Below, piece by piece: positions 1-64,000 of a stretch of 64,000 bases of DNA. A program made the translations under genes and the position numbers. Source of the DNA: Klebsiella phage vB_KpnM_VPA32; the sequence record OP558005.1; one strand, given 5' to 3'. Within the stretch, counting starts at the first letter, position 1; every line of letters starts with the position of its first letter. A model generated the notes under the pieces. The model saw only the letters and a program-made list of their open reading frames with translations, did no database searches and was not told the DNA's origin.

Positions 1-1073
1 TGACTCCATTGAAAACTCAAAGAGCAATCGCAAAAGCAACAGCAGTTCTTCCGGTTTATGGACCAGCAACAGAATCAGTGAGTGGTACTGTACGTATTGC
101 TACCAACGGACAAGTTGCTCAAGGAACTTTAAGAGACGGATATGCTGTATCTCCAAGTGGATTAGCATCTTTAACAGCTACATCTTCTCGAAGAGGTTTA
201 GCTCGCTCCGCTACTATTGCCGAAGTTAACGCAAATACCGCCGGAGATATTTTTGTTACTCCAAATGGATTGAACCAAAGAGTTGGTACTACTTCAACAA
301 AAGGTCTTGTTAAATTAACAACTACAGTAGGTTCTGGCGATGCTAATACAGCTTTAGCCTATAACGCTGATGTTGTTCATACTCGTGGCGGTCAAACTAT
401 TAATGGAAACACAACGTTTGGTACAGCTCGCGTAAATGGTCGTTTAGATATGGGCTCTGGCTTTATTAACAACCAGCAAATTGCTACTGTTAATATGTTA
501 GTTGATTCTGTTCCTATCGGAACAATTATCATGTGGCCAGGAAATAACACTCCAAGCTCAGACTGGATGCATTGTAACGGAGCGTTATTGAATAAAGGAG
601 ATGCCCAATATTCTACTTTGTATAGCATTATTGGCACTATATATGGCGGAGACGCTACTCGGTTTGCTCTTCCTGATATGCGTGGTATGTTCCCTCGTGG
701 TGTTGGTAAATCAAACATCATGAACCAATATTCAGGAAACGATTCAAAAGGTAAACCTGGTTTAGGAGCTGGTTGTGGTAATGCTTCGTTAGGTCAATCA
801 ATGCCGCAATCTGTTCGTAAACATAAACACGAATCAGGGTGGGGTGAACATCATCAGCGTAATGAAGCTCGCAACGGGTGTACTGTAAGAAACGGCTATG
901 TTGGTTCTAATAGAACAGATTATGATAACTACAAGTGGTTTACTAATGATGGTAGTGAAGTAGAAGCAGCTAATATTCGTGATTCATTCGGTACTATGAA
1001 TACTGATGGATTAATGGGTGATGAAAACCGTCCTTGGTCAATTGCTCTAAACTTTGTTATAAAAGTAAGATAA
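1..1073 (+). CDS. 12: Short tail fiber gp12, C-terminal part (5' truncated by window edge)
   Basis: The ORF is open to the window start. A C-terminal His-rich metal-binding segment (HKHESGWGEHH) and Gly/Thr-rich beta fibre sequence are typical of T4 gp12. It is followed directly by wac, as in T4. Confidence 0.8.
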   Translation, partial: TPLKTQRAIAKATAVLPVYGPATESVSGTVRIATNGQVAQGTLRDGYAVSPSGLASLTATSSRRGLARSATIAEVNANTAGDIFVTPNGLNQRVGTTSTKGLVKLTTTVGSGDANTALAYNADVVHTRGGQTINGNTTFGTARVNGRLDMGSGFINNQQIATVNMLVDSVPIGTIIMWPGNNTPSSDWMHCNGALLNKGDAQYSTLYSIIGTIYGGDATRFALPDMRGMFPRGVGKSNIMNQYSGNDSKGKPGLGAGCGNASLGQSMPQSVRKHKHESGWGEHHQRNEARNGCTVRNGYVGSNRTDYDNYKWFTNDGSEVEAANIRDSFGTMNTDGLMGDENRPWSIALNFVIKVR

Positions 1074-1081
1074 GGAAAAAT

Positions 1082-2515
1082 ATGTCAACTATTGATTTAA
1101 CTCCCCTTCCTTACGTCAACGGCCTTCCGGATGAAGGCCAATCTCGTGTAAACTGGATTAAAAATGGCGAGGAATTAACAGGAGCATCCACCAAAAATGG
1201 TGTAGACGGTAATCTCAACCGTGGACCGGTGCAGGTCCAACAAAACGTGGAAGTGCTCGATGGGAATATCGTAGTTGTACGTAACTCTCTTGAGCAATCA
1301 AACGTAAGAATTAAGAATGTCGAGGATGCCCTAGGGGTCATTGGGGATGTCGATGTTGTCAAACAAATAGGTTTAAACACATCTGCAATTAAAGTTCTCC
1401 AGAGTGACACAGAGGGACTTAAAACCACATCAGATGACCATGGTCTGCGCATAACTCACATCGAAGAAGATGTAGGTGAATATGACCCGTCACGCGATTC
1501 TGTTTACCGTCCAGTTCGTGAAGACTTACTTTGGATTAAAACTGAGTTAGGTGCTTATCCGGGGCAAGACATCAATGGTATGTCTATTCCTATGGCTCCA
1601 GCGCTTGGTTTGAAGAAGCGTGTTATTGACACTGCTAAAGCTGTAAATGATAACTCGATTCGTATCACTAATATTGAAAAACAATTTAATGATTCAGATG
1701 TTGGTTCATTAACTATTGAAGTCCAAAACCTTCGAAATGAAATGGGTCCAAGAGCATCCGCTGGTATTGATAATGTTTACGTTCGTTTGAATAAAATGAA
1801 TGGAACTATTAGTACTTTAGCAATGGACATGGAAAACGTTTTAGATTCGATTGGGTATAACAATGGAGTTATCAATTTATACGGCTTGGTTGTAATTAAC
1901 CGCGATGCAATCGCTGAAGTCAATCGTAAATTAAGTGACCCGACAGTAGGATTAATTCCTCGCGTAGATTTAATTGAATCAGCTATCGGAAAAGATTCTC
2001 AGCCATCAAGCATCAACGGAAGAATTAAAATTAACCGTGATGAAATTACAGCTCTGAAATCTATTGTTGGTGCAGATACTTCGTCTGGTTTACGTGGACA
2101 AGTTGCATGGATTAACCAAGTAGTTGGTATTAATGAAAGCGGAACCCCTGCTCCGTCTAATTCTTTAATTGGACAGATTAATACTCTGACTACCATGCAA
2201 AACCAAATGGCTAATACCATTCAGGATATCCAGGTAGATATTGGTAACAATAACGAAGGTTTAAAAGGTCAAGTAATTCGTTTAAATAGTCTTGTAATGG
2301 GTACAAACCCTAATGGCGCTACTGTTGAAGAAAGAGGACTTTTAAACGTAGCAAAAGCCCAAGACACTGATATTTCAAACATTAAAACCGAAATTCAGAA
2401 CTTAATTCCAGAAGCTCCTCGTGATGGAAAAGCTTATGTTCGTAAAGACGGTGCTTGGGTCGACTTAGACACTATTCTTAATCCACCTGCTCCGGAACCA
2501 GGCCCGGAAGCATAA
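1082..2515 (+). CDS. wac: Fibritin (whisker antigen control), ~477 aa with C-terminal foldon
   Basis: The N-terminus MSTIDLTPLPYVNGLPDEGQSRVNWIKNG matches the T4 fibritin N-terminus. The C-terminal foldon-like PEAPRDGKAYVRKDGAWV is present. Start at ATG 1082 with SD TAAGGAAAAAT; the ORF-table start 1034 is upstream and out of context. Confidence 0.9.
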   Translation: MSTIDLTPLPYVNGLPDEGQSRVNWIKNGEELTGASTKNGVDGNLNRGPVQVQQNVEVLDGNIVVVRNSLEQSNVRIKNVEDALGVIGDVDVVKQIGLNTSAIKVLQSDTEGLKTTSDDHGLRITHIEEDVGEYDPSRDSVYRPVREDLLWIKTELGAYPGQDINGMSIPMAPALGLKKRVIDTAKAVNDNSIRITNIEKQFNDSDVGSLTIEVQNLRNEMGPRASAGIDNVYVRLNKMNGTISTLAMDMENVLDSIGYNNGVINLYGLVVINRDAIAEVNRKLSDPTVGLIPRVDLIESAIGKDSQPSSINGRIKINRDEITALKSIVGADTSSGLRGQVAWINQVVGINESGTPAPSNSLIGQINTLTTMQNQMANTIQDIQVDIGNNNEGLKGQVIRLNSLVMGTNPNGATVEERGLLNVAKAQDTDISNIKTEIQNLIPEAPRDGKAYVRKDGAWVDLDTILNPPAPEPGPEA

Positions 2516-2519
2516 TATA

Positions 2520-2533
2520 GGGCCTTCGGGCCC
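2520..2533 (+). terminator. GGGCC-TTCG-GGCCC tetraloop hairpin after wac
   Basis: Perfect 5-bp GC stem with a UUCG loop between the wac stop and the gene 13 SD. Confidence 0.5.
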
Positions 2534-2545
2534 TTAGAGGTTTAT

Positions 2546-3484
2546 ATGGCCGCAAATACCGCACGCAATCCAAAAGAATTAAAAGATGTTATTTTGCGTC
2601 GTCTTGGCGCACCAATCATTAACGTTGAATTAACCGAAGATATGATTTATGACTGTATCCAACGAGCTTTAGAGCTATTCGGTGAATATCATTATGACGG
2701 CTTAAATAAAGGCTATCAAGTAATTCATATTGGCGATGACGAAATCGGTCGTGGTCAATTCAAAAATGGTGTGTTTGATTTTTCAGACCGCAACATTTTC
2801 GCAGTCACACAAATTGTTCGTACTAACGTTGGTTCACTGACAAGTATGGACGGTAATGCTACTTATCCATGGTTCACTGATTTCCTATTAGGAATGGCTG
2901 GAATTAATGGTGGTATGGGTAGCTCTTGTAATAAAGCTTATGGACCAAATGCATTTGGAGCTGATCTTGGCTATTTCACTCAGCTCACAACTTATTGGTC
3001 GATGATGCAAGATATGCTTGCTCCTCTTCCAGATTTTTGGTTCAACGATGCCACTGGTCAGCTTAAAATTATGGGCAACTTCCAGCTAGGTGATGTTATT
3101 GTAGTTGAATGCTGGACTAAATCTTATATTGATGTGGACAAAATGGTTGGAAATACAGCAGGGTATGGAACAGCTGGTCCAGAATCATCTTGGACTCTTC
3201 CGGACATGTATGATAACCCAGATAAACGTTTGACTGGCTACAGAGCTGGTGAAGAACTTTCAATCGTTCAAGGCTCATATAACAACCGTTGGGTAAAAGA
3301 TTATGCTCATATTCTGGCCAAAGAATTACTTGGTCAAGTATTAGCTCGTCACCAAGGTATGCAGCTTCCAGGCGGAGTCACATTAAATGGTGAACGCTTA
3401 ATTGAAGAAGCTCGATTAGAAAAAGAATATGCTTTGGAACAGCTTTACTTACTTGACCCTCCAACAGGAGTACTTGTAGGATGA
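2546..3484 (+). CDS. 13: Neck protein gp13
   Basis: [23 protein letters not shown]...[11 protein letters not shown] closely matches T4 gp13. SD AGAGG lies 5 nt upstream. Confidence 0.9.
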
Positions 3485-4281
3485 TGAATAAAAATTTGTT
3501 CGCGAAGCTCGAGAACAAATCAGGTTATTCACGCACTAATGAAGAGGAAGTTCTCAATCCATATGTGAACTTCCACAATCATTTTAACACCCAAGCTCTG
3601 TTTGATACTCTTGTGGCTGAAAGTATTCAAATGCGCGGGGTTAAATGTTACTACGTTCCCCGTGAATACGTAAAACCTGATTATGTCTTTGGTGAAGACC
3701 TTCAGTCCAAGTTCACTAAGGCTTGGCAATTTGCAGCTTACATTAACTCATTTGAGGGTTATGAAGGAGCAAATACATTTTATAGTAAGTTCGGAATGCA
3801 AGTTAATGATGAAGTTACTTTGTCAATTAACCCGGGTCTCTTTAAGCATCAAGTAAATGGACAAGAACCGAAGGAAGGAGACTTAATTTACTTCCCGATG
3901 GACAATAGCTTGTTTGAAATTTCTTGGGTAGAGCCGTATGACCCGTTCTATCAAGCTGGACGAAATGCTATTCGTAAGATTACAGCAGAGAAATTCATTT
4001 ATTCTGGTGAGCAGCTTAAACCTGAGCTTCAGCGTAATGATGGAATTAACATTCCTGAGTTCAGCGAGCTTGATTTAGACCCTATTCATGAATTAGATGG
4101 TCTTTCTGATATCAATGAAGTTCCATATCAAGAAGTAGACCAAATGAATGATGAGGCTGATAAAGACGTTAAGCAATACGAAGTCGTTAATGGTACCGGT
4201 TCACCTAAGGTAGAACCACCAAGAAACAGACCACCTGCTAATCATGTAGCATCTCCATTTGATGATGGTTTTATGCTATAA
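3481..4281 (+). CDS. 14: Neck protein gp14
   Basis: Position and size (266 aa against T4 256 aa). ATGATG overlap with the gp13 stop. Confidence 0.85.
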
Positions 4282-4284
4282 ATA
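4277..4284 (+). promoter_or_regulatory. T4-type late promoter TATAAATA (gene 15)
   Basis: Exact TATAAATA about 43 nt upstream of the gene 15 ATG, overlapping the gene 14 stop. Confidence 0.7.
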
Positions 4285-4297
4285 GTTAAAAGCATAT

Positions 4298-4315
4298 ACG
4301 GCTCTTCGGAGCCGT
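4298..4315 (+). terminator. ACGGCTC-TTCG-GAGCCGT hairpin (gene 14 terminator / gene 15 leader)
   Basis: 7-bp stem with a UUCG loop between the late promoter and the gene 15 SD. Confidence 0.5.
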
Positions 4316-4326
4316 TAGGAGAAACA

Positions 4327-5156
4327 ATGTTCGGATATTTTTATAACTCGTCTTTGCGCAGATACATCCTAATGCTGGGTGACTTGTTCTCCAATATTCA
4401 AGTTCAGAGAGTGCGCGAAGACATAGGCAAGACATATATCAGAGTTCCAATTACTTACGCTTCTAAAGAGCACTTTATGATGAAGCTGAATAAATGGACT
4501 TCTGTTAACAATGAAGACGGTCCTGCGAAAGTAGAGACAATTCTTCCACGTATCAACCTTCATTTAGTTGATATGATGTACAACCCAACTTATAAGACTG
4601 GACAACTTAATCGTTCAGCAATGAGCAATCCTAATTCGAAGACTGGGACTATTTCTCAATACAACCCAACTCCGATTAAAATGATTTTTGAGCTTGGAAT
4701 TTTTACTCGTCACCAGGACGATATGTTTCAAATTGTAGAGCAAATTATGCCCTACTTCCAACCTCATTTTAACACCACAATGACTGAACTATTCGAAAAC
4801 GAAATTACATTTGAAAGAGATATAAGAATAACTTTCCAATCTATTTCAATTGACGAACAAATCGATGGAGACAAACAATCTAGAAGAAGATTAGAATGGT
4901 CCATCATGTTTGAAGTGAATGGTTGGCTTTATCCTCCAGCTTTCGATTTAAGTGGTGAAATCCGTACAATTTATCTTGATTTCCATGCTAACAGTCGTGA
5001 ATTGGTAAATGAAGGTGTATTTGAATCTGTGGATTCTGAAGTAGACCCACGCGATGTTGAAATTCAAGATTGGGACGGAAAATCTATTCAGAAATATGAT
5101 AGCGATTCAACTCCAATTCCAAAAGAGCCTGAACCGCCTGGACCACGAGGTGTATA

Positions 5157-5157
<1 letters not shown>
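4327..5157 (+). CDS. 15: Tail sheath stabiliser / tail completion gp15
   Basis: Size 276 aa against T4 272 aa, synteny, late promoter and leader hairpin upstream. Confidence 0.85.
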
Positions 5158-7473
<2,316 letters not shown>

Positions 7474-7503
7474 TACTAAAGCACACATGTAGAGGAATTC
7501 TTA

Positions 7504-9486
7504 ATGGCTTTATTATCTCCGGGCGTTGAGCTCAAAGAAACTAGTGTACAAAGCACTATTGTTAATAATGCTACTGGGCGTGCGGCTCTTGCTGGTAAAT
7601 TCCAGTGGGGCCCGGTTGGTCAAGTTGTTCAGGTGACTAACGAAGTCGAATTAGTCGATATTTTCGGCACTCCAGATAGCCAAACTGCTGACTACTTTAT
7701 GTCCGCAATGAACTTCCTGCAATATGGTAATGACCTTCGTATTTCACGTGCAGTAAACCGTGAAGTTGCGAAAAACTCATCTCCAATTGCTGGGAACGTT
7801 GAAATTACCATTTCTGCTGCGGGTTCAAACTATGCTGTAGGCGATACCGTTCGAGTTAAATACAACGTAAACGTTATTGAATCAGCTGGTAAAGTTACTG
7901 CTGTTGATGGTAACGGTGGTATTGTTTCAGTTTCAGTACCAAGCGCAAAAATTATTGCATACGCAAAATCAATTAATCAATACCCAGATTTAGGACCGAA
8001 CTGGACTGCTGAAGTTACTTCCGCATCTTCTGGTGTTGCTGCTACTCTGGCCGTTGGTAAAGTTGTAACTGATTCTGGTGTTCTTTTAACTGAGCCAGAA
8101 ACTGCGACTGAGCAAATGACTTCGGTCGAATTCCAAGCTGCTTTGAAAACTTATGGCATGCCAGGTATCGCTGCTCTTTATCCAGGTGAACTCGGTTCTC
8201 AATTAGAAATTGAAATTGTTTCTAAAGCTGGATTTGAACAAGGTGCAAACACCCAATTACAAATTTATCCTGCTGGCGGAACTCGTGTTTCTACTGCCCG
8301 TGCAGTATTTGGATACGGTCCTCAGTCAGATGACCAATATTGCATTATCGTTCGTCGTGACGGAGCAATTGTAGAAAGCTTCGTGCTGTCTACAGCAAAA
8401 GGTTCTAAGGACGTTTACGGAAATAACATCTTCATTGATGATTTCTTCTCTAAAGGTTCAAGCAATTATATCTTCGCCACTGCTGAAGGCTGGCCAACTG
8501 GATTCTCTGGTATTGTTCAGCTGTCAGGCGGTGTATCAGCTAACGAATCTGTTACTGCTGGCGATGTAATGCAAGCATGGGATTTATTCGCTGACCGTGA
8601 AGCTCTTCATGTTAACCTTTTAATTGCTGGTGCATGTGCTGGTGAAGATGACGAATTTGCATCTACTGTTCAAAAACATGTAGTATCGATTGCTGATGAA
8701 CGTCAAGATTGTCTGGCTCTTATCTCTCCGCCACGTAGCGTATTGGTAAACATTCCTCTGACTCGTGCGATTGATAATCTGGTCGATTGGCGTACAGGTC
8801 AAGGTACATACGCTGATGCTAATATGAACATCAGTTCTACTTACGCATCTATCGACGGTAACTACAAATATCAGTATGACAAATACAATGATGTTAACCG
8901 TTGGGTTCCGTTAGCTGCTGATATGGCTGGTCTGTGTGCTCGTACTGATAATATCAGTCAGCCTTGGATGTCTCCAGCTGGTTATAATCGTGGACAGATT
9001 CTGAACGTCATTAAATTGGCAATCGAGCCTCGCCAGAGTCAACGCGATCGTCTGTATCAGGAAGCAATTAACCCTGTGACCGGTACCGGTGGTGACGGAT
9101 TCGTTCTGTTTGGCGATAAGACTGCAACCAAAGTTCCTACTCCGTTTGACCGCATCAACGTACGTCGTCTGTTCAACATGCTGAAAACGAATATTGGAAA
9201 CGCTTCTAAATATCGTCTGTTCGAGATGAACGACAACTTCACTCGTTCAAGCTTCCGTATGGAAACTTCTCAGTACCTGTCTGGAATTAAATCTCTGGGT
9301 GGTGTATATGAATTCCGTGTGGTATGTGATACTACGAACAACACGCCTGCTGTAATCGACCGCAATGAATTTGTTGCATCGTTCTACATCAAGCCAGCTC
9401 GTTCTATCAACTACATCACTCTGAACTTCGTTGCTACTGCTACGGGTGCTGATTTCGATGAACTGATTGGACCACAGGCTCAATAA
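7504..9486 (+). CDS. 18: Tail sheath protein gp18
   Basis: The N-terminus MALLSPGVELKETSVQSTIVNNATGRAALAGKFQWGP matches T4 gp18. 660 aa. Confidence 0.95.
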   Translation: MALLSPGVELKETSVQSTIVNNATGRAALAGKFQWGPVGQVVQVTNEVELVDIFGTPDSQTADYFMSAMNFLQYGNDLRISRAVNREVAKNSSPIAGNVEITISAAGSNYAVGDTVRVKYNVNVIESAGKVTAVDGNGGIVSVSVPSAKIIAYAKSINQYPDLGPNWTAEVTSASSGVAATLAVGKVVTDSGVLLTEPETATEQMTSVEFQAALKTYGMPGIAALYPGELGSQLEIEIVSKAGFEQGANTQLQIYPAGGTRVSTARAVFGYGPQSDDQYCIIVRRDGAIVESFVLSTAKGSKDVYGNNIFIDDFFSKGSSNYIFATAEGWPTGFSGIVQLSGGVSANESVTAGDVMQAWDLFADREALHVNLLIAGACAGEDDEFASTVQKHVVSIADERQDCLALISPPRSVLVNIPLTRAIDNLVDWRTGQGTYADANMNISSTYASIDGNYKYQYDKYNDVNRWVPLAADMAGLCARTDNISQPWMSPAGYNRGQILNVIKLAIEPRQSQRDRLYQEAINPVTGTGGDGFVLFGDKTATKVPTPFDRINVRRLFNMLKTNIGNASKYRLFEMNDNFTRSSFRMETSQYLSGIKSLGGVYEFRVVCDTTNNTPAVIDRNEFVASFYIKPARSINYITLNFVATATGADFDELIGPQAQ

Positions 9487-9501
9487 TTCTAAGACACTTA
9501 G

Positions 9502-9581
9502 GGACCTTCGAGAGGAGGTCCATAAATACAATCATCTTAGGAAAACTAATTCATCTCGGCCGCTCTGGTGAATCAGAGCGG
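9502..9581 (+). terminator. Two hairpins after gene 18 (GGACC..GGTCC and CCGCTCTG..CAGAGCGG)
   Basis: Stems at 9502-9521 and 9560-9581, preceding the gene 19 late promoter. Confidence 0.55.
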
Positions 9582-9589
9582 TATAAATA
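9582..9589 (+). promoter_or_regulatory. Late promoter TATAAATA (gene 19)
   Basis: Exact match 15 nt upstream of the 9604 ATG, after two hairpins. Confidence 0.75.
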
Positions 9590-9603
9590 TAACAGGAACT
9601 CAC

Positions 9604-10095
9604 ATGGAACTTACAGATTTAACTCGTGCATTTGAATCCGGTGATTTCGCGCGTCCTAACTTGTTTGAGGTAGAAATTCCTTATCTCGGTAAGAACTTCA
9701 GCTTCAAATGTAAAGCAGCTCCACTGCCTGCTGGTATCGTTGAAAAAATTCCGGTCGGTTATATGAACCGTAAACTTAACGTTGCCGGTGACCGTACATT
9801 CGACGATTGGACCGTGACTATCTACAACGACGATGCTCATAATACTCGTCAAGCTATTGTTGAATGGCAGGGTATTGCAGCAGGGCAAGGTAATGAAATT
9901 ACTGGTGGCTCACCTGCAGAGTATAAGAAAAAAGCAATTGTCCGTCAATTCGCACGTGATAGTAAAACAATTACTCGTGAAATTGAAATTACGGGCGTTT
10001 GGCCAACTAACGTTGGTGAAGTCCAGCTCGATTGGGACAGCAACAACGAAGTTGAGACCTTTGAAGTAACATTCTGTCTCGACTGGTGGTTGTAA
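9604..10095 (+). CDS. 19: Tail tube protein gp19
   Basis: TRAFESGDFARPNLFEVEIPYLGKNF...PAGIVEKIPVG matches T4 gp19. The internal ATG at 9604 gives 163 aa, the T4 length. SD AGGAA is upstream. Confidence 0.9.
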   Translation: MELTDLTRAFESGDFARPNLFEVEIPYLGKNFSFKCKAAPLPAGIVEKIPVGYMNRKLNVAGDRTFDDWTVTIYNDDAHNTRQAIVEWQGIAAGQGNEITGGSPAEYKKKAIVRQFARDSKTITREIEITGVWPTNVGEVQLDWDSNNEVETFEVTFCLDWWL

Positions 10096-10099
10096 AATG

Positions 10100-10115
10100 T
10101 GGGCCTTCGGGCCCA
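10100..10115 (+). terminator. TGGGCC-TTCG-GGCCCA hairpin after gene 19
   Basis: Perfect 6-bp stem with a UUCG loop. Confidence 0.55.
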
Positions 10116-10123
10116 TATAAATA
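10116..10123 (+). promoter_or_regulatory. Late promoter TATAAATA (gene 20)
   Basis: Exact match directly after the gp19 terminator hairpin. Confidence 0.75.
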
Positions 10124-10155
10124 TTAGTATGCTTTAACCCTTATTGGAGACTCTA

Positions 10156-11724
10156 ATGAAATTTGACGTCTTAAGTTTGTTCGCGCCGTGGGCCAAAGTC
10201 GACGAACAGGAATACGACCAACAGCTAAATAATAATTTAGAGTCTATCACGGCCCCTAAATTTGATGACGGCGCGACAGAGATTGAATCGGAACGTGGAG
10301 ACATTGCAGGCGCTGGATTATTCCAGAGAATGTATGGTCAAAATGAACCGGGAATGAAAAACACCAGGGAGCTTATTGATACTTACCGTCAGTTAATGAA
10401 TAACTACGAAGTAGATAATGCTGTCCAAGAAATAGTCCTCGATGCTATTGTATACGAAGACGATCATCCAGTGGTTTCATTGGATTTAGATAACACTGAT
10501 TTTAGCCCAGCGATTAAAGACCGTTTACAAGAAGAATTTAACGAAGTTCTTACCTGTCTGAATTTTGAAAGAAAAGGTCTCGACCATTTCCGTCGCTGGT
10601 ACGTCGATTCTCGTATCTTCTTCCATAAAATTATAAATCCTAAAAAACCGAAAGAAGGTATTCAAGAGCTTCGTCGTTTAGACCCGCGTAACGTTCAGTT
10701 TGTCCGCGAAGTTATCACCGACACTGAAGCGGGCGTGAAAATCGTTAAAGGCTACAAAGAATACTTCGTTTATAACACTGGTCACGAATCATATCAGTGC
10801 GATGGACGAATTTATGACGCTGGAGCAAAAATAAGAATTCCAAAATCAGCTGTCGTTTATGCTCATTCTGGATTAGTTGATTGCTCAGGAAGAAACATTA
10901 TCGGTTATTTGCACCGTGCTGTCAAACCTGCTAACCAACTTAAATTGCTCGAAGACGCAATGGTAATTTATCGTATTACACGTGCACCAGACCGTCGAGT
11001 GTTTTACATTGACACAGGGAATATGCCTTCCCGTAAAGCTGCAGCTCATATGCAACACATCATGAACACCATGAAAAACCGTGTGGTATACGATGCTTCT
11101 ACTGGTAAGATTAAAAACCAGCAGCACAATATGTCAATGACAGAAGATTATTGGTTACAGCGCCGCGATGGTAAAGCTGTTACTGAAATTGATAATATGC
11201 CTGGTGCTTCAGGCATGAACGAAATGGACGATGTCCGTTGGTTCAAGAACAACCTTTACCAAGCATTACGTGTTCCACTGTCTCGTATCCCGAATGACCA
11301 ACAAAGTGGAGTTCAGTTTGATGCTGGAACTGGAATTACACGTGACGAGTTACAATTTGCTAAATTCATTCGTGAACTGCAGCATAAGTTTGAAGAAATT
11401 TTCCTCGACCCTCTTAAAACAAACCTTATTTTGAAAGGCGTAATGAGCGAAGATGATTGGAAAGATGAAATAAATAACATTAAGATAGTATTTCATCGTG
11501 ACAGTTACTTCACTGAACTTAAAGATGCTGAAGTCACTGAACGCAGATTCAATATGCTTCAAATGGCCGAACCGTTTATCGGTAAGTATATTTCTCATCA
11601 GACTGCAATGAAGACTATTCTTCAAATGACTGATGAACAAATTGACCAAGAGGCTAAGCAAATTGAGCTAGAGTCTAAAGAGGCTCGTTTCCAAGACCCA
11701 GACCAAGAACAAGAGGATTTCTAA
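10156..11724 (+). CDS. 20: Portal vertex protein gp20
   Basis: [14 protein letters not shown]... is strongly similar to T4 gp20 across the whole length. ATG 10156 is preceded by GGAGA; the ORF-table start 10144 is a TTG. Confidence 0.95.
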
Positions 11725-11966
11725 TGGAAGATTTCATCTCCGCACTCAAATCCAACGACCTCGTTAAAGCTAAGAAAGCCTTTGGTGCTATTATGCTTGA
11801 ACAGACCGCTGATTTGATTAGCCAACGTCGTGTTGAGATTGCCCAATCTGTTATGATTGAAGGCGAAGAAAAAGAAGACGACGAAAAAGATGATTCTGAA
11901 GATGAAGGTAAAGAAAAACCTGAATCTGAAGATGAAAAAGATTCTGAAGACGAAGACGAAGAATAA
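11724..11966 (+). CDS. 67: Prohead core protein gp67 (acidic C-terminus)
   Basis: 80 aa with an Asp/Glu-rich tail. TAATG coupling to gene 20. Synteny. Confidence 0.85.
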   Translation: MEDFISALKSNDLVKAKKAFGAIMLEQTADLISQRRVEIAQSVMIEGEEKEDDEKDDSEDEGKEKPESEDEKDSEDEDEE

Positions 11967-11975
11967 GGAGTCGCA

Positions 11976-12401
11976 ATGCTGATTGTTCCTGATGAGTACG
12001 AAGTCGTACTTGAAAACATCGAAGCAGCTATTCCTGAAGCCGAATCTCGTTTTAAGCAGTTGTCAGAAGCTCTCGATAAAGCAGACATAAATACAATTGT
12101 AGAAAACATGTTGTCAATTGAACCTGAAGTAGCAATTGCTATGGGTTCACTGAATGAAGAAATGCAGCTCAATGAATTTATCGTTAAGCATGTTTCTTCT
12201 CGTGGAGAAATTACGCGTACTAAAGACCGTAAAACCCGCGAGCGTCAAGCATTCCAAACAACTGGTTTATCTAAAGCTAAACGTCGCGCTATCGCTCGAA
12301 AAGTCGTTAAGTCCAAACGCGCTAATCCGTCTGGTACTGTACGAGGCAACCGCAAACGTAAGAAAGCTATGAAACGTCGTCAGGCGTTAGGATTAAGCTA
12401 A
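11976..12401 (+). CDS. 68: Prohead core protein gp68
   Basis: 141 aa, the T4 gp68 length. Basic C-terminus. Synteny. Confidence 0.85.
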
Positions 12402-13042
12402 TGAATGAACCCCAATTACTCATTGAGCATTGGGGTCAACCCGGCGAAATTTTGAATGGCGTACCGATGCTTGAGTCATACGATGGCTCAGATGCAGGGC
12501 TAAAACCTGGATTATACATCGAAGGCGTGTTCATGCAAGCCGAAGTAGTTAACCGAAATAAGCGTCTTTATCCAAAGAGAGTATTGGAAAAAGCCGTAGC
12601 TAATTATATTAAAGAGCAGGTTTCTACTAAACAAGCACTTGGAGAATTAAATCACCCACCACGTGCTAACGTTGACCCGATGCAAGCCGCAATCATCATC
12701 GAAGATATGTGGTGGAAAGGAAACGATGTTTATGGACGAGCTCGTATTATTGAAGGTGACCATGGTCCTGGAGATAAACTCGCTGCAAACATTCGTGCTG
12801 GCTGGATTCCTGGAGTATCTAGTCGTGGACTAGGCTCATTAACGGAAACCAATAAAGGCTACCGTATCGTAAACGAAGGATTTAAACTCACCGTTGGCGT
12901 TGATGCTGTGTGGGGGCCTTCTGCACCAGATGCTTGGGTAACTCCGAAGCAGATTTCGGAATCCGCTGAGGCGCAAGTCGCCAAAAAGAATGACGATGAG
13001 TCATTTAAAGCTCTCGTAGAGAGTCTCGAAAAAGCATTATAA
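12401..13042 (+). CDS. 21: Prohead core protease gp21
   Basis: [18 protein letters not shown]... matches T4 gp21. 213 aa. TAATG coupling. Confidence 0.9.
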   Translation: MNEPQLLIEHWGQPGEILNGVPMLESYDGSDAGLKPGLYIEGVFMQAEVVNRNKRLYPKRVLEKAVANYIKEQVSTKQALGELNHPPRANVDPMQAAIIIEDMWWKGNDVYGRARIIEGDHGPGDKLAANIRAGWIPGVSSRGLGSLTETNKGYRIVNEGFKLTVGVDAVWGPSAPDAWVTPKQISESAEAQVAKKNDDESFKALVESLEKAL

Positions 13043-13045
13043 ATA
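13038..13045 (+). promoter_or_regulatory. Late promoter TATAAATA (gene 22)
   Basis: Exact match overlapping the gp21 stop, 31 nt upstream of the gp22 ATG. Confidence 0.75.
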
Positions 13046-13075
13046 ATAATGTAACTTAACAACAGGACTAACAAA

Positions 13076-13891
13076 ATGCTGAAAGACATCCTGCTCCAGG
13101 AAGCTCAGAATATTGAAGCTACCGTAGCTGTGGACAGTATTTTCGAATCGGTCGAGCTTTCTCCGGAAGTAAAAGCGAAGTTCGAAACTGTATTCGAAGC
13201 AACTGTGAAGAAACATGCCGTTGAATTGGCTGAATCCCACATTACCAAAATTGCTGAAATGGCTGACGAAAAGCTGAAAGACGCTAAAGAAGAAGCCGAA
13301 GAAAAAGCTGAAAAGAAACTGACAGAACATGCTTCTCGTTTCTTCAATCACATCGCTCAAGAATGGATGAACGAAAACAAACTGGCTGTTGATAAAGGCA
13401 TCAAAGCTGAACTGTTTGAATCCATGTTCGCTGGTATGAAAGAACTGTTCGTTGAACACAACGTTGTTCTGCCAGAAGAATCAGTTGATGTAGTTGCTGA
13501 AATGGAAGAAGAACTGGCTGAAGCTCGTGAAGAAATCAGCAATCTGTTCGAAGGTATTTCTGCTCGCGACGAAAAAATTAATACCATGCTGCGTGAAAGC
13601 GCTGTAATGGAATCAACTAAAGACTTGACCGACGTTCAGAAAGAGAAAGTAGCTTCTCTGACCGAAGGTATGGAATATTCCGACGAATTCTCAAGTAAGC
13701 TGTCTGCCATCGTCGAAATGGTTAAAGGCTCCGTCGAGAAAGAGGTAGTAAATGAAAGCATAAATACTACCGACAATGATGCTGACGGTCTCAACTTCAT
13801 TACTGAAGAACACATTGAGCCAGAAGAAAAAGTATCAAAACAGCCATCGATGATGGACGCATACGTAGCCTCTGCGGCACGTCTTTCTTAA
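13076..13891 (+). CDS. 22: Prohead scaffold protein gp22
   Basis: 271 aa, acidic coiled-coil (EAEEKAEKKL...). Late promoter upstream. Synteny. Confidence 0.9.
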   Translation: MLKDILLQEAQNIEATVAVDSIFESVELSPEVKAKFETVFEATVKKHAVELAESHITKIAEMADEKLKDAKEEAEEKAEKKLTEHASRFFNHIAQEWMNENKLAVDKGIKAELFESMFAGMKELFVEHNVVLPEESVDVVAEMEEELAEAREEISNLFEGISARDEKINTMLRESAVMESTKDLTDVQKEKVASLTEGMEYSDEFSSKLSAIVEMVKGSVEKEVVNESINTTDNDADGLNFITEEHIEPEEKVSKQPSMMDAYVASAARLS

Positions 13892-13913
13892 TTTTTAAAA
13901 GGTTATAAAACAC

Positions 13914-15476
13914 ATGAAAAAGATTAATCCGTTAGTAGAAAAATGGACTCCGCTGCTTGAGAACGAAGCACTGCCTGAAATCGTTGGTGCTGGTAAAAAA
14001 GCTCTGATTGCAAAAATCATGGAAAACCAGGAATCAGCTATTAAAACTGAACCTGCATTCCGTGATGAAAAAATCGCTGAAGCATTTGGTTCGTTCCTGA
14101 CTGAAGCAGAAATTGGTGGTGATCACGGTTATGATGCTCAAAACATCGCTGCTGGTCAGACATCCGGCGCAGTAACTCAGATTGGACCAGCTGTTATGGG
14201 CATGGTACGTCGTGCAATTCCTAACCTGATTGCTTTCGACATCTGCGGTGTTCAGCCAATGAGTTCTCCAACCGGACAGGTATTCGCTCTGCGTGCTGTT
14301 TACGGTAAAGACCCTCTGGCCGCTGGTGCTAAAGAAGCATTCCACCCAATGTACGCTCCAGATGCAATGTTCTCTGGTCAGGGTGCTGCTCAGAAATTCG
14401 CAGCTGTTAAAGCTTCCGATGTTCTGACTGTTGGCACTATCGTAGTTCACGATTTCGCTGATGTTGGTCGCGCTTACTTCCAGGTTGCTGAAGGTTTCAC
14501 CGTAGACGCTGGTGCTACCGATGCTGAAAAACTGGATAAAGCAGTTAAAGCTGCTGAAGAAGCTGGTCAGCTGGTAGAAATCGCTGAAGGTATGGCTACC
14601 TCTGTTGCGGAACTGCAGGAGAACTTCAACGGTTCTACTGACAACCCATGGAATGAAATGGGCTTCCGTATCGATAAACAAGTTATCGAAGCTAAATCCC
14701 GTCAGCTGAAAGCTCAGTACTCTATTGAACTGGCTCAAGACTTACGTGCTGTTCACGGTATGGATGCAGATGCTGAACTGTCTGGTATTCTGGCTACCGA
14801 AATCATGCTGGAAATCAACCGTGAAGTTGTAGACTGGATTAACTACTCTGCGCAACTGGGTAAAACCGGTATGACTCAGACCGTTGGTTCTAAAGCTGGT
14901 GTATTTGACTTCCAGGACCCAGTAGATATTCGTGGCGCTCGTTGGGCAGGTGAAAGCTTCAAAGCTCTTCTGTTCCAAATCGATAAAGAAGCTGCTGAAA
15001 TCGCACGTCAGACTGGTCGTGGTGCTGGTAACTTCATCATCGCTTCTCGTAACGTAGTTAACGCTCTGGCAGCTGTTGACACTGGCGTTACTCCTGCTGC
15101 TCAGGGTCTGGGTCAAGGCTTCAATGCTGATACCACTAAGACTGTGTTCGCAGGTATTCTGGGCGGTCGTTATAAAGTATACATCGACCAGTACGCTCGT
15201 CAGGACTACTTCACCATTGGTTACAAAGGTGCTAACGAGATGGATGCTGGTATCTACTACGCTCCATACGTTGCTCTGACTCCACTGCGTGGTTCCGACC
15301 CTAAAAACTTCCAGCCAGTCATGGGCTTCAAAACCCGTTACGGTATTGGTATCAACCCGTTTGCTGATAGTGCATCACAGCAGCCGAATGCTCGCATTCA
15401 GTCTGGTATGCCTTCTATCGTCAACTCCGTTGGTAAGAACGCGTACTTCCGTCGCATCTGGGTTAAAGGTCTGTAA
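13914..15476 (+). CDS. 23: Major capsid protein gp23
   Basis: More than 85% identical to T4 gp23 over long stretches (GSFLTEAEIGGDHGY, SGAVTQIGPAVMGMVRRAIPNLIAFDICGVQPM). Confidence 0.97.
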   Translation: MKKINPLVEKWTPLLENEALPEIVGAGKKALIAKIMENQESAIKTEPAFRDEKIAEAFGSFLTEAEIGGDHGYDAQNIAAGQTSGAVTQIGPAVMGMVRRAIPNLIAFDICGVQPMSSPTGQVFALRAVYGKDPLAAGAKEAFHPMYAPDAMFSGQGAAQKFAAVKASDVLTVGTIVVHDFADVGRAYFQVAEGFTVDAGATDAEKLDKAVKAAEEAGQLVEIAEGMATSVAELQENFNGSTDNPWNEMGFRIDKQVIEAKSRQLKAQYSIELAQDLRAVHGMDADAELSGILATEIMLEINREVVDWINYSAQLGKTGMTQTVGSKAGVFDFQDPVDIRGARWAGESFKALLFQIDKEAAEIARQTGRGAGNFIIASRNVVNALAAVDTGVTPAAQGLGQGFNADTTKTVFAGILGGRYKVYIDQYARQDYFTIGYKGANEMDAGIYYAPYVALTPLRGSDPKNFQPVMGFKTRYGIGINPFADSASQQPNARIQSGMPSIVNSVGKNAYFRRIWVKGL

Positions 15477-15485
15477 TCCAATTAA

Positions 15486-15507
15486 ATGGGAGCCGCAAGG
15501 CTCCCAT
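15486..15507 (+). terminator. ATGGGAGCC-GCAA-GGCTCCCAT hairpin after gene 23, followed by a T-run
   Basis: 9-bp stem with a GCAA loop, then TTGTTGTTT. Confidence 0.65.
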
Positions 15508-15561
15508 TGTTGTTTCTACGGATGATAAATAAAAGTATAATCCACTAGAGGAAAAGCGACG

Positions 15562-16845
15562 ATGGCTAACATCCATGACCTTCTGCGCGAATCAACTACA
15601 ACGACGAGTTCAATTTCTGCCCGTCCTAGCCTCGTTGCATTGACTCGCGCTACTACTAAATTAATTTACTCTGATATTGTAGCTACTCAGCGTACTACTC
15701 AACCTACTGCTGCTTTCTATGGTATCAAATATTTGAACCCTAACAAAGAATTAACGTTCCTTACTGGTGCTACCTACGCAGGTCAAACTGGTACTGAGGA
15801 CCGTAAGTCTATTGAAACATTAACTGCTTCAAATAAAGATTCATTTGGCAAGGGCGATTTATTCAAATACAATGACATTGTTTACAAAGTACTTGTAGAT
15901 AATCCATTTGACCAGATTACTGAAACTGATTTAGAAGTTGTAATTCAGATTTCTCTGGTTAAACTCACTACTCGTTTAATGTCTGACGCTGCTATCACTT
16001 CCAAGTTTGAAACTGCTGGAGCTGATATCGCTGAAGCTAAATTCCAAATTGATAAATGGCAGACTCAAGTTAAATCTCGTAAACTTAAAACGAGCTTGAC
16101 TGTTGAATTGGCCCAGGACCTTGAAGCTAATGGCTTTGATGCTTCCAATTTTATCGATGATTTACTGGCTACTGAAATGGCCGATGAAATTAACAAAGAC
16201 ATTTTACAAAGTCTTGTGACAGTTTCAAAACGATATAAAGTTGAAGGTATCACAGATACTGGATTCATCGATTTATCTTATGCATCTGCTCCAGAAGCTG
16301 GTCGTTCTCTGTATCGCATGGTATGCGAAATGGTTTCTCATATTCAGCGCTCAACATCCTTTACTGCAACATTCGCTGTAGCATCTACTCGTGCTGCTGC
16401 TGTTCTTGCTGCATCAGGTTGGTTGAAACATCAATCTGGAGATGATGAATATCTATCAGAGAATGCTTATGGTTTCCTGGCAAACGGTTTGCCTCTGTAT
16501 TGCGATACTAACACTCCACTCGATTATGTAATCGTCGGTGTAGTAGAAGATATTGGTGATAAAGAAGTTGTATCGAGTATTTTCTATGCTCCATACACTG
16601 AAGGTATCGACCTTGATGACCCGGAACACGTTGGTGCATTTAAAGTAATTGTTGACCCAGAAAGCTTACAGCCTTCTGTAGCTTTACTCGTTCGTTATGC
16701 ACTGTCTGCTAACCCGTATACTGTAGCTAAAGATGAAAAGGAAGCTCGAATCATTGATGGCGGGGATATGGATAAGATGGCAGGACGTTCTGATTTATCA
16801 GTTCTTCTTGGTGTTAAGTTACCAAAAATCATCATTGAAGACTAA
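15562..16845 (+). CDS. 24: Capsid vertex protein gp24
   Basis: 427 aa, the same as T4 gp24. A gp23 paralog (ELAQDL motif). Confidence 0.9.
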   Translation: MANIHDLLRESTTTTSSISARPSLVALTRATTKLIYSDIVATQRTTQPTAAFYGIKYLNPNKELTFLTGATYAGQTGTEDRKSIETLTASNKDSFGKGDLFKYNDIVYKVLVDNPFDQITETDLEVVIQISLVKLTTRLMSDAAITSKFETAGADIAEAKFQIDKWQTQVKSRKLKTSLTVELAQDLEANGFDASNFIDDLLATEMADEINKDILQSLVTVSKRYKVEGITDTGFIDLSYASAPEAGRSLYRMVCEMVSHIQRSTSFTATFAVASTRAAAVLAASGWLKHQSGDDEYLSENAYGFLANGLPLYCDTNTPLDYVIVGVVEDIGDKEVVSSIFYAPYTEGIDLDDPEHVGAFKVIVDPESLQPSVALLVRYALSANPYTVAKDEKEARIIDGGDMDKMAGRSDLSVLLGVKLPKIIIED

Positions 16846-16850
16846 AAGAA

Positions 16851-16870
16851 AGGGAACCGTGAGGTTCCCT
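16851..16870. terminator. Bidirectional hairpin AGGGAACC-GTGA-GGTTCCCT between gene 24 (+) and the SLOG-like gene (-)
   Basis: 8-bp stem flanked by A-runs and T-runs on both sides. Confidence 0.65.
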
Positions 16871-16877
16871 TTTGTAG

Positions 16878-17423
16878 TTATAAAGCAAATATATCGAATG
16901 TTGGCGCGTACTTGTCTTTGAATCTCTGATAGATTTCCTTCTCATACAGATTGTAGCAAGGTATCCCATGACGCTTAGCTATATCAACGGCCACTCGTGT
17001 CCCTCCAGTAACGCTAGAGAGTTTTATTGGAGCATAGAATAGTACCATATCCACGGGCGACTGGCAGTCCTCTCCGAGCACCTGAAGTGCATTGCGGGCA
17101 AATAAAGTCTTCACTATATCCCGGCACTCATCCCAGTAACTTGTCACTTCTCTTGCTTTAATTACACTCCTGATTCTCACTTCATTTGGAAAATCTTTCC
17201 ACACCTTTACTCCAACTCCGGTTTTAAGACCATTGAAGCCTTCGTATGGTATGATACGTAATGAGCGCTCACGGTCGTATCTACTGAGCCATGATTCATC
17301 TGCACCAGGAGCTCCTCCCGAATACGAAAAATGGCCCGACTCCGAAAGAGCCTGACCAGTTAATGACATGACATCTAAAACACGACGTGGCGTCTCTCGA
17401 GAACCAATTAACGCCAAACGCAT
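16878..17423 (-). CDS. DprA/Smf-like SLOG-fold Rossmann protein; no counterpart at this position in T4 as I recall
   Basis: IGSRETP, then 26 aa, then SGGAPGADESW. This matches the DprA/SLOG signature (GSR...SGxAxGxD) and also resembles the LOG PGGxGTxxE motif. TAATG overlap with the rnlB stop. Confidence 0.55.
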   Translation of the reverse strand: MRLALIGSRETPRRVLDVMSLTGQALSESGHFSYSGGAPGADESWLSRYDRERSLRIIPYEGFNGLKTGVGVKVWKDFPNEVRIRSVIKAREVTSYWDECRDIVKTLFARNALQVLGEDCQSPVDMVLFYAPIKLSSVTGGTRVAVDIAKRHGIPCYNLYEKEIYQRFKDKYAPTFDIFAL

Positions 17424-18427
17424 TAGTTACTTACCAGTTCAATCCAAACCGGACGAATTACGCCTTGTACGTAATTGACAAGTTCTTTCTTGACTACATC
17501 AGGATTATCAGCGTCAGTAATGAAGATTTCTTCACGACCAGCTTCTTCCAGAATATCCTGGACAGTAAGACCCATAACTTTACCAAAGTCCTTTGGACCC
17601 ACTTGACCAATCTTACTGATAACGTTATTGACTCGGTTCAGAGTAGCGTAAGCTGCCAGGGTGGAGAAAGCAACCTTATCAACATCAGTCAGTTCAACCT
17701 TAGCTTTAATAGGCTTATCGGATTTAGCTTTCTCAGAGAACTTGGAGTTCTTGCATTTGATAGCTACACGAGAACCATTAGGGAAGAATTTAGGGTAGCA
17801 TGGTTTCAGAACGTAGCCTTCAGCGATGTTGCTTTCTGAAACAACCGCCTGGAATGGCATAGTATTAGCTTCTTCAAGACCATGAGCTTCAATAGCTTGA
17901 TTATAGCGATTAACTACAACATCCAGCATATTAGGAATTTGAATCAAGTCATCGAATTTACCACGACCCAGCAGTGGAGCCATTTTAAACCCAAAGACAT
18001 TACACATACGTTCCATCATGAAATCATCAACATAAGATGATTCACCGGATTCGGTAGTCACTTTAATATCGAAAACGTAGAAGTCTTTTTCACCATAATC
18101 AACACCTTTCTGAATTCCACCGCCGGCAAATTCACCAAAGATTTGATAAGCTACAGTAGCACCAGTCAGTGCAGCTTGAACAGCTTTAAATGACTCGTTA
18201 TAACGACCCATGATAACCATATAGCCAAAGAAGTCTTCTGCTGGCAGAATAGGACCAGTGCGCTTAGCAGGCTGAATGCTATCTTTAGTTACGATAACAG
18301 AAAAGTTAGTGCCGTGAATTTTCTCGCGCGCTACCCAAGTTTCAGAGACATCAAAACCAGCATTACGAATACGCTCAATGAATTTACCGTTGTAGTGGTT
18401 CTCGAGCGTTGAATATTTCTCAAACAT
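17423..18427 (-). CDS. rnlB: RNA ligase 2 (Rnl2)
   Basis: [13 protein letters not shown]...[13 protein letters not shown] (ligase motif I KxHG) and [14 protein letters not shown] are near-identical to T4 Rnl2. 334 aa, the T4 length. Confidence 0.95.
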
Positions 18428-18435
18428 ATTTCACC

Positions 18436-18684
18436 TTAGAATTTAATTTTGAAAGACTGACCTTGATAGTCAGCATTGAACTCATACGAGAAACCATTTT
18501 TAGAAAAGAATCCTTTCATAGCTTCTACGTTATTGCTCCATTTTTCTGGAACAATATAAAACGTTTCAAACTTACCACGTTGTGCTGCGTTCCGCAGGTT
18601 ATCTTTGATATGAGCTTTAATCTCTTCTGGTAGTTCATCACGCACACCTTGTGCCAATGCTCTGTATTCTTGAGCTAGACTCAT
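18436..18684 (-). CDS. Hypothetical small protein (24.2/24.3-like position)
   Basis: ATG at 18684 with GGTGAT SD. The ORF-table start 18693 is a GTG. Confidence 0.5.
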   Translation of the reverse strand: MSLAQEYRALAQGVRDELPEEIKAHIKDNLRNAAQRGKFETFYIVPEKWSNNVEAMKGFFSKNGFSYEFNADYQGQSFKIKF

Positions 18685-18798
18685 TATAATCACCGTATAA
18701 ATATCAATAATTAGGGAGGGTTCTATCCTTCTATCGTCAAGCGTATGTACTAGAAAGAATCCGTGAAACCATTATACCACGCGGATTCTTTAAGCATA

Positions 18799-19152
18799 TT
18801 ATAGAGGGATTACTTTATATTTCTTATTGCCACGAGCATCACGCTTACAAACTAATTTGCACTTCGTGCCGCTTGCGATAGTGTAATCTTCATCAACCTT
18901 CATCCGCATCCAGTCTAATACCGTTCCAGATGGGTTCAAAGATTTTTCAACTTCAACCATAATTTTAGTGCCAGACTTATAAAACTTAGATTCTTGCTGC
19001 TCATAGTCAGATAGTGCGCGAGCAAACGCAGATGGGCTTAAGAATTTATTGTAACCGTGAGCAGCAGCTACAAACGTATTATCTAAAGCATGTTTAATGT
19101 TTTTGATTACAACTGATGCGTAACCGACGTGTTTTTCTGGGTATTGATACAT
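18799..19152 (-). CDS. Hypothetical protein, 117 aa
   Basis: Compact ORF, ATGA-type coupling with the upstream gene. Position equivalent to T4 24.3. Confidence 0.55.
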   Translation of the reverse strand: MYQYPEKHVGYASVVIKNIKHALDNTFVAAAHGYNKFLSPSAFARALSDYEQQESKFYKSGTKIMVEVEKSLNPSGTVLDWMRMKVDEDYTIASGTKCKLVCKRDARGNKKYKVIPL

Positions 19153-19379
19153 TATAAAGTCCTCATGAACTGCGAAAGTTTTTGATGACGAGATTTTACA
19201 TCAACATTTGATAAGCGTTTACGATAAACCACTTTCTCTTTTCGTTTAGATTTAGCTTTTGCAGCTTCAACTTTAACATAATACAAAGCTGCTTCTTCGG
19301 GTTTAATACCCGCTTCTCTTGCAATTTCAATAAAACTCAATCCGCACTCATGCTTAAAATGAATCTCAATAGGTGTCAT
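19152..19379 (-). CDS. Hypothetical 75-aa basic protein with an HTH-like segment
   Basis: LSFIEIAREAGIKPEEAALYY resembles a helix-turn-helix. Lys/Arg-rich C-terminus. Confidence 0.5.
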   Translation of the reverse strand: MTPIEIHFKHECGLSFIEIAREAGIKPEEAALYYVKVEAAKAKSKRKEKVVYRKRLSNVDVKSRHQKLSQFMRTL

Positions 19380-19434
19380 GGTAATATCCTACGGTAAAAG
19401 ATGTTGGTATAATACCACTCTCTAGAAAAAGCAA

Positions 19435-19454
19435 AAGGAGCCCGAAGGCTCCTT
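19435..19454 (-). terminator. AAGGAGCC-CGAA-GGCTCCTT hairpin after hoc
   Basis: 8-bp stem, T-run on the minus strand. Confidence 0.6.
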
Positions 19455-20576
19455 TTAATAGATGATACCAGCTTCTAAAGCAGTACGATGAACAATGTAT
19501 CCATTTCTAGATTCTTGTACATCAACTTCTGGATACTCGTCTAGCATTTTAGCCAGAGTATATCGGTGTAAGTAATAATCGCTGTCAGGGTCGTCGAGTT
19601 TCCAATCTTTGCCCGCGACAGTCATTCGCTGGATTTCATCCATGACCCACCAACCACACCAAATATAAGCTGTTTCACGGACCGGTAGAGGATGAATATA
19701 CGGAAGTTCTCCATCAGGAGCAGGAGCTACCCTTTTAGTAATAGTTACATTACCAGTTTTAGTAACTGTAACCGGGTTATAATCCGGAGCAGAAACTACA
19801 ACCGAAACCTCAATTACTTGTGACCCGATAGTGGATGTATCAATTTCTAAAGTACTTGTTGAGCCTTCAACAGGAGAACCATCTTTAGTCCATGAATAGG
19901 TTCCGGATGCACCTTCTGGAGCACCAATAATATCAGCTTTAAAGGATGCTTCTGTTCCTTGTTCGGTAGTAATAGACTCAGGAGTCAGAGTAACAGAAAC
20001 TCCACTCATGGTCTTTTTAGTAAAAATAACTGCAACACCCTTAGTCGCAGTAGCCGGGTTGTAATCTTCCGCAGAAACTGTGACTTCACAGTTCAAAGTG
20101 TAATCAGCTTCTGCTGATTCAGTTACGGTAATTGTTTTAGCTGTTTGACCCTCAATAACGTCAGCGCCGCGTTTCCAAACATAAGCAATGCTTGCTCCTG
20201 ATGGTGCGCCAGTAACATCAGCAGTAACTACTTGAGATTGCCCAATTTCTTTAGAAACAGATTCTGGGCTCAAAGTTAAAGTAATCGCAGGCATAGTTTT
20301 GTTCTGAACTGTCAGAGTAGTTTCTGCTTCAGCCGTTTCAGGGTCACCTTCAGCCGGAGTAACAGTAGCAACTACTTTAACAGTCTTACTACCTGCGGGT
20401 CCTTCAGCAATATAATCCATAGCTGCGGTAACAGAAGACTGCGGTGTGCCATTTACAGTCCATACAAACGATTCTGTACCTTCAGCCGCGGCGCCAGAAG
20501 TTGTTGCAGTAAAATTAGTTGTAGTTCCAATGACTGCTGAAGCAGCCAAAGGAGCAATAGATACGGTATACGCCAT
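19455..20576 (-). CDS. hoc: Highly immunogenic outer capsid protein Hoc (tandem Ig-like domains)
   Basis: 373 aa against T4 376 aa. Repeated Ig-like modules about 90 aa long (VTVSAEDYNPATATK.../VVVSAPDYNPVTVTK). SD AAGGAA. Terminator hairpin directly after the stop. Confidence 0.9.
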   Translation of the reverse strand: MAYTVSIAPLAASAVIGTTTNFTATTSGAAAEGTESFVWTVNGTPQSSVTAAMDYIAEGPAGSKTVKVVATVTPAEGDPETAEAETTLTVQNKTMPAITLTLSPESVSKEIGQSQVVTADVTGAPSGASIAYVWKRGADVIEGQTAKTITVTESAEADYTLNCEVTVSAEDYNPATATKGVAVIFTKKTMSGVSVTLTPESITTEQGTEASFKADIIGAPEGASGTYSWTKDGSPVEGSTSTLEIDTSTIGSQVIEVSVVVSAPDYNPVTVTKTGNVTITKRVAPAPDGELPYIHPLPVRETAYIWCGWWVMDEIQRMTVAGKDWKLDDPDSDYYLHRYTLAKMLDEYPEVDVQESRNGYIVHRTALEAGIIY

Positions 20577-20586
20577 AAGAATTTCC

Positions 20587-21306
20587 TTATTTTAAAGTCA
20601 CAAATGAAGAATTGCGAGTTTCACGAATCATAATAGACCCGTTTCTTTTAATGTAATAAATTAAGCTAAATAACGTTTGGTGAGCTGATGGGTGTCCAAA
20701 CGATGTTGGACGAGATTTCCAATCCGGATTATCTTTAATCCATTGGTAAATCCACCAAGGAAGAGTAACATATCCTGGATTCTTACCTAACAATTGTGTG
20801 TTTGGACTAAAGTTTTCGGGAAGCTCAACAATTTCTTCATTAAACTTTTCTTGGGTGATTGCAGTCACTGGAATAGTATGAACTTTATCATCTGCAACTG
20901 TAATCACAGAATCACCGATTGGGGCTTCAAGAATAACGCCTTTAACAGGGTCCATTGGCTTACCAAAATGAGGGTCGATATCAGTTACTTTCACTTGTGG
21001 CGTATCGACAGATACAGAATCAATCAATAGACGAGCTTCTTCTTTAGCCTCATCTTTAAAAATAGCAGTGCCTTTGGCCTCATCATCAGCTTGAATAAGG
21101 TCATAAATTGAAAGACCGTCATTCTGTTCTGGCATAGGTTCATTAGCAAGTTTAGCCAATTCGACTTCAAGGTCAGCGACCATATTGTCAAAGGCTTTAG
21201 TTTTCTTCAGCTTGATGCCGAAGGTTTCAGCGTACTCGGCAAGCTTTTCTTTGGCTTCTTTTTTCTCAAGTGCACCGATTTCAGCAATATAATCTTTATC
21301 TAACAT
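20587..21306 (-). CDS. inh: Inhibitor of prohead protease Inh
   Basis: Position is that of T4 inh. Start taken at 21306 (MLDKDYIAEIGALEKKEAKEKLAEYAETFGIK). Late promoter about 30 nt upstream. Confidence 0.75.
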   Translation of the reverse strand: MLDKDYIAEIGALEKKEAKEKLAEYAETFGIKLKKTKAFDNMVADLEVELAKLANEPMPEQNDGLSIYDLIQADDEAKGTAIFKDEAKEEARLLIDSVSVDTPQVKVTDIDPHFGKPMDPVKGVILEAPIGDSVITVADDKVHTIPVTAITQEKFNEEIVELPENFSPNTQLLGKNPGYVTLPWWIYQWIKDNPDWKSRPTSFGHPSAHQTLFSLIYYIKRNGSIMIRETRNSSFVTLK

Positions 21307-21321
21307 AGTAGCCTCGTTGTG

Positions 21322-21329
21322 TATAAATA
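21322..21329 (+). promoter_or_regulatory. Late promoter TATAAATA (uvsW)
   Basis: Exact match 30 nt upstream of ATG 21359. Confidence 0.7.
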
Positions 21330-21335
21330 TAAATG

Positions 21336-21343
21336 TATTTATA
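21336..21343 (-). promoter_or_regulatory. Late promoter TATAAATA (inh-hoc operon), divergent from the uvsW promoter
   Basis: Plus-strand TATTTATA, which reads TATAAATA on the minus strand, 30 nt upstream of the inh ATG 21306. Confidence 0.7.
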
Positions 21344-21358
21344 ACTAAGGAATCGGCA

Positions 21359-22861
21359 ATGCACGATATCAATGTAAAATTTCATGATTTTAGTCATGTG
21401 TTTATTGAGTGTGATGAATCCACATTCCATGAACTAAGAGACTATTTTAGTTTTGAAGCTGATGGCTACAAATTCAATCCAAAGTATCGTTATGGACATT
21501 GGGATGGACGTATTCGCCTTCTGAACTATGACCGTCTGTTACCGTTCGGCCTCGTCGGACAAATCCGTAAATTCGCAAACAACATGGGTTATTCAGTTTA
21601 CTTCGAACCGAAGATTTTTGAGACTGAAGAAATTACTCGTAAAGATTTTGATGACTGGCTTGGTAATCTTAACATTTACTCTGGGAGTAAAAAGATTGAG
21701 CCTCACTGGTATCAGAAAGATGCCGTGTTTGAAGGGTTAGTGAATCGTCGTCGAATTCTAAACCTCCCAACATCTGCTGGTAAATCTTTAATCCAATGCT
21801 TGCTTGCTCGTTATTATGTTGAGAACTACGAAGGTAAAATTTTAATCATCGTTCCAACAACAGCATTGGTTGACCAGATGATTAATGACTTCTGTGATTA
21901 TCGTCTGTTTGGCAAACAACATTGTCTTGGTATTCGCTCAGGTACAAAGCGCGATTCAGATGCAATGATTTATGTTGCCACCTGGCAGACAGCCGTTAAA
22001 CAACCAAAAGAATGGTTCCATCAATTCGGCATGATGATGAACGACGAATGTCATTTAGCTACTGGCAAGTCTATTTCAACTATAGTTGCTGGTTTAAATA
22101 ATTGCATGTTTAAGTTCGGCTTGTCTGGCTCATTAAAAGACGGTAAAGCTAATGTGATGCAGTATGTTGGAATGTTCGGTGAAATTTTCCGTCCAGTTTC
22201 AACATCTCAGCTTATGGAAGATGGTCAAGTAACTGACTTAAAAATTAACTCAATCTTCCTTCGTTACCCAGACGAATTCACCACTAAAATGAAAGGTAAA
22301 ACTTACCAAGAAGAAATCAAGGTAATTACCAGTGCAAAACGTCGTAACAAATGGGTAGCTAATTTAGCTGTTAAACTGGCCAAAAGAAATGAAAACGCGT
22401 TCTTGATGTTCAAACATGTTGCTCATGGTAAAGAGCTGTTTGAAATGATTAAAGAACTTGGGCATGAGAAAGTGTATTACGTTTCAGGCGAAGTATCAAC
22501 TGAAGTTCGTAACGCATTGAAAGTGATGGCTGAAAGTGGTACGGGGATTATTGTAGTTGCATCTTATGGTGTATTCTCTACTGGTATTTCCGTTAAGAAT
22601 CTTCACCATGTTATTTTAGCTCATCCAGTTAAATCTAAAATTATCGTTCTGCAAACTATCGGTCGTGTACTTCGTAAGCATGATTCTAAATCAGTTGCTA
22701 CAGTATGGGATATCATCGATGATATGGGTGTTAAACCAAAATCAGCAAATGCCAAGAAGAAATACGTTCATTTGAACTATGCTTTAAAGCACGCGCTGGA
22801 GCGCATTCAGAGATATGCAGACGAAAAATTCAATTACGTAATGAAACAAATCGATATTTGA
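21359..22861 (+). CDS. uvsW: UvsW RNA-DNA/DNA helicase (SF2)
   Basis: HDFSHVFIECDESTFHELRDYFSF, ILNLPTSAGKS (Walker A) and DECH match T4 UvsW. ATG 21359 with SD AAGGAA. Confidence 0.93.
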   Translation: MHDINVKFHDFSHVFIECDESTFHELRDYFSFEADGYKFNPKYRYGHWDGRIRLLNYDRLLPFGLVGQIRKFANNMGYSVYFEPKIFETEEITRKDFDDWLGNLNIYSGSKKIEPHWYQKDAVFEGLVNRRRILNLPTSAGKSLIQCLLARYYVENYEGKILIIVPTTALVDQMINDFCDYRLFGKQHCLGIRSGTKRDSDAMIYVATWQTAVKQPKEWFHQFGMMMNDECHLATGKSISTIVAGLNNCMFKFGLSGSLKDGKANVMQYVGMFGEIFRPVSTSQLMEDGQVTDLKINSIFLRYPDEFTTKMKGKTYQEEIKVITSAKRRNKWVANLAVKLAKRNENAFLMFKHVAHGKELFEMIKELGHEKVYYVSGEVSTEVRNALKVMAESGTGIIVVASYGVFSTGISVKNLHHVILAHPVKSKIIVLQTIGRVLRKHDSKSVATVWDIIDDMGVKPKSANAKKKYVHLNYALKHALERIQRYADEKFNYVMKQIDI

Positions 22862-22868
22862 GGAAGTT

Positions 22869-23099
22869 ATGAAAACATTCGAAGAAGTCATTTACGAAGC
22901 TACTATCGATACGTTTATGAGTAAGATTGCTCAATGCCAGACTTTGGAAGGTTTAGAAGAACTGGAAGCTTATTACAAAAAGCGTGTTAAAGAAGCTGAC
23001 CTGAAAGATACTGATGATATCTCTATCCGAGATGCATTGGCAGGAAAAAGAATGGAATTTGAATCTGAAGATGAGTCAGAGTCGGAAGAAGAATTCTAA
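22869..23099 (+). CDS. uvsW.1: UvsW.1 (C-terminal acidic module)
   Basis: 76 aa as in T4. Follows uvsW directly. Terminator hairpin after the stop. Confidence 0.8.
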   Translation: MKTFEEVIYEATIDTFMSKIAQCQTLEGLEELEAYYKKRVKEADLKDTDDISIRDALAGKRMEFESEDESESEEEF

Positions 23100-23106
23100 T
23101 AAAAAG

Positions 23107-23124
23107 GCCCCTCGAAAGAGGGGC
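23107..23124. terminator. GCCCCTC-GAAA-GAGGGGC bidirectional hairpin after uvsW.1
   Basis: 7-bp stem flanked by an A-run. Confidence 0.6.
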
Positions 23125-23151
23125 AAACCACAAGTGGCATAAAACACTAGG

Positions 23152-23319
23152 CTACATTAAAAGTTGCGTTTCGTTTAATTGCTCTTCTGCGCTTTCGCTT
23201 ACCGGCAATTCAATCGCATAATTATAACAAGCACCTGGATGAACAGGGCCTTTATCTGTTTCAACAACCAACGCCGAATCAATCGGTTGCTTACAGACAG
23301 CACAAATCTTTTCAGACAT
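23152..23319 (-). CDS. Small Zn-ribbon protein (uvsY.-2-like)
   Basis: CAVCKQ...HPGAC. ATG 23319 with SD GAGGAG. Late promoter 28 nt upstream. Confidence 0.6.
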   Translation of the reverse strand: MSEKICAVCKQPIDSALVVETDKGPVHPGACYNYAIELPVSESAEEQLNETQLLM

Positions 23320-23345
23320 GATTGTCTCCTCAGTTATTAACAATT

Positions 23346-23573
23346 CTATTTATAAGTTTGTTTATAAACTTCCATATTGCCGCCAATTTGTCTCATATGC
23401 ATGTCAATTCCCATATTTTCTTCATAGAAATAGACATCTAAGTAACCAGCGAACTTTCCTTTGATATAAAGTACATCTTCACCGACTGGATGGTCTGGAA
23501 CGATACGAATATCGTCCCTTCTAACACGCCGCGACTTCATCAAAAACTGTATTTCAGTTTCAAATTCATCCAT
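23346..23573 (-). CDS. Hypothetical protein (uvsY.-1-like position)
   Basis: TAATG coupling to the uvsY stop. 75 aa. Confidence 0.6.
   Translation of the reverse strand: MDEFETEIQFLMKSRRVRRDDIRIVPDHPVGEDVLYIKGKFAGYLDVYFYEENMGIDMHMRQIGGNMEVYKQTYK
23347..23354 (-). promoter_or_regulatory. Late promoter TATAAATA upstream of the 55-aa Zn-ribbon gene
   Basis: Minus-strand TATAAATA 28 nt upstream of ATG 23319. Adjacent GTTTATAAAC palindrome. Confidence 0.55.
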
Positions 23574-23986
23574 TACTCACCAGCTTCAAACTTGCGCATA
23601 TCAATAATATGCTTGATTGAGAATCCACGAGATTTGATAGCATCCATCGCGTCACGACAGAACTCTAACAAAATTCCCCAGTATTGCAAACTTGTATCAA
23701 TACGAAGAACTTCTTTATCAGCAGACAGAACAGTCTTCATTTCGGACTTTTCATAACGGTCCATGCTGAACTCGTCACCATCGCCTCTGCCTGTGTAATA
23801 ATCCAACTTCTGCTTTAACGCGGACTTCTTCGAAGCCTCGATGCGAAGCATTTCTTTACGAATAGCAGACAATTTTGTCAACCATTTACCATAAAGAACT
23901 GGATTATTAGCTGCTTCATACTGCAATTTAGTTGAATCAATAATCAAATCTTGTTTCAACTCCTCTTGGAGCTCTTCAAGTTTCAC
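23573..23986 (-). CDS. uvsY: UvsY recombination mediator
   Basis: 137 aa, the T4 length. LQYEAANN, DYYTGRGDGDEFSMDRYEKSEMKTVLSADK and LQYWGILLEFC match T4 UvsY. The start codon is GTG with SD AAGAGGAAA. Confidence 0.93.
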   Translation of the reverse strand: MKLEELQEELKQDLIIDSTKLQYEAANNPVLYGKWLTKLSAIRKEMLRIEASKKSALKQKLDYYTGRGDGDEFSMDRYEKSEMKTVLSADKEVLRIDTSLQYWGILLEFCRDAMDAIKSRGFSIKHIIDMRKFEAGE

Positions 23987-24563
23987 TCACTTTCCTCTTA
24001 AAATATTCAACCATTCCAGCATAATCTACGGCTGGAAACCCATTATTCTTAGCTATAGTACCAAATTTACCACGTTTTGGTTTATTATTGCTTAACCAAA
24101 GAGAGTACAATTCAGTTTCTTTATCCCATGGGATAGCTGAGCTTCTTTTAGATATCTTTGTAGAGTCTTTAGCCCAGTGAGATTGGGTTTTAAACTTTTC
24201 TTTCATTGATTTAGATATCTTAAGTTTTCTTTCATTTGAGCATGGGCGCTTTAATCCACTCATTGGATGTATTTCCCATACTCTGCCTCCATCTCCACCG
24301 TCTGCAATGTTAACACAATTACTGAATTTTTCTTTTGCTTCTCTTATAAGCAAATTTTCGAATTCAGCGTTTAGTTCAGCGGTTTCAAATGTGGCAAGCA
24401 CATATTTTTCAAACCTTATACTTGGATTCTTTTTGGCATCTTTTATAGCCTTGCCAGAACCTATGTACTTATTGTTTAAACCGCATCTAGAAGAATGTTT
24501 TCCAAAATACAGTTTTATTCCGTTATCACTTATAATTTTAGTAAGATAGCAATAATGGTCCAT
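23976..24563 (-). CDS. Free-standing GIY-YIG homing endonuclease (Seg/I-TevI family) with a NUMOD3-like DNA-binding repeat
   Basis: YCYLTKII...KLYFGKH (GIY...YIG variant). LLIREAKEKFSNCVNIADGGDGG parallels the I-TevI catalytic LIIERENFWIKELNSKINGYNIADATFGD. SNERKLKISKSMKEKF is NUMOD3-like. The ORF 3' end overlaps the uvsY start. Confidence 0.8.
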   Translation of the reverse strand: MDHYCYLTKIISDNGIKLYFGKHSSRCGLNNKYIGSGKAIKDAKKNPSIRFEKYVLATFETAELNAEFENLLIREAKEKFSNCVNIADGGDGGRVWEIHPMSGLKRPCSNERKLKISKSMKEKFKTQSHWAKDSTKISKRSSAIPWDKETELYSLWLSNNKPKRGKFGTIAKNNGFPAVDYAGMVEYFKRKVSET

Positions 24564-24639
24564 AATCACCTTTCTTTGTTCAATTTGTTACTCTAGCAAG
24601 GAACTCAAAACCATTATAATCATCTTGAAATGAAAGCGA

Positions 24640-25038
24640 TTAGTTACGGCTTGAGCTTGCCAACTGAAGCTTAATCTGCTCAAGGTCGTCCGGGTTGTCA
24701 ACTACAGAGAACCGAACTTCAACGATAAGCGTATGGTCATCGTAAACCGGAGTAACATTCACTTGTAGACGACGGACTCGCGGTTCATAGTTTCTTATAG
24801 CAGATATGATATTTCGTTCTACTGTATCAGCTGTCAGAGGAGTCATGTTCTCGAAAAGCTGGTCTTGTAAATCACACCCAAAGTTAGGGTCGAATGGACG
24901 GCTTCCCTTTCTTGTTGTTATAATACCTAAAAGAGAGTTTTTAATTGCTCGTAACCCACGAGCACGTGCCACGTCTTTGGACCAATCCATTTTAAGTTCA
25001 GGGTCCAAATCCGAATAAAGGTCATTTATATTTGCCAT
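24640..25038 (-). CDS. 25: Baseplate wedge / sheath initiator gp25
   Basis: 132 aa. MANINDLYSDLDPE...GIITTRKGSRPFDP.FGCDL is near-identical to T4 gp25. Confidence 0.95.
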   Translation of the reverse strand: MANINDLYSDLDPELKMDWSKDVARARGLRAIKNSLLGIITTRKGSRPFDPNFGCDLQDQLFENMTPLTADTVERNIISAIRNYEPRVRRLQVNVTPVYDDHTLIVEVRFSVVDNPDDLEQIKLQLASSSRN

Positions 25039-25667
25039 TACAGATACCTGAAGAATTCTTTAAGGCCTTTAATCACTTCAACGTGAGTTGCTCCGCATTT
25101 CTGACATTTCACAGGAACTGCAAGATAAACGGTAGGCTTTAAAAGCATATTTTTGATGCGGATAATATCCTCTTCAGTGATAGCTGAGTAAAGGTCATCG
25201 ATTTCTTTGTCATTCAAATCTTCGATTGAAATGGTTTCACCATTCACATAGATGTACTCGATACACGTAGCAATCATCTGTGCGATGTTCTTATCATCGA
25301 ATAATTTTGGATAACGAAGCTTAAGTTTAAAATTCGCTAGAGGATACCAGAGGTCTTCTGGTTCATCGATTTGTGCAGATGTAAAGTTAATCGGTGTTAA
25401 TGTTTCGTGACCCTCTGGACATATCCAGATGTTCTCATGATTAACCTCACCTAATGAGTGAGACCATAACTGAATCAGCAGAAGTTCTGATTCTTGTTTG
25501 TTAAGGTTTCGTGCTGATGTACAATTATTAATCAACCGTTTTACTACTTCATCAATGTTTCCATTGATTTTGCCATCGATGAGCTCTTTGTATTCTTCTA
25601 ACGTAAAAGCTCTGCATTGGATATCAGAGCCGTTAATCTGGACTTCAAATTTGTAATCGTAGTTCAT
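25038..25667 (-). CDS. 26: Baseplate hub protein gp26
   Basis: 209 aa against T4 208 aa. Coupled to 25. Late promoter upstream. Confidence 0.85.
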   Translation of the reverse strand: MNYDYKFEVQINGSDIQCRAFTLEEYKELIDGKINGNIDEVVKRLINNCTSARNLNKQESELLLIQLWSHSLGEVNHENIWICPEGHETLTPINFTSAQIDEPEDLWYPLANFKLKLRYPKLFDDKNIAQMIATCIEYIYVNGETISIEDLNDKEIDDLYSAITEEDIIRIKNMLLKPTVYLAVPVKCQKCGATHVEVIKGLKEFFRYL

Positions 25668-25684
25668 ATTAGCTCCTTACGGAC

Positions 25685-25696
25685 TATTTATAAATA
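25685..25696. promoter_or_regulatory. Palindromic pair of divergent late promoters (TATTTATAAATA) for genes 26 and 51
   Basis: TATAAATA at 25689-25696 on the + strand and at 25685-25692 on the minus strand, between the divergent starts 25667 and 25717. Confidence 0.75.
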
Positions 25697-25716
25697 TTTC
25701 AATAAAGGAGACCTCT

Positions 25717-26469
25717 ATGGCCAATATAATTCGTTGTGTACTACCGGACGGGGTCCATCGTTTTAAACCCTTCACGGTAGCTGATTACAGAGATTTTCTT
25801 CTGGTTCGTAACGACATGCAACACAAAACTTACGAAGAGCAGAAGGTGATTATAAAAGAACTTTTAGCTGATTACTTTGGTGAATATCCAGAGACTTTAC
25901 GTCCATACATGTTCATGAAAGTATTCACTGGCTCAATCGGTAAAACAAAAATTCCAGTAGCTTTCACTTGTCCGACTTGCGAAAAACAAAAGCAAGTTCT
26001 GTTTGATATCAGTCAAGAGGATTTGGTTGAACCTACTATTGAAGTGGCTGGAATCACAATAGCTTTCAAATTCCCTGAGAAGGAATACGAAGATAAAGCT
26101 GCAATGATTTATGATTGCATTAAAGCAATTAAATACAACAATCAATGGTATCCTTGGAAAGAGATGTCGGAAGACAACCAAATCCAAGTAATAGAAGCAA
26201 TTGACTTCACAACGTTTGAAAAGATTTACACTCAATTAACTCCGATGAGATTTGAACTTAAGATGAAATGTTGCGAGTTGAGAACAAACGTGTATGAAGA
26301 CATTTTATCAGTCTTTAAGCTTCTGATAAACCCGGATGAAATTTTTAGCTTCTACCAAATCAATCACACTCTAGTTAAAAGTTCATACGACTTGAACAGC
26401 ATAATGGGTATGATTCCAATCGAGCGAAGCATCGCCCTTTCGTTAGTAGAGAAGGACAATAAGAAATGA
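25717..26469 (+). CDS. 51: Baseplate hub assembly catalyst gp51
   Basis: 250 aa against T4 249 aa. Divergent from gene 26. Late promoter upstream. Confidence 0.85.
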
Positions 26470-27650
26470 CAGTACTACAACGTCCAGGTTTTCCTAACTT
26501 AAGCATAAAGCTCTATGAAAATTACGATGCTTGGTTAGATAACCGTTTCCTTGAATTAGCAGCAACTGTAACTACACTCACAATGCGTGATGGCCTTTAT
26601 GGAAGAAATGAAGGGATGCTGCAATTCTATGACAACAAAAATATGCATACAAGAATGAATGGTGACCAAATCATTCAGATTTCTGTAGCTAATGCGAACA
26701 GTAAAAGAACGTTGAACCGCATTTATGGTTGTAAGCACTTTTCAGTTTCAGTTGACTCTAAAGGTGATAACATAATCGCAATTCAGCTTGGATTAGTGCA
26801 TGAGATTATCAACCTCAAATTTAGTCGTTGTTTCTTCAATGATGCAGGTGAGTCAATTAAAGAGATGATTGGTGTAATTTACCAAGACACTCCTCATATC
26901 GCTCCAGCTATAAACTCGATTAACACTTACGTTCCACGAGTTCCATGGACGAGTACGTTAAAAGACTATTTAGCTTGGGTTAGAGAAATATCTCTAGCCG
27001 TTGAAAGTGACCAGTTTGTATTTGTATGGGAAGACATCTATGGCATTAACATGATGGACTACGCGTTCATGATTGCCCAAGAGCCTATCCCGGTTGTTGT
27101 TGGTGAACCACGCCAAATTGGCCAAATGATTAATGAATTGAACACTGACCTTGCTTATAATTTCGAGTGGCTTACTAAAGCTAATCAATTCACTCGAAAC
27201 CCGATGGCAAATGCGACATTTTATGCTCACAGCTTCCTTGATAATCAATTCCCTCGAATTGTTACAGGTGATGGTTATAACTCGGTGCTAGTGTCTCGTT
27301 CAGGTTCATATTCTGAAATGACTTATCGTAACGCATATGAAGAAGCTTTACGATTAGGAACAATGGCGCAATATGATGGTTACGCTAAGTGCACTATGGT
27401 TGGTAACTTTGAATATACTCCAGGAAAAAAGATAAACTTCTTTGACCCTAAAAACCAGTTCCGCACAAACTTTTACGTAGATGAAGTTATTCATGAAGTT
27501 TCTAACAACCAGTCAATAACTACATTGTATATGTTTACTAACGGACAGAACTTAAGTCCAGTAGAACCAATTAAGGTGAAAAATGAATTTAAACCTAATA
27601 CTTCCAATGAAAACAATTCAAGTGAACCAGAAGGAAATAAAAATTCCTAA
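26466..27650 (+). CDS. 27: Baseplate hub protein gp27
   Basis: 394 aa against T4 391 aa. Overlaps the gene 51 stop. Confidence 0.9.
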
Positions 27651-28110
27651 GCTTGGATTGAAGCATCACAACATGCTGAAAGAAGTTAAATCTCCGGAAG
27701 AGAATTTATCGCTGCTGATTAATTCAATTCATCCAGGTTTAACACCAGCCGAAATCGATTACGTTTCAATTCATTTACTTGAGTTCAACGGTAAGATTAA
27801 AAGTAAGGTAGTCAAAGATGATTTTGAATATGACCTTTCAACTTTAAGAATTGTTCAACGATTAGAATTTCAATTCGCTGGTCATACTTTCAAATTCAGA
27901 GCTCCTAAGCAGTTTGAAGGATTTGGCGGTGTTGATAAGATGCTTTCAAAATGCCTTGAAACGGTAGACGGTAAAAAAGAAGATGTCGACTTCATGAAGA
28001 TGCCAGCATTTGTAACTAAATGGGCAGACGACATTTCAAGTACCGTAGCAGTAAGCGGCCCTAATGGCGACATCAGAGGAGTTGCCAAAATCATAGGAAT
28101 TTTTGAATGA
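27583..28110 (+). CDS. 28: Baseplate hub distal subunit gp28
   Basis: 175 aa against T4 177 aa. SD AAGGTG. Overlaps the 3' end of gene 27. Confidence 0.8.
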
Positions 28111-29867
28111 AAACCGAAAACATGAAGACGATGCGTCGGAAGGTTATTGAAGAGGGTCGTAGTGAAAGAGATGCAGCGAAAGCTGCATCAACTCAAGCCG
28201 AATCTTTATCAGTTCTTTCTTCCCAGCTTGATGATTTACAAACTCAAGCTGAGCTTACGTCTGAAGTAATTGAGGATAAAGGTAATCAAGTTATTGATGC
28301 CTTGAATCGCGTTGACCAAAGCATAATTGATACTACAGCCGGAGCTGAATTAACCGCCGAAGCATCTGAAAGAACTACAGAAGCTGTTAAGCAGCAGACT
28401 GAAGTATCAAACAAGATTTCAGATAAGCTCAGTAAGCTAACAGAACTTTTAAATGAACGTCTTTCAGCTATCACTCCGAATCTTCCACAGATATCTGTTC
28501 CAGATACATCACTGTCTGTAGTTGAAGATGCAGTACCTGTTGATATAGTGACACCAGGGTTACCAGAATTACTTCAGGAGTTAATTCCGGACCCGGTCAA
28601 TAATACCAATAACCCTAATGATGCGTTCTTCCCTACCGTTCCAGAGAACCCAGAGAGTGATTCTAAAAAGGGAGCTGATGAGGAACGTAAAAAGAAAGAC
28701 TCTGACACTCTGAGCAATCTGCTTAAAGCTACAAAAAGCGGATTCAAAGCTTCAATGAGCATTACAGACAGAATAGCTGGAATGCTTTTCAAGTACACTG
28801 TAACTGCTGTGATTGAAGCTGCTAAAACAGCTGCACTGTTGTTCTCTATTGTGCTTGGCATTGATGTCATAATGAAGCACTTCAAATATTGGTCAGACAA
28901 ATTCACTTCGGATTTCGATAAGTTCTCTAGCGAAGCTGGCGAATGGGGAAGCACATTAGCATCTATATTTGGAACACTTGAAAATATTCAGAAGTTCTGG
29001 GAAGCTGGAGACTGGTCTGGATTGGCAGTTGCAATTGTCAAAGGCGTAACTGAAATCATTTACAACCTCAGTGAACTTATTTCTCTTGGAATGTCAAAGG
29101 TAGCTGCTGCTATTCTTTCAATTATTCCTGGCTTAGGAGATGCTGCATTATCTGTTGAAGGGGCTGCATTAGAAGGATTCCAAGAAAGAACAGGTAACTC
29201 TCTTTCTAAAGAAGACCAAGACACATTAGCTAAGTATCAATCATCTAAGATTGAAAAAGGCGAAAACTTCTTCGATAAAGTATCTCAAGGTAAAACTTGG
29301 ATTGTTAACAAAATAACTGGAGATGCTAACATTTCTGATTTTGTTACAGATGAAGAAAGAGAATCCCAGAATGAAAAACTTCGTCAGATGAAACCTGAAG
29401 AAAGGGAACAAGTTCTGAAGAAAGGGAATGAAGCTCGTGCTGCTATTGTTAGATTTGAAAAATACATGGAACAAATCAACCCTGACGATAAACGTTCAGT
29501 TGAATCAGCTGACAAAGCGTATGCTAATCTTCAAACGCAGTTAAACGACACTGACCTGAATAATTCTCCTGTAACTAAAAAAGAATTAAGTGCTCGTATG
29601 AATATTGTTACTGCTAAGTATGATAAGCTCAAAGGTAAAGAACCTCAGCCTGCTCCATCGTCTCAATCTGAGGATGTTAAAAAAGTCGAAAGCATTGAGA
29701 AGAATAAAGCGGCTAAAGAGGCTTCATTAGGTACTAGTGCTGGAGCTGCTGCGGCTAACTTGTTCAATACAAATAACGTCATTAACAACAGTAGAACTAT
29801 AAATACTGTTAGTCCTGTAACGAGCACTAATGCTCCAGGCGTATTTGGTGCAACTGGTGTTAACTAA
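28107..29867 (+). CDS. 29: Baseplate hub / tail length determinant gp29
   Basis: 586 aa against T4 590 aa. Long helical N-terminal part. Synteny. Confidence 0.9.
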   Translation: MKTENMKTMRRKVIEEGRSERDAAKAASTQAESLSVLSSQLDDLQTQAELTSEVIEDKGNQVIDALNRVDQSIIDTTAGAELTAEASERTTEAVKQQTEVSNKISDKLSKLTELLNERLSAITPNLPQISVPDTSLSVVEDAVPVDIVTPGLPELLQELIPDPVNNTNNPNDAFFPTVPENPESDSKKGADEERKKKDSDTLSNLLKATKSGFKASMSITDRIAGMLFKYTVTAVIEAAKTAALLFSIVLGIDVIMKHFKYWSDKFTSDFDKFSSEAGEWGSTLASIFGTLENIQKFWEAGDWSGLAVAIVKGVTEIIYNLSELISLGMSKVAAAILSIIPGLGDAALSVEGAALEGFQERTGNSLSKEDQDTLAKYQSSKIEKGENFFDKVSQGKTWIVNKITGDANISDFVTDEERESQNEKLRQMKPEEREQVLKKGNEARAAIVRFEKYMEQINPDDKRSVESADKAYANLQTQLNDTDLNNSPVTKKELSARMNIVTAKYDKLKGKEPQPAPSSQSEDVKKVESIEKNKAAKEASLGTSAGAAAANLFNTNNVINNSRTINTVSPVTSTNAPGVFGATGVN

Positions 29868-29876
29868 GGAATAATC

Positions 29877-30926
29877 ATGGCTATAAGAGCTACAGAAATT
29901 CTAGATAAAGATTTCGGCAGTGGAGAAAAGACCTCTGCCGGTCAAAGTTCTATTTCGTCAACTCGAAGAAGTACTATAGTAGCTCAATACCCGGCACAAC
30001 GTGCCGCCGGTAACGATGCTGCAGGAGACCTTCGTGTTCATGACCTTTATAAGAATGGATTGTTATTTACTGCATACGATATGAGTTCAAGAACATCTCC
30101 GGACCTTCGTAATATGCGTCAATCCCAATTGAGTAAATCAGCGAGTTCTATTCTTAATAGCCTCGGAATTAAAAATAACGGCCAAGTTGATAAATCTCCG
30201 ATTGCGAATATTTTACTTCCACGTTCTAAATCTGACGTTGAATCAACTTCTCACAAGTTCAATGACGTTGGTGAATCATTAATTACTCGTGGAAATAATT
30301 CAGCTACTGGAGTATTGAGTAACGTTGCATCCACAGCAGTATTTGGTGCATTAGATTCAGTCACTCAAGGTCTGATGGCCGACAATAACGAGCAAATCTA
30401 TAATACTGCGCGAAGCATGTATGCTGGAGCAGATAACAGAACAAAAGTATTCACTTGGGATTTGACTCCTCGTTCAGTAGCTGATTTAGTTTCAATTATT
30501 CAGATATACGAGTGCTTTAATTATTTCAGCTATGGCGAAACTGGCAATTCAAGTTACGCTAAAGAATTAAAAGGCCAATTGGATGAGTGGTACAAAACAA
30601 CTCTGTTGTCTCCATTAACTCCAGATGGAGCTGATTTGAACAACACAATGTTTGAAAATATCACTTCATTCTTAAGTAACGTTATTGTTGTAACTAACCC
30701 AACGGTATGGTTCATCAGAAACTTTGGTAAGACATCTAAATTTGATGGAAGAACCGAGTTGTTTGGTCCATGCCAGATTCAGAGTATTCGCTTTGATAAA
30801 ACTCCGAATGGTCAATTCAATGGTTTAGCAATTGCTCCTAATATGCCAAGCACTTTTACTCTGGAAATTACTTTCCGCGAAATCTTGACATTAAGCAGGG
30901 CATCACTTTATGCAGAAGGTTTCTAA
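29877..30926 (+). CDS. 48: Baseplate tail-tube junction protein gp48
   Basis: 349 aa. Synteny between genes 29 and 54. Confidence 0.85.
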   Translation: MAIRATEILDKDFGSGEKTSAGQSSISSTRRSTIVAQYPAQRAAGNDAAGDLRVHDLYKNGLLFTAYDMSSRTSPDLRNMRQSQLSKSASSILNSLGIKNNGQVDKSPIANILLPRSKSDVESTSHKFNDVGESLITRGNNSATGVLSNVASTAVFGALDSVTQGLMADNNEQIYNTARSMYAGADNRTKVFTWDLTPRSVADLVSIIQIYECFNYFSYGETGNSSYAKELKGQLDEWYKTTLLSPLTPDGADLNNTMFENITSFLSNVIVVTNPTVWFIRNFGKTSKFDGRTELFGPCQIQSIRFDKTPNGQFNGLAIAPNMPSTFTLEITFREILTLSRASLYAEGF

Positions 30927-31888
30927 TGCTTAATTTAGATGAATTCAACAACCAAGTAATGAACGTTGATTTTCAACGTACAAATATGTTTAGTTGTGTA
31001 TTCGCAACGACTCCATCTGCAAAGTCTCAATTATTGCTGGACCAATTCGGTGGAATGCTTTATAATAACTTGCCAGTCTCAGGAGACTGGCTTGGATTAT
31101 CTCAAGGCGAATTTACGCAAGGAATTACATCAATTATCACTGCAGGTACCCAAGAACTAGTTCGTAAATCGGGCGTATCTAAGTACCTTATCGGCGCGAT
31201 GACAAACCGTGTTGTTCAATCTTTATTGGGAGAATTTGAAGTTGGTACTTATTTACTTGACTTCTTCAATATGGCTTTCCCAACATCAGGATTGATGATT
31301 TATTCAGCTAAAATTCCTGATAACAGACTGTCACACGAAACAGATTGGCTTCATAACTCTCCGAATATTCGTATCACCGGAAGAGAATTGGAACCACTTA
31401 CATTAAGTTTCCGAATGGATTCTGAAGCAAGCAACTGGAGAGCAATGCAAGACTGGGTTAACTCTGTACAAGACCCAGTCACTGGATTAAGAGCTCTTCC
31501 TATCGATGTTGAAGCTGATATTCAAGTTAACTTACATGCACGTAATGGATTACCTCATACTGTGTGTATGTTTACTGGGTGTGTTCCAGTTTCATGTGGT
31601 TCACCTGAATTTACTTGGGATGGCGACAACCAAATTGCTGTATTTGATGTTCAGTTTGCTTATCGTGTTATGCAGGTAGGTGCTGTTGGCCGTCAAGCAG
31701 CCGCTGATTGGGTTGAAGATAGACTTGTTCATTCTATTGGAAATATTTCTGATGACATGAGTCTGGACCCATCGGTGTCAAGACTAAGTAGATTAGGAGG
31801 CGCTGCTGGAGGTGTTACTCAGATGGGTAATGCAATAGGGCGTAAGACTGGAATGTGGAATAGTACTTCCAAGATACTTGGATTATGA
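30926..31888 (+). CDS. 54: Baseplate tail-tube initiator gp54
   Basis: 320 aa, the T4 length. A gp19/gp48-like fold is implied by synteny. Confidence 0.88.
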   Translation: MLNLDEFNNQVMNVDFQRTNMFSCVFATTPSAKSQLLLDQFGGMLYNNLPVSGDWLGLSQGEFTQGITSIITAGTQELVRKSGVSKYLIGAMTNRVVQSLLGEFEVGTYLLDFFNMAFPTSGLMIYSAKIPDNRLSHETDWLHNSPNIRITGRELEPLTLSFRMDSEASNWRAMQDWVNSVQDPVTGLRALPIDVEADIQVNLHARNGLPHTVCMFTGCVPVSCGSPEFTWDGDNQIAVFDVQFAYRVMQVGAVGRQAAADWVEDRLVHSIGNISDDMSLDPSVSRLSRLGGAAGGVTQMGNAIGRKTGMWNSTSKILGL

Positions 31889-31893
31889 AAAAA

Positions 31894-31911
31894 GGGAGCC
31901 AAAAGGCTCCC
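31894..31911. terminator. GGGAGCC-AAAA-GGCTCCC bidirectional terminator between gene 54 (+) and the early gene (-)
   Basis: 7-bp stem with A-runs and T-runs on both sides. Confidence 0.65.
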
Positions 31912-31917
31912 TTTGTT

Positions 31918-32208
31918 TTATTTGCGGAACACCACGAAAGCATTTAGAACAACTTCAGAAGATTGCTCAACGTTAGTTACAGTGATTTTAAACGGAACTT
32001 CACCATCGAATTTACCATTCAGAGTATAAGCGATATACCCTTCGCATTTGTCTTCTGGAATTCCGAACGGCGCAAGTGGAACCATTTCAACCATTCCTTT
32101 AGCAATCTTTTGAATCTCGTTAAAGACCATGTTGTTGAATTCGTCAGATACTGGAACTACACCTTCAACTACAGTTTCTTGGCCATTCATACGCAGAATC
32201 GATTTCAT
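31918..32208 (-). CDS. Early hypothetical protein (alt.-1-like position)
   Basis: ATG 32208 with SD GAGGAG. Early promoter immediately upstream. The ORF-table start 32247 is a GTG upstream of the inferred transcription start. Confidence 0.6.
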   Translation of the reverse strand: MKSILRMNGQETVVEGVVPVSDEFNNMVFNEIQKIAKGMVEMVPLAPFGIPEDKCEGYIAYTLNGKFDGEVPFKITVTNVEQSSEVVLNAFVVFRK

Positions 32209-32233
32209 GATGTTCTCCTCAGTTAGTGTAAGT

Positions 32234-32266
32234 CTATAGTAACACACTTCCGTGTGCGTGTAAACG
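32234..32266 (-). promoter_or_regulatory. T4-type early promoter (GTTTAC, 17 nt, TTACTAT) with a CACAC/GTGTG spacer hairpin
   Basis: Minus strand reads AACCGTTTACACGCACACGGAAGTGTGTTACTATA, directly after the alt stop and upstream of ATG 32208. Confidence 0.6.
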
Positions 32267-32267
32267 G

Positions 32268-34403
32268 TTAAAGAACGAACTTCTCTGGAGTGTCTTCAAC
32301 ATCAATCATTGAAGCCAACAGAGCAAGAATCTTGTTGCTTTCCGATGTCTTTGTGGACTTCACAAATCCTTCAAAATCAAATGGACTTGATTCAGGCTGA
32401 GGTTCGTCACTGTATTCTACCACTTCACCAGTTTCCATCAGAACATCGCCGTCATAAACAACAGCTTCGTCTAATTGGTCAGCAGTCATTACTTCGCCTT
32501 GGATGAATTTCTGATTGTCATACACGAGACCATCACTATAAGAAGCATCTACAATGTTGTTGACTTTCAGCATGGTACCACGAGGCAGAATAACTTCCAT
32601 TTCACCTGACATATTACTTAAGTCGCCAGGATAAACCACGTTAACTTTCTCACCGCCGGTAATAGCCCAACCAATCATGACTCTTGTGCTTTCAGCCTGC
32701 TGAACGTCTTTAGCTGCATGAACCTCATCAGTAAGACCTAATTCAGCATAAGTCATAGAAGCTAACTTGACAGTTTCTGCACTGTTATCTGGCTGATTCA
32801 ATACTGCACGAGTATTATCAGAAGCCATTGCAACCGCTTGGTTACCTTTCCAACCGCCAAAGATAATTGGAGATAAAGATGTTGAAACATAGTTTCTGAA
32901 ATAGAATACTCTGTTCTTAACCATAGCTTCAAAAATTGGTTTACGAACTGACTGTGAACGCCATAAGGTAAGTCCTTCTGGAATTCTGTCACCACGTTTA
33001 AATGCATCGTCAAGATTTTTGATAGCAGTAGTAACTTCTTTATAAGACAGTGTATCGTAATTGTCAGCTCTATAACGACCTAAAAGCATATTGTTGATGT
33101 CTGAATAACCGGAACCAACATACTCTTTAATGCCACGTTTTTCTGCATTTGTATATTGAAGAGGCGTACGAGTACGAGTAATATCTTCAATAGTAGCAGA
33201 AACGTTTTTAGCATAACCTTGAAGAGCTGCTTTAATCATTTTGGTACGTTCAATGTTCCAAAGATTGTTAGCCATTTGCTCTTTATCTTTTGGCTCAAGG
33301 TATTGTGGAACTTTAGTCATGATATGTTCCATTGCTTCATGTTTACGTTCTTCTAAAGAGTCCAAAAGAGTTTGAGTATATGCCTGCATACTCTTAACAG
33401 AAGTTAATGGAGCATTGCCAATTCTTGATTCAAGTTCTTTTACGAATCTTTGTTCAAATTTCTCAGATTGGCTCAATTTAATCGTAGTCAACGATTTTAA
33501 ATGGAAAATAGCACCAGTAGCTGCTAATTGAGCAGAACGAGCTTTAGCCGCTTTAGATTCTACTGCATCCTTCAATTGCTGAGCTTCTGGAATAGGATTT
33601 GCCGTTGCGGGTTTACTGAATTCGGCAGCAGTAGCTTCGTATTTTTCAAATTCTTCTGGGTCATGAATAATGTCAGAAGTTAAAGATTGACTTGCTGCTA
33701 CTTGACGACGAGATACCTTAGCACGAGCAATAACAGATTGGTCGGTACGTTTGTCGTTCTCTTGAGCAATAGTAGCTGCTAATGCTTCTGATTTAGAAAC
33801 TTGTTTACCCGACTTATTATTGATGTAAACATCACCGACGGCGGTGTCGACCTTAGTGAACTCTTCTGTTGATATCTCTGGGATGCCAGGGACGGTTGAG
33901 AGGTCAACATTCTTACGATGAATAAGAACATATACGTACTTCTTATCGTAATCATAGAGTTCTTTCAGGATAACAAAACGTCCACCCAGACGACTCATCA
34001 CTAAACGGTTGATAATCATCTGAACTGCTCGTGCTTGTCCACCCATTTTGCTTTTAGCAATACGGAACATTACAGCATCCATTTTGTATTTCTTCACAGT
34101 TTGAGATACTAAGTCAAACATGGTAGAAATAACACCCAATGGATTGCCACCAAGATTTTTAAGCTTAACCAAAGTACCTTTTTCAGATACACCGAGCACA
34201 ATAGCATGCATCATTTTATCACCAGGCTTAACGTTCTTGTTAACGTCTCCGCCGCCAGTGTAAGAACACATACGAAGAGCTACTGAACCTTCTGGAGCAG
34301 CAATAGCAAAAATCTGTGGAATTTTAGTTTTCGGATAAAGATTAGTGACCGGAAGCATTTCTGAATCCGCGTCAAAAACCTCATTTAATTGAAATTCGGT
34401 CAT
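32268..34403 (-). CDS. alt: Alt, a packaged mono-ADP-ribosyltransferase
   Basis: The C-terminal R...STS...E ART signature (TLWRSQ; NYVSTSLSP). ATG 34403 with SD GAGGA; the ORF-table start is a TTG. Late promoter upstream. About 711 aa against 682 in T4. Confidence 0.9.
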   Translation of the reverse strand: MTEFQLNEVFDADSEMLPVTNLYPKTKIPQIFAIAAPEGSVALRMCSYTGGGDVNKNVKPGDKMMHAIVLGVSEKGTLVKLKNLGGNPLGVISTMFDLVSQTVKKYKMDAVMFRIAKSKMGGQARAVQMIINRLVMSRLGGRFVILKELYDYDKKYVYVLIHRKNVDLSTVPGIPEISTEEFTKVDTAVGDVYINNKSGKQVSKSEALAATIAQENDKRTDQSVIARAKVSRRQVAASQSLTSDIIHDPEEFEKYEATAAEFSKPATANPIPEAQQLKDAVESKAAKARSAQLAATGAIFHLKSLTTIKLSQSEKFEQRFVKELESRIGNAPLTSVKSMQAYTQTLLDSLEERKHEAMEHIMTKVPQYLEPKDKEQMANNLWNIERTKMIKAALQGYAKNVSATIEDITRTRTPLQYTNAEKRGIKEYVGSGYSDINNMLLGRYRADNYDTLSYKEVTTAIKNLDDAFKRGDRIPEGLTLWRSQSVRKPIFEAMVKNRVFYFRNYVSTSLSPIIFGGWKGNQAVAMASDNTRAVLNQPDNSAETVKLASMTYAELGLTDEVHAAKDVQQAESTRVMIGWAITGGEKVNVVYPGDLSNMSGEMEVILPRGTMLKVNNIVDASYSDGLVYDNQKFIQGEVMTADQLDEAVVYDGDVLMETGEVVEYSDEPQPESSPFDFEGFVKSTKTSESNKILALLASMIDVEDTPEKFVL

Positions 34404-34426
34404 TATGAGTCCTCTATTGTTTCTTA

Positions 34427-34434
34427 TATTTATA
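34427..34434 (-). promoter_or_regulatory. Late promoter TATAAATA (alt)
   Basis: Minus-strand exact match about 24 nt upstream of the alt ATG 34403. Confidence 0.7.
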
Positions 34435-34442
34435 GACAATTA

Positions 34443-34458
34443 AAGCCCCGAAGGGCTT
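34443..34458 (-). terminator. AAGCCC-CGAA-GGGCTT hairpin at the end of the ligase operon, just upstream of the alt late promoter
   Basis: 6-bp stem. Confidence 0.5.
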
Positions 34459-34675
34459 AGACTGCAATAATATTCCTGAAGATTTCAACTTTTCCGCCAC
34501 CACGAGTAGCAATGACCTCGTGTTTGTTGATTCCTGAAACTCGACCATCTGTAAATGATTCTACTTCACCTTGCGGGCGGAATGGTAATTCGACCAAGCT
34601 CTGTGTTACATTAGCGGCTCGTTCTGAGCCTTCACCTGGGTGAGCAATTGTGATAATCTCTAAATAGAATTTCAT
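34457..34675 (-). CDS. Hypothetical 72-aa protein between ligase and alt
   Basis: True ATG with ATGA overlap on the ligase stop. I recall no equivalent in T4. Confidence 0.55.
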   Translation of the reverse strand: MKFYLEIITIAHPGEGSERAANVTQSLVELPFRPQGEVESFTDGRVSGINKHEVIATRGGGKVEIFRNIIAV

Positions 34676-36126
34676 AGACTAGTAACCTCATGGAAATCGC
34701 CCCAAATATCAGCGAACGTATTTGCTACATCTTTATCACGACGCATTTTAATCGCAATAGGCAAGAACAGTTTGACATAATCCGTCCGGCCTTCAGCAGC
34801 TAACCAGCCATTACATTCGGATTCAAGAATACCACCGATGTATTCATTTTTATTGAGCCAAATGCGAGTACGGTCTAACTCGTGCCAATCTGAAATTTTG
34901 TCTTTAAGACCTGAACCAGCTTTAACTTTAATCAGACCACATTCTGATTCAAGATAAAAACCACCGGCTTTGCCTGGTTGTTTACTATGCTCATAGATAT
35001 CAACAATGCGAAGGTCAATCGTAATAACTTCTTTGAACTTATAAAGGTTTTTAGAACGAGTGTTTTCCCAGAAAGCACCAATGTTCTTCAGGATAATACC
35101 TTCAAGACCTTCATCAACATATTTGCGATAAATGACCTTGGCTTCATCAAGATTATGAACGATGTGGTTCTCAATCAGAATCATCTGAGAGTAACCTTTA
35201 ACCATCAGTTCTAATGCACGGAAGCGAACATCATACGCAAATCCAGATTCTTTACCTTCGGAATAAACAACATCCAACGGAACGTAATCCCATACCTGGA
35301 ATTTCATACCAGCAGCTTCTTTAGCTGAGATAGTTCCTTTCAGAGATTTATTGGCCAACCCGTTTGACATTGTACGGGATTCTTCTTTGAATTCCTTAGC
35401 TTTACTCAGCTCGGGTAAATCACCGAAGATATCGTCCAATGGACCAGCTGGGAGAGTGCTTGCATGATAGACGAGTTCACCATCAATCATTACACCGCCA
35501 GGATGACGTTCACGAGCTTCTTTGGTCATTTCAATGAGTTGTTGTTTTAACAAATCAAGACCAAGATACTCGTTACCCGCTCGGGACAGAATTTTTACAT
35601 CATCTAATTCATCGCCACGAACTTCAGCAAATGCTCGGGCACCATCAGCCTTAAGCTGTGCAAATGCAGGGAACTTAATGTTCTTTTCAATACCTTTTTC
35701 ATCATAAGATGAAGCAAGCATCTGTGGCTGTTCAGGAATTAGATTTTTCCATACTTTATTCGCAATACTACGGGATGCGCCACAGCGCAAATCACGAAGC
35801 AGAACTTTCTTAAGTACTTCTACATCAGCTTCATTTAGGTCTGCAATATAACTTGCCAATTCAGCAATAGCAGCGTTGCCTGTAATTTCACGAGCAGCTA
35901 ATTTAAATTCCAAGAAATCTAAAGCATCATCTAATTTTAATAGACCAAAGCTTTGAGTGCGTTCTCCGGCTTCTGGCCATTTCTTGATGTAATACTGGAG
36001 CTTACCATCATAAGTCATTCTGAATACTCGCTTCAAAAGCTCATTATCTTTATGACGACGAATGATAGCTTCTTTTTCTTTTGTAGAGCCGATTGAAGCA
36101 AGTTCATTGATAATATCTAAAATCAT
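34672..36126 (-). CDS. 30: ATP-dependent DNA ligase gp30
   Basis: MILDIINELASIGSTKEKEAI matches the T4 ligase N-terminus. KADGAR adenylation motif. 484 aa. ATG 36126 with SD GAGGTG. Confidence 0.95.
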   Translation of the reverse strand: MILDIINELASIGSTKEKEAIIRRHKDNELLKRVFRMTYDGKLQYYIKKWPEAGERTQSFGLLKLDDALDFLEFKLAAREITGNAAIAELASYIADLNEADVEVLKKVLLRDLRCGASRSIANKVWKNLIPEQPQMLASSYDEKGIEKNIKFPAFAQLKADGARAFAEVRGDELDDVKILSRAGNEYLGLDLLKQQLIEMTKEARERHPGGVMIDGELVYHASTLPAGPLDDIFGDLPELSKAKEFKEESRTMSNGLANKSLKGTISAKEAAGMKFQVWDYVPLDVVYSEGKESGFAYDVRFRALELMVKGYSQMILIENHIVHNLDEAKVIYRKYVDEGLEGIILKNIGAFWENTRSKNLYKFKEVITIDLRIVDIYEHSKQPGKAGGFYLESECGLIKVKAGSGLKDKISDWHELDRTRIWLNKNEYIGGILESECNGWLAAEGRTDYVKLFLPIAIKMRRDKDVANTFADIWGDFHEVTSL

Positions 36127-36184
36127 ATTCACCTCGTTTATTTTCCCGAGCGGGTATGACAATTATATCATACCCTTTGTAAAG

Positions 36185-36415
36185 CTATTGACCATGATAC
36201 TCACGAATGAGTTCAGCCAAAGTTCGGTGGTAAAGTACTCCACCATTTTTACGAGTAATGTAGATTGCACCATTGAACATTGCATCAATCATTTCACGTT
36301 GCTTTTGATTATCAGCATGAATGTTGCGCGCCTTGAAGAACTCTTCTTTGTTTGCGAAACTTTCAATACGCTTGGTTGTGTCTGTTTGCGGGAACCATTC
36401 AATTACGTTAATCAT
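36185..36415 (-). CDS. Hypothetical protein (30.1-like)
   Basis: Compact 76-aa ORF directly upstream of the ligase. Confidence 0.6.
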   Translation of the reverse strand: MINVIEWFPQTDTTKRIESFANKEEFFKARNIHADNQKQREMIDAMFNGAIYITRKNGGVLYHRTLAELIREYHGQ

Positions 36416-37281
36416 ACTTTACCTATAGTAGTTTTAGCTGTAGGCTGACGATTTAGATATTCAATGCCCGTTCCAATTCCATATCCTACACCTGGATTGT
36501 AAACAGGAAGATTACCTGGATGCTCATACCATGGTTTCAAATCAGAAGGGCCTGGATTTACCCATTTCTTTGGAAATTCTGGAAACTTATCAAATGGCCA
36601 ATTCGGAGTAGTCTTTTCAACCTTTTTGAATAAGTCGCTCAGCTTATCACCAAGGCTTTCCTGGAATTCGCGCTGATTCATCAGACGCTGAACATGTTCC
36701 CAGTTATGCACCTTTTCTCCATATTTAGAGGAGGTGTCTCGCTGACCACGAGGCATGAACATGCAATTGACTTCACCGCCAAAGACCTCATAAGCTGAAT
36801 CTACGTGATGAGGAAGGTCATCAATATAAGCAACAACTCGGTCACCGTACTTCTCTTTGATTTTCTCGAAGAGCTTGGTTTTTGGCTCAGAGTGGTCGCA
36901 GATGAAAGTTTCAAGGAAAGCACCTGGGAACAAAGCGTTCAAGTTGAATTGACGATTCAGTTTAGCATCAACAGAAGTACCAAGCGCAGTAACCGCAACG
37001 AAGTCATACTTATCTTTCAGAGCATTGACAACTTTCAGAGCATCGTCGTATGCTGCCAGATAGCGAATGAAATCTGAGCAATTATATTTGACCATCAGCT
37101 GTTGAGCAAACTCTTCATCTACACCAAATAAATCTTTTGGAGCAACAAACTGGTCATCAATAATCATTTCAAGAATGTGGTGAACAGGCAGATTGTACTT
37201 CTGAGCGAAGTAAGGCAAGCCTGATTGCCACTTTACTAATACACCGTCTACGTCAGTAGTGATAATTGGTTTATTTGACAT
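36412..37281 (-). CDS. HAD-superfamily hydrolase-like protein (30.2-like)
   Basis: N-terminal DVDGVL (HAD motif I, DxDGxL). 289 aa. Confidence 0.7.
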   Translation of the reverse strand: MSNKPIITTDVDGVLVKWQSGLPYFAQKYNLPVHHILEMIIDDQFVAPKDLFGVDEEFAQQLMVKYNCSDFIRYLAAYDDALKVVNALKDKYDFVAVTALGTSVDAKLNRQFNLNALFPGAFLETFICDHSEPKTKLFEKIKEKYGDRVVAYIDDLPHHVDSAYEVFGGEVNCMFMPRGQRDTSSKYGEKVHNWEHVQRLMNQREFQESLGDKLSDLFKKVEKTTPNWPFDKFPEFPKKWVNPGPSDLKPWYEHPGNLPVYNPGVGYGIGTGIEYLNRQPTAKTTIGKV

Positions 37282-37447
37282 TTTTAGCCTTCATTTTAGC
37301 AATCATATAAGCCGCGATACAAGATTTACCCGGCAACGATGGTTGTCCAACTCCACTTAATAGAGTAGTTAACTCTCCTACTTTAATACCGCCGTGATTT
37401 AAGCGTTTTAAAACATCAAGACCTTTCATATCATATTTGACTTGCAT
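37271..37447 (-). CDS. Small ORF, 58 aa, not in the ORF track
   Basis: MQVKYDMKGLDVLKRL... ATG 37447. Overlaps the 30.2-like start by 11 nt in another frame. Confidence 0.3.
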   Translation of the reverse strand: MQVKYDMKGLDVLKRLNHGGIKVGELTTLLSGVGQPSLPGKSCIAAYMIAKMKAKNVK

Positions 37448-37647
37448 AACATTTTCTCAAAGGTTGCGATACTGTTAGCTGGGCCACTTAGAGTTATTTC
37501 TATGAACCCAGGCTGACTTGAAGGACCAATTCTGTATATACATATGGCTAATGTTCTTGCGTATTCCAGAAGGTCCTTCGTTAACCCTCTTACATTAAAC
37601 TGTTTCATAAACTTCGTCATTAGCAGCTTTAAGAGGTTCGATTTCAC
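37426..37647 (-). CDS. Hypothetical small protein, 73 aa
   Basis: Part of a chain of overlapping small minus-strand ORFs. Start uncertain. Confidence 0.35.
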   Translation of the reverse strand: MKSNLLKLLMTKFMKQFNVRGLTKDLLEYARTLAICIYRIGPSSQPGFIEITLSGPANSIATFEKMLCKSNMI

Positions 37648-37798
37648 ATTCTAAACGAATATCAGTATTCCCGTCAACCCATTGTACTTCATAAGCGGGT
37701 TGAACCCCATATTCTGGGATTGCTTTGGCAGTATCACAGATGACTCCCGGAATACCGCCTTTGCGCAGCTGTACGGGTTGTAAAATGTGGTATTTCAT
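37595..37798 (-). CDS. Hypothetical small protein, 67 aa
   Basis: ATG 37798 with ATGA coupling to the upstream small ORF. Confidence 0.5.
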   Translation of the reverse strand: MKYHILQPVQLRKGGIPGVICDTAKAIPEYGVQPAYEVQWVDGNTDIRLECEIEPLKAANDEVYETV

Positions 37799-37962
37799 TC
37801 TGCCACCGCATAAGTTGGAATTTGATGAAAGAAATCAGGGCATTCAAGCTGATACTTGACTTCTGTATCAGAGACAGTTACGCCCAGCACTTCAATCATT
37901 GGATTGCTCAACATGCCGCGTTCAAATTCAGGTGCTTTATTACGAGGAATAGTGATAATCAT
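37795..37962 (-). CDS. Small ORF, 55 aa, not in the ORF track
   Basis: MIITIPRNKAPEFERGMLSNPMIEVLGV... SD GGAG 8 nt upstream. TAATG with the upstream gene and ATGA with the downstream gene. Confidence 0.4.
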   Translation of the reverse strand: MIITIPRNKAPEFERGMLSNPMIEVLGVTVSDTEVKYQLECPDFFHQIPTYAVAE

Positions 37963-38432
37963 TACAGAGTCTCCAATACAGTTTTAACTTTAGCTTCAGC
38001 AACTTGTTTAACAACCAGAACACGAACACCTTCAACTGCATTACGAATTTGCTTTTGAGCTTTTTCGTTAGCTTCCTCTTCAGTGTAAGGACCAACGCAG
38101 AAAGGCTGTTGCGAGCGATTAGTTGGAATAGTCATCATCCAGAAATCTTTTGCATCAGACTCTGTTGGTTTAACTTCTTCAAGGTACCGTGAAATCTCTT
38201 GAGACATAATGATACACCATACTGTGTCAAATGAACCCAATCCAGACTGATGAAGAGAACCGTTAATATCAATAGCTGTTATGCAACCGTCTTTATCAAG
38301 AGATTTTACAACGAACGGAATTTTTCCGTTGTCAGTAAGTTTAAGAATTGCATCACCAAAGCACGACTGACGAGAAGCATAATCTTTGATAGCAGTTCCA
38401 GTTAACTTGAAAGTTTTTCCAATTATACTCAT
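37962..38432 (-). CDS. Hypothetical protein, 156 aa
   Basis: ATG 38432 with SD GAGGAAAT. The ORF-table start is a GTG. Terminator-like hairpin upstream. Confidence 0.6.
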   Translation of the reverse strand: MSIIGKTFKLTGTAIKDYASRQSCFGDAILKLTDNGKIPFVVKSLDKDGCITAIDINGSLHQSGLGSFDTVWCIIMSQEISRYLEEVKPTESDAKDFWMMTIPTNRSQQPFCVGPYTEEEANEKAQKQIRNAVEGVRVLVVKQVAEAKVKTVLETL

Positions 38433-38450
38433 AAATATTTCCTCAAGTGA

Positions 38451-38466
38451 AGGGCCCGAAGGCCCT
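38451..38466 (-). terminator. AGGGCC-CGAA-GGCCCT hairpin
   Basis: 6-bp stem with a tetraloop between two hypothetical genes. Confidence 0.5.
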
Positions 38467-38470
38467 AAAT

Positions 38471-38833
38471 TTAGATTACGAATTCGTTTGAAACGATATC
38501 CCAAATTGCTTCACGTTGTTCTTCAGTTGTTTTCTGACCAAGAACATGACGCAGATAAAGTTTAACCAGAAGTTTGCGATTGTCTCCGTTCCAAGAAGGA
38601 TGAGTTCCTAAATCGCGTTTACGGTGGTCATCATGAAAACCAACAGAAATGACTGAACCTTTGAGTTTAACATCTAAAGTTGGGCCATTTTCAAAACTGA
38701 TGAAGACGTAGTTATCTTCCCAGTACATATCGATTTGAGCAACTGTGCCATTTTTATGTTCCCAGAGTAAAGTTGTTGAAACGTCCCATGCATTATCTTG
38801 AACGTATTTCTTTTTGAAGTTAGCGTAATCCAT
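38471..38833 (-). CDS. Hypothetical early protein, 120 aa
   Basis: ATG 38833 with SD GGAG. Early promoter at 38871-38901. Confidence 0.6.
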   Translation of the reverse strand: MDYANFKKKYVQDNAWDVSTTLLWEHKNGTVAQIDMYWEDNYVFISFENGPTLDVKLKGSVISVGFHDDHRKRDLGTHPSWNGDNRKLLVKLYLRHVLGQKTTEEQREAIWDIVSNEFVI

Positions 38834-38870
38834 TTTGTTCTCCGTTGTATCTGTTTGTTTATTGAGTTTA

Positions 38871-38901
38871 TATACTAACACATACAACGGAGGATGTAAA
38901 C
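38871..38901 (-). promoter_or_regulatory. T4-type early promoter
   Basis: Minus strand: CCGTTTACATCCTCCGTTGTATGTGTTAGTATA. Confidence 0.55.
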
Positions 38902-38904
38902 GGT

Positions 38905-39426
38905 TTAGTTCACTTCTGTGAAAATTGTTTGAGGAACGTACTCGGTTTTGGCAGTTGCAATCATCTTCATAATGATAGCTTTACCTTCAATGTTTTTACG
39001 CAAGAACGACTTGCACGCATCATGAACTTCTTCGGACGTCATAAGAATAGCTATGGAACGCTCGTCCCCTACTTGGTCCAGATTCAACCAAACGTTTTCT
39101 TTCTTAGTCTGGCCTAAAGCTACATACATCACTTCAACGGTCTTTTCTTCAACCTCAACCAGGAAATTTCTGACTTCAGTGCCGGTGAACCAAGGACATG
39201 AATCACCATTCATACCGTCAATTTCAGCACCTTTTGGACTAATCCAACCTTCATTTTCAAATCGGATAAGACCTACAGAACCACTTGCAATAGCTTCGCC
39301 TTTTGCAATGTAAAAAGACTTATCACCGATATACTCAGCAATAAGCTGATTCACTCTCTGATTACAACCTTCGGTGGATTTTAAAAAGCCTTCTTTTTCT
39401 AAGCGGTACAGAACATCACTTTTCAT
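38905..39426 (-). CDS. Hypothetical protein, 173 aa
   Basis: ATG 39426 with SD GAGGAA. Flanked by GC hairpins. Confidence 0.6.
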   Translation of the reverse strand: MKSDVLYRLEKEGFLKSTEGCNQRVNQLIAEYIGDKSFYIAKGEAIASGSVGLIRFENEGWISPKGAEIDGMNGDSCPWFTGTEVRNFLVEVEEKTVEVMYVALGQTKKENVWLNLDQVGDERSIAILMTSEEVHDACKSFLRKNIEGKAIIMKMIATAKTEYVPQTIFTEVN

Positions 39427-39438
39427 AGTTTCCTCATA

Positions 39439-39452
39439 AGGCCCGAAGGCCT
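39439..39452 (-). terminator. AGGCC-CGAA-GGCCT hairpin
   Basis: 5-bp stem with a tetraloop. Confidence 0.45.
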
Positions 39453-39825
39453 AGAACATTTTGCGTTCGGTCCAGTTATCAAGATTAACTGTACCAGTTT
39501 TCTTCATTTTCTCAATCAAGTTATCTGCACGAGTGCGTCCATTTTCATACCACACTACATCTTCAGAATAACCATCTTCGTCTTCATAAGTTTCTGAACG
39601 AACGTGACCGTGAATGCTTGTTTTCAAAACGTATTCAGTGCCGGTGAACCAGTTAGTCAGAACAATGTACCAGCAGAAATCAGTAGATGGACCGTCAGGA
39701 GTCATGCAGTGAACTACATCTCCTTGCCATGAGGACAGATGCCACATTGGCTCTTCTACTTCAATTGCTTTATATCCGTCATGGTCTTTCGTTTTGATTT
39801 TAGCGTTCAGATTAATTGTGTTCAT
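39451..39825 (-). CDS. Hypothetical early protein, 124 aa
   Basis: ATG 39825 with AACGGAGAATAAA leader. Early promoter at 39861-39891. Confidence 0.6.
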   Translation of the reverse strand: MNTINLNAKIKTKDHDGYKAIEVEEPMWHLSSWQGDVVHCMTPDGPSTDFCWYIVLTNWFTGTEYVLKTSIHGHVRSETYEDEDGYSEDVVWYENGRTRADNLIEKMKKTGTVNLDNWTERKMF

Positions 39826-39860
39826 TTTATTCTCCGTTACAATATTGGTTATTGAGATTC

Positions 39861-39891
39861 TATCATAACACAACTTTTGGCAGATGTAAAC
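39861..39891 (-). promoter_or_regulatory. T4-type early promoter
   Basis: Minus strand: AACCGTTTACATCTGCCAAAAGTTGTGTTATGATA, upstream of ATG 39825. Confidence 0.55.
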
Positions 39892-39893
39892 GG

Positions 39894-40097
39894 TTAGAGT
39901 TTTTCGCAACTATGATATTCAGTATCTGTCCAAATACCAAATGACGGCAATGATTCTAGCATTGAGTTTCCGACTTTAACTGGGTCTTCCCATGGCCAAA
40001 GTGTATCAATCTTTTCATAGAAAAAGATTGAATCCATATGTGAATATTCTGCTGGGTATTCTGATGTAACTTTAAAAATAAATTTACGCTTAAACAT
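39894..40097 (-). CDS. Hypothetical protein, 67 aa
   Basis: ATG 40097 with SD AGAGG. Hairpin upstream. Confidence 0.55.
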   Translation of the reverse strand: MFKRKFIFKVTSEYPAEYSHMDSIFFYEKIDTLWPWEDPVKVGNSMLESLPSFGIWTDTEYHSCEKL

Positions 40098-40118
40098 ATG
40101 AACCTCTTAAACAAAAAA

Positions 40119-40138
40119 GGGACTCCCGAAGGAGTCCC
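40119..40138 (-). terminator. GGGACTCC-CGAA-GGAGTCCC hairpin after the basic 59-aa ORF
   Basis: 8-bp perfect stem. T-run on the minus strand. Confidence 0.6.
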
Positions 40139-40149
40139 GAACTTATGCT

Positions 40150-40329
40150 TTATGCTTTCTTACGTGGATTACCAAATGCAGCATCATGAGCAATAACTTT
40201 GCGAGCGCGAGATGCTAGCTGGTCAGCCAATGGATTAATACGAGAGTTAGACCCACGCTTGTAGCCAGCGCGTTTAGAGGTACCAACAACTTCTTTTACT
40301 GCAGTTTTTGCTTTAGCTTGTTTAGCCAT
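40150..40329 (-). CDS. Small Lys/Arg/Ala-rich basic protein, 59 aa, not in the ORF track
   Basis: MAKQAKAKTAVKEVVGTSKRAGYKRGSNSRINPLADQLASRARKVIAHDAAFGNPRKKA. Followed by a strong GC hairpin. ATG 40329. Confidence 0.5.
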   Translation of the reverse strand: MAKQAKAKTAVKEVVGTSKRAGYKRGSNSRINPLADQLASRARKVIAHDAAFGNPRKKA

Positions 40330-40532
40330 TTTTAGTCTTCCATATAAGGAGTAATAAAAGAGCTCTAAGTCTTATGGTTTCCCAGCATAGAGCCGTTGTT
40401 TTAACTTCACACTAAGGTAGTGACTCTCCGAAAGTTTTGGATATTTAACGACAGGATAACTTTCAACCTCGTCAACATACCAGGTTATCTGCATATACAG
40501 AATGTGCCTGGAGTCAAGTCCTCGAAGGGTAC

Positions 40533-40787
40533 TTATTTCAAAGTCACTACGAAGTGACGAACTGCTTTACGAGCAGCTGAACACAGAGGTTTAGCGTACT
40601 TCAGCTCATCTTTCAGAGCAAGTACGTCGCGGAGGTCTGCCTGAACAGGATTCAGATGTTTGAAACCTTTCAGAACTTCCAGTGCTTCGGCGTAAACGTC
40701 GATTGATGCACCGTAGTTATCGTGACCTGCGTTCCAGGAGTTGCGCTGCAGATGCAGAGCGTGTTCAAGTTGTTTGTTCATTGACAT
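40533..40787 (-). CDS. rIII: rIII lysis-inhibition accessory protein
   Basis: MSMNKQLEHALHLQRNSWNAGHDNYGASIDVYAEALEVLKGFKHLNPVQ...KAVRHFVV fits my recollection of T4 RIII. ATG 40787 with SD GAGGA. Confidence 0.85.
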   Translation of the reverse strand: MSMNKQLEHALHLQRNSWNAGHDNYGASIDVYAEALEVLKGFKHLNPVQADLRDVLALKDELKYAKPLCSAARKAVRHFVVTLK

Positions 40788-40904
40788 TATGTCATTCCTC
40801 AATACGAGGTTAATAAAAGGTAGACGGTACCAGAATTTAAGCTGCGCGTCTACCACCTTGTAATTTCTCCGGGTAACTTTTGTCCGGCAGCCAAATTACA
40901 ATAA

Positions 40905-40912
40905 TATTTATA
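40905..40912 (-). promoter_or_regulatory. Candidate late promoter upstream of rIII
   Basis: Minus-strand TATAAATA immediately after the gene 31 stop, about 118 nt upstream of the rIII ATG. Confidence 0.4.
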
Positions 40913-41236
40913 TCACCCGTAGATGCACGGAATTGACTTCCAATGACAAGTAACAAATTTCTGTGCAATTTCTTTTGGTTTTTTCATACCAGCAGCGACA
41001 AGCGGATGAGGTACATTACGAATCTGACCAGTTGGCAGCGGCACTAACATACCGACTTCGAAAATACCTTCAGGAACATCCGCGCCGATTGAATAGATTT
41101 CACACATATCAGGGATTTGTCCGGTTTCTTGTTTGCCGATAACAATACCGCCAGAAGAAACGATTTCATCACCTTGCTGAGGAGGTTCAGAAACCAAGAT
41201 AACATGTTCGCCGATAGCTTTAATTGGTAAATCCAT
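40913..41236 (-). CDS. 31: Co-chaperonin gp31 (GroES analog)
   Basis: [16 protein letters not shown]...GQIRNVPHP...[12 protein letters not shown] is similar to T4 gp31. Preferred ATG 41236 has SD AAGGTG; the alternative start is 41260. Confidence 0.9.
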
Positions 41237-41292
41237 TGTTACACCTTGTTGTTTGAGCATGAAATAATATTATCATGCTCATATTTAAGCAA

Positions 41293-41622
41293 TTAACCTT
41301 TAACCTGAACCAGTTTCAGCAGATGCTCTACTTTAACACCATTTACTGAAACGATAGAATCTAGTTTGAATGAACGCCATGCGTGTTTTTCAGTGTCCCA
41401 CACTGGAATAGCTTCAGTAGATTCTTTACGAGACACCTGAGAGCCAACGCTTTCAACCAAGTCGCTTGGAATGATGTCATGGTCACGAGTACAACGCAGA
41501 GAACGGATAGTACCGTCTACTTTCTCAAATACTACTTGAGATTCGCCACGAGCCAGAATTGGTTTCAGAGTATCACGGATTTGTACTTTTTCAGCTTCAG
41601 TCAGTTTAGTTTTCTTAGTCAT
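41293..41622 (-). CDS. Hypothetical protein (31.1-like)
   Basis: ATG 41622, MTKKTKLTEAEK... The upstream part of the ORF-table ORF lacks a true start context. Confidence 0.55.
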   Translation of the reverse strand: MTKKTKLTEAEKVQIRDTLKPILARGESQVVFEKVDGTIRSLRCTRDHDIIPSDLVESVGSQVSRKESTEAIPVWDTEKHAWRSFKLDSIVSVNGVKVEHLLKLVQVKG

Positions 41623-41623
41623 T

Positions 41624-41929
41624 TTAATAGCCTTTATGTTCAGCGAGGTATTGTAAACGGAATTTATATTTACCGTTTGGTTCTTTTGTAACTTGATAGA
41701 TGAATACAACAATTGGATTGTATTCCATAATTGCATTAATAGCATAGTCCAAATCATCAGCCATGTGAGATGCAATTTCTAATGAAATATCACCGCCTGC
41801 TGATTCAAGTTGGAAAACAGGACCTTTAACTTCTACAGTAAAAATATCAAGGTCACGTAAGCGTTGTGCTACGTAATCTGTGATATTTTCTGGCTCTTTT
41901 ACAATCTGAGGCTTGTTCAAATCAAGCAT
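41624..41929 (-). CDS. Hypothetical protein (31.2-like)
   Basis: A start at 41929 gives an 8-nt overlap with the cd stop. The alternative start is 41956. Confidence 0.5.
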   Translation of the reverse strand: MLDLNKPQIVKEPENITDYVAQRLRDLDIFTVEVKGPVFQLESAGGDISLEIASHMADDLDYAINAIMEYNPIVVFIYQVTKEPNGKYKFRLQYLAEHKGY

Positions 41930-42488
41930 TTTCAACACCACAGTAGTTTTCAACATTATACCAATTGAGTTTGTTCAAGTTCGTCTTAGGAACATGATGA
42001 ATCTCAATACCAGCATCGCGGAGGATATTATCCCAACCGTCGACATTTTTATCGTATGTTTCACAATATACGAGTTTCTTAATTCCAGATTGAGCAATAG
42101 CTTTGGCACAGTCTGGGCATGGTGAAAGTGTAACGTACATCGTAGCGCCTTCAATTGAAGAACCATTACGTGCTGCGAACAGAATAGCATTCAACTCAGC
42201 ATGTATTTCGTTAATTTTCGACCACTCAGAATGCTCAGCTCGGAATTTAGTGTCTAATCCATATTTTGGAATTGGACCATCTTGACGAAGACCAGTTCCG
42301 GGTTTCTTAACTAACCACCCTTTATCTTCGGCATGGTCGCAACAGTTAACTCCACCAGCAGGAGAACCATTATATCCTGTAGAAATGATACGACCATTTT
42401 TCTCAATAACTGCACCGACTTTCCAGGAGCAGCATTTTGATTCTTGGGAAATCAGATAAGCGATTTGTAAGACGGTGCTAGCTTTCAT
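41922..42488 (-). CDS. cd: dCMP deaminase
   Basis: HAELNAI and SPCPDCA zinc motifs. MKASTVLQIAYLISQESKCCSWKVGAVIEKNGRIISTGYNG is near-identical to T4 Cd. Confidence 0.95.
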   Translation of the reverse strand: MKASTVLQIAYLISQESKCCSWKVGAVIEKNGRIISTGYNGSPAGGVNCCDHAEDKGWLVKKPGTGLRQDGPIPKYGLDTKFRAEHSEWSKINEIHAELNAILFAARNGSSIEGATMYVTLSPCPDCAKAIAQSGIKKLVYCETYDKNVDGWDNILRDAGIEIHHVPKTNLNKLNWYNVENYCGVENA

Positions 42489-42835
42489 TATTGAATCACC
42501 AAATAGTTTGAACGGTTAGTTTTAATCAATGTGATTTCAGTATGAAGAGGAATAATCTCTTGTACCGTACCAGTGATTATAAACACCCCATCTTTAAAGC
42601 GTTTCTTTCCATCGAAGAAAACATCGCCACAAAAACGTTCACCAACGGCAGGAGGTGTTTGGTCTTTAGAAGTGATAAGGATTCCATCATACTCGGCGCA
42701 AGAATTCACCAGACGGTCACACGCTAACACAGAACGAATGAATCCAACACCGTCTTCAGTGAATTGAGACTTGTCACCACAAGCATTGTAATGTTCTTTT
42801 CGGACACCATCGAAGATGTCAGTTAAATTCATCAA
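42488..42835 (-). CDS. Hypothetical (cd.1-like)
   Basis: Start overlaps the cd stop. 115 aa. Confidence 0.55.
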   Translation of the reverse strand: MMNLTDIFDGVRKEHYNACGDKSQFTEDGVGFIRSVLACDRLVNSCAEYDGILITSKDQTPPAVGERFCGDVFFDGKKRFKDGVFIITGTVQEIIPLHTEITLIKTNRSNYLVIQ

Positions 42836-43062
42836 ATTATATCACCTAAAACGTTAGTCATTGTAACATGTCCATAACGGTCAAGAGTTAACAAAGACGT
42901 CTGGTCTTTTCCATTATGAGTGATTGTAATTAAAGCTCCATTAGAAACGCGGTCAGGACAGAGCTGAACCTCAGCTCCTGGTACTTTATTTGCTAAAGCC
43001 TGTGCGAATTCTTTAAGCTTTTCCAGAAATTCAATCCGGCTAAAAGTTTTATCAGAAGTCAC
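42832..43062 (-). CDS. Hypothetical (cd.2-like)
   Basis: 76 aa, overlap-coupled. Confidence 0.5.
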   Translation of the reverse strand: MTSDKTFSRIEFLEKLKEFAQALANKVPGAEVQLCPDRVSNGALITITHNGKDQTSLLTLDRYGHVTMTNVLGDII

Positions 43063-43345
43063 TGTTGTCCCAGCTGTAAATTACAGAGAAGAAAATAGGG
43101 TCATCTTTATCAATGTCTAAACGGAAATCAAAAGTCATTGAATAGCTATTGAAAGATGGCGTAACTTTAAATTCAAGATTCTTCCAAAGAATTTGTAAAG
43201 CACCTACGATATCTGCATGAATTTGCGCATAAGTTGGTGCTGTTGCCGGAACAAACAGATAATTGTCTGCAACCTGAGCTACAACAACTTCAGCCACTTT
43301 ACGAAAACTTGAAAGACCTGGACGTACTTCAGTATGAATTCCCAT
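43052..43345 (-). CDS. Hypothetical (cd.3-like)
   Basis: 97 aa. Confidence 0.5.
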   Translation of the reverse strand: MGIHTEVRPGLSSFRKVAEVVVAQVADNYLFVPATAPTYAQIHADIVGALQILWKNLEFKVTPSFNSYSMTFDFRLDIDKDDPIFFSVIYSWDNSDF

Positions 43346-43563
43346 TAGTGCACCGTGTGTACTTTAACGTTAACGACAAAGTGAGTAATAACCTCACCAA
43401 TTGGAACGAACTCTACATAATACTCATCTTTGTATCGAGAGTTCATATCGGTGCGAATTTGAGCAAGCTTATTAATGAGCTCAGGTGTCATATTCATACC
43501 GACTATTTCACGAAGAAGCTTGTAAGCTTCCTCTTTAACCTGTTCGTGTTTATTATACATCAT
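43345..43563 (-). CDS. Hypothetical (cd.4-like)
   Basis: 72 aa, coupled. Confidence 0.5.
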   Translation of the reverse strand: MMYNKHEQVKEEAYKLLREIVGMNMTPELINKLAQIRTDMNSRYKDEYYVEFVPIGEVITHFVVNVKVHTVH

Positions 43564-43576
43564 TTCACCTTATGCA

Positions 43577-43798
43577 TTATCGACGATGCCACGGGAGCAT
43601 GAGCTTAGTTTTCTTGACAGTATAACTTCTTTCAGGATTAGCTGCTCGAACTTTTAAGCATGTTTCCCAAGCAGCACCTTCTTCGCCATATACGCAATAA
43701 TGATTATCAAATATAACTACGCAACCGGTGCTGCTATTAATGATAGCCCAACATTCATGATAACCCATCAGAAATCTCCATGAGCAACTTGCCAGCAT
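43577..43798 (-). CDS. Hypothetical (cd.5-like), start uncertain
   Basis: 73-aa ORF. Overlaps the pseT 3' end by about 30 nt. Confidence 0.4.
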   Translation of the reverse strand: MLASCSWRFLMGYHECWAIINSSTGCVVIFDNHYCVYGEEGAAWETCLKVRAANPERSYTVKKTKLMLPWHRR

Positions 43799-44655
43799 TC
43801 AACACCGATACGACGCCACATTTCAACTACTTGTGCTCGGTCATCTACTGCAAGTTTAATGTTGTAATGAGGAGCAATATCACGCCAGAAAATTTCTTCT
43901 TTTACGATATCATCTTTACGAGAATCACCCTGCTTACGTTGCCAATGTCCATGAGTTTCACCGACGTGGTCTAATACCCATTTCTGAGTCATACGACGAT
44001 AAACAGTTTCATCTTCTTTAGTGCCAGATTCGCGTCCAGACACAGTAAGAATTTTAAAACCTTTCTGACGAAGCATTTTCAGCAATTCAATAACCATTTC
44101 TTTTGGAGTATCTTCACCACATTTATCGAGGTCAAATGGCGAACGATGATGGTTATCAGCCAATGTTCCATCGAGATCAAAGATAACTGCCTTCGGCTTA
44201 GACAAGTCAGGAACATAAACTTTCTCAACTTCCATTAGCATATAGAAATGACGCAGAACATCAATCGGAACTGCTTTATCTCCACGATATTGGTTGCGCT
44301 TAAGCAATTCAGTCCAAGGAACATGGAAATCCTGGAAAGACATTTCATACAAACCTTTGAAACGAAGTTCCCATTTCTCAACCGTTTTAGGATTCAAGTT
44401 AGTGTCACAAACGATAACACCCTTTGTATGTTCCAGGTCAAGCAGAGATACTGCAGCAGAAATTTGAGCTGCTGTTACAGCACGTTCTTTGTGCTTAGAA
44501 TATTTGTATGCATTACGAGCATCAAGTCCAAACAGTTTCTCACGGAAGTCATCACGAGACAGAATATACCAACCAGGATTTTTAGCAACATATTCATTAG
44601 CCCAAGTTGATTTACCACAACCTGGAGCACCACGAGTCAAAATAATCTTTTTCAT
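43768..44655 (-). CDS. pseT: Polynucleotide 5'-kinase / 3'-phosphatase
   Basis: GAPGCGKST P-loop. HAD-type phosphatase DLDGTLA. C-terminus DDRAQVVEMWRRIGVECWQVAHGDF is near-identical to T4 Pnk. Confidence 0.95.
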   Translation of the reverse strand: MKKIILTRGAPGCGKSTWANEYVAKNPGWYILSRDDFREKLFGLDARNAYKYSKHKERAVTAAQISAAVSLLDLEHTKGVIVCDTNLNPKTVEKWELRFKGLYEMSFQDFHVPWTELLKRNQYRGDKAVPIDVLRHFYMLMEVEKVYVPDLSKPKAVIFDLDGTLADNHHRSPFDLDKCGEDTPKEMVIELLKMLRQKGFKILTVSGRESGTKEDETVYRRMTQKWVLDHVGETHGHWQRKQGDSRKDDIVKEEIFWRDIAPHYNIKLAVDDRAQVVEMWRRIGVECWQVAHGDF

Positions 44656-44825
44656 TCTTTACTTTCCAACTGTTTAGCCATTGTAATAAGAAATTCACGA
44701 CGCATTTTAATAACAGCTTCTTGAACTTTTGTATTTTCACCCTTTTCGGCTTTAATAGCTAATCTAATATTAGCTTCATCGTATTCGCAAAGAGCTACTA
44801 AAAACTGCCGCATGTATTCACTCAT
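44652..44825 (-). CDS. Small ORF, 57 aa, not in the ORF track
   Basis: MSEYMRQFLVALCEYDEANIRLAIKAEKGENTKVQEAVIKMRREFLITMAKQLESKE. ATGA overlap with neighbours on both sides. Confidence 0.4.
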   Translation of the reverse strand: MSEYMRQFLVALCEYDEANIRLAIKAEKGENTKVQEAVIKMRREFLITMAKQLESKE

Positions 44826-45184
44826 TCAAGTTCCTTTACGAAGTTATCAACATCAGCCTTAGCTTTATTATAATCAGCTAGAGTTTTAGCTAACCATTCT
44901 TCTTTGCGGCCTTTAAGCAAAGCAGACAAATATGAACCCTGAGCAAATAGCTGTGTAGTCATTAAATTTGACATAGCATTTGCTAGTTCTGGCGCTTTAG
45001 CTTTTACGGCACGTCGTAAATTTGCTCCAGCTTCATCTAAGTCTCTGGCAATGTTTTCAAGTTCTTGCTCTGCGCGAACTGAACCATCATCTACACGAAG
45101 TCCATACGAATAAGCATATGAAGCTTTGCGGTATTTTTCAAGTAGAATTTTAATGGACATTAGCAATTTCCTCGATAATGACAT
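44822..45184 (-). CDS. Hypothetical helical protein, 120 aa
   Basis: ORF with ATGA coupling downstream. Confidence 0.45.
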   Translation of the reverse strand: MSLSRKLLMSIKILLEKYRKASYAYSYGLRVDDGSVRAEQELENIARDLDEAGANLRRAVKAKAPELANAMSNLMTTQLFAQGSYLSALLKGRKEEWLAKTLADYNKAKADVDNFVKELE

Positions 45185-45365
45185 TCACCCGTGCATAAGC
45201 TTCATCATATCGAGCTTTAGCTTGTATTGCTTCAGTAGCCAGGTCTTCATAAGTCAAATAACCATCTTCTAATTGCATACGAGTCTTTGCTGAACCGTAT
45301 TCAATTGCACGAGCTTTAAGTTCAGAGATGGCTCCTTCGAGAGCCATTTTAGCAAATTTGTTCAT
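45150..45365 (-). CDS. Hypothetical helical protein, 71 aa
   Basis: ORF overlaps its neighbours by a short distance. Confidence 0.4.
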   Translation of the reverse strand: MNKFAKMALEGAISELKARAIEYGSAKTRMQLEDGYLTYEDLATEAIQAKARYDEAYARVNVIIEEIANVH

Positions 45366-45841
45366 AGTCCAAGCGCCTCATATAAAGATTTGCGGATTTC
45401 ACGAACGTCTTTACCAACTGGACGCATTGCGCCTTCAACATCTGAGATAAAGCCATTAGCACAATTGGATTTAACTTGTCCGTAAATTGAAGCAGCTTCA
45501 ATAAGCTTATCAATCAAATCACGTTTATAATCTTCTTCCATACGGATTCCATACCATTCATCGTAATCTTCTATAGGAGCAAAGATTTTGAACCAAGTTT
45601 CTTCTGAAATATAAGTTTGTTCTTTAAGTTTAAAGACGTGAGATGGGATAGTTTCAGTTCCTGGAGCAAAAACTCTAACTGAAACTACTGTTGGTTTTCC
45701 ATTAATGATTTCAAACCAAGGACTCACAGTGGCTTTACGCATTAATGGAGTTTTGTGACGGGCGCCCTGCATACACAATTTGCGCAACTGGGTCTTTTTA
45801 ATTGCAGATAAGAATGAACCATCTTTTACAAAGTAGCGCAT
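45362..45841 (-). CDS. Hypothetical protein, 159 aa
   Basis: ATG 45841 with SD GAGGAA. Hairpin upstream. Confidence 0.55.
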   Translation of the reverse strand: MRYFVKDGSFLSAIKKTQLRKLCMQGARHKTPLMRKATVSPWFEIINGKPTVVSVRVFAPGTETIPSHVFKLKEQTYISEETWFKIFAPIEDYDEWYGIRMEEDYKRDLIDKLIEAASIYGQVKSNCANGFISDVEGAMRPVGKDVREIRKSLYEALGL

Positions 45842-45872
45842 AATATATTCCTCAAAGTTTTATTATCCGATG

Positions 45873-45888
45873 AGGCCCTAAGGCCTCA
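45873..45888 (-). terminator. GAGGCC-CTAA-GGCCTC hairpin
   Basis: 6-bp stem upstream of the SD of the 159-aa gene. Confidence 0.45.
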
Positions 45889-45969
45889 ATTAAAACGTAA
45901 CAACCATTGCAAGAGCTACTGTGCAAGCAACTGCAGCAATAAACAATCCGAAACAAAACAGCTTTGCAC

Positions 45970-46272
45970 CTAACGTGAATTTACGCATTTTGGTTCCTTT
46001 AATTCAGAGCGATAATAACATATCATACCATTAGCATCTTTGGTATAACGAAGAACATCATCTAACCAAACTCTAAATTCTTGTGATTCAGAGAAAGGCA
46101 TTCCTACAAATGGTCGTCCGTCAACTTCAACGATAGTCCAGCGGCCATTCCAAGGCTTAATCTGGTCAGGCCAAGATGGATGCACTACTGTTGGCTGGGG
46201 TAACTCTGGTGACTTCTGAGAACATCCAGACAATAGTCCAATTGATAATATTACGGCTACTAAAAGTTTCAC
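45970..46272 (-). CDS. Outer-membrane spanin (Rz1-type lipoprotein; T4 pseT.2 equivalent)
   Basis: Signal peptide plus lipobox LLSGC. Pro-rich mature part. ATGA overlap with the i-spanin stop. Confidence 0.8.
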   Translation of the reverse strand: MKLLVAVILSIGLLSGCSQKSPELPQPTVVHPSWPDQIKPWNGRWTIVEVDGRPFVGMPFSESQEFRVWLDDVLRYTKDANGMICYYRSELKEPKCVNSR

Positions 46273-46625
46273 TTAGTGGCCTCCTGGAACTCTAGAGTCA
46301 ATTTATTAAAAGACTCATTTAATTGTTTTTCAACCAACTTAGGCTTAGCTTTTACTACATTCTCACGCTTAGCATCTTTAGCCATTTTAGCGCTAGACTT
46401 ATCAGCTTCTGCTCTATTTGCTTTACGAGTCTCGTCATATTTGTTGAGATTCACAAAGTCGGTTTTTAACTTTTCAATAGCTTTGCCGTTAGCTTCAGCT
46501 ATTTGTTGCATTTGCTTAAGGTCTTCTTTTAAGCCATCAATCCGTGAAGATTGATATTGAATGAACCCATAAGCTGTTAATCCGAGCGCCACTAAAATGA
46601 CGTGAATGTTTGTTATTTTGAACAT
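46269..46625 (-). CDS. Inner-membrane spanin (Rz-type; T4 pseT.3 equivalent)
   Basis: N-terminal transmembrane segment (IHVILVALGLTAYGFI), then a charged coiled-coil periplasmic domain. Confidence 0.8.
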   Translation of the reverse strand: MFKITNIHVILVALGLTAYGFIQYQSSRIDGLKEDLKQMQQIAEANGKAIEKLKTDFVNLNKYDETRKANRAEADKSSAKMAKDAKRENVVKAKPKLVEKQLNESFNKLTLEFQEATK

Positions 46626-47119
46626 AATTTGATGATTGCCTGTACAATATCGTCCTGAGAAAGACCATTGATAAGAATATGATGTTCAGCAGGAGAGTTT
46701 TGAATTTTGAAGCAAGGGTCCACCATCTCTGCCATTTCAGATGCAGATAAACGTGGATTTGAAACACCCAGACGATGCTTTCCATAGATTGGGTCTACAA
46801 TGATGTAGCACTTACAACCATTTACGTGAACGTTTGGTTGGGAAATGTTAATCATCACTTCTGCACCGTACTTGGTCAGATGATTATCTAAGAAGCTGCG
46901 CATTTCTTCTACTGCTTCAGGCATCTTCTCAGCGCGTTCTTCATTTACGCGGTTACTATATTCTTTACGAGCTTTTTGACGCTTTTGGTCGCGAGAGTAA
47001 GCTACACGTAAATCGGTGATGTAACCCAGAGGACGAGAATTTTTGAAAATACGAATCCCGTCATGGTGTGTACCTTCGTAAATTTCTACTAGCTCTTCGG
47101 CAGTGATTAAGTTCAGCAT
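46613..47119 (-). CDS. alc: Alc (inhibitor of transcription from cytosine-containing DNA), by position and size
   Basis: 168 aa against T4 167 aa, between the spanins and rnlA as in T4. Early promoter upstream. The sequence identity itself was not recalled. Confidence 0.6.
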   Translation of the reverse strand: MLNLITAEELVEIYEGTHHDGIRIFKNSRPLGYITDLRVAYSRDQKRQKARKEYSNRVNEERAEKMPEAVEEMRSFLDNHLTKYGAEVMINISQPNVHVNGCKCYIIVDPIYGKHRLGVSNPRLSASEMAEMVDPCFKIQNSPAEHHILINGLSQDDIVQAIIKLCSK

Positions 47120-47127
47120 TTCGTTTT

Positions 47128-47180
47128 CTCCATTTGGTTAGTGTAGAGACATAGTAACACAACCAAATGGAGATGTAAAC
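47128..47180 (-). promoter_or_regulatory. Early promoter inside a 12-bp perfect stem (PeSL-like) upstream of alc
   Basis: GTTTAC at 47175-47180 (minus) and TTACTAT at 47151-47157. The CTCCATTTGGTT/AACCAAATGGAG inverted repeat (47128-47139 and 47161-47172) brackets the -10 element. Confidence 0.6.
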
Positions 47181-47182
47181 GG

Positions 47183-48313
47183 TTAGATGTACTCAGCCGG
47201 AGTGAACGGCTTTGTGTTCTTCAAGAATGCATAGTTCAGCTTGGTGATGAGCTGGTCGTCATCAAGGTCTCCTGCATACATTTTCATGATGATACCGAAA
47301 ACTTGAGGCAGACCGGCCAATGCCGTTTCAGCTTGAGCATTTGCTGCATAAGACTTACGGTCTTTACCACGATGAGCGGCATAGAAGTCCTGGCACAGCT
47401 TAAGAGAAGAACGCAGATAGTTCAAGTACTGAGTTTCGAAAGCATTGATTTTACCCAATGCAAACTCGTCAGAATCAAACATACCACGAAGGTCATCTGC
47501 CGCGTTATTCACGATGCACTCAAACAGACGCTCGTTGTTGATAATGGAGTCTTTGGTGTGATGCAGAGCCGTGTACCATTCGGTTTTCAGCTTAAAGCGT
47601 AAACCATCTTCCATAACCATCACGTAACCTTCGATTTGCTCTTCAGCTCGAAGCTTGGAAACAAAATCACCTTTAGGAACTTCAAATGCTTCTACCAGAT
47701 ACTTACGAAGAACCGGATGAGCCAGAAGGTCTTCGTAATCAACATATTCACCCGTGTCGTTTTCACGAACGTTCAGAAGAATGAGCATCTTTTTAGGATA
47801 GCTCAGAACAATTCGATTCTGTGGAGAGCAGTATTCGAAGTTAGCCGTGAAACCATCTTTTGCTAAATCAATCAGAGCTTCAGCCAAATCCAAATACTCA
47901 ATACTTGCCAGCATTGCAGAAGCTTCAACTGCTTGCTCAGATTTGATAGAAGTCTTAGACTTAAAGCGAATACGATTTTCACCGTCCAGATAAGTAGAAA
48001 CCAAAGAACCATCTTCTTTAGCCAGCATGTACTTAACTTTGGAAAGGTCTAGATTCATTGTGAACGGAGTTTCGTTCAGGTTGAAGAACTTTTCCATTGG
48101 ACGAGATGCGATACGCACTGGGATATCGTCCACGTCAAGTTCAAACATGATGCCACGGCACTCTAAAGCAGATGGCAGAAGCCAGTCAGAGTAAGATGCG
48201 TAATGGTAAGAAAACGTGCGATATTTGTACCCCATTGGAGATACATCATCACGGTAGAAGAAACGAGTTTCATCGTTACATAGAGTCATGAGCTCATTGA
48301 ATAATTTTTTCAC
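47183..48313 (-). CDS. rnlA: RNA ligase 1
   Basis: ASYSDWLLP.ALECRGIMFE, KEDGSLVSTYLDG (ligase KxDG), EGYV.VM.DG. 376 aa against T4 374 aa. Confidence 0.95.
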   Translation of the reverse strand: MKKLFNELMTLCNDETRFFYRDDVSPMGYKYRTFSYHYASYSDWLLPSALECRGIMFELDVDDIPVRIASRPMEKFFNLNETPFTMNLDLSKVKYMLAKEDGSLVSTYLDGENRIRFKSKTSIKSEQAVEASAMLASIEYLDLAEALIDLAKDGFTANFEYCSPQNRIVLSYPKKMLILLNVRENDTGEYVDYEDLLAHPVLRKYLVEAFEVPKGDFVSKLRAEEQIEGYVMVMEDGLRFKLKTEWYTALHHTKDSIINNERLFECIVNNAADDLRGMFDSDEFALGKINAFETQYLNYLRSSLKLCQDFYAAHRGKDRKSYAANAQAETALAGLPQVFGIIMKMYAGDLDDDQLITKLNYAFLKNTKPFTPAEYI

Positions 48314-48723
48314 TTTTTACCCTTATGTTGAGTATTCCACGGAGGATTGAATTTTTTGATAAACATCGGCTCCTCAAGGTCCATCGTCGAGATTGACATT
48401 TCGCCAAGTTCATTGTTTATCAGGAGATTAAAGCACTGCCGAGCGTAGAAGCTAACAGTCTTTCCCGACATCAAAGCATCGTAAATCTTTGCCGATTTAG
48501 TTGAATCTGATGTCTGGTCTTTGCGATTAATCGCAGTCCTGTAATAATTTATTCTCTTTCTGAGATTCTTGGTCTTACCGATGTAGACCAACTCATCATC
48601 AACTGCAATTGCATATACCACGTTCAACTTGTTTGGAACTTGGACTTGGTCTATAGTGCAATCAGGTAGCAGCTTCAGCTGAGTGTATTCTATAAAAGAA
48701 AACTCGTTAGCAATATCTTTCAT
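48310..48723 (-). CDS. denA: Endonuclease II (GIY-YIG-like)
   Basis: 137 aa. VVYAIAVDDELVYIGKTKNLRKRI motif. Between rnlA and nrdB as in T4. Confidence 0.85.
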   Translation of the reverse strand: MKDIANEFSFIEYTQLKLLPDCTIDQVQVPNKLNVVYAIAVDDELVYIGKTKNLRKRINYYRTAINRKDQTSDSTKSAKIYDALMSGKTVSFYARQCFNLLINNELGEMSISTMDLEEPMFIKKFNPPWNTQHKGKK

Positions 48724-48730
48724 AACAGAA

Positions 48731-48744
48731 GGGCCCGAAGGCCC
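48731..48744 (-). terminator. GGGCC-CGAA-GGCCC hairpin between nrdB and denA
   Basis: Perfect 5-bp GC stem. Confidence 0.45.
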
Positions 48745-48749
48745 TCTCC

Positions 48750-49925
48750 TTACAAATACTTTCTAAATTTCAACAGCACATCAGCATCTACATCGTTATC
48801 AATCTGTGCCACAAGGTAACTTGAGATTTCAACTTCTTGTGGAGCAGATTGTACCGCATCTGAGTTTAAGTATTCACGAATCCATGGGATTGGGTGACGA
48901 ACAGGAGCGTCAGTAATCGGACATGGAAGACCACAGCTACGCATACGTGAAACAGTCAGATAGTCGATGAAGTCATGAAGGATTTTCACTGAAAGACCAG
49001 GAACTCCACCATCACGCCACAGATGAACTGCCCATTCTTTTTCTTGGCGGTTGATTTCCATGAAGATATCAACGGCTTCTTGTTCGCATTCACGAGCAAT
49101 CTGAACCCATTCTTCACCATCAGTACCAAGTTGAAGCTGACGAATGATGTACTGTGTGCCTTTCAGATGAAGCTGTTCATCACGAGCAATGAACTTCATA
49201 ATCTTGGAGTTACCTTCCATGATTTCCATGTTCTTATGGAAATTGAAGGTACATGCGAAAGATACGTAAAAACGAATTGCTTCAAGACCATTGATGACAT
49301 GCAGACACAGATAAAGTGCTTTCATTAGTTCACGTTTAGCATCAATGACATATCCTTCATACATTTCAATGTCATTTTGTTGGCATGAACCAAGAGATTC
49401 TTCATACCGCTCTTTAGCGTTTTCCCAATTGCGAGTCTTCAGAATTACATCGTCATAATAATGACCAATTGTCTCAGCTCGTTTCATAATTGCTTCATCG
49501 AGAACAATCTCATCAAACACCTTTGCCGGGTCATTCAGCAGGTTACGCATGATGTGAGTATATGAACGAGAGTGAATCGTTTCAGAGAACGTCCAGGTCT
49601 GGTTCCATGTATCGAGTGATGGGTCAGAAATCAGAGCAGAAAGAACAGCAGCTGGAGCTCGGCCTTGGATTGAATCCAGAAGGCTTTGATATTTCAGATT
49701 ATCAAGGAATACGTTTTGCTGGCCAACTGGAAGCTTTTCAAATTGAGCTCGGTCAGTCATCAGGTTAACTTCTTCAGGACGCCAGAAGAACGAGAGTTGT
49801 TTCTCAATCAATTCTTCAAATGTACGGTGGCGCTGAATATCATATCGTGCAATACCAAGCCCACTTCCAAAGAACATTGGCTCGGTCATCAAATCTACTT
49901 GTTGCGTATTAAAAACTGTGCTCAT
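48750..49925 (-). CDS. nrdB: Ribonucleotide reductase small subunit (class Ia), uninterrupted
   Basis: 391 aa continuous. Di-iron ligands (E...EGLEAIRFY, FIARDEQLH). No intron. Confidence 0.93.
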   Translation of the reverse strand: MSTVFNTQQVDLMTEPMFFGSGLGIARYDIQRHRTFEELIEKQLSFFWRPEEVNLMTDRAQFEKLPVGQQNVFLDNLKYQSLLDSIQGRAPAAVLSALISDPSLDTWNQTWTFSETIHSRSYTHIMRNLLNDPAKVFDEIVLDEAIMKRAETIGHYYDDVILKTRNWENAKERYEESLGSCQQNDIEMYEGYVIDAKRELMKALYLCLHVINGLEAIRFYVSFACTFNFHKNMEIMEGNSKIMKFIARDEQLHLKGTQYIIRQLQLGTDGEEWVQIARECEQEAVDIFMEINRQEKEWAVHLWRDGGVPGLSVKILHDFIDYLTVSRMRSCGLPCPITDAPVRHPIPWIREYLNSDAVQSAPQEVEISSYLVAQIDNDVDADVLLKFRKYL

Positions 49926-50143
49926 TTAACTTCCTCAAATTCAAATTCAACATTCACCTGAGCAATAGCTTCAGCTGCGCAACGATAACCTTCAAGAAAC
50001 ATTGCAAGACTGTGATCGTCGTCGTTTACCATTAAAGGTGGAACTTCGTTTAATGCAGAACGAATGATGAATGTTTTCATTTGTTCGCCATTATTATAAA
50101 CGGCATAAATGTCGTACCATTTTGCTTCTGTTCTGTGGCTCAT
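49922..50143 (-). CDS. Hypothetical (nrdA.2-like)
   Basis: 73 aa. ATGA coupled on both sides. Confidence 0.5.
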   Translation of the reverse strand: MSHRTEAKWYDIYAVYNNGEQMKTFIIRSALNEVPPLMVNDDDHSLAMFLEGYRCAAEAIAQVNVEFEFEEVK

Positions 50144-50316
50144 AAATTGTATGTCCTATTAAGTAATTCTGACGTAACTTTAGTTGATTCTGAATAAATT
50201 CTAAACTCTTCGTCTAGCTTTTTAAGACGTTTTCTTAATTTTTCAATGAATTCAGGCGTCAACTCTATTGTTTTAACTATTTCCAAAAGTTCTTGAATAC
50301 TCATAGTTTGCTTCAT
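50140..50316 (-). CDS. Hypothetical (nrdA.1-like), 58 aa
   Basis: ATG 50316 with SD AGGAGG 5 nt upstream. The ORF-table start is a TTG. Confidence 0.5.
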   Translation of the reverse strand: MKQTMSIQELLEIVKTIELTPEFIEKLRKRLKKLDEEFRIYSESTKVTSELLNRTYNL

Positions 50317-50362
50317 AAATCCTCCTAAGGACCATCCGTGGTCCAATTATAAACTGAAAGAA

Positions 50363-52618
50363 TTAAAGCTTACATGCAGAACAATCTTCGGCTTTTGGTT
50401 TTTCGATTTCAAAATCGTCGTTACCAGAACCATCACGAGTGTTATGATAGTACAACGTCTTACCGCCAAAGTACCAGAAGTAAAGCAAGTCGTCCATCAT
50501 AACAGACATTGGCACTTTACCTTTCTCATAATTCTGAGGGTCATAGTAAGTATTAGCTGATGCAGATTGGCATACCCACTTCAACATAATAGCTACTTGA
50601 GTCAGATAAGGCTTGTTACCCTGCTTAGCAAGTTTCCATGCATAATCATAGAGGTCAGCATTCAGTTCAACATTCGGAACTACTTGGTTGAAGCTTCCTT
50701 CTTTAGACTCTTTAATAGAGACTGGACCTCGTGGCGGCTCAATACCGTTTGTGCTGTTGGAAACCTGGGAGGAGGACTCACATGGCATGAGTGCGGACAA
50801 TGTACTGTTACGGATGCCATATTGCTTGAGTTCTGCACGGAGTGCTTCCCAGTCACAAACGTAATTCGGGGCCGCGAGCTGGTCAATTCTTTTATTGTAC
50901 CAGTCGATAGGTAATTCGCCTCGAGACCAACGAGTGTCTTTATAATACTCGCAAGGTCCTTTTTCTTTTGCAAGTTTAATTGATGCTTTGATAAGTGCAT
51001 ATTGCAGCCTTTCAAACAGTTCATGAGTCAGGTCGTTTGCATCAGCGTATGTAGCAAAGTTATCTGCTAACCAAGCAGCATAGTTCGTTACACCAACACC
51101 CAATGCTCGACGTTTAAGAGCTTTCAAAGCTTCTTTAACCGGATAACCTTGATAACTCAAGAGGTTGTCGAGTGCTCGGACTTGGACTTCTGCGAGTTCG
51201 TTAATAGTTTCTTGGTCTTGCCAATCGAAGTTGCCGAGTACGAACGCAGACAACGTACACAGCGCAATTTCTGCGTCTTCTGAGTAGACGTCTTTAGTAG
51301 GTAACGCAATTTCTGCGCAGAGGTTCGATTGCTTAATCGTAGCCACATCACGAATAAAAGGACCATAATTACCAACGTTATCTACGAAGTAAGGGTAAAT
51401 TCGAGCAGTGCCTGAACGCTCAGTTAAGAATAACTCGATCAGTTCACGAGCTTTGACACGCTTCTTACGAACATCTGGATTCTTTTCAAGAGCTTCATAT
51501 TGTTCACGGAACGCAGCAGCATCTTTGAAATAGTTCTCATAAAGGCGACCAGCATCAATGTCCGGAGAGAACAGAGTGATGTAATCATCTTTAATCAAAC
51601 GTTCAAACATCAGGTCGTTGATTTGAACACCGTAGTCCAAGTGACGAATTCGGTTTTCATCTACGCCTTTGTTGTTCTTGAGTACAAGGAGGTTTTCAAC
51701 TTCCAAGTGCCAGATTGGATAGTACAATGTCGCCGCGCCACCGCGAACTCCACCTTGGGAGCAAGACTTAACTGCTGTTTGGATGTGTTTCCAGAAAGGA
51801 ATAACTCCAGTATGCTTGACTTCTCCGAAGCCGATTTTTGAGCCTTCTGCACGAATCATACCTGCATTAATGCCGATACCAGCACGTTTAGAGATGTACT
51901 CTACAATTGATTCAGCAGATTTGTTAATTGATTTCAGTGAATCACCAGCTTCAATAACAACGCAAGAGCTGAATTGACGAGTAGGAGTACGAGCACCTGC
52001 CATAATAGGAGTAGGCAGAGAAATTTTCTTAGTTGACACAGCATCGTAAAAACGAATAGTGTTCACTAAACGGTTTTCACCATCATCCTGATGCAGAGTC
52101 ATACCAATGAGCATGAATGCAAATTGAGGGGTTTCGATGATTTGACCAGTGCTGCGGTCTTTGACCAGGTATTTTTCAATGAGTTGCATCGTACCAGCAT
52201 ACGTCATTTCAAAATCACGGTCATGAACAATTTTACTTTCAAGCAGAGCAATTTCTTCAGCAGACCATTTGGCAAGAATTTCTTTGTCGTATTTGTTGTG
52301 ATTAACACCAAATGAAATCTGGTCAATAAATGAACGAGGCTCAAACTGTCCATAAACTTGCTTACGAAGATTGAACATCGCCAGATTACTTGCTACATAT
52401 TGATAATCTGGTTCTTCAATTGAAATCATTGAAGCTGCAACTTTAGTAGCTGCGCGTTGAATGTCATAAGTTGTCATTCCATCTTGCAGATGCGGAACGA
52501 TAGCTTGATATAGCTCATATGGGTCAACTCGGGTGTTTTCACAACCCCATTCCAGAACTTTGATAAGTTTTTCTGGAGTAAATTCCTGAGAGGTACCACT
52601 GGACTTAATTACTTTCAT
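50363..52618 (-). CDS. nrdA: Ribonucleotide reductase large subunit (class Ia)
   Basis: 751 aa. ATP-cone N-terminus, catalytic Cys motifs and a C-terminal CxxC tail (DCSACKL). Confidence 0.95.
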   Translation of the reverse strand: MKVIKSSGTSQEFTPEKLIKVLEWGCENTRVDPYELYQAIVPHLQDGMTTYDIQRAATKVAASMISIEEPDYQYVASNLAMFNLRKQVYGQFEPRSFIDQISFGVNHNKYDKEILAKWSAEEIALLESKIVHDRDFEMTYAGTMQLIEKYLVKDRSTGQIIETPQFAFMLIGMTLHQDDGENRLVNTIRFYDAVSTKKISLPTPIMAGARTPTRQFSSCVVIEAGDSLKSINKSAESIVEYISKRAGIGINAGMIRAEGSKIGFGEVKHTGVIPFWKHIQTAVKSCSQGGVRGGAATLYYPIWHLEVENLLVLKNNKGVDENRIRHLDYGVQINDLMFERLIKDDYITLFSPDIDAGRLYENYFKDAAAFREQYEALEKNPDVRKKRVKARELIELFLTERSGTARIYPYFVDNVGNYGPFIRDVATIKQSNLCAEIALPTKDVYSEDAEIALCTLSAFVLGNFDWQDQETINELAEVQVRALDNLLSYQGYPVKEALKALKRRALGVGVTNYAAWLADNFATYADANDLTHELFERLQYALIKASIKLAKEKGPCEYYKDTRWSRGELPIDWYNKRIDQLAAPNYVCDWEALRAELKQYGIRNSTLSALMPCESSSQVSNSTNGIEPPRGPVSIKESKEGSFNQVVPNVELNADLYDYAWKLAKQGNKPYLTQVAIMLKWVCQSASANTYYDPQNYEKGKVPMSVMMDDLLYFWYFGGKTLYYHNTRDGSGNDDFEIEKPKAEDCSACKL

Positions 52619-52916
52619 GCAAATCCTCTAGCGTAAATGTGTCTTTGAATAGTCTGTTTACTATATGAGCTATTATATCACCATGGCAAGCTTTAGGTTT
52701 ACAAGTGCATCCTAATCTCATTCCACGGAGAGTCTCCAGGTGCTCACGTTTTATTTCACCACTCCTAATACGCTTAATGAAGTCCTCTTTAAAGGCTTCA
52801 ATGGCAGCCTCCCGGCTGCCAGCATTTTTACCAACGTCATTACCCCACATTGTACCTCGTTGGATATTAACGTCGAAATCGGAATGGTATTTATTAACCA
52901 CTCGACAAGCTCTCAT
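52605..52916 (-). CDS. DUF4326-like small Cys/His protein
   Basis: LGCTCKPKACHGDIIAHIV conserved core (CxC...CHGD). 103 aa. Overlaps the nrdA start by 14 nt. Confidence 0.55.
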   Translation of the reverse strand: MRACRVVNKYHSDFDVNIQRGTMWGNDVGKNAGSREAAIEAFKEDFIKRIRSGEIKREHLETLRGMRLGCTCKPKACHGDIIAHIVNRLFKDTFTLEDLHESN

Positions 52917-53146
52917 TTAACTTCCACAATAAACCATGTATCATGAATTAATTGATTAGATTCAAGTCCGAATTCTTCAAAACCGTGCGCTTTTTCGTAT
53001 GCATGGACAACGTTACGAACATAGAGACGCGCTCCACGAACTTGAATAATTGAACCGACCTTTGGAATTTCAGAATCACGGATGTTATAAACTTCTGCGA
53101 TAGGGTCTTCTTCATTATTTTGAATTACAATTCTAAGATGTGGCAT
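52913..53146 (-). CDS. Hypothetical, 77 aa
   Basis: Coupled ORF. Confidence 0.45.
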   Translation of the reverse strand: MPHLRIVIQNNEEDPIAEVYNIRDSEIPKVGSIIQVRGARLYVRNVVHAYEKAHGFEEFGLESNQLIHDTWFIVEVK

Positions 53147-53334
53147 TATGCTTTACTCACAATAACAACGCGTTCAGTAGATTCACCAACAATTTCAATG
53201 TGATGAGCCAGAACTATATGAAAATAGCCATTAATCATAATAGAAGAGTTTAATTTGAAGTCAGCATCGCACAGTTGCTCATCAGTTTGAGCATAAACGA
53301 TACTTCCCAAAGCATTTGTAAATTTAGTAATCAT
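53146..53334 (-). CDS. Hypothetical, 62 aa
   Basis: Coupled ORF between td and the 77-aa gene. Confidence 0.4.
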   Translation of the reverse strand: MITKFTNALGSIVYAQTDEQLCDADFKLNSSIMINGYFHIVLAHHIEIVGESTERVVIVSKA

Positions 53335-54191
53335 ACAGCCATTTTTCCTTTGATTGTTGGGTGACTTTCATAGTTAACTAACTTGAAGTCTTCTATAACA
53401 GCAAATCGGTTTATCCACTTAAGCTGAGATGAAGTTTGCCAGCGCTCAAACTCATTTGGAAAATCAATTTCAAGATTGCAGAGTTCTTTTGGCTCTCGAC
53501 GAAGAATTTCTTCGCACTGCTCAATATGATTTGAATAAATGTGAGTGTTGCCGCCAGTAAATACTAAATGGCCAGGTTTTAAGCCAGTCATTTTAGCTAC
53601 GATATGAATCAAAGCAGCGTAAGATGCAATATTGAATGGTAGACCAAGGAACACATCCACCGACCTCTGGTACCACTGGAGGTCCAAGAACCCATTGCGT
53701 ACGTTGAACTGATATATCATATGGCATGGTGGAAGCGCCATCTTAGAGAGCTCCAGAGGGTTCCAGGCTGTCACAATTTGACGACGGTCATTAGGCAGTT
53801 CTTTAATTCGGTCAATAACTAAAGTCAATTGGTCAACACCCATAAAGTCTCGCCACTGCTTACCATAAACAGGACCAAGTTCACCATCAACATATCCCAT
53901 TGACCGTGCTTGATTTTCATAATTGTCGTCCCAGACAGTTTTACCATTTGTCGGAGAACCATGCTGACGAAGACGCAAATCATTCACGTTTGTTGAACCA
54001 GATAGGAACCACAAAAGTTCTGCAATACATGCTTTCCAGGCAAGCTTCTTAGTAGTTACTGCTGGAAAACCTTGTTGCAAATCAAAACGAAGCTGAGTGC
54101 CAAACACAGCACAAGTACCAGTTCCTGTGCGGTCATCAGTCACGTAACCTTCATCAAAGATATGCTGAATTAGCTGTTGATATTGTTTCAT
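53331..54191 (-). CDS. td: Thymidylate synthase, intron-less
   Basis: 286 aa, the length of the spliced T4 TS. Catalytic LPPCH; DRR and NPADL-type motifs. Continuous ORF. Confidence 0.95.
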   Translation of the reverse strand: MKQYQQLIQHIFDEGYVTDDRTGTGTCAVFGTQLRFDLQQGFPAVTTKKLAWKACIAELLWFLSGSTNVNDLRLRQHGSPTNGKTVWDDNYENQARSMGYVDGELGPVYGKQWRDFMGVDQLTLVIDRIKELPNDRRQIVTAWNPLELSKMALPPCHMIYQFNVRNGFLDLQWYQRSVDVFLGLPFNIASYAALIHIVAKMTGLKPGHLVFTGGNTHIYSNHIEQCEEILRREPKELCNLEIDFPNEFERWQTSSQLKWINRFAVIEDFKLVNYESHPTIKGKMAV

Positions 54192-54538
54192 TATTTTCCT
54201 GGACGAAAGAAGATTTCACGGCCTTGTTTATCAAACCGACCAAAAACAGTCATCGTATTACCAGTGATGACTACATTACCTTTAGCAATATGATGAATTG
54301 TTTGACGAGTGTTCATCATAATTTTAACACCTAAACCTTTAGCAATTCTGATGCCTTCATCAGCTGCCCAAGTGTCATTGATTTCTACATCAATACGATA
54401 CAAGCCATGAGGAATTGTTTTGTATAACTCAGGCTTTCGCTTATATTGCTCAATAGTAGGAGCATTACCCTCAATTACTAAAGCCCAATTCTTTTGGGCT
54501 TCTTCTTGTAACAGAGTCAAATGATTATTGATTTTCAT
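54191..54538 (-). CDS. Hypothetical, 115 aa
   Basis: ATG 54538. The ORF-table start is a TTG. TAATG coupling to td. Confidence 0.45.
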   Translation of the reverse strand: MKINNHLTLLQEEAQKNWALVIEGNAPTIEQYKRKPELYKTIPHGLYRIDVEINDTWAADEGIRIAKGLGVKIMMNTRQTIHHIAKGNVVITGNTMTVFGRFDKQGREIFFRPGK

Positions 54539-54845
54539 ATTGTTCTTCCAAAGGATTGAAGAATACTTGACTTCCACTTTTAAAGAAGTCTCCAATCATT
54601 GTAACATAGCCATTTGAAAAGCTAATATTACCGTTCATTGAAGCAAGTAGCACTGATTTCATTGAACGACAAAGTTCAATTGGGTTATTTCCATTGCTAT
54701 CATAGATAGTGTACTCTGCATTACGATATTCTCTGATATCTTCAATTGCAAAAGAAAATTCGTACACACCGTGTACTTTATTCCAGTTCTTCCACTTCTT
54801 TTGAGTCTTATATGCTTCTAACAGACGAAGATTATACCCTTTCAT
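54525..54845 (-). CDS. Hypothetical, 106 aa
   Basis: Overlaps the frd stop by 14 nt. Confidence 0.45.
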   Translation of the reverse strand: MKGYNLRLLEAYKTQKKWKNWNKVHGVYEFSFAIEDIREYRNAEYTIYDSNGNNPIELCRSMKSVLLASMNGNISFSNGYVTMIGDFFKSGSQVFFNPLEEQYENQ

Positions 54846-55425
54846 AGACAGTCTCCGTCAATGAAGTAAGTTCATCACAACGTACCCAGGAGGTTTCTAC
54901 CATTTGGAAATCATTAGACCATGAAGGGAATACAATAAAGCTCATGTCCAGAGTGGCATCAGAGTTAACCCGATGTTTCTTCTGTATTGACGTTTGGACA
55001 ATACGGTCTGCGTATGGCTGAGCCGTCTCTAGAATCCCCTTGCCACCAATAACAGAATAATCTTGGCCTGGATTGAAAGTAATTGTGCTATTATAAGAAG
55101 TATGCGCAGCCATAATATCGCCGCCTAAGAATCCAATGAATTCAAGCTCACTTACATAAGCATCAGCGAAGAATCCATTTTTAGCAGTTGCTAATGGACG
55201 AGACATATCTTGAACAACAATAGACTTACGTCCTGGAAGTGGCTCTGGGAAACTCATGAAAGTTTTTGCTCCCATGATGAGAGTTGTGTCTTTAGTGCGT
55301 TTTGCAAAGTTTTGCATGTCACGTTTAACATGACCCCAAGGCAATCCATCTTTAAGCCCAAAAGCATATTCATTTTGGCCATCAACGGTCTTGGTTGCAC
55401 AATACGCATAAATTAATTGAATCAT
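54832..55425 (-). CDS. frd: Dihydrofolate reductase
   Basis: MIQLIYAY...TVDG.NE.AFGL.DGLPWG...IMGAKTF...VIGG. 197 aa. ATG 55425. Confidence 0.9.
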   Translation of the reverse strand: MIQLIYAYCATKTVDGQNEYAFGLKDGLPWGHVKRDMQNFAKRTKDTTLIMGAKTFMSFPEPLPGRKSIVVQDMSRPLATAKNGFFADAYVSELEFIGFLGGDIMAAHTSYNSTITFNPGQDYSVIGGKGILETAQPYADRIVQTSIQKKHRVNSDATLDMSFIVFPSWSNDFQMVETSWVRCDELTSLTETVYERV

Positions 55426-55523
55426 TACCCCTGCCTCATTCCGCATTTAAAGCATTTACCACCAAGTGACCACAACCCGGCACCGCAATACTTACATTCC
55501 CAATCAGAAAGAATTCGAATCAT
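55425..55523 (-). CDS. Zn-ribbon micro-ORF, 32 aa, TAATG-coupled to frd; not in the ORF track
   Basis: MIRILSDWECKYCGAGLWSLGGKCFKCGMRQG: two CxxC pairs. Confidence 0.35.
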   Translation of the reverse strand: MIRILSDWECKYCGAGLWSLGGKCFKCGMRQG

Positions 55524-55827
55524 AACCAGCAGCCCTTACAAGACGACGCATCATTTCCATTCCATCTTCAACAGCACCAGCGAGTTCTTCAAATGCTGTT
55601 TTAGTGAAGATGAAAGCCGCACCTACTTTCTGACGCTGAAGATAACCGTTGATGATTTGGTCATCCAGCGGGAAGGTGCCATAGCCGGTTTCAATTATGC
55701 CTGACACTCGGTTACCACGGGAGTGTGGGTCATACTCCATAGTAATCCAAGATACACCTGGAAAATTCTCAAACTGACAACGTACTTTAACTTTAGGATA
55801 TGCAATTGAGTGAATATCGTTAGACAT
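55504..55827 (-). CDS. Hypothetical, 107 aa
   Basis: Compact ORF (frd.x-like). Confidence 0.5.
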   Translation of the reverse strand: MSNDIHSIAYPKVKVRCQFENFPGVSWITMEYDPHSRGNRVSGIIETGYGTFPLDDQIINGYLQRQKVGAAFIFTKTAFEELAGAVEDGMEMMRRLVRAAGYDSNSF

Positions 55828-56111
55828 TATTTTGGCTCCTTTTTAGCAATTTTCCAGGCAGATTTGAAAGCTTCGACTTCAGAAATTTCAATCCAAAAAC
55901 CGCTACCAAAGCCATCGTCATAGCAGGGACAGCCATCGCAGTAATGGTCCCAAGTAAGTACCAGACCATCACCACGAACAGCACCAGTTTCCATTTCGCG
56001 AAGGCGGTCTTCAGCAGCTTCAATAGCTTCCGGGTCATTCCCTTCGATGATAAAGTACCACTTGCCATTGTATTCACTTCCGAGTTTAATTGATTGACGT
56101 TGAAGTTTCAT
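55827..56111 (-). CDS. Hypothetical Cys-rich early protein, 94 aa
   Basis: ATG 56111 with SD AAGGAG. HYCDGCPCYDDG. Early promoter upstream. Confidence 0.6.
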   Translation of the reverse strand: MKLQRQSIKLGSEYNGKWYFIIEGNDPEAIEAAEDRLREMETGAVRGDGLVLTWDHYCDGCPCYDDGFGSGFWIEISEVEAFKSAWKIAKKEPK

Positions 56112-56130
56112 TTTATTCTCCTTTGTTTTG

Positions 56131-56168
56131 ATAGGGCTATAGTAACACACTATAGCCCTGATGTAAAC
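56131..56168 (-). promoter_or_regulatory. Early promoter with a 10-bp stem (AGGGCTATAG/CTATAGCCCT) around the -10 element
   Basis: Minus strand: AACCGTTTACATCAGGGCTATAGTGTGTTACTATAGCCCT, upstream of ATG 56111. Confidence 0.6.
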
Positions 56169-56170
56169 GG

Positions 56171-56419
56171 TTAGTCGTCTACTTTTAGCAACTTTTTGAA
56201 AGCATCAAATGATTTCATGTGCTTTGGCTCAAGATACACATGCTTAACCATCTTGCCTTCAAGGGAGAAGACTTCAACTACCATGTCATAACACTCGTCT
56301 TCAACGAGATGCATGCATTTTGGAGTACAAGCTTTGTCAAACAACTGAACTAAATTGTTGCCAGCCCAAATGTTTTTGCTGCCGTCATAGCTATAATCTT
56401 CAGAAAGAACATAAAACAT
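56171..56419 (-). CDS. Hypothetical, 82 aa
   Basis: ATG 56419 with SD GGAG. GC hairpin upstream. Confidence 0.55.
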   Translation of the reverse strand: MFYVLSEDYSYDGSKNIWAGNNLVQLFDKACTPKCMHLVEDECYDMVVEVFSLEGKMVKHVYLEPKHMKSFDAFKKLLKVDD

Positions 56420-56432
56420 TTTAATCTCCAAA

Positions 56433-56446
56433 GGGCCCGAAGGCCC
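56433..56446 (-). terminator. GGGCC-CGAA-GGCCC hairpin
   Basis: Perfect 5-bp GC stem upstream of ATG 56419. Confidence 0.45.
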
Positions 56447-56451
56447 CATTA

Positions 56452-56724
56452 TTAAGCGGTGTAATCTTCCATCATTTCCATGATGTATTCATAATCTTCT
56501 TCGTCTTGGGCATAAAAATCTTTAACCCAAAGACCGATGTCTACTTGATGACCAATTAATTTAATTTCTGGCCATCCGCCGCCTTGACCACTTTCATTTA
56601 CAACTTCAAATTTCAAACCACTAAATGGGCTATTGAAACGAGAGCCGTCATCAAACTCTAAATCAACTACTTTACCGTTTTCTTTAACGAGGTCGCATAC
56701 AATGTCAATTACAAGTTGTTTCAT
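56452..56724 (-). CDS. Hypothetical acidic protein, 90 aa
   Basis: Early promoter at 56755-56786. Confidence 0.55.
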   Translation of the reverse strand: MKQLVIDIVCDLVKENGKVVDLEFDDGSRFNSPFSGLKFEVVNESGQGGGWPEIKLIGHQVDIGLWVKDFYAQDEEDYEYIMEMMEDYTA

Positions 56725-56754
56725 TTTGATTTACTCTCTGTTGTTTTGATAGTG

Positions 56755-56786
56755 CTATAATACCACATCCATGTGGTGATGTAAAC
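56755..56786 (-). promoter_or_regulatory. T4-type early promoter
   Basis: Minus strand: AACCGTTTACATCACCACATGGATGTGGTATTATAG, upstream of ATG 56724. Confidence 0.55.
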
Positions 56787-56788
56787 GG

Positions 56789-57013
56789 TTAGTTGCAAAT
56801 TTCAGAAATAGTGTCAGCCAAGAATTCGCCAGTTTCGTCAGCGCCTACACAGTAAGATTCAGTTAAGAATTTTACAATTTTCTCACGAGGACCTAATACT
56901 TTGTATTCATATCCCCATTCCACATCACCCGCTAATTCACAGTTCAAACCAAATTTTTTAACTTCACTTTCGAAATGTTCTTCATCTGCAACGCCGAGAT
57001 AGATATGTGCCAT
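56789..57013 (-). CDS. Hypothetical acidic protein, 74 aa
   Basis: Early promoter at 57045-57075. GGAGTAAAACAAA leader. Confidence 0.55.
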   Translation of the reverse strand: MAHIYLGVADEEHFESEVKKFGLNCELAGDVEWGYEYKVLGPREKIVKFLTESYCVGADETGEFLADTISEICN

Positions 57014-57044
57014 TTTGTTTTACTCCGTTTGGTTGGTGTAAGAG

Positions 57045-57075
57045 TATAGTAACACAGCTTAAAGCGGATGTAAAC
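57045..57075 (-). promoter_or_regulatory. T4-type early promoter
   Basis: Minus strand: GCCGTTTACATCCGCTTTAAGCTGTGTTACTATA, upstream of ATG 57013. Confidence 0.55.
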
Positions 57076-57081
57076 GGCAGA

Positions 57082-57148
57082 ATTAACGTAACGTAAAAGT
57101 TACTTTAGGTGGGAATTGGGAGGTTAATGTAACGTAAAAGTTACTTAG
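57082..57148. repeat. Two direct copies of a 25-nt unit, each carrying the 16-bp palindrome GTAACGTAAAAGTTAC, centres 41 bp apart
   Basis: 57082-57107 ATTAACGTAACGTAAAAGTTACTTTA and 57123-57148 TTAATGTAACGTAAAAGTTACTTAG. Palindromes at 57088-57103 and 57129-57144. Confidence 0.8.
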
Positions 57149-57163
57149 TTCAAAAACAACAAA

Positions 57164-57181
57164 AGGAGCCCGAAGGCTCCT
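57164..57181 (-). terminator. Gene 32 terminator GGAGCC-CGAA-GGCTCC
   Basis: 6-bp stem with a T-run (minus strand), 9 nt after the gene 32 stop. Confidence 0.65.
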
Positions 57182-57189
57182 TCTTTTTA

Positions 57190-58110
57190 TTACAGACCGT
57201 TCAGCAGTTCGTCGAGGTCTTCATCACCGCTGGAGGCAGAACCGCCAGTTTCCATGAAATCTTCAGCTGGTGCTGATTTCTGAGAACCTGCGTTAAAGCT
57301 CGCGAGGTCATCTTCAAAGTTTTCCAGGTCTTCACCAACCTTATCAGCCTGAGCAGATGCGCGAGACGCGGCAGTACCCATAGCAGCTGTACCCATAACC
57401 TGAAGGAATTTCTTCTGGTTATCTTCGAAAGATTTGAACTGGTCTTTCGCAGTCAGAGTAGACAGGTCAACCATTTGTTCCTGCAGCTGTGCTTGATAAG
57501 CTTCATCTTCGATATTAGGAATCTCAGATTGACCAAGGAACTTGGATTCATCGTAGTTGCTGAAACCAGATACTTTCTTAACTTTCAGAACGAAGTTAGC
57601 ACCTTCAAACGCACAAGTTACGTCGATTGGAGTTTCGCCCATTTCAACGTCAACGGCAACCATTGCATTGATTTTGTCCCAAATTTTCTTACCGAAACGA
57701 TATTTGAAGACTTTACCTTCGTTTTCTGGAGCAGCCGGGTCTTTAACAACCAAGATGTTCGCGTAGTAAGAAGTTTTGCGTTTCAACAGCTTGTATTCTT
57801 CGTTGTTGGTGTTATATGAATCATTCTTGGACAGATATTGACATACTGGGCAAGAATCATAATCACCATGGGTAGAAGTACAGTTTTCAATGTACCATTT
57901 ACCACCTTTCTTGAAGCCGTGATTCACCAGAACAGCGAATGGTACGCCTTCATCACCTTTACCTGGCAGGAAACGGATGACCGCTTGACCGTTACCAGCA
58001 TTATCCAACTTCAGTTTCCATTCACCTTTATCTTCGGAATTGAAACCTTTAGAACCAGACAGGGAAGCCAGTTGGGAAGCCAGGGCAGCAGGATTTTTAC
58101 GCTTAAACAT
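57190..58110 (-). CDS. 32: Single-stranded DNA-binding protein gp32
   Basis: [29 protein letters not shown], the Zn site (C...H...C..C) and LAST-like motifs. Acidic C-terminus. 306 aa. Confidence 0.95.
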
Positions 58111-58120
58111 ATATTTTACC

Positions 58121-58774
58121 TTAATATTTACAGTTTTTGACAGTTTTTATGAACAGTTGTTTTGCTTCTTCGCGGTCAACATTAAGTATCTTTCGATACG
58201 CATGTAACTTTGTAGAGTAGTTTGACCAGACCAGATTATCAGTTGCTTGGTCATGTTTATTTATAATGTCCAGAAACGAGTCCAGAATTATAAAAGTCTC
58301 GAAAGAGATGATATTACTTTGAAGTAATTTGAATATGTATGACGAGTTAACCTTATCATTATAATCAAATAATTCATTAAGCGATTTAACTTCAACTTTC
58401 TTGCTGAAATAGTAAATATTGCGAACGTCTTCTTCGAAGTTCGACTTGATTAATTTCAGCTTACCAATATATTCACGATAAAACACTAACGCATCTGCAT
58501 CGGAAATTTCACCAATCCAGGCGTCCTGGTTAGCTACCAGGTTACTGATGAATATCAAGGTCAATTCTTTTAATGTGTACTTCTCAGATAACTTCTTGAA
58601 GAAGTATTTGTCACGACGTTTATCGTAAGCCTTATCTGATACTCGCATGCACCAGTTGTACTTGACAACATCATATCGACCGTTGAAGTGATTCTTCAAC
58701 ATCAAGTACAACTTGTACACAGACTTACCGTCGATATATCGTCCACCATTTGGTGGCATGCGCAATTTAATCAT
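58121..58774 (-). CDS. 59: Helicase loader gp59
   Basis: 217 aa. [25 protein letters not shown]...[10 protein letters not shown] is near-identical to T4 gp59. Confidence 0.95.
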
Positions 58775-59109
58775 AACAGGAAATCGAGTGTATTTGTCTT
58801 TTGCTGTTTACTAAAGGATGGACGCAATAAATTATCGTCTAATGCTTCGCTCATAATCTTTTCAATTATATTACCAGGAATATATTTAGCGAATGCAGTT
58901 TCAGGGAAAGAATTCTCTTCTAACCAGTGTGTAGCAGCTTCAAGATAACTCATTCCGTGTTCATTAACTAAAGCTTCGATAGCGAAGCCATTGTTCTGTT
59001 TATCTACTAATGTAGTAACAGAATCCGGCTTTTCAGCCGGAGTTTCATCATTTAGGGAAAACAGTGTCATACAGCTCAATCGCCTCTTCAGTTTCAGCTT
59101 CAAATTCAT
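58771..59109 (-). CDS. 33: Late-transcription co-activator gp33
   Basis: Position between dsbA and 59. C-terminal ...TLDFLL. ATG 59109 gives 112 aa, the T4 length; the alternative start is 59070. Confidence 0.7.
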   Translation of the reverse strand: MNLKLKLKRRLSCMTLFSLNDETPAEKPDSVTTLVDKQNNGFAIEALVNEHGMSYLEAATHWLEENSFPETAFAKYIPGNIIEKIMSEALDDNLLRPSFSKQQKTNTLDFLL

Positions 59110-59323
59110 CACGAGCAGATTTGAAGTACAGAGTCAGCAGTCGGTTAAACATCTTACCGTCAACGCCAAGTTCATCTTTGGCACGGTCACGGATGTCTTT
59201 GATTAGAACCTGGAAACCAGAGATTTTCAGTTTATGGTCAGCAGCTTCAACAATTAGTTTCTTGAGGTCAGCACCATGCACTGCTTCGTCAAATTCAACT
59301 GGTTCTTTCTTTTCTTTAGCCAT
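59048..59323 (-). CDS. dsbA: DsbA (dsDNA-binding protein A)
   Basis: 91 aa. Synteny with 33 and rnh. SD GAGGAA. Confidence 0.8.
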   Translation of the reverse strand: MAKEKKEPVEFDEAVHGADLKKLIVEAADHKLKISGFQVLIKDIRDRAKDELGVDGKMFNRLLTLYFKSARDEFEAETEEAIELYDTVFPK

Positions 59324-59330
59324 AATTTCC

Positions 59331-60269
59331 TCAGAAATCGTTAACGTTTTTGGTTAATTTTGAAAGTCCTGATTTCACGAAGTAAGGATAGATTTTACCA
59401 CGTGGAGGTACTTTATAAGAGTTATAATAATCCAGAATTTGATTAGCAATATCTTCTGGAATATAATCGAAGTCGATAAGCACTCGGTTTTCATAGAAAC
59501 GTTTAAGCTGCTCACCTTCAAGAACAGTTGTGATATCTTCAGCGTCACAGCATTGTTCAACAAATGCAGTTTTAGTTGGTGGAGTGCGCTCACCTTCTAC
59601 ACGAGTATACCAGAAGTCAGAACGCACAGTAATTGCTGCTACGTTATCTTTCTTATCGCCCTTCACTACTTTCATCATGCAATCAAGTGCAGGAGAACCT
59701 GTCTTCGCTTTAACGAATTTCTTCTGCATTGGAGACCACTGAGTTACATTCGGATATTTGTGCAACTGAGTAAAGTCACCATCCGATGAAACGATAAGTA
59801 CTTTATTACCTTCTAACGAAAGCTTTTTAGTAAGGACCGCAATATGGTCATCCGCTTCCATTTTATCGATATTCATCATATGATAAGGCATGTACTTTTC
59901 AAATTCTTCAATTACAGTACGAATACCTTCGAAGTAACCTTCCCAGTCCCATTCAGATTCTTCGCGTCCATCTGCACGGTTCTTTTTGTAGTAATAAGCT
60001 TTATCACGACGCCAATAACCGGACTTAGCATTATCACAACAAATAATCACCTTGTTGTAACCGTCTTTGCGGAATTTGAATGCGTTAAATTTCAGAGTGC
60101 TCAATACCAGATGACGAAGCATCGGAGTAGTGATTTTCTCTTTATCTTTGAAGGTGTGCATCGCCGTCGCCAATGCGATTTGAGACAAGTCGACTAGAAT
60201 GTAACCATCTTTTACTTGGTCTTCTTCGTCGAACAGACAGTTTAAATTAGACATTAGAACCTCGTTCAT
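59331..60269 (-). CDS. rnh: RNase H (FEN/5'-3' exonuclease family)
   Basis: 312 aa. SGYWRRD.AYYYKKNR, ADDHIAVL, SSDGDFTQL match T4 RNase H. Confidence 0.93.
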   Translation of the reverse strand: MNEVLMSNLNCLFDEEDQVKDGYILVDLSQIALATAMHTFKDKEKITTPMLRHLVLSTLKFNAFKFRKDGYNKVIICCDNAKSGYWRRDKAYYYKKNRADGREESEWDWEGYFEGIRTVIEEFEKYMPYHMMNIDKMEADDHIAVLTKKLSLEGNKVLIVSSDGDFTQLHKYPNVTQWSPMQKKFVKAKTGSPALDCMMKVVKGDKKDNVAAITVRSDFWYTRVEGERTPPTKTAFVEQCCDAEDITTVLEGEQLKRFYENRVLIDFDYIPEDIANQILDYYNSYKVPPRGKIYPYFVKSGLSKLTKNVNDF

Positions 60270-60285
60270 TTAGTAACAGAGTCAT

Positions 60286-60293
60286 TATAAATA
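60286..60293 (+). promoter_or_regulatory. Late promoter TATAAATA (gene 34)
   Basis: Exact match 31 nt upstream of the gp34 ATG. Confidence 0.75.
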
Positions 60294-60323
60294 AGTTCTA
60301 TAATAGCAAATAGGAGCACCATT

Positions 60324-63300
60324 ATGGCAGATTCAATCAAACGCAAGTTTCGTGGCGCTGACGGCTTCGATGCTGCGGGTGAAAAAATAGTCAACGTTGC
60401 TACTGCTGACCGCACGGTGTTATCCGATGGCGTCAACGTTGAATTCCTTATCCAAGAAAACACATTACAACAGTATGATTCTACTCGTGGTTACACTTCC
60501 GGTTTCGCAGTAATTTACGACAACCGCATTTGGGTTTCAAATCGTGATATTGCAAAACCTGCTGGCAATTTTAATGAGCTTTATTGGACTTCGGTTCGTA
60601 CCGACGCAAAATGGCGTGTAGTTTCAAGCGGAACAACAATTTTAAAATCAGGTGAATTTATTTCTGTCGATACCGCAAAAGGTAATGACATGATTTTCAC
60701 TTTACCAAATAATCCGCAAGATGGTGATACAATTATGCTGAAGGATATCGGTAATAAAACCGGTACCGTTGGTGTAACTATCAACGCATCTATTCAAGAC
60801 ATTGTGTTGCGTGGCCCTACGAATAAAGTTCGCTCAGTCAAAATGACTCATCCGCTGTCTCAATATGTGTTTGTGTTCAGCAATAGATTGTGGAATCTTT
60901 ACGTTTCTGATTACGAACGAGTTGCTCGTATTGTAACACCAAGCGCAGTTGTTCAAGCTCAATCTAACGACTTTATAGTTCGCAGATATACTTCTCCAGA
61001 CCCAATCCGTGTTACTTTGCCTAAACATGCAAACACTGGAGATATCATCAACTTTACTGACCTTGATGGAAAGAACCCTCAATTCCATATGATTGTTAGT
61101 ACTTTCGATGATAACACCAATATCGGTACTGTTGGTCAAAAATCTGTAGAAGTTCGTACTTCTGGTGACGGATTCATCATATACGATGAATCAGAGTCAA
61201 TCTGGAGAATCTGGGAAGGCGACTTACGTCCGCGCATGCGTGTGATCACCGACAACGTAACTTTAATTCCAAACGAGGTTGTTACTGTTTTTGGTGTAAA
61301 TAACAGCACTCAGAAAACTATTGATATAACTTTACCTACTGATATTGCTATTGGCGATACTGTCACTATTGCAATGAATTATATGCGCAAAGGACAGAAA
61401 GTAAATATCAGAGCAGCTACTGGAGATAAAATTGCTTCAAGTCTTCAATTACTGCAATTCCCTAAACGCTCAGAGTATCCGCCTGATACCACTTGGGTAA
61501 TGAATGATGTTCTTACTTTTGACGGTACTACTTCTTATGTTCCAGTATTGCAATTATCTTATATTGAACATGCTGGAAGTAAATACTGGATTGTTGCTGA
61601 TAATGCTCCGACGGTAGAACGTGTTGATTCAAAAGATAATGAAACTCGTAAACGCTTAGGTGTTATTGCATTAGCAAGTCAAGACCAAGCAAACGTTGAC
61701 CACGAAAATAATCCAGAAAAAGAGTTAGCAATTACTCCTCAAACTCTGGCAAACCGTGTTGCTACTAAAGTTCGTCGTGGTATTGCTCGTTTAGTTACTT
61801 TAACTGAAATCCAAGCTCTAACTCCTGGGCCGCATTTGGATGATGTTATTGTCACTCCTGCGATGCTGAATGAAAAAACAGCAACAGAAACTCGTCGTGG
61901 TGTTGCTGAAACTGCTACTCAAGCCGAAGCAAATGGTTCAACCGACGATGAACGTATCATCACTCCGAAGAAGCTGCATAACCGTATTGCTTCTGAGATT
62001 TTGACTGGTATTCTTAAATTAGTCAGAACGACTGGAACTCTTGCGGGTATTGGACGTGATACAAAAGGTACTAACGTTTATGACTATGATAACAACATTG
62101 ATGCGGTAACTCCAAAATCATTGTTCCAATTCAAGTCTACTGAGCAAGCTCAGGGCGGTGTTTATCTTGCAACTCAAAACGAAGTAATTGCTGGTGGTCC
62201 AGCTCAACCTGGTTTCCCAGTAGTTGTTACTCCACAAACGCTTCATGGTAAAACTTCAACTGATTCAAGAATCGGTTTGATTCAAATTGCTAAACAAGCT
62301 GAAGTAGATACTGGTACAGATTACACAAAAGCAGTTACTCCTAAAACTCTGAATGACCGTAAAGCTCGTGAAGATTTAAGTGGTATTGCTGAAATTGCAA
62401 CTCAAGTTGAATTTGATACCGGAACGGACGATACACGTATCGTAACTCCATTAAAGGTTAAAACTCGTTTCAATTCAACCGATAGAACATCTGTTGTTGC
62501 TCTGTCTGGATTAGTTGAGCAAGGAACCTTGTGGGACCATTATACATTAGATATCAAAGAAGCATCTGAGACTCAGCGTGGTACTGCTGCTCTGGCCACT
62601 CAAGTACAAGTTGATGCTGGTACTGATGATAAGACGATTGTTACGCCTAAGAAATTACAGGCTAAGAAAGCAACTGAAACTACCGAAGGTATTATCCAAG
62701 TTGCCAACCAAGCCGAAACAGTAGCCGGTACTATTGCTAATAAAGCAGTTTCTCCTAAGAACTTTAAGTATGTTGTCCAAGAAGAAAAAACTTGGGAATC
62801 TACTATAGCTCAGCGTGGTTTCGTTAAATTATCAGAAAAAGCACTCACCTTTAAGGGTGATACTTTAAATGGTTCTGGTCGTCTGCTTCCAGGTGATTTA
62901 ATTAACGAACCCGCTTTAACAGATTTGCCTAAAGAAGGTTATGCAGTATCTCCATATGAGATGAACCGTGCTCTGCAATACTTCTTGCCGGCTAAAGCAA
63001 AAGCTGTTGATTCGGATTTACTGGATGGAATTGATTCAACTCAGTTTGTTCGCCGCGATATCGACCAAGTAGTTAATGGTAAAATTACATTCAAAAAGGA
63101 TGTTACTCTAGAAGCTCCTCTGGTGTCCTCTAGTACGGCCAAATTCACTACCGTGAATGCTACTATATCTGTTGATATTGGTGATTCTCTGGGTAATTCT
63201 AGAATCAATTTGAATACTCTGGCGAATGGTTGGAACATTGAAACTCTGGCGAATGGTTCAACTCTCGATTTTACTGCTACAGATAAAGTTCTGACGCTTA

Positions 63301-64000
63301 ATCGCAATGGAAACGTAACGGTTGCTCAGACTCTGACGGCAATGAATAAAGTTGATGCTAATAAGGGCTTTTCAGTCGAAGGTGGTACAATGGTTATCAA
63401 TCCTTCCTCTACTGAAATTGTCATTGGTACTCAATCTAAGCAAGTAACATTGCAGAACAAAGATGCTAAGACATTCTCAGTTGTAGACCCTTCTGGCACT
63501 TACACCATTCTGAATACCAAGAATGCTTTTGAAATAACGGCTCAAGGGTTCGTTAAGAAAGCGGGTGATTCAATGACTGGGCCACTTCAAATTCAAGCTC
63601 CATTAACTGTTCAGATTCCTGAAGGACGAGTTGCTCCTGATGTTAAACCATCAGATGATAACCCAGCTTCATGGTCTGCATCAATTACATCAGCAGCAAT
63701 TTACAATAAATTGCCTGGTTTCGGTGTTCCAGTTATGGAAAAAGATGCTGAAGGACAAGACACTGGTTTCGTAGACCATTACGAATATGTTAAAGGCCCA
63801 GGTGTATTAACTCAACATGGTATTGGTAAGACTGCGGTCTATCAAATTTGGGCACCTCGCCCAACTGTACAAGAGTTAAACCATAATGCTCAAACTTTCT
63901 GGATTCGTAACTTTAACATCGTCACTGGTGAGTGGGACGAATTTGGTAAGATGTACACTTCCGTTCAGAGACCTACTGCAGGGGAAATTGGTGCTGTATC
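60324..64000 (+). CDS. 34: Long tail fiber proximal subunit gp34, 3' truncated by the window; not in the ORF track because it has no stop
   Basis: MADSIKRKFRGADGFDAAGEKIVNVATADRTV... is colinear with T4 gp34, including the internal repeat modules (...ITP.TL..R.ATE.RRG.AE.ATQ.E...G.DD). SD TAGGAG. Late promoter upstream. Confidence 0.93.
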   Translation, partial: MADSIKRKFRGADGFDAAGEKIVNVATADRTVLSDGVNVEFLIQENTLQQYDSTRGYTSGFAVIYDNRIWVSNRDIAKPAGNFNELYWTSVRTDAKWRVVSSGTTILKSGEFISVDTAKGNDMIFTLPNNPQDGDTIMLKDIGNKTGTVGVTINASIQDIVLRGPTNKVRSVKMTHPLSQYVFVFSNRLWNLYVSDYERVARIVTPSAVVQAQSNDFIVRRYTSPDPIRVTLPKHANTGDIINFTDLDGKNPQFHMIVSTFDDNTNIGTVGQKSVEVRTSGDGFIIYDESESIWRIWEGDLRPRMRVITDNVTLIPNEVVTVFGVNNSTQKTIDITLPTDIAIGDTVTIAMNYMRKGQKVNIRAATGDKIASSLQLLQFPKRSEYPPDTTWVMNDVLTFDGTTSYVPVLQLSYIEHAGSKYWIVADNAPTVERVDSKDNETRKRLGVIALASQDQANVDHENNPEKELAITPQTLANRVATKVRRGIARLVTLTEIQALTPGPHLDDVIVTPAMLNEKTATETRRGVAETATQAEANGSTDDERIITPKKLHNRIASEILTGILKLVRTTGTLAGIGRDTKGTNVYDYDNNIDAVTPKSLFQFKSTEQAQGGVYLATQNEVIAGGPAQPGFPVVVTPQTLHGKTSTDSRIGLIQIAKQAEVDTGTDYTKAVTPKTLNDRKAREDLSGIAEIATQVEFDTGTDDTRIVTPLKVKTRFNSTDRTSVVALSGLVEQGTLWDHYTLDIKEASETQRGTAALATQVQVDAGTDDKTIVTPKKLQAKKATETTEGIIQVANQAETVAGTIANKAVSPKNFKYVVQEEKTWESTIAQRGFVKLSEKALTFKGDTLNGSGRLLPGDLINEPALTDLPKEGYAVSPYEMNRALQYFLPAKAKAVDSDLLDGIDSTQFVRRDIDQVVNGKITFKKDVTLEAPLVSSSTAKFTTVNATISVDIGDSLGNSRINLNTLANGWNIETLANGSTLDFTATDKVLTLNRNGNVTVAQTLTAMNKVDANKGFSVEGGTMVINPSSTEIVIGTQSKQVTLQNKDAKTFSVVDPSGTYTILNTKNAFEITAQGFVKKAGDSMTGPLQIQAPLTVQIPEGRVAPDVKPSDDNPASWSASITSAAIYNKLPGFGVPVMEKDAEGQDTGFVDHYEYVKGPGVLTQHGIGKTAVYQIWAPRPTVQELNHNAQTFWIRNFNIVTGEWDEFGKMYTSVQRPTAGEIGAV

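Follow-up and report, generated by a model that had tools for sequence, protein, structure and literature searches.

A probable single-copy inverted-repeat module with a flipped arm centre at the gene 32 terminator/early promoter junction of three T4-type phage genera

Stem-loops next to early promoters are known from T4-type phages as promoter-early stem-loop (PeSL) cassettes, and exchange of these cassettes has been described (Arbiol et al., 2010, PMC2839356; Comeau et al., 2014, PMC4122927). AT-rich stem-loops lying beside T4-type early promoters at internal-protein loci have been noted as PeSL-cassette analogues (Arbiol et al., 2010, PMC2839356). Quasi-palindrome template-switch mutagenesis was first suggested for phages by Ripley (1982; cited in PMC8604942), and template switching homogenises the arms of inverted repeats and reversibly inverts their spacers (PMC8604942). 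Two further kinds of element are relevant here, the promoter-upstream pair of operators, for example of the CRP-type 5-N6-5 form, and the hairpin that lies past a terminator. The lambda sib/tI retroregulation element and the T7 RNase III sites are of the latter kind, and act only on read-through RNA.

We analysed a window of 64,000 nucleotides from Klebsiella phage vB_KpnM_VPA32 (OP558005.1), in which a pair of repeats downstream of gene 32 shares features with each of these systems. No published description of the element was found; judging by titles and abstracts, papers carrying the genus names seem to describe genomes, and the 2010 review of T4 genomes contains nothing on palindromes, inverted repeats, stem-loops or gene 32, with 'hairpin' present only in a cited title. 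Enterobacter phages assigned to the genus Karamvirus, among them CC31, PG7 and fGh-Ecl01, share 96-98% identity with the window region, and on sequence similarity the phage is a CC31/PG7-like Karamvirus. The genes around the element all lie on the minus strand and are transcribed in the order rnh, dsbA, 33, 59, gene 32, a 74-aa ORF, small ORFs and frd, and the identity of DsbA was confirmed with Pfam.

The sequence-only reading had described two 25-nt direct repeats, each containing a perfect 16-bp palindrome, with the gene 32 terminator on one side and a T4-type early promoter on the other. Both flanking features were located by scans, which bears out this position (Table 1). The pair of repeats also exists (57083-57105 and 57124-57146, 41 bp from start to start), but it is 23 nt long with 22/23 positions identical, and only 22/25 positions agree over the claimed length. 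With the start site taken near 57039, the centres of the two 16-mers fall at about -56.5 and -97.5, in agreement with the proposed placement at -45 to -110. The 41-bp spacing was likewise correct, and at about 3.9 turns it would put the two sites on the same helical face, as had been proposed. The 16-mer GTAACGTAAAAGTTAC, present within both repeats, falls short of a perfect palindrome: it reads GTAACTTTTACGTTAC in reverse complement, and 6/8 dyad pairs are complementary, consisting of the 5-bp arms GTAAC and GTTAC and one inner pair, with an asymmetric 6-nt centre. Despite this imperfect dyad, its self-complementarity is within the top 0.6% of the 16-mers of the window. Pairing potential extends beyond the cores. 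The first and last four nucleotides of the inter-core segment (ATTA/TAAA) partly pair, and the outer flanks GAATTAA (57080-57086) and TTAGTTC (57146-57152) could add up to 7 more pairs on the plus strand, including one G-T.

Table 1. Positions of the repeat element and its flanking features in the window.
Feature	Position	Strand	Description
Gene 32, single-stranded DNA-binding protein	57190-58110	-	Upstream transcription unit; 306-aa ORF; annotated gp32 in relatives
Gene 32 intrinsic terminator	57151-57184	-	GC-rich stem 57184-57161, 10 pairs; T-rich tail GTTGTTTTTG (terminator scan)
Residual palindrome, full extent in window allele	57080-57152		Plus-strand folds include the outer pairs
Distal 16-mer core	57129-57144		Gene-sense strand GTAACTTTTACGTTAC; 6-bp centre in 'direct' orientation; inside 57124-57146
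Inter-core segment, 25 bp	57104-57128		Sense strand ATTAACCTCCCAATTCCCACCTAAA; would be the loop of the ancestral hairpin
Proximal 16-mer core	57088-57103		Sense strand GTAACTTTTACGTTAC; inside 57083-57105; about -49 to -64 of the early promoter
T4-type early promoter	57046-57074	-	-35 TTTACA 57074-57069; 17-nt spacer; TG-extended -10 TACTAT 57051-57046 (promoter scan)
First downstream early ORF, frd.3-like	56789-57013	-	74 aa; Pfam Phage_FRD3, PHROG 1764

The region downstream of gene 32 was compared among 80 T4-type loci. A homologous element occupies the same slot in Kanagawavirus (PEi20, KLB31, CIP9, Entb_45, ZX14 and Kosakonia phage 305) and in Winklervirus (CHI14, X20, LC53, Virsaitis27, Vettismorki and Gravdalen), where it takes the form of a perfect 17-21 bp inverted repeat, for example TGGCACATATAAGTTACATTA...TAATGTAACTTATATGTGCCA. 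The arrangement of 16-mer, 25 nt and 16-mer is invariant in all 32 elements read individually from the three genera, and both arms with the exact spacing are kept in 57/57 BLAST-matching records of these genera from several continents. Only the length of the 25-nt segment is constant between genera, its identity being 0.50-0.61, which is near background. The proximal core lies 12 nt from the -35 in Karamvirus and 22, 23 or 24 nt from it in Kanagawavirus and Winklervirus, and the distance to the terminator varies as well. The closest outgroup, Moon, Merlin and CF1, with gp32 about 80% identical, is without the element, and in these phages a near-identical terminator hairpin is joined straight to the same promoter (...tttctggact joined to ctgccGTTTAC), indicating that the element of about 70 bp is an indel within the terminator/promoter junction. 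Klebsiella phage Marfa carries a half copy only, and nothing comparable was seen at the T4-like, S16-like and other gene 32 loci among the 80.

Within each genome the element is confined to one place. No further copy was present in the window at up to 2 mismatches, which upholds the earlier statement that the motif occurs nowhere else there. A composite genome of about 173 kb was assembled from the window and the rest of the relative fGh-Ecl01, with a small stretch near the window start possibly uncovered; in it, GTAAC-N6-GTTAC matched these two sites and one unrelated position at the end of a holin gene, and a relaxed symmetric core occurred 4 times against 2.25 expected. BLAST placed the element at one position per genome in 32 Karamvirus records, and the exact 16-mer was found at this locus only in the complete PG7 contig. 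The full-genome search that had been proposed thus shows that the motif is not a widely dispersed generic repeat. The promoter part, unlike the palindrome, recurs at 2-4 places per genome and also in other genera. A covariance model of the hairpin, run over the window and the 80 gene 32 loci, detected no copy outside the three genera and no second one in the window. A scan of 185,579 bacterial and archaeal genomes with the bipartite pattern gave 5 matches, none of them enterobacterial, and hence no host counterpart; a pattern made of a single arm, scanned over viral contigs, was too unspecific and was discarded.

The surroundings of the element are modular. The promoter and 5' leader are near-identical across relatives. 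The first ORF after the promoter, which heads a run of co-directional genes, had been called an ORFan to which the repeats were dedicated. It instead resembles frd.3, matching Pfam Phage_FRD3 with E = 9e-6 and 26.5 bits, just below the 28.1-bit cut-off, and also PHROG 1764. The gene in this position is frd.3-like in the window, CIP9 and Pet-CM3-4 and is a different one in PEi20 and CHI14, so that the element is not dedicated to the frd.3-like gene. Pet-CM3-4 (Karamvirus) and CIP9 (Kanagawavirus) share the frd.3 cassette at about 92% identity, as against 20-68% for gene 32 and the following genes; the block of high identity extends from the promoter or leader to the stop codon, leaving the palindrome outside. 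As in PeSL cassettes, an intergenic stem-loop, present in the relatives, and a strong early promoter together border a block of variable small early genes, and the neighbouring gene cassette appears to have been exchanged between phage genera. Unlike PeSLs, which are repeated at many loci and whose stem-loops are GC-rich terminators, the palindrome is strictly single-copy, AT-rich and lacks a T-run directly after it. It comes in addition to a normal terminator, between this and the promoter, and the exchange boundary lies at the promoter and not at the palindrome.

The relationship between the direct repeats of the window and the inverted repeats of the other genera became apparent from the orientation of the 6-bp centres, which were read on the gene-sense strand in 18 Karamvirus elements (Table 2). 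Five elements are inverted, 11 are direct, including that of the window, and two are intermediate. The GTAAC/GTTAC arms are almost invariant in Karamvirus, and those of the proximal core are invariant in 18/18 elements, with a T/A polymorphism in the centre as the sole variation; the distal centre is polymorphic in orientation. The distal TTTTAC of the window and the GTAAAA of PS49 and KMB20 differ at 4/6 positions and are exact reverse complements, which points to a single inversion event, and the distal centres of CC31 and Entb_43 (TTATAC and GTATAA) are related in the same way. Both states occur among closely related Karamvirus phages, the window and PG7 standing against PS49 and KMB20, and CC31 against Entb_43. 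The same kind of change is seen at a larger scale in Kanagawavirus, where the 17-nt loop centre of PEi20 is exactly reverse-complemented in its close relative KLB31 (TCCGCAAAAAGTGGGCT versus AGCCCACTTTTTGCGGA). Arms are perfect in all Kanagawavirus and Winklervirus elements and in 4/5 inverted-state Karamvirus elements.

Table 2. Orientation of the 6-bp centres in Karamvirus elements (gene-sense strand).
Phages	Distal centre	Proximal centre	State
Window, PG7, CW742, SonariX	TTTTAC	TTTTAC	Direct
myPSH1140	TTTTAC	TTTTAC	Direct, plus an extra arm mutation
CC31	TTATAC	TTATAC	Direct
Pet-CM3-4, UFV01, KMB17, KMB19	TTATAC	TTTTAC	Direct
KaAlpha	TTTTAC	TTATAC	Direct
PS49, KMB20, IMG/VR contig 172317	GTAAAA	TTTTAC	Inverted, perfect 16-bp stem
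Entb_43	GTATAA	TTATAC	Inverted, perfect
EnC07	GTATAA	TTTTAC	Inverted, one mismatch
COW86c, RZH	Whole distal core GGAACATATACGTTAC	TTTTAC	Intermediate

Since each arm carries its own 5-bp inverted repeat, GTAAC...GTTAC, inversion of a centre turns the long inverted repeat into a direct repeat. The 'tandem palindromes' of the window would accordingly be the nested small inverted repeats of two arms, one with its spacer flipped. We conclude, with a probability of roughly 0.85, that the repeats form the two arms of an inverted-repeat module which is conserved in single copy between the gene 32 terminator and the early promoter in three genera, and that the distal centre has been inverted in the window. 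The flip bears the signature of replication template switching at inverted repeats: reverse-complementation of spacers between intact arms and arm complementarity kept through multi-site changes are both found. As in template-switch mutagenesis, the sequence between inverted arms is exactly reverse-complemented (6 bp within 5-bp arms, 17 nt within 21-bp arms), the arms of inverted-state alleles are perfect or near-perfect, and the change is apparently reversible and recurrent. What differs from template-switch mutagenesis, a mechanism and not a function, is that two nested levels of inversion occur in one conserved element, and that the inner inversion switches it between hairpin-competent and hairpin-incompetent forms.

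Predicted folding energies reflect this switch (Table 3). The predicted RNA stems of the relatives span 16-27 bp and include duplexes of the length typical of RNase III substrates (about 20 bp or more, near-continuous), a length that the window allele does not reach. The window allele shows no significant fold and no cruciform potential.

Table 3. Predicted folding of hairpin alleles and of the window allele.
Allele	Sense RNA	ssDNA
Inverted-state Karamvirus	-20.1 kcal/mol, z -6.4	-14.3 kcal/mol, z -5.1
CIP9-like (L076)	-31 kcal/mol, z -8.0	
PEi20	-41.4 kcal/mol, z -11.2	-24.6 kcal/mol, z -10.6
CHI14	-31.6 kcal/mol, z -6.6	
Window	-8.2 kcal/mol, z -1.7; two 5-bp mini-hairpins	z -0.25 and +0.5 on the two strands

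Pairing was examined in an ungapped alignment of 16 distinct elements. Pairing between the distal and proximal arms was found in 88% of cells, and 6/21 pairs showed changes on both sides; the unpaired cells belonged mostly to direct-state Karamvirus centres. Inter-arm covariation was 0.121 compared with 0.045 in shuffles, a value reached by 0/500 of them, and the structure collapsed when the partner was slid by 1-3 columns. Within the 16-mer dyad, pairs were found in 75% of cells with 4/8 pairs invariant, shuffles were equally good, and no compensatory change was present inside either dyad in this alignment. Where core positions 2 or 3 change between genera, the co-changing partner sits in the other arm, which identifies the long inverted repeat as the evolving unit. 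Four symmetric pairs, (1,16), (4,13), (5,12) and (7,10), are invariant in both copies of 16/16 aligned sequences, the one exception seen being myPSH1140, which has a mutation at an otherwise invariant position of the distal arm.

The rate at which the parts of the element change depends on the comparison made. Between genera, the arms are better conserved than the adjoining essential gene 32. In PEi20 versus CHI14, identity is 0.91 for the arms, 0.69 for gene 32 nucleotides, 0.70 for the promoter and 0.61 for the loop, and in CIP9 versus CHI14 it is 0.82 for the arms and 0.66 for gene 32. Covariation between arms, and even slow evolution of the arms, can arise by template switching without selection. 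Between the window and COW86c, the proximal core (0/16 differences) and the promoter (0/62) are unchanged, and the distal core (3/16) and loop (4/25) together change at about the rate of third codon positions (identity 0.76-0.79). This asymmetry between proximal and distal arms, together with the mutation in myPSH1140, suggests that the proximal arm owes its constancy in Karamvirus to its place in the upstream region of the promoter, and that the distal arm is only loosely constrained.

As to function, we tentatively lean, at somewhat less than even odds, towards a module that acts through nucleic-acid secondary structure and not as a pair of operators, with the window carrying a flipped and weakened allele. 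It would be an extra AT-rich stem-loop inserted into the terminator/early-promoter cassette. In hairpin-competent alleles, RNA reading through the gene 32 terminator would fold into a stem of 20-27 bp, a stem that could also form in extruded DNA, and that could block or process read-through ahead of the next early transcription unit. In the weakened state of the window, just the two 5-bp mini-hairpins would be left, and the proximal arm would now lie at the position of the promoter's upstream element. We favour a role of this kind because a very stable perfect hairpin is present in two genera and variation tracks inter-arm pairing, and because the element is independent of the gene that follows and its distance to the promoter is not fixed. 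The long near-perfect stem just past an intrinsic terminator resembles lambda sib/tI and the T7 RNase III sites, and by its position would be present in read-through transcripts only. Unlike in these systems, the terminator hairpin would still protect gene 32 mRNA, and the window allele cannot form the stem.

Several observations speak against a hairpin role. The direct, hairpin-incompetent state is present in 11/18 Karamvirus elements, which still keep both copies and their spacing. Direct repeats of 23 nt lying 18 bp apart should be easily deleted, and their retention looks like selection on something besides a hairpin; deletion between them would be expected to give a half copy like that of Marfa. 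The gene 32 terminator looks strong, so that little RNA may ever contain the element, which has no adjacent T-run of its own. Further, neither the exact 25-nt spacing nor the invariant symmetric core positions are required by a hairpin. A decidedly improbable alternative is that the element is either a mutational toggle, passing between hairpin-competent and hairpin-incompetent forms by reversible 6-bp inversion, or a true operator pair for a further sequence-specific protein, a kind of regulation that would be rare in T4-type phages. As a toggle, it would supply phage populations with variants in which insulation of gene 32 from the early-gene block, or read-through between them, is heritably switched on or off.

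The proposal made from the sequence alone was that of an operator. Stated more fully, the 16-mers would be quasi-symmetric sites (G..AC.T..A.GT..C) for a putative dimeric protein of phage or host. Lying 41 bp apart along the same helical face, the two sites would be bound cooperatively, and the bound protein would modulate the early promoter or insulate it from gene 32 transcription; template switching would in that case have produced the long inverted repeat of the relatives as a by-product. We consider this a serious rival, though rather unlikely. The paired sites at conserved spacing are real, and two copies of a 16-bp 5-N6-5 dyad, separated by about four helical turns just upstream of a promoter, do resemble paired operators. 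All 32 elements keep the 25-nt spacing despite unrelated intervening sequences in the different genera, the four symmetric pairs are invariant in both copies, and each 16-mer has 5-7 of 8 dyad pairs, as many as are reached by just 0.06-3% of the 16-mers in the window. The centre flip leaves the half-sites intact and is tolerated, both copies are kept in the direct state, and an A/T tract lies at the centre of every loop. What differs from paired operators is the imperfect dyad, covariation between sites and not within them, a single locus per genome and the varying distance to the -35 (12, 22, 23 or 24 nt). The outer half-site degenerates to GGAAC or GGCAC in Kanagawavirus and Winklervirus, the distal copy in Karamvirus is less constrained than the proximal one (the arm mutation of myPSH1140 included), no further site turned up in about 173 kb, nor any counterpart on enterobacterial chromosomes, and in the relatives the element is a long perfect hairpin. 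To our knowledge, sequence-specific regulators of duplex DNA other than MotA are rare in T4-type phages. The 75-aa protein (19152-19379) that had been put forward as a possible binder is a DUF2774 protein whose distribution does not match that of the element: it occurs in Karamvirus and in about 130 Klebsiella and Raoultella phage records whose genomes gave no BLAST match to the element, and it was not found in Kanagawavirus or Winklervirus, both of which bear the element. It was the sole candidate tested, and no binding protein with a matching distribution was found. Inspection by eye of the consensus sequences for CRP, Fis, IHF, TyrR, ArcA, OmpR, CpxR, LexA, DnaA and sigma-54 gave no convincing match to the element.

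Selection may not be needed at all. On a neutral account, which we regard as improbable, an AT-rich palindrome arose by fold-back duplication of promoter-upstream sequence, its arms have been repaired by template switching, and the direct-repeat allele of the window is one step of its decay. This would fit the absence of the element from Moon, Merlin, CF1, T4-like, S16-like and other loci, the half copy in Marfa, the arm mutation of myPSH1140, and the 7/41 differences between the window and COW86c in distal arm and loop, a divergence like that of third codon positions. Short inverted repeats that are more conserved than their surroundings have indeed been attributed to repeated template switching (PMC8604942), which also favours a neutral origin. 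It is harder to reconcile with the presence of both arms at exact spacing in 57/57 records and with Kanagawavirus-Winklervirus arm identities of 0.82-0.91 against 0.66-0.69 for gene 32. In a highly recombinogenic phage, moreover, instability would be expected of long perfect palindromes and of close direct repeats alike. A most improbable reading is that the structure matters as DNA, with a cruciform or single-stranded hairpin serving as a target of structure-specific enzymes such as endonuclease VII or gp59 and making the locus a local hotspot of recombination or replication restart at the edge of the variable early-gene region. Single-stranded DNA of hairpin-state relatives is predicted to fold stably (-14 to -25 kcal/mol, z -5 to -10.6), the repeated inversions of spacer and loop demonstrate an in vivo interaction between the arms as DNA, and a mosaic boundary lies nearby, the frd.3 cassette being about 92% identical between Pet-CM3-4 and CIP9 with flanks at 20-60%. 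The block of high identity begins, however, at the promoter or 5' leader and not at the palindrome, the window allele is without cruciform potential, GC skew does not change at the site, and a cut site would be lost in mixed infections.

Other identities were considered for the element and rejected. No ORF of at least 30 aa crosses it in the window. No plus-strand TATAAATA reads into it as an antisense late promoter, the only one nearby being gene 32's own late promoter. A replication origin or terminus is disfavoured by the absence of a change in GC skew, and an iteron-type origin by this together with the presence of two copies only (inverted in relatives) and the absence of an initiator gene nearby. 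The element is not itself an intrinsic terminator, since the scan finds the gene 32 terminator alone and the fold of the window element is weak (Table 3). On inspection, repeat and spacer sizes and sequence do not fit a CRISPR-like mini-array or a type III antitoxin repeat. Rfam 15 gave no credible match to the window region or to four relatives. Separately, the ORFs annotated across the element in COW86c, RZH, Vettismorki and Gravdalen look spurious.

Taken together, the element appears, as far as comparison of sequences can tell, to be an undescribed stem-loop/early-promoter junction module that evolves by quasi-palindrome template switching, a modest curiosity and not a demonstrated operator. 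Its general importance is limited, as it is single-copy and absent from T4 itself. If the sites did prove to be operators, they would imply an additional sequence-specific DNA-binding factor acting on one early promoter, which would come as a surprise to T4 specialists. If the hairpin reading is true, a small conserved stem-loop module has been added to the terminator/promoter junction of these phages, in which nested spacer inversion in T4-type phages could be seen in a clean, natural form. Knowledge of the element would then help annotation, since several records call apparently spurious ORFs across it, and the element would lend itself to the study of template switching and of the control of read-through.

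In PEi20 the hairpin loop has a 17-nt centre that was found to be the exact reverse complement of the one in KLB31, a close relative within Kanagawavirus. With this flip, the element shows spacer inversion at a second and larger level.

Repeats with the same 41-bp spacing were also detected in other contigs (L-numbers in the table are handles of the fetched loci). Two direct repeats spaced in this way are flanked by genes for tRNA-Met and tRNA-Cys in an unrelated large phage, and their core, ACCTTTACGTTACATTAA, is identical to the distal arm of the window at 17 of 18 positions, in contigs that had been pre-selected by the search pattern. Nevertheless, the bases that match beyond this pattern look to be more numerous than chance would give. 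The metagenome contig SXGQ01021737.1 (L147, GC 33%) carries GTAACATAAAAGTTACTT in two direct copies 41 bp apart, again with 17/18 identity, here to the + strand repeat of the window. These copies have a stop codon on one side and an intrinsic terminator on the other, and would therefore fall in a 3' UTR. In L162 and L165, the entire 41-bp unit is repeated in tandem around cores resembling GTAAC-N6-GTTAC; L165 has at least three copies and L162 has more. Third copies were not demanded by the search pattern, and both loci have the look of iteron or satellite arrays.

On the + strand of the window, the sequence across the loop and the distal repeat is GGGAGGttaATGTAA, in which a stretch resembling a Shine-Dalgarno sequence precedes a start codon that directly abuts a stop codon. 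Since no + strand promoter for it is evident, this arrangement is probably due to chance. In several GenBank records, ORFs labelled 'hypothetical protein' span the palindrome and the promoter. These are probably over-calls, because no ORF of at least 30 aa crosses the element in the window. Just one further perfect inverted repeat of short range was reported within the window, a 13-bp pair, TCTCCATTTGGTT / AACCAAATGGAGA, separated by a 21-nt spacer. The T4 late-promoter consensus TATAAATA occurs 16 times in the window against 3.7 expected, a strong enrichment. One copy is present upstream of gene 32, in a position that would fit additional late transcription of that gene.

Coordinates of the features discussed
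Feature	Location	Strand	Remarks
TATAAATA, T4 late-promoter consensus	window 58258-58265	minus	upstream of gene 32
Inverted loop centre	L073 (PEi20) ~3962-3978		compared with L171 (KLB31)
TCTCCATTTGGTT / AACCAAATGGAGA inverted repeat	window 47127-47173		
GGGAGGttaATGTAA	window 57118-57131	+	
tRNA-Met/tRNA-Cys repeats	L154 333-383; also L153, L161, L138, L143		contigs of 176,323 and 40,580 bp, GC 54%
GTAACATAAAAGTTACTT copies	L147 1562-1612		SXGQ01021737.1
41-bp-period arrays	L162 ~5650-5900; L165 4849-4940		
ORFs over the palindrome	L136 363-527; L137 363-527; L168 313-675; L175 313-444		L136: COW86c_267
SonariX gene 32 region	PQ898399.1, record 50471-50665		
frd.3-like cassette, Pet-CM3-4	L054 4070-4320		counterpart of window 56789-57040; compared with L077 (CIP9)

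The record of Enterobacter phage SonariX contains a typical Karamvirus gene 32 region. It is labelled 'partial genome' at 248,734 bp, while Karamvirus genomes are about 172 kb; the assembly may be concatenated or chimeric.

The cassette carrying the frd.3-like ORF was compared between Pet-CM3-4 (Karamvirus) and CIP9 (Kanagawavirus), and was found to be ~92% identical at the nucleotide level and 95% at the amino acid level. In the same comparison, the upstream gene 32 was ~68% identical and the downstream genes 20-45%. On these identities, the frd.3-like cassette looks like a single small early gene that was swapped recently between the two genera, with early promoters at its bounds.
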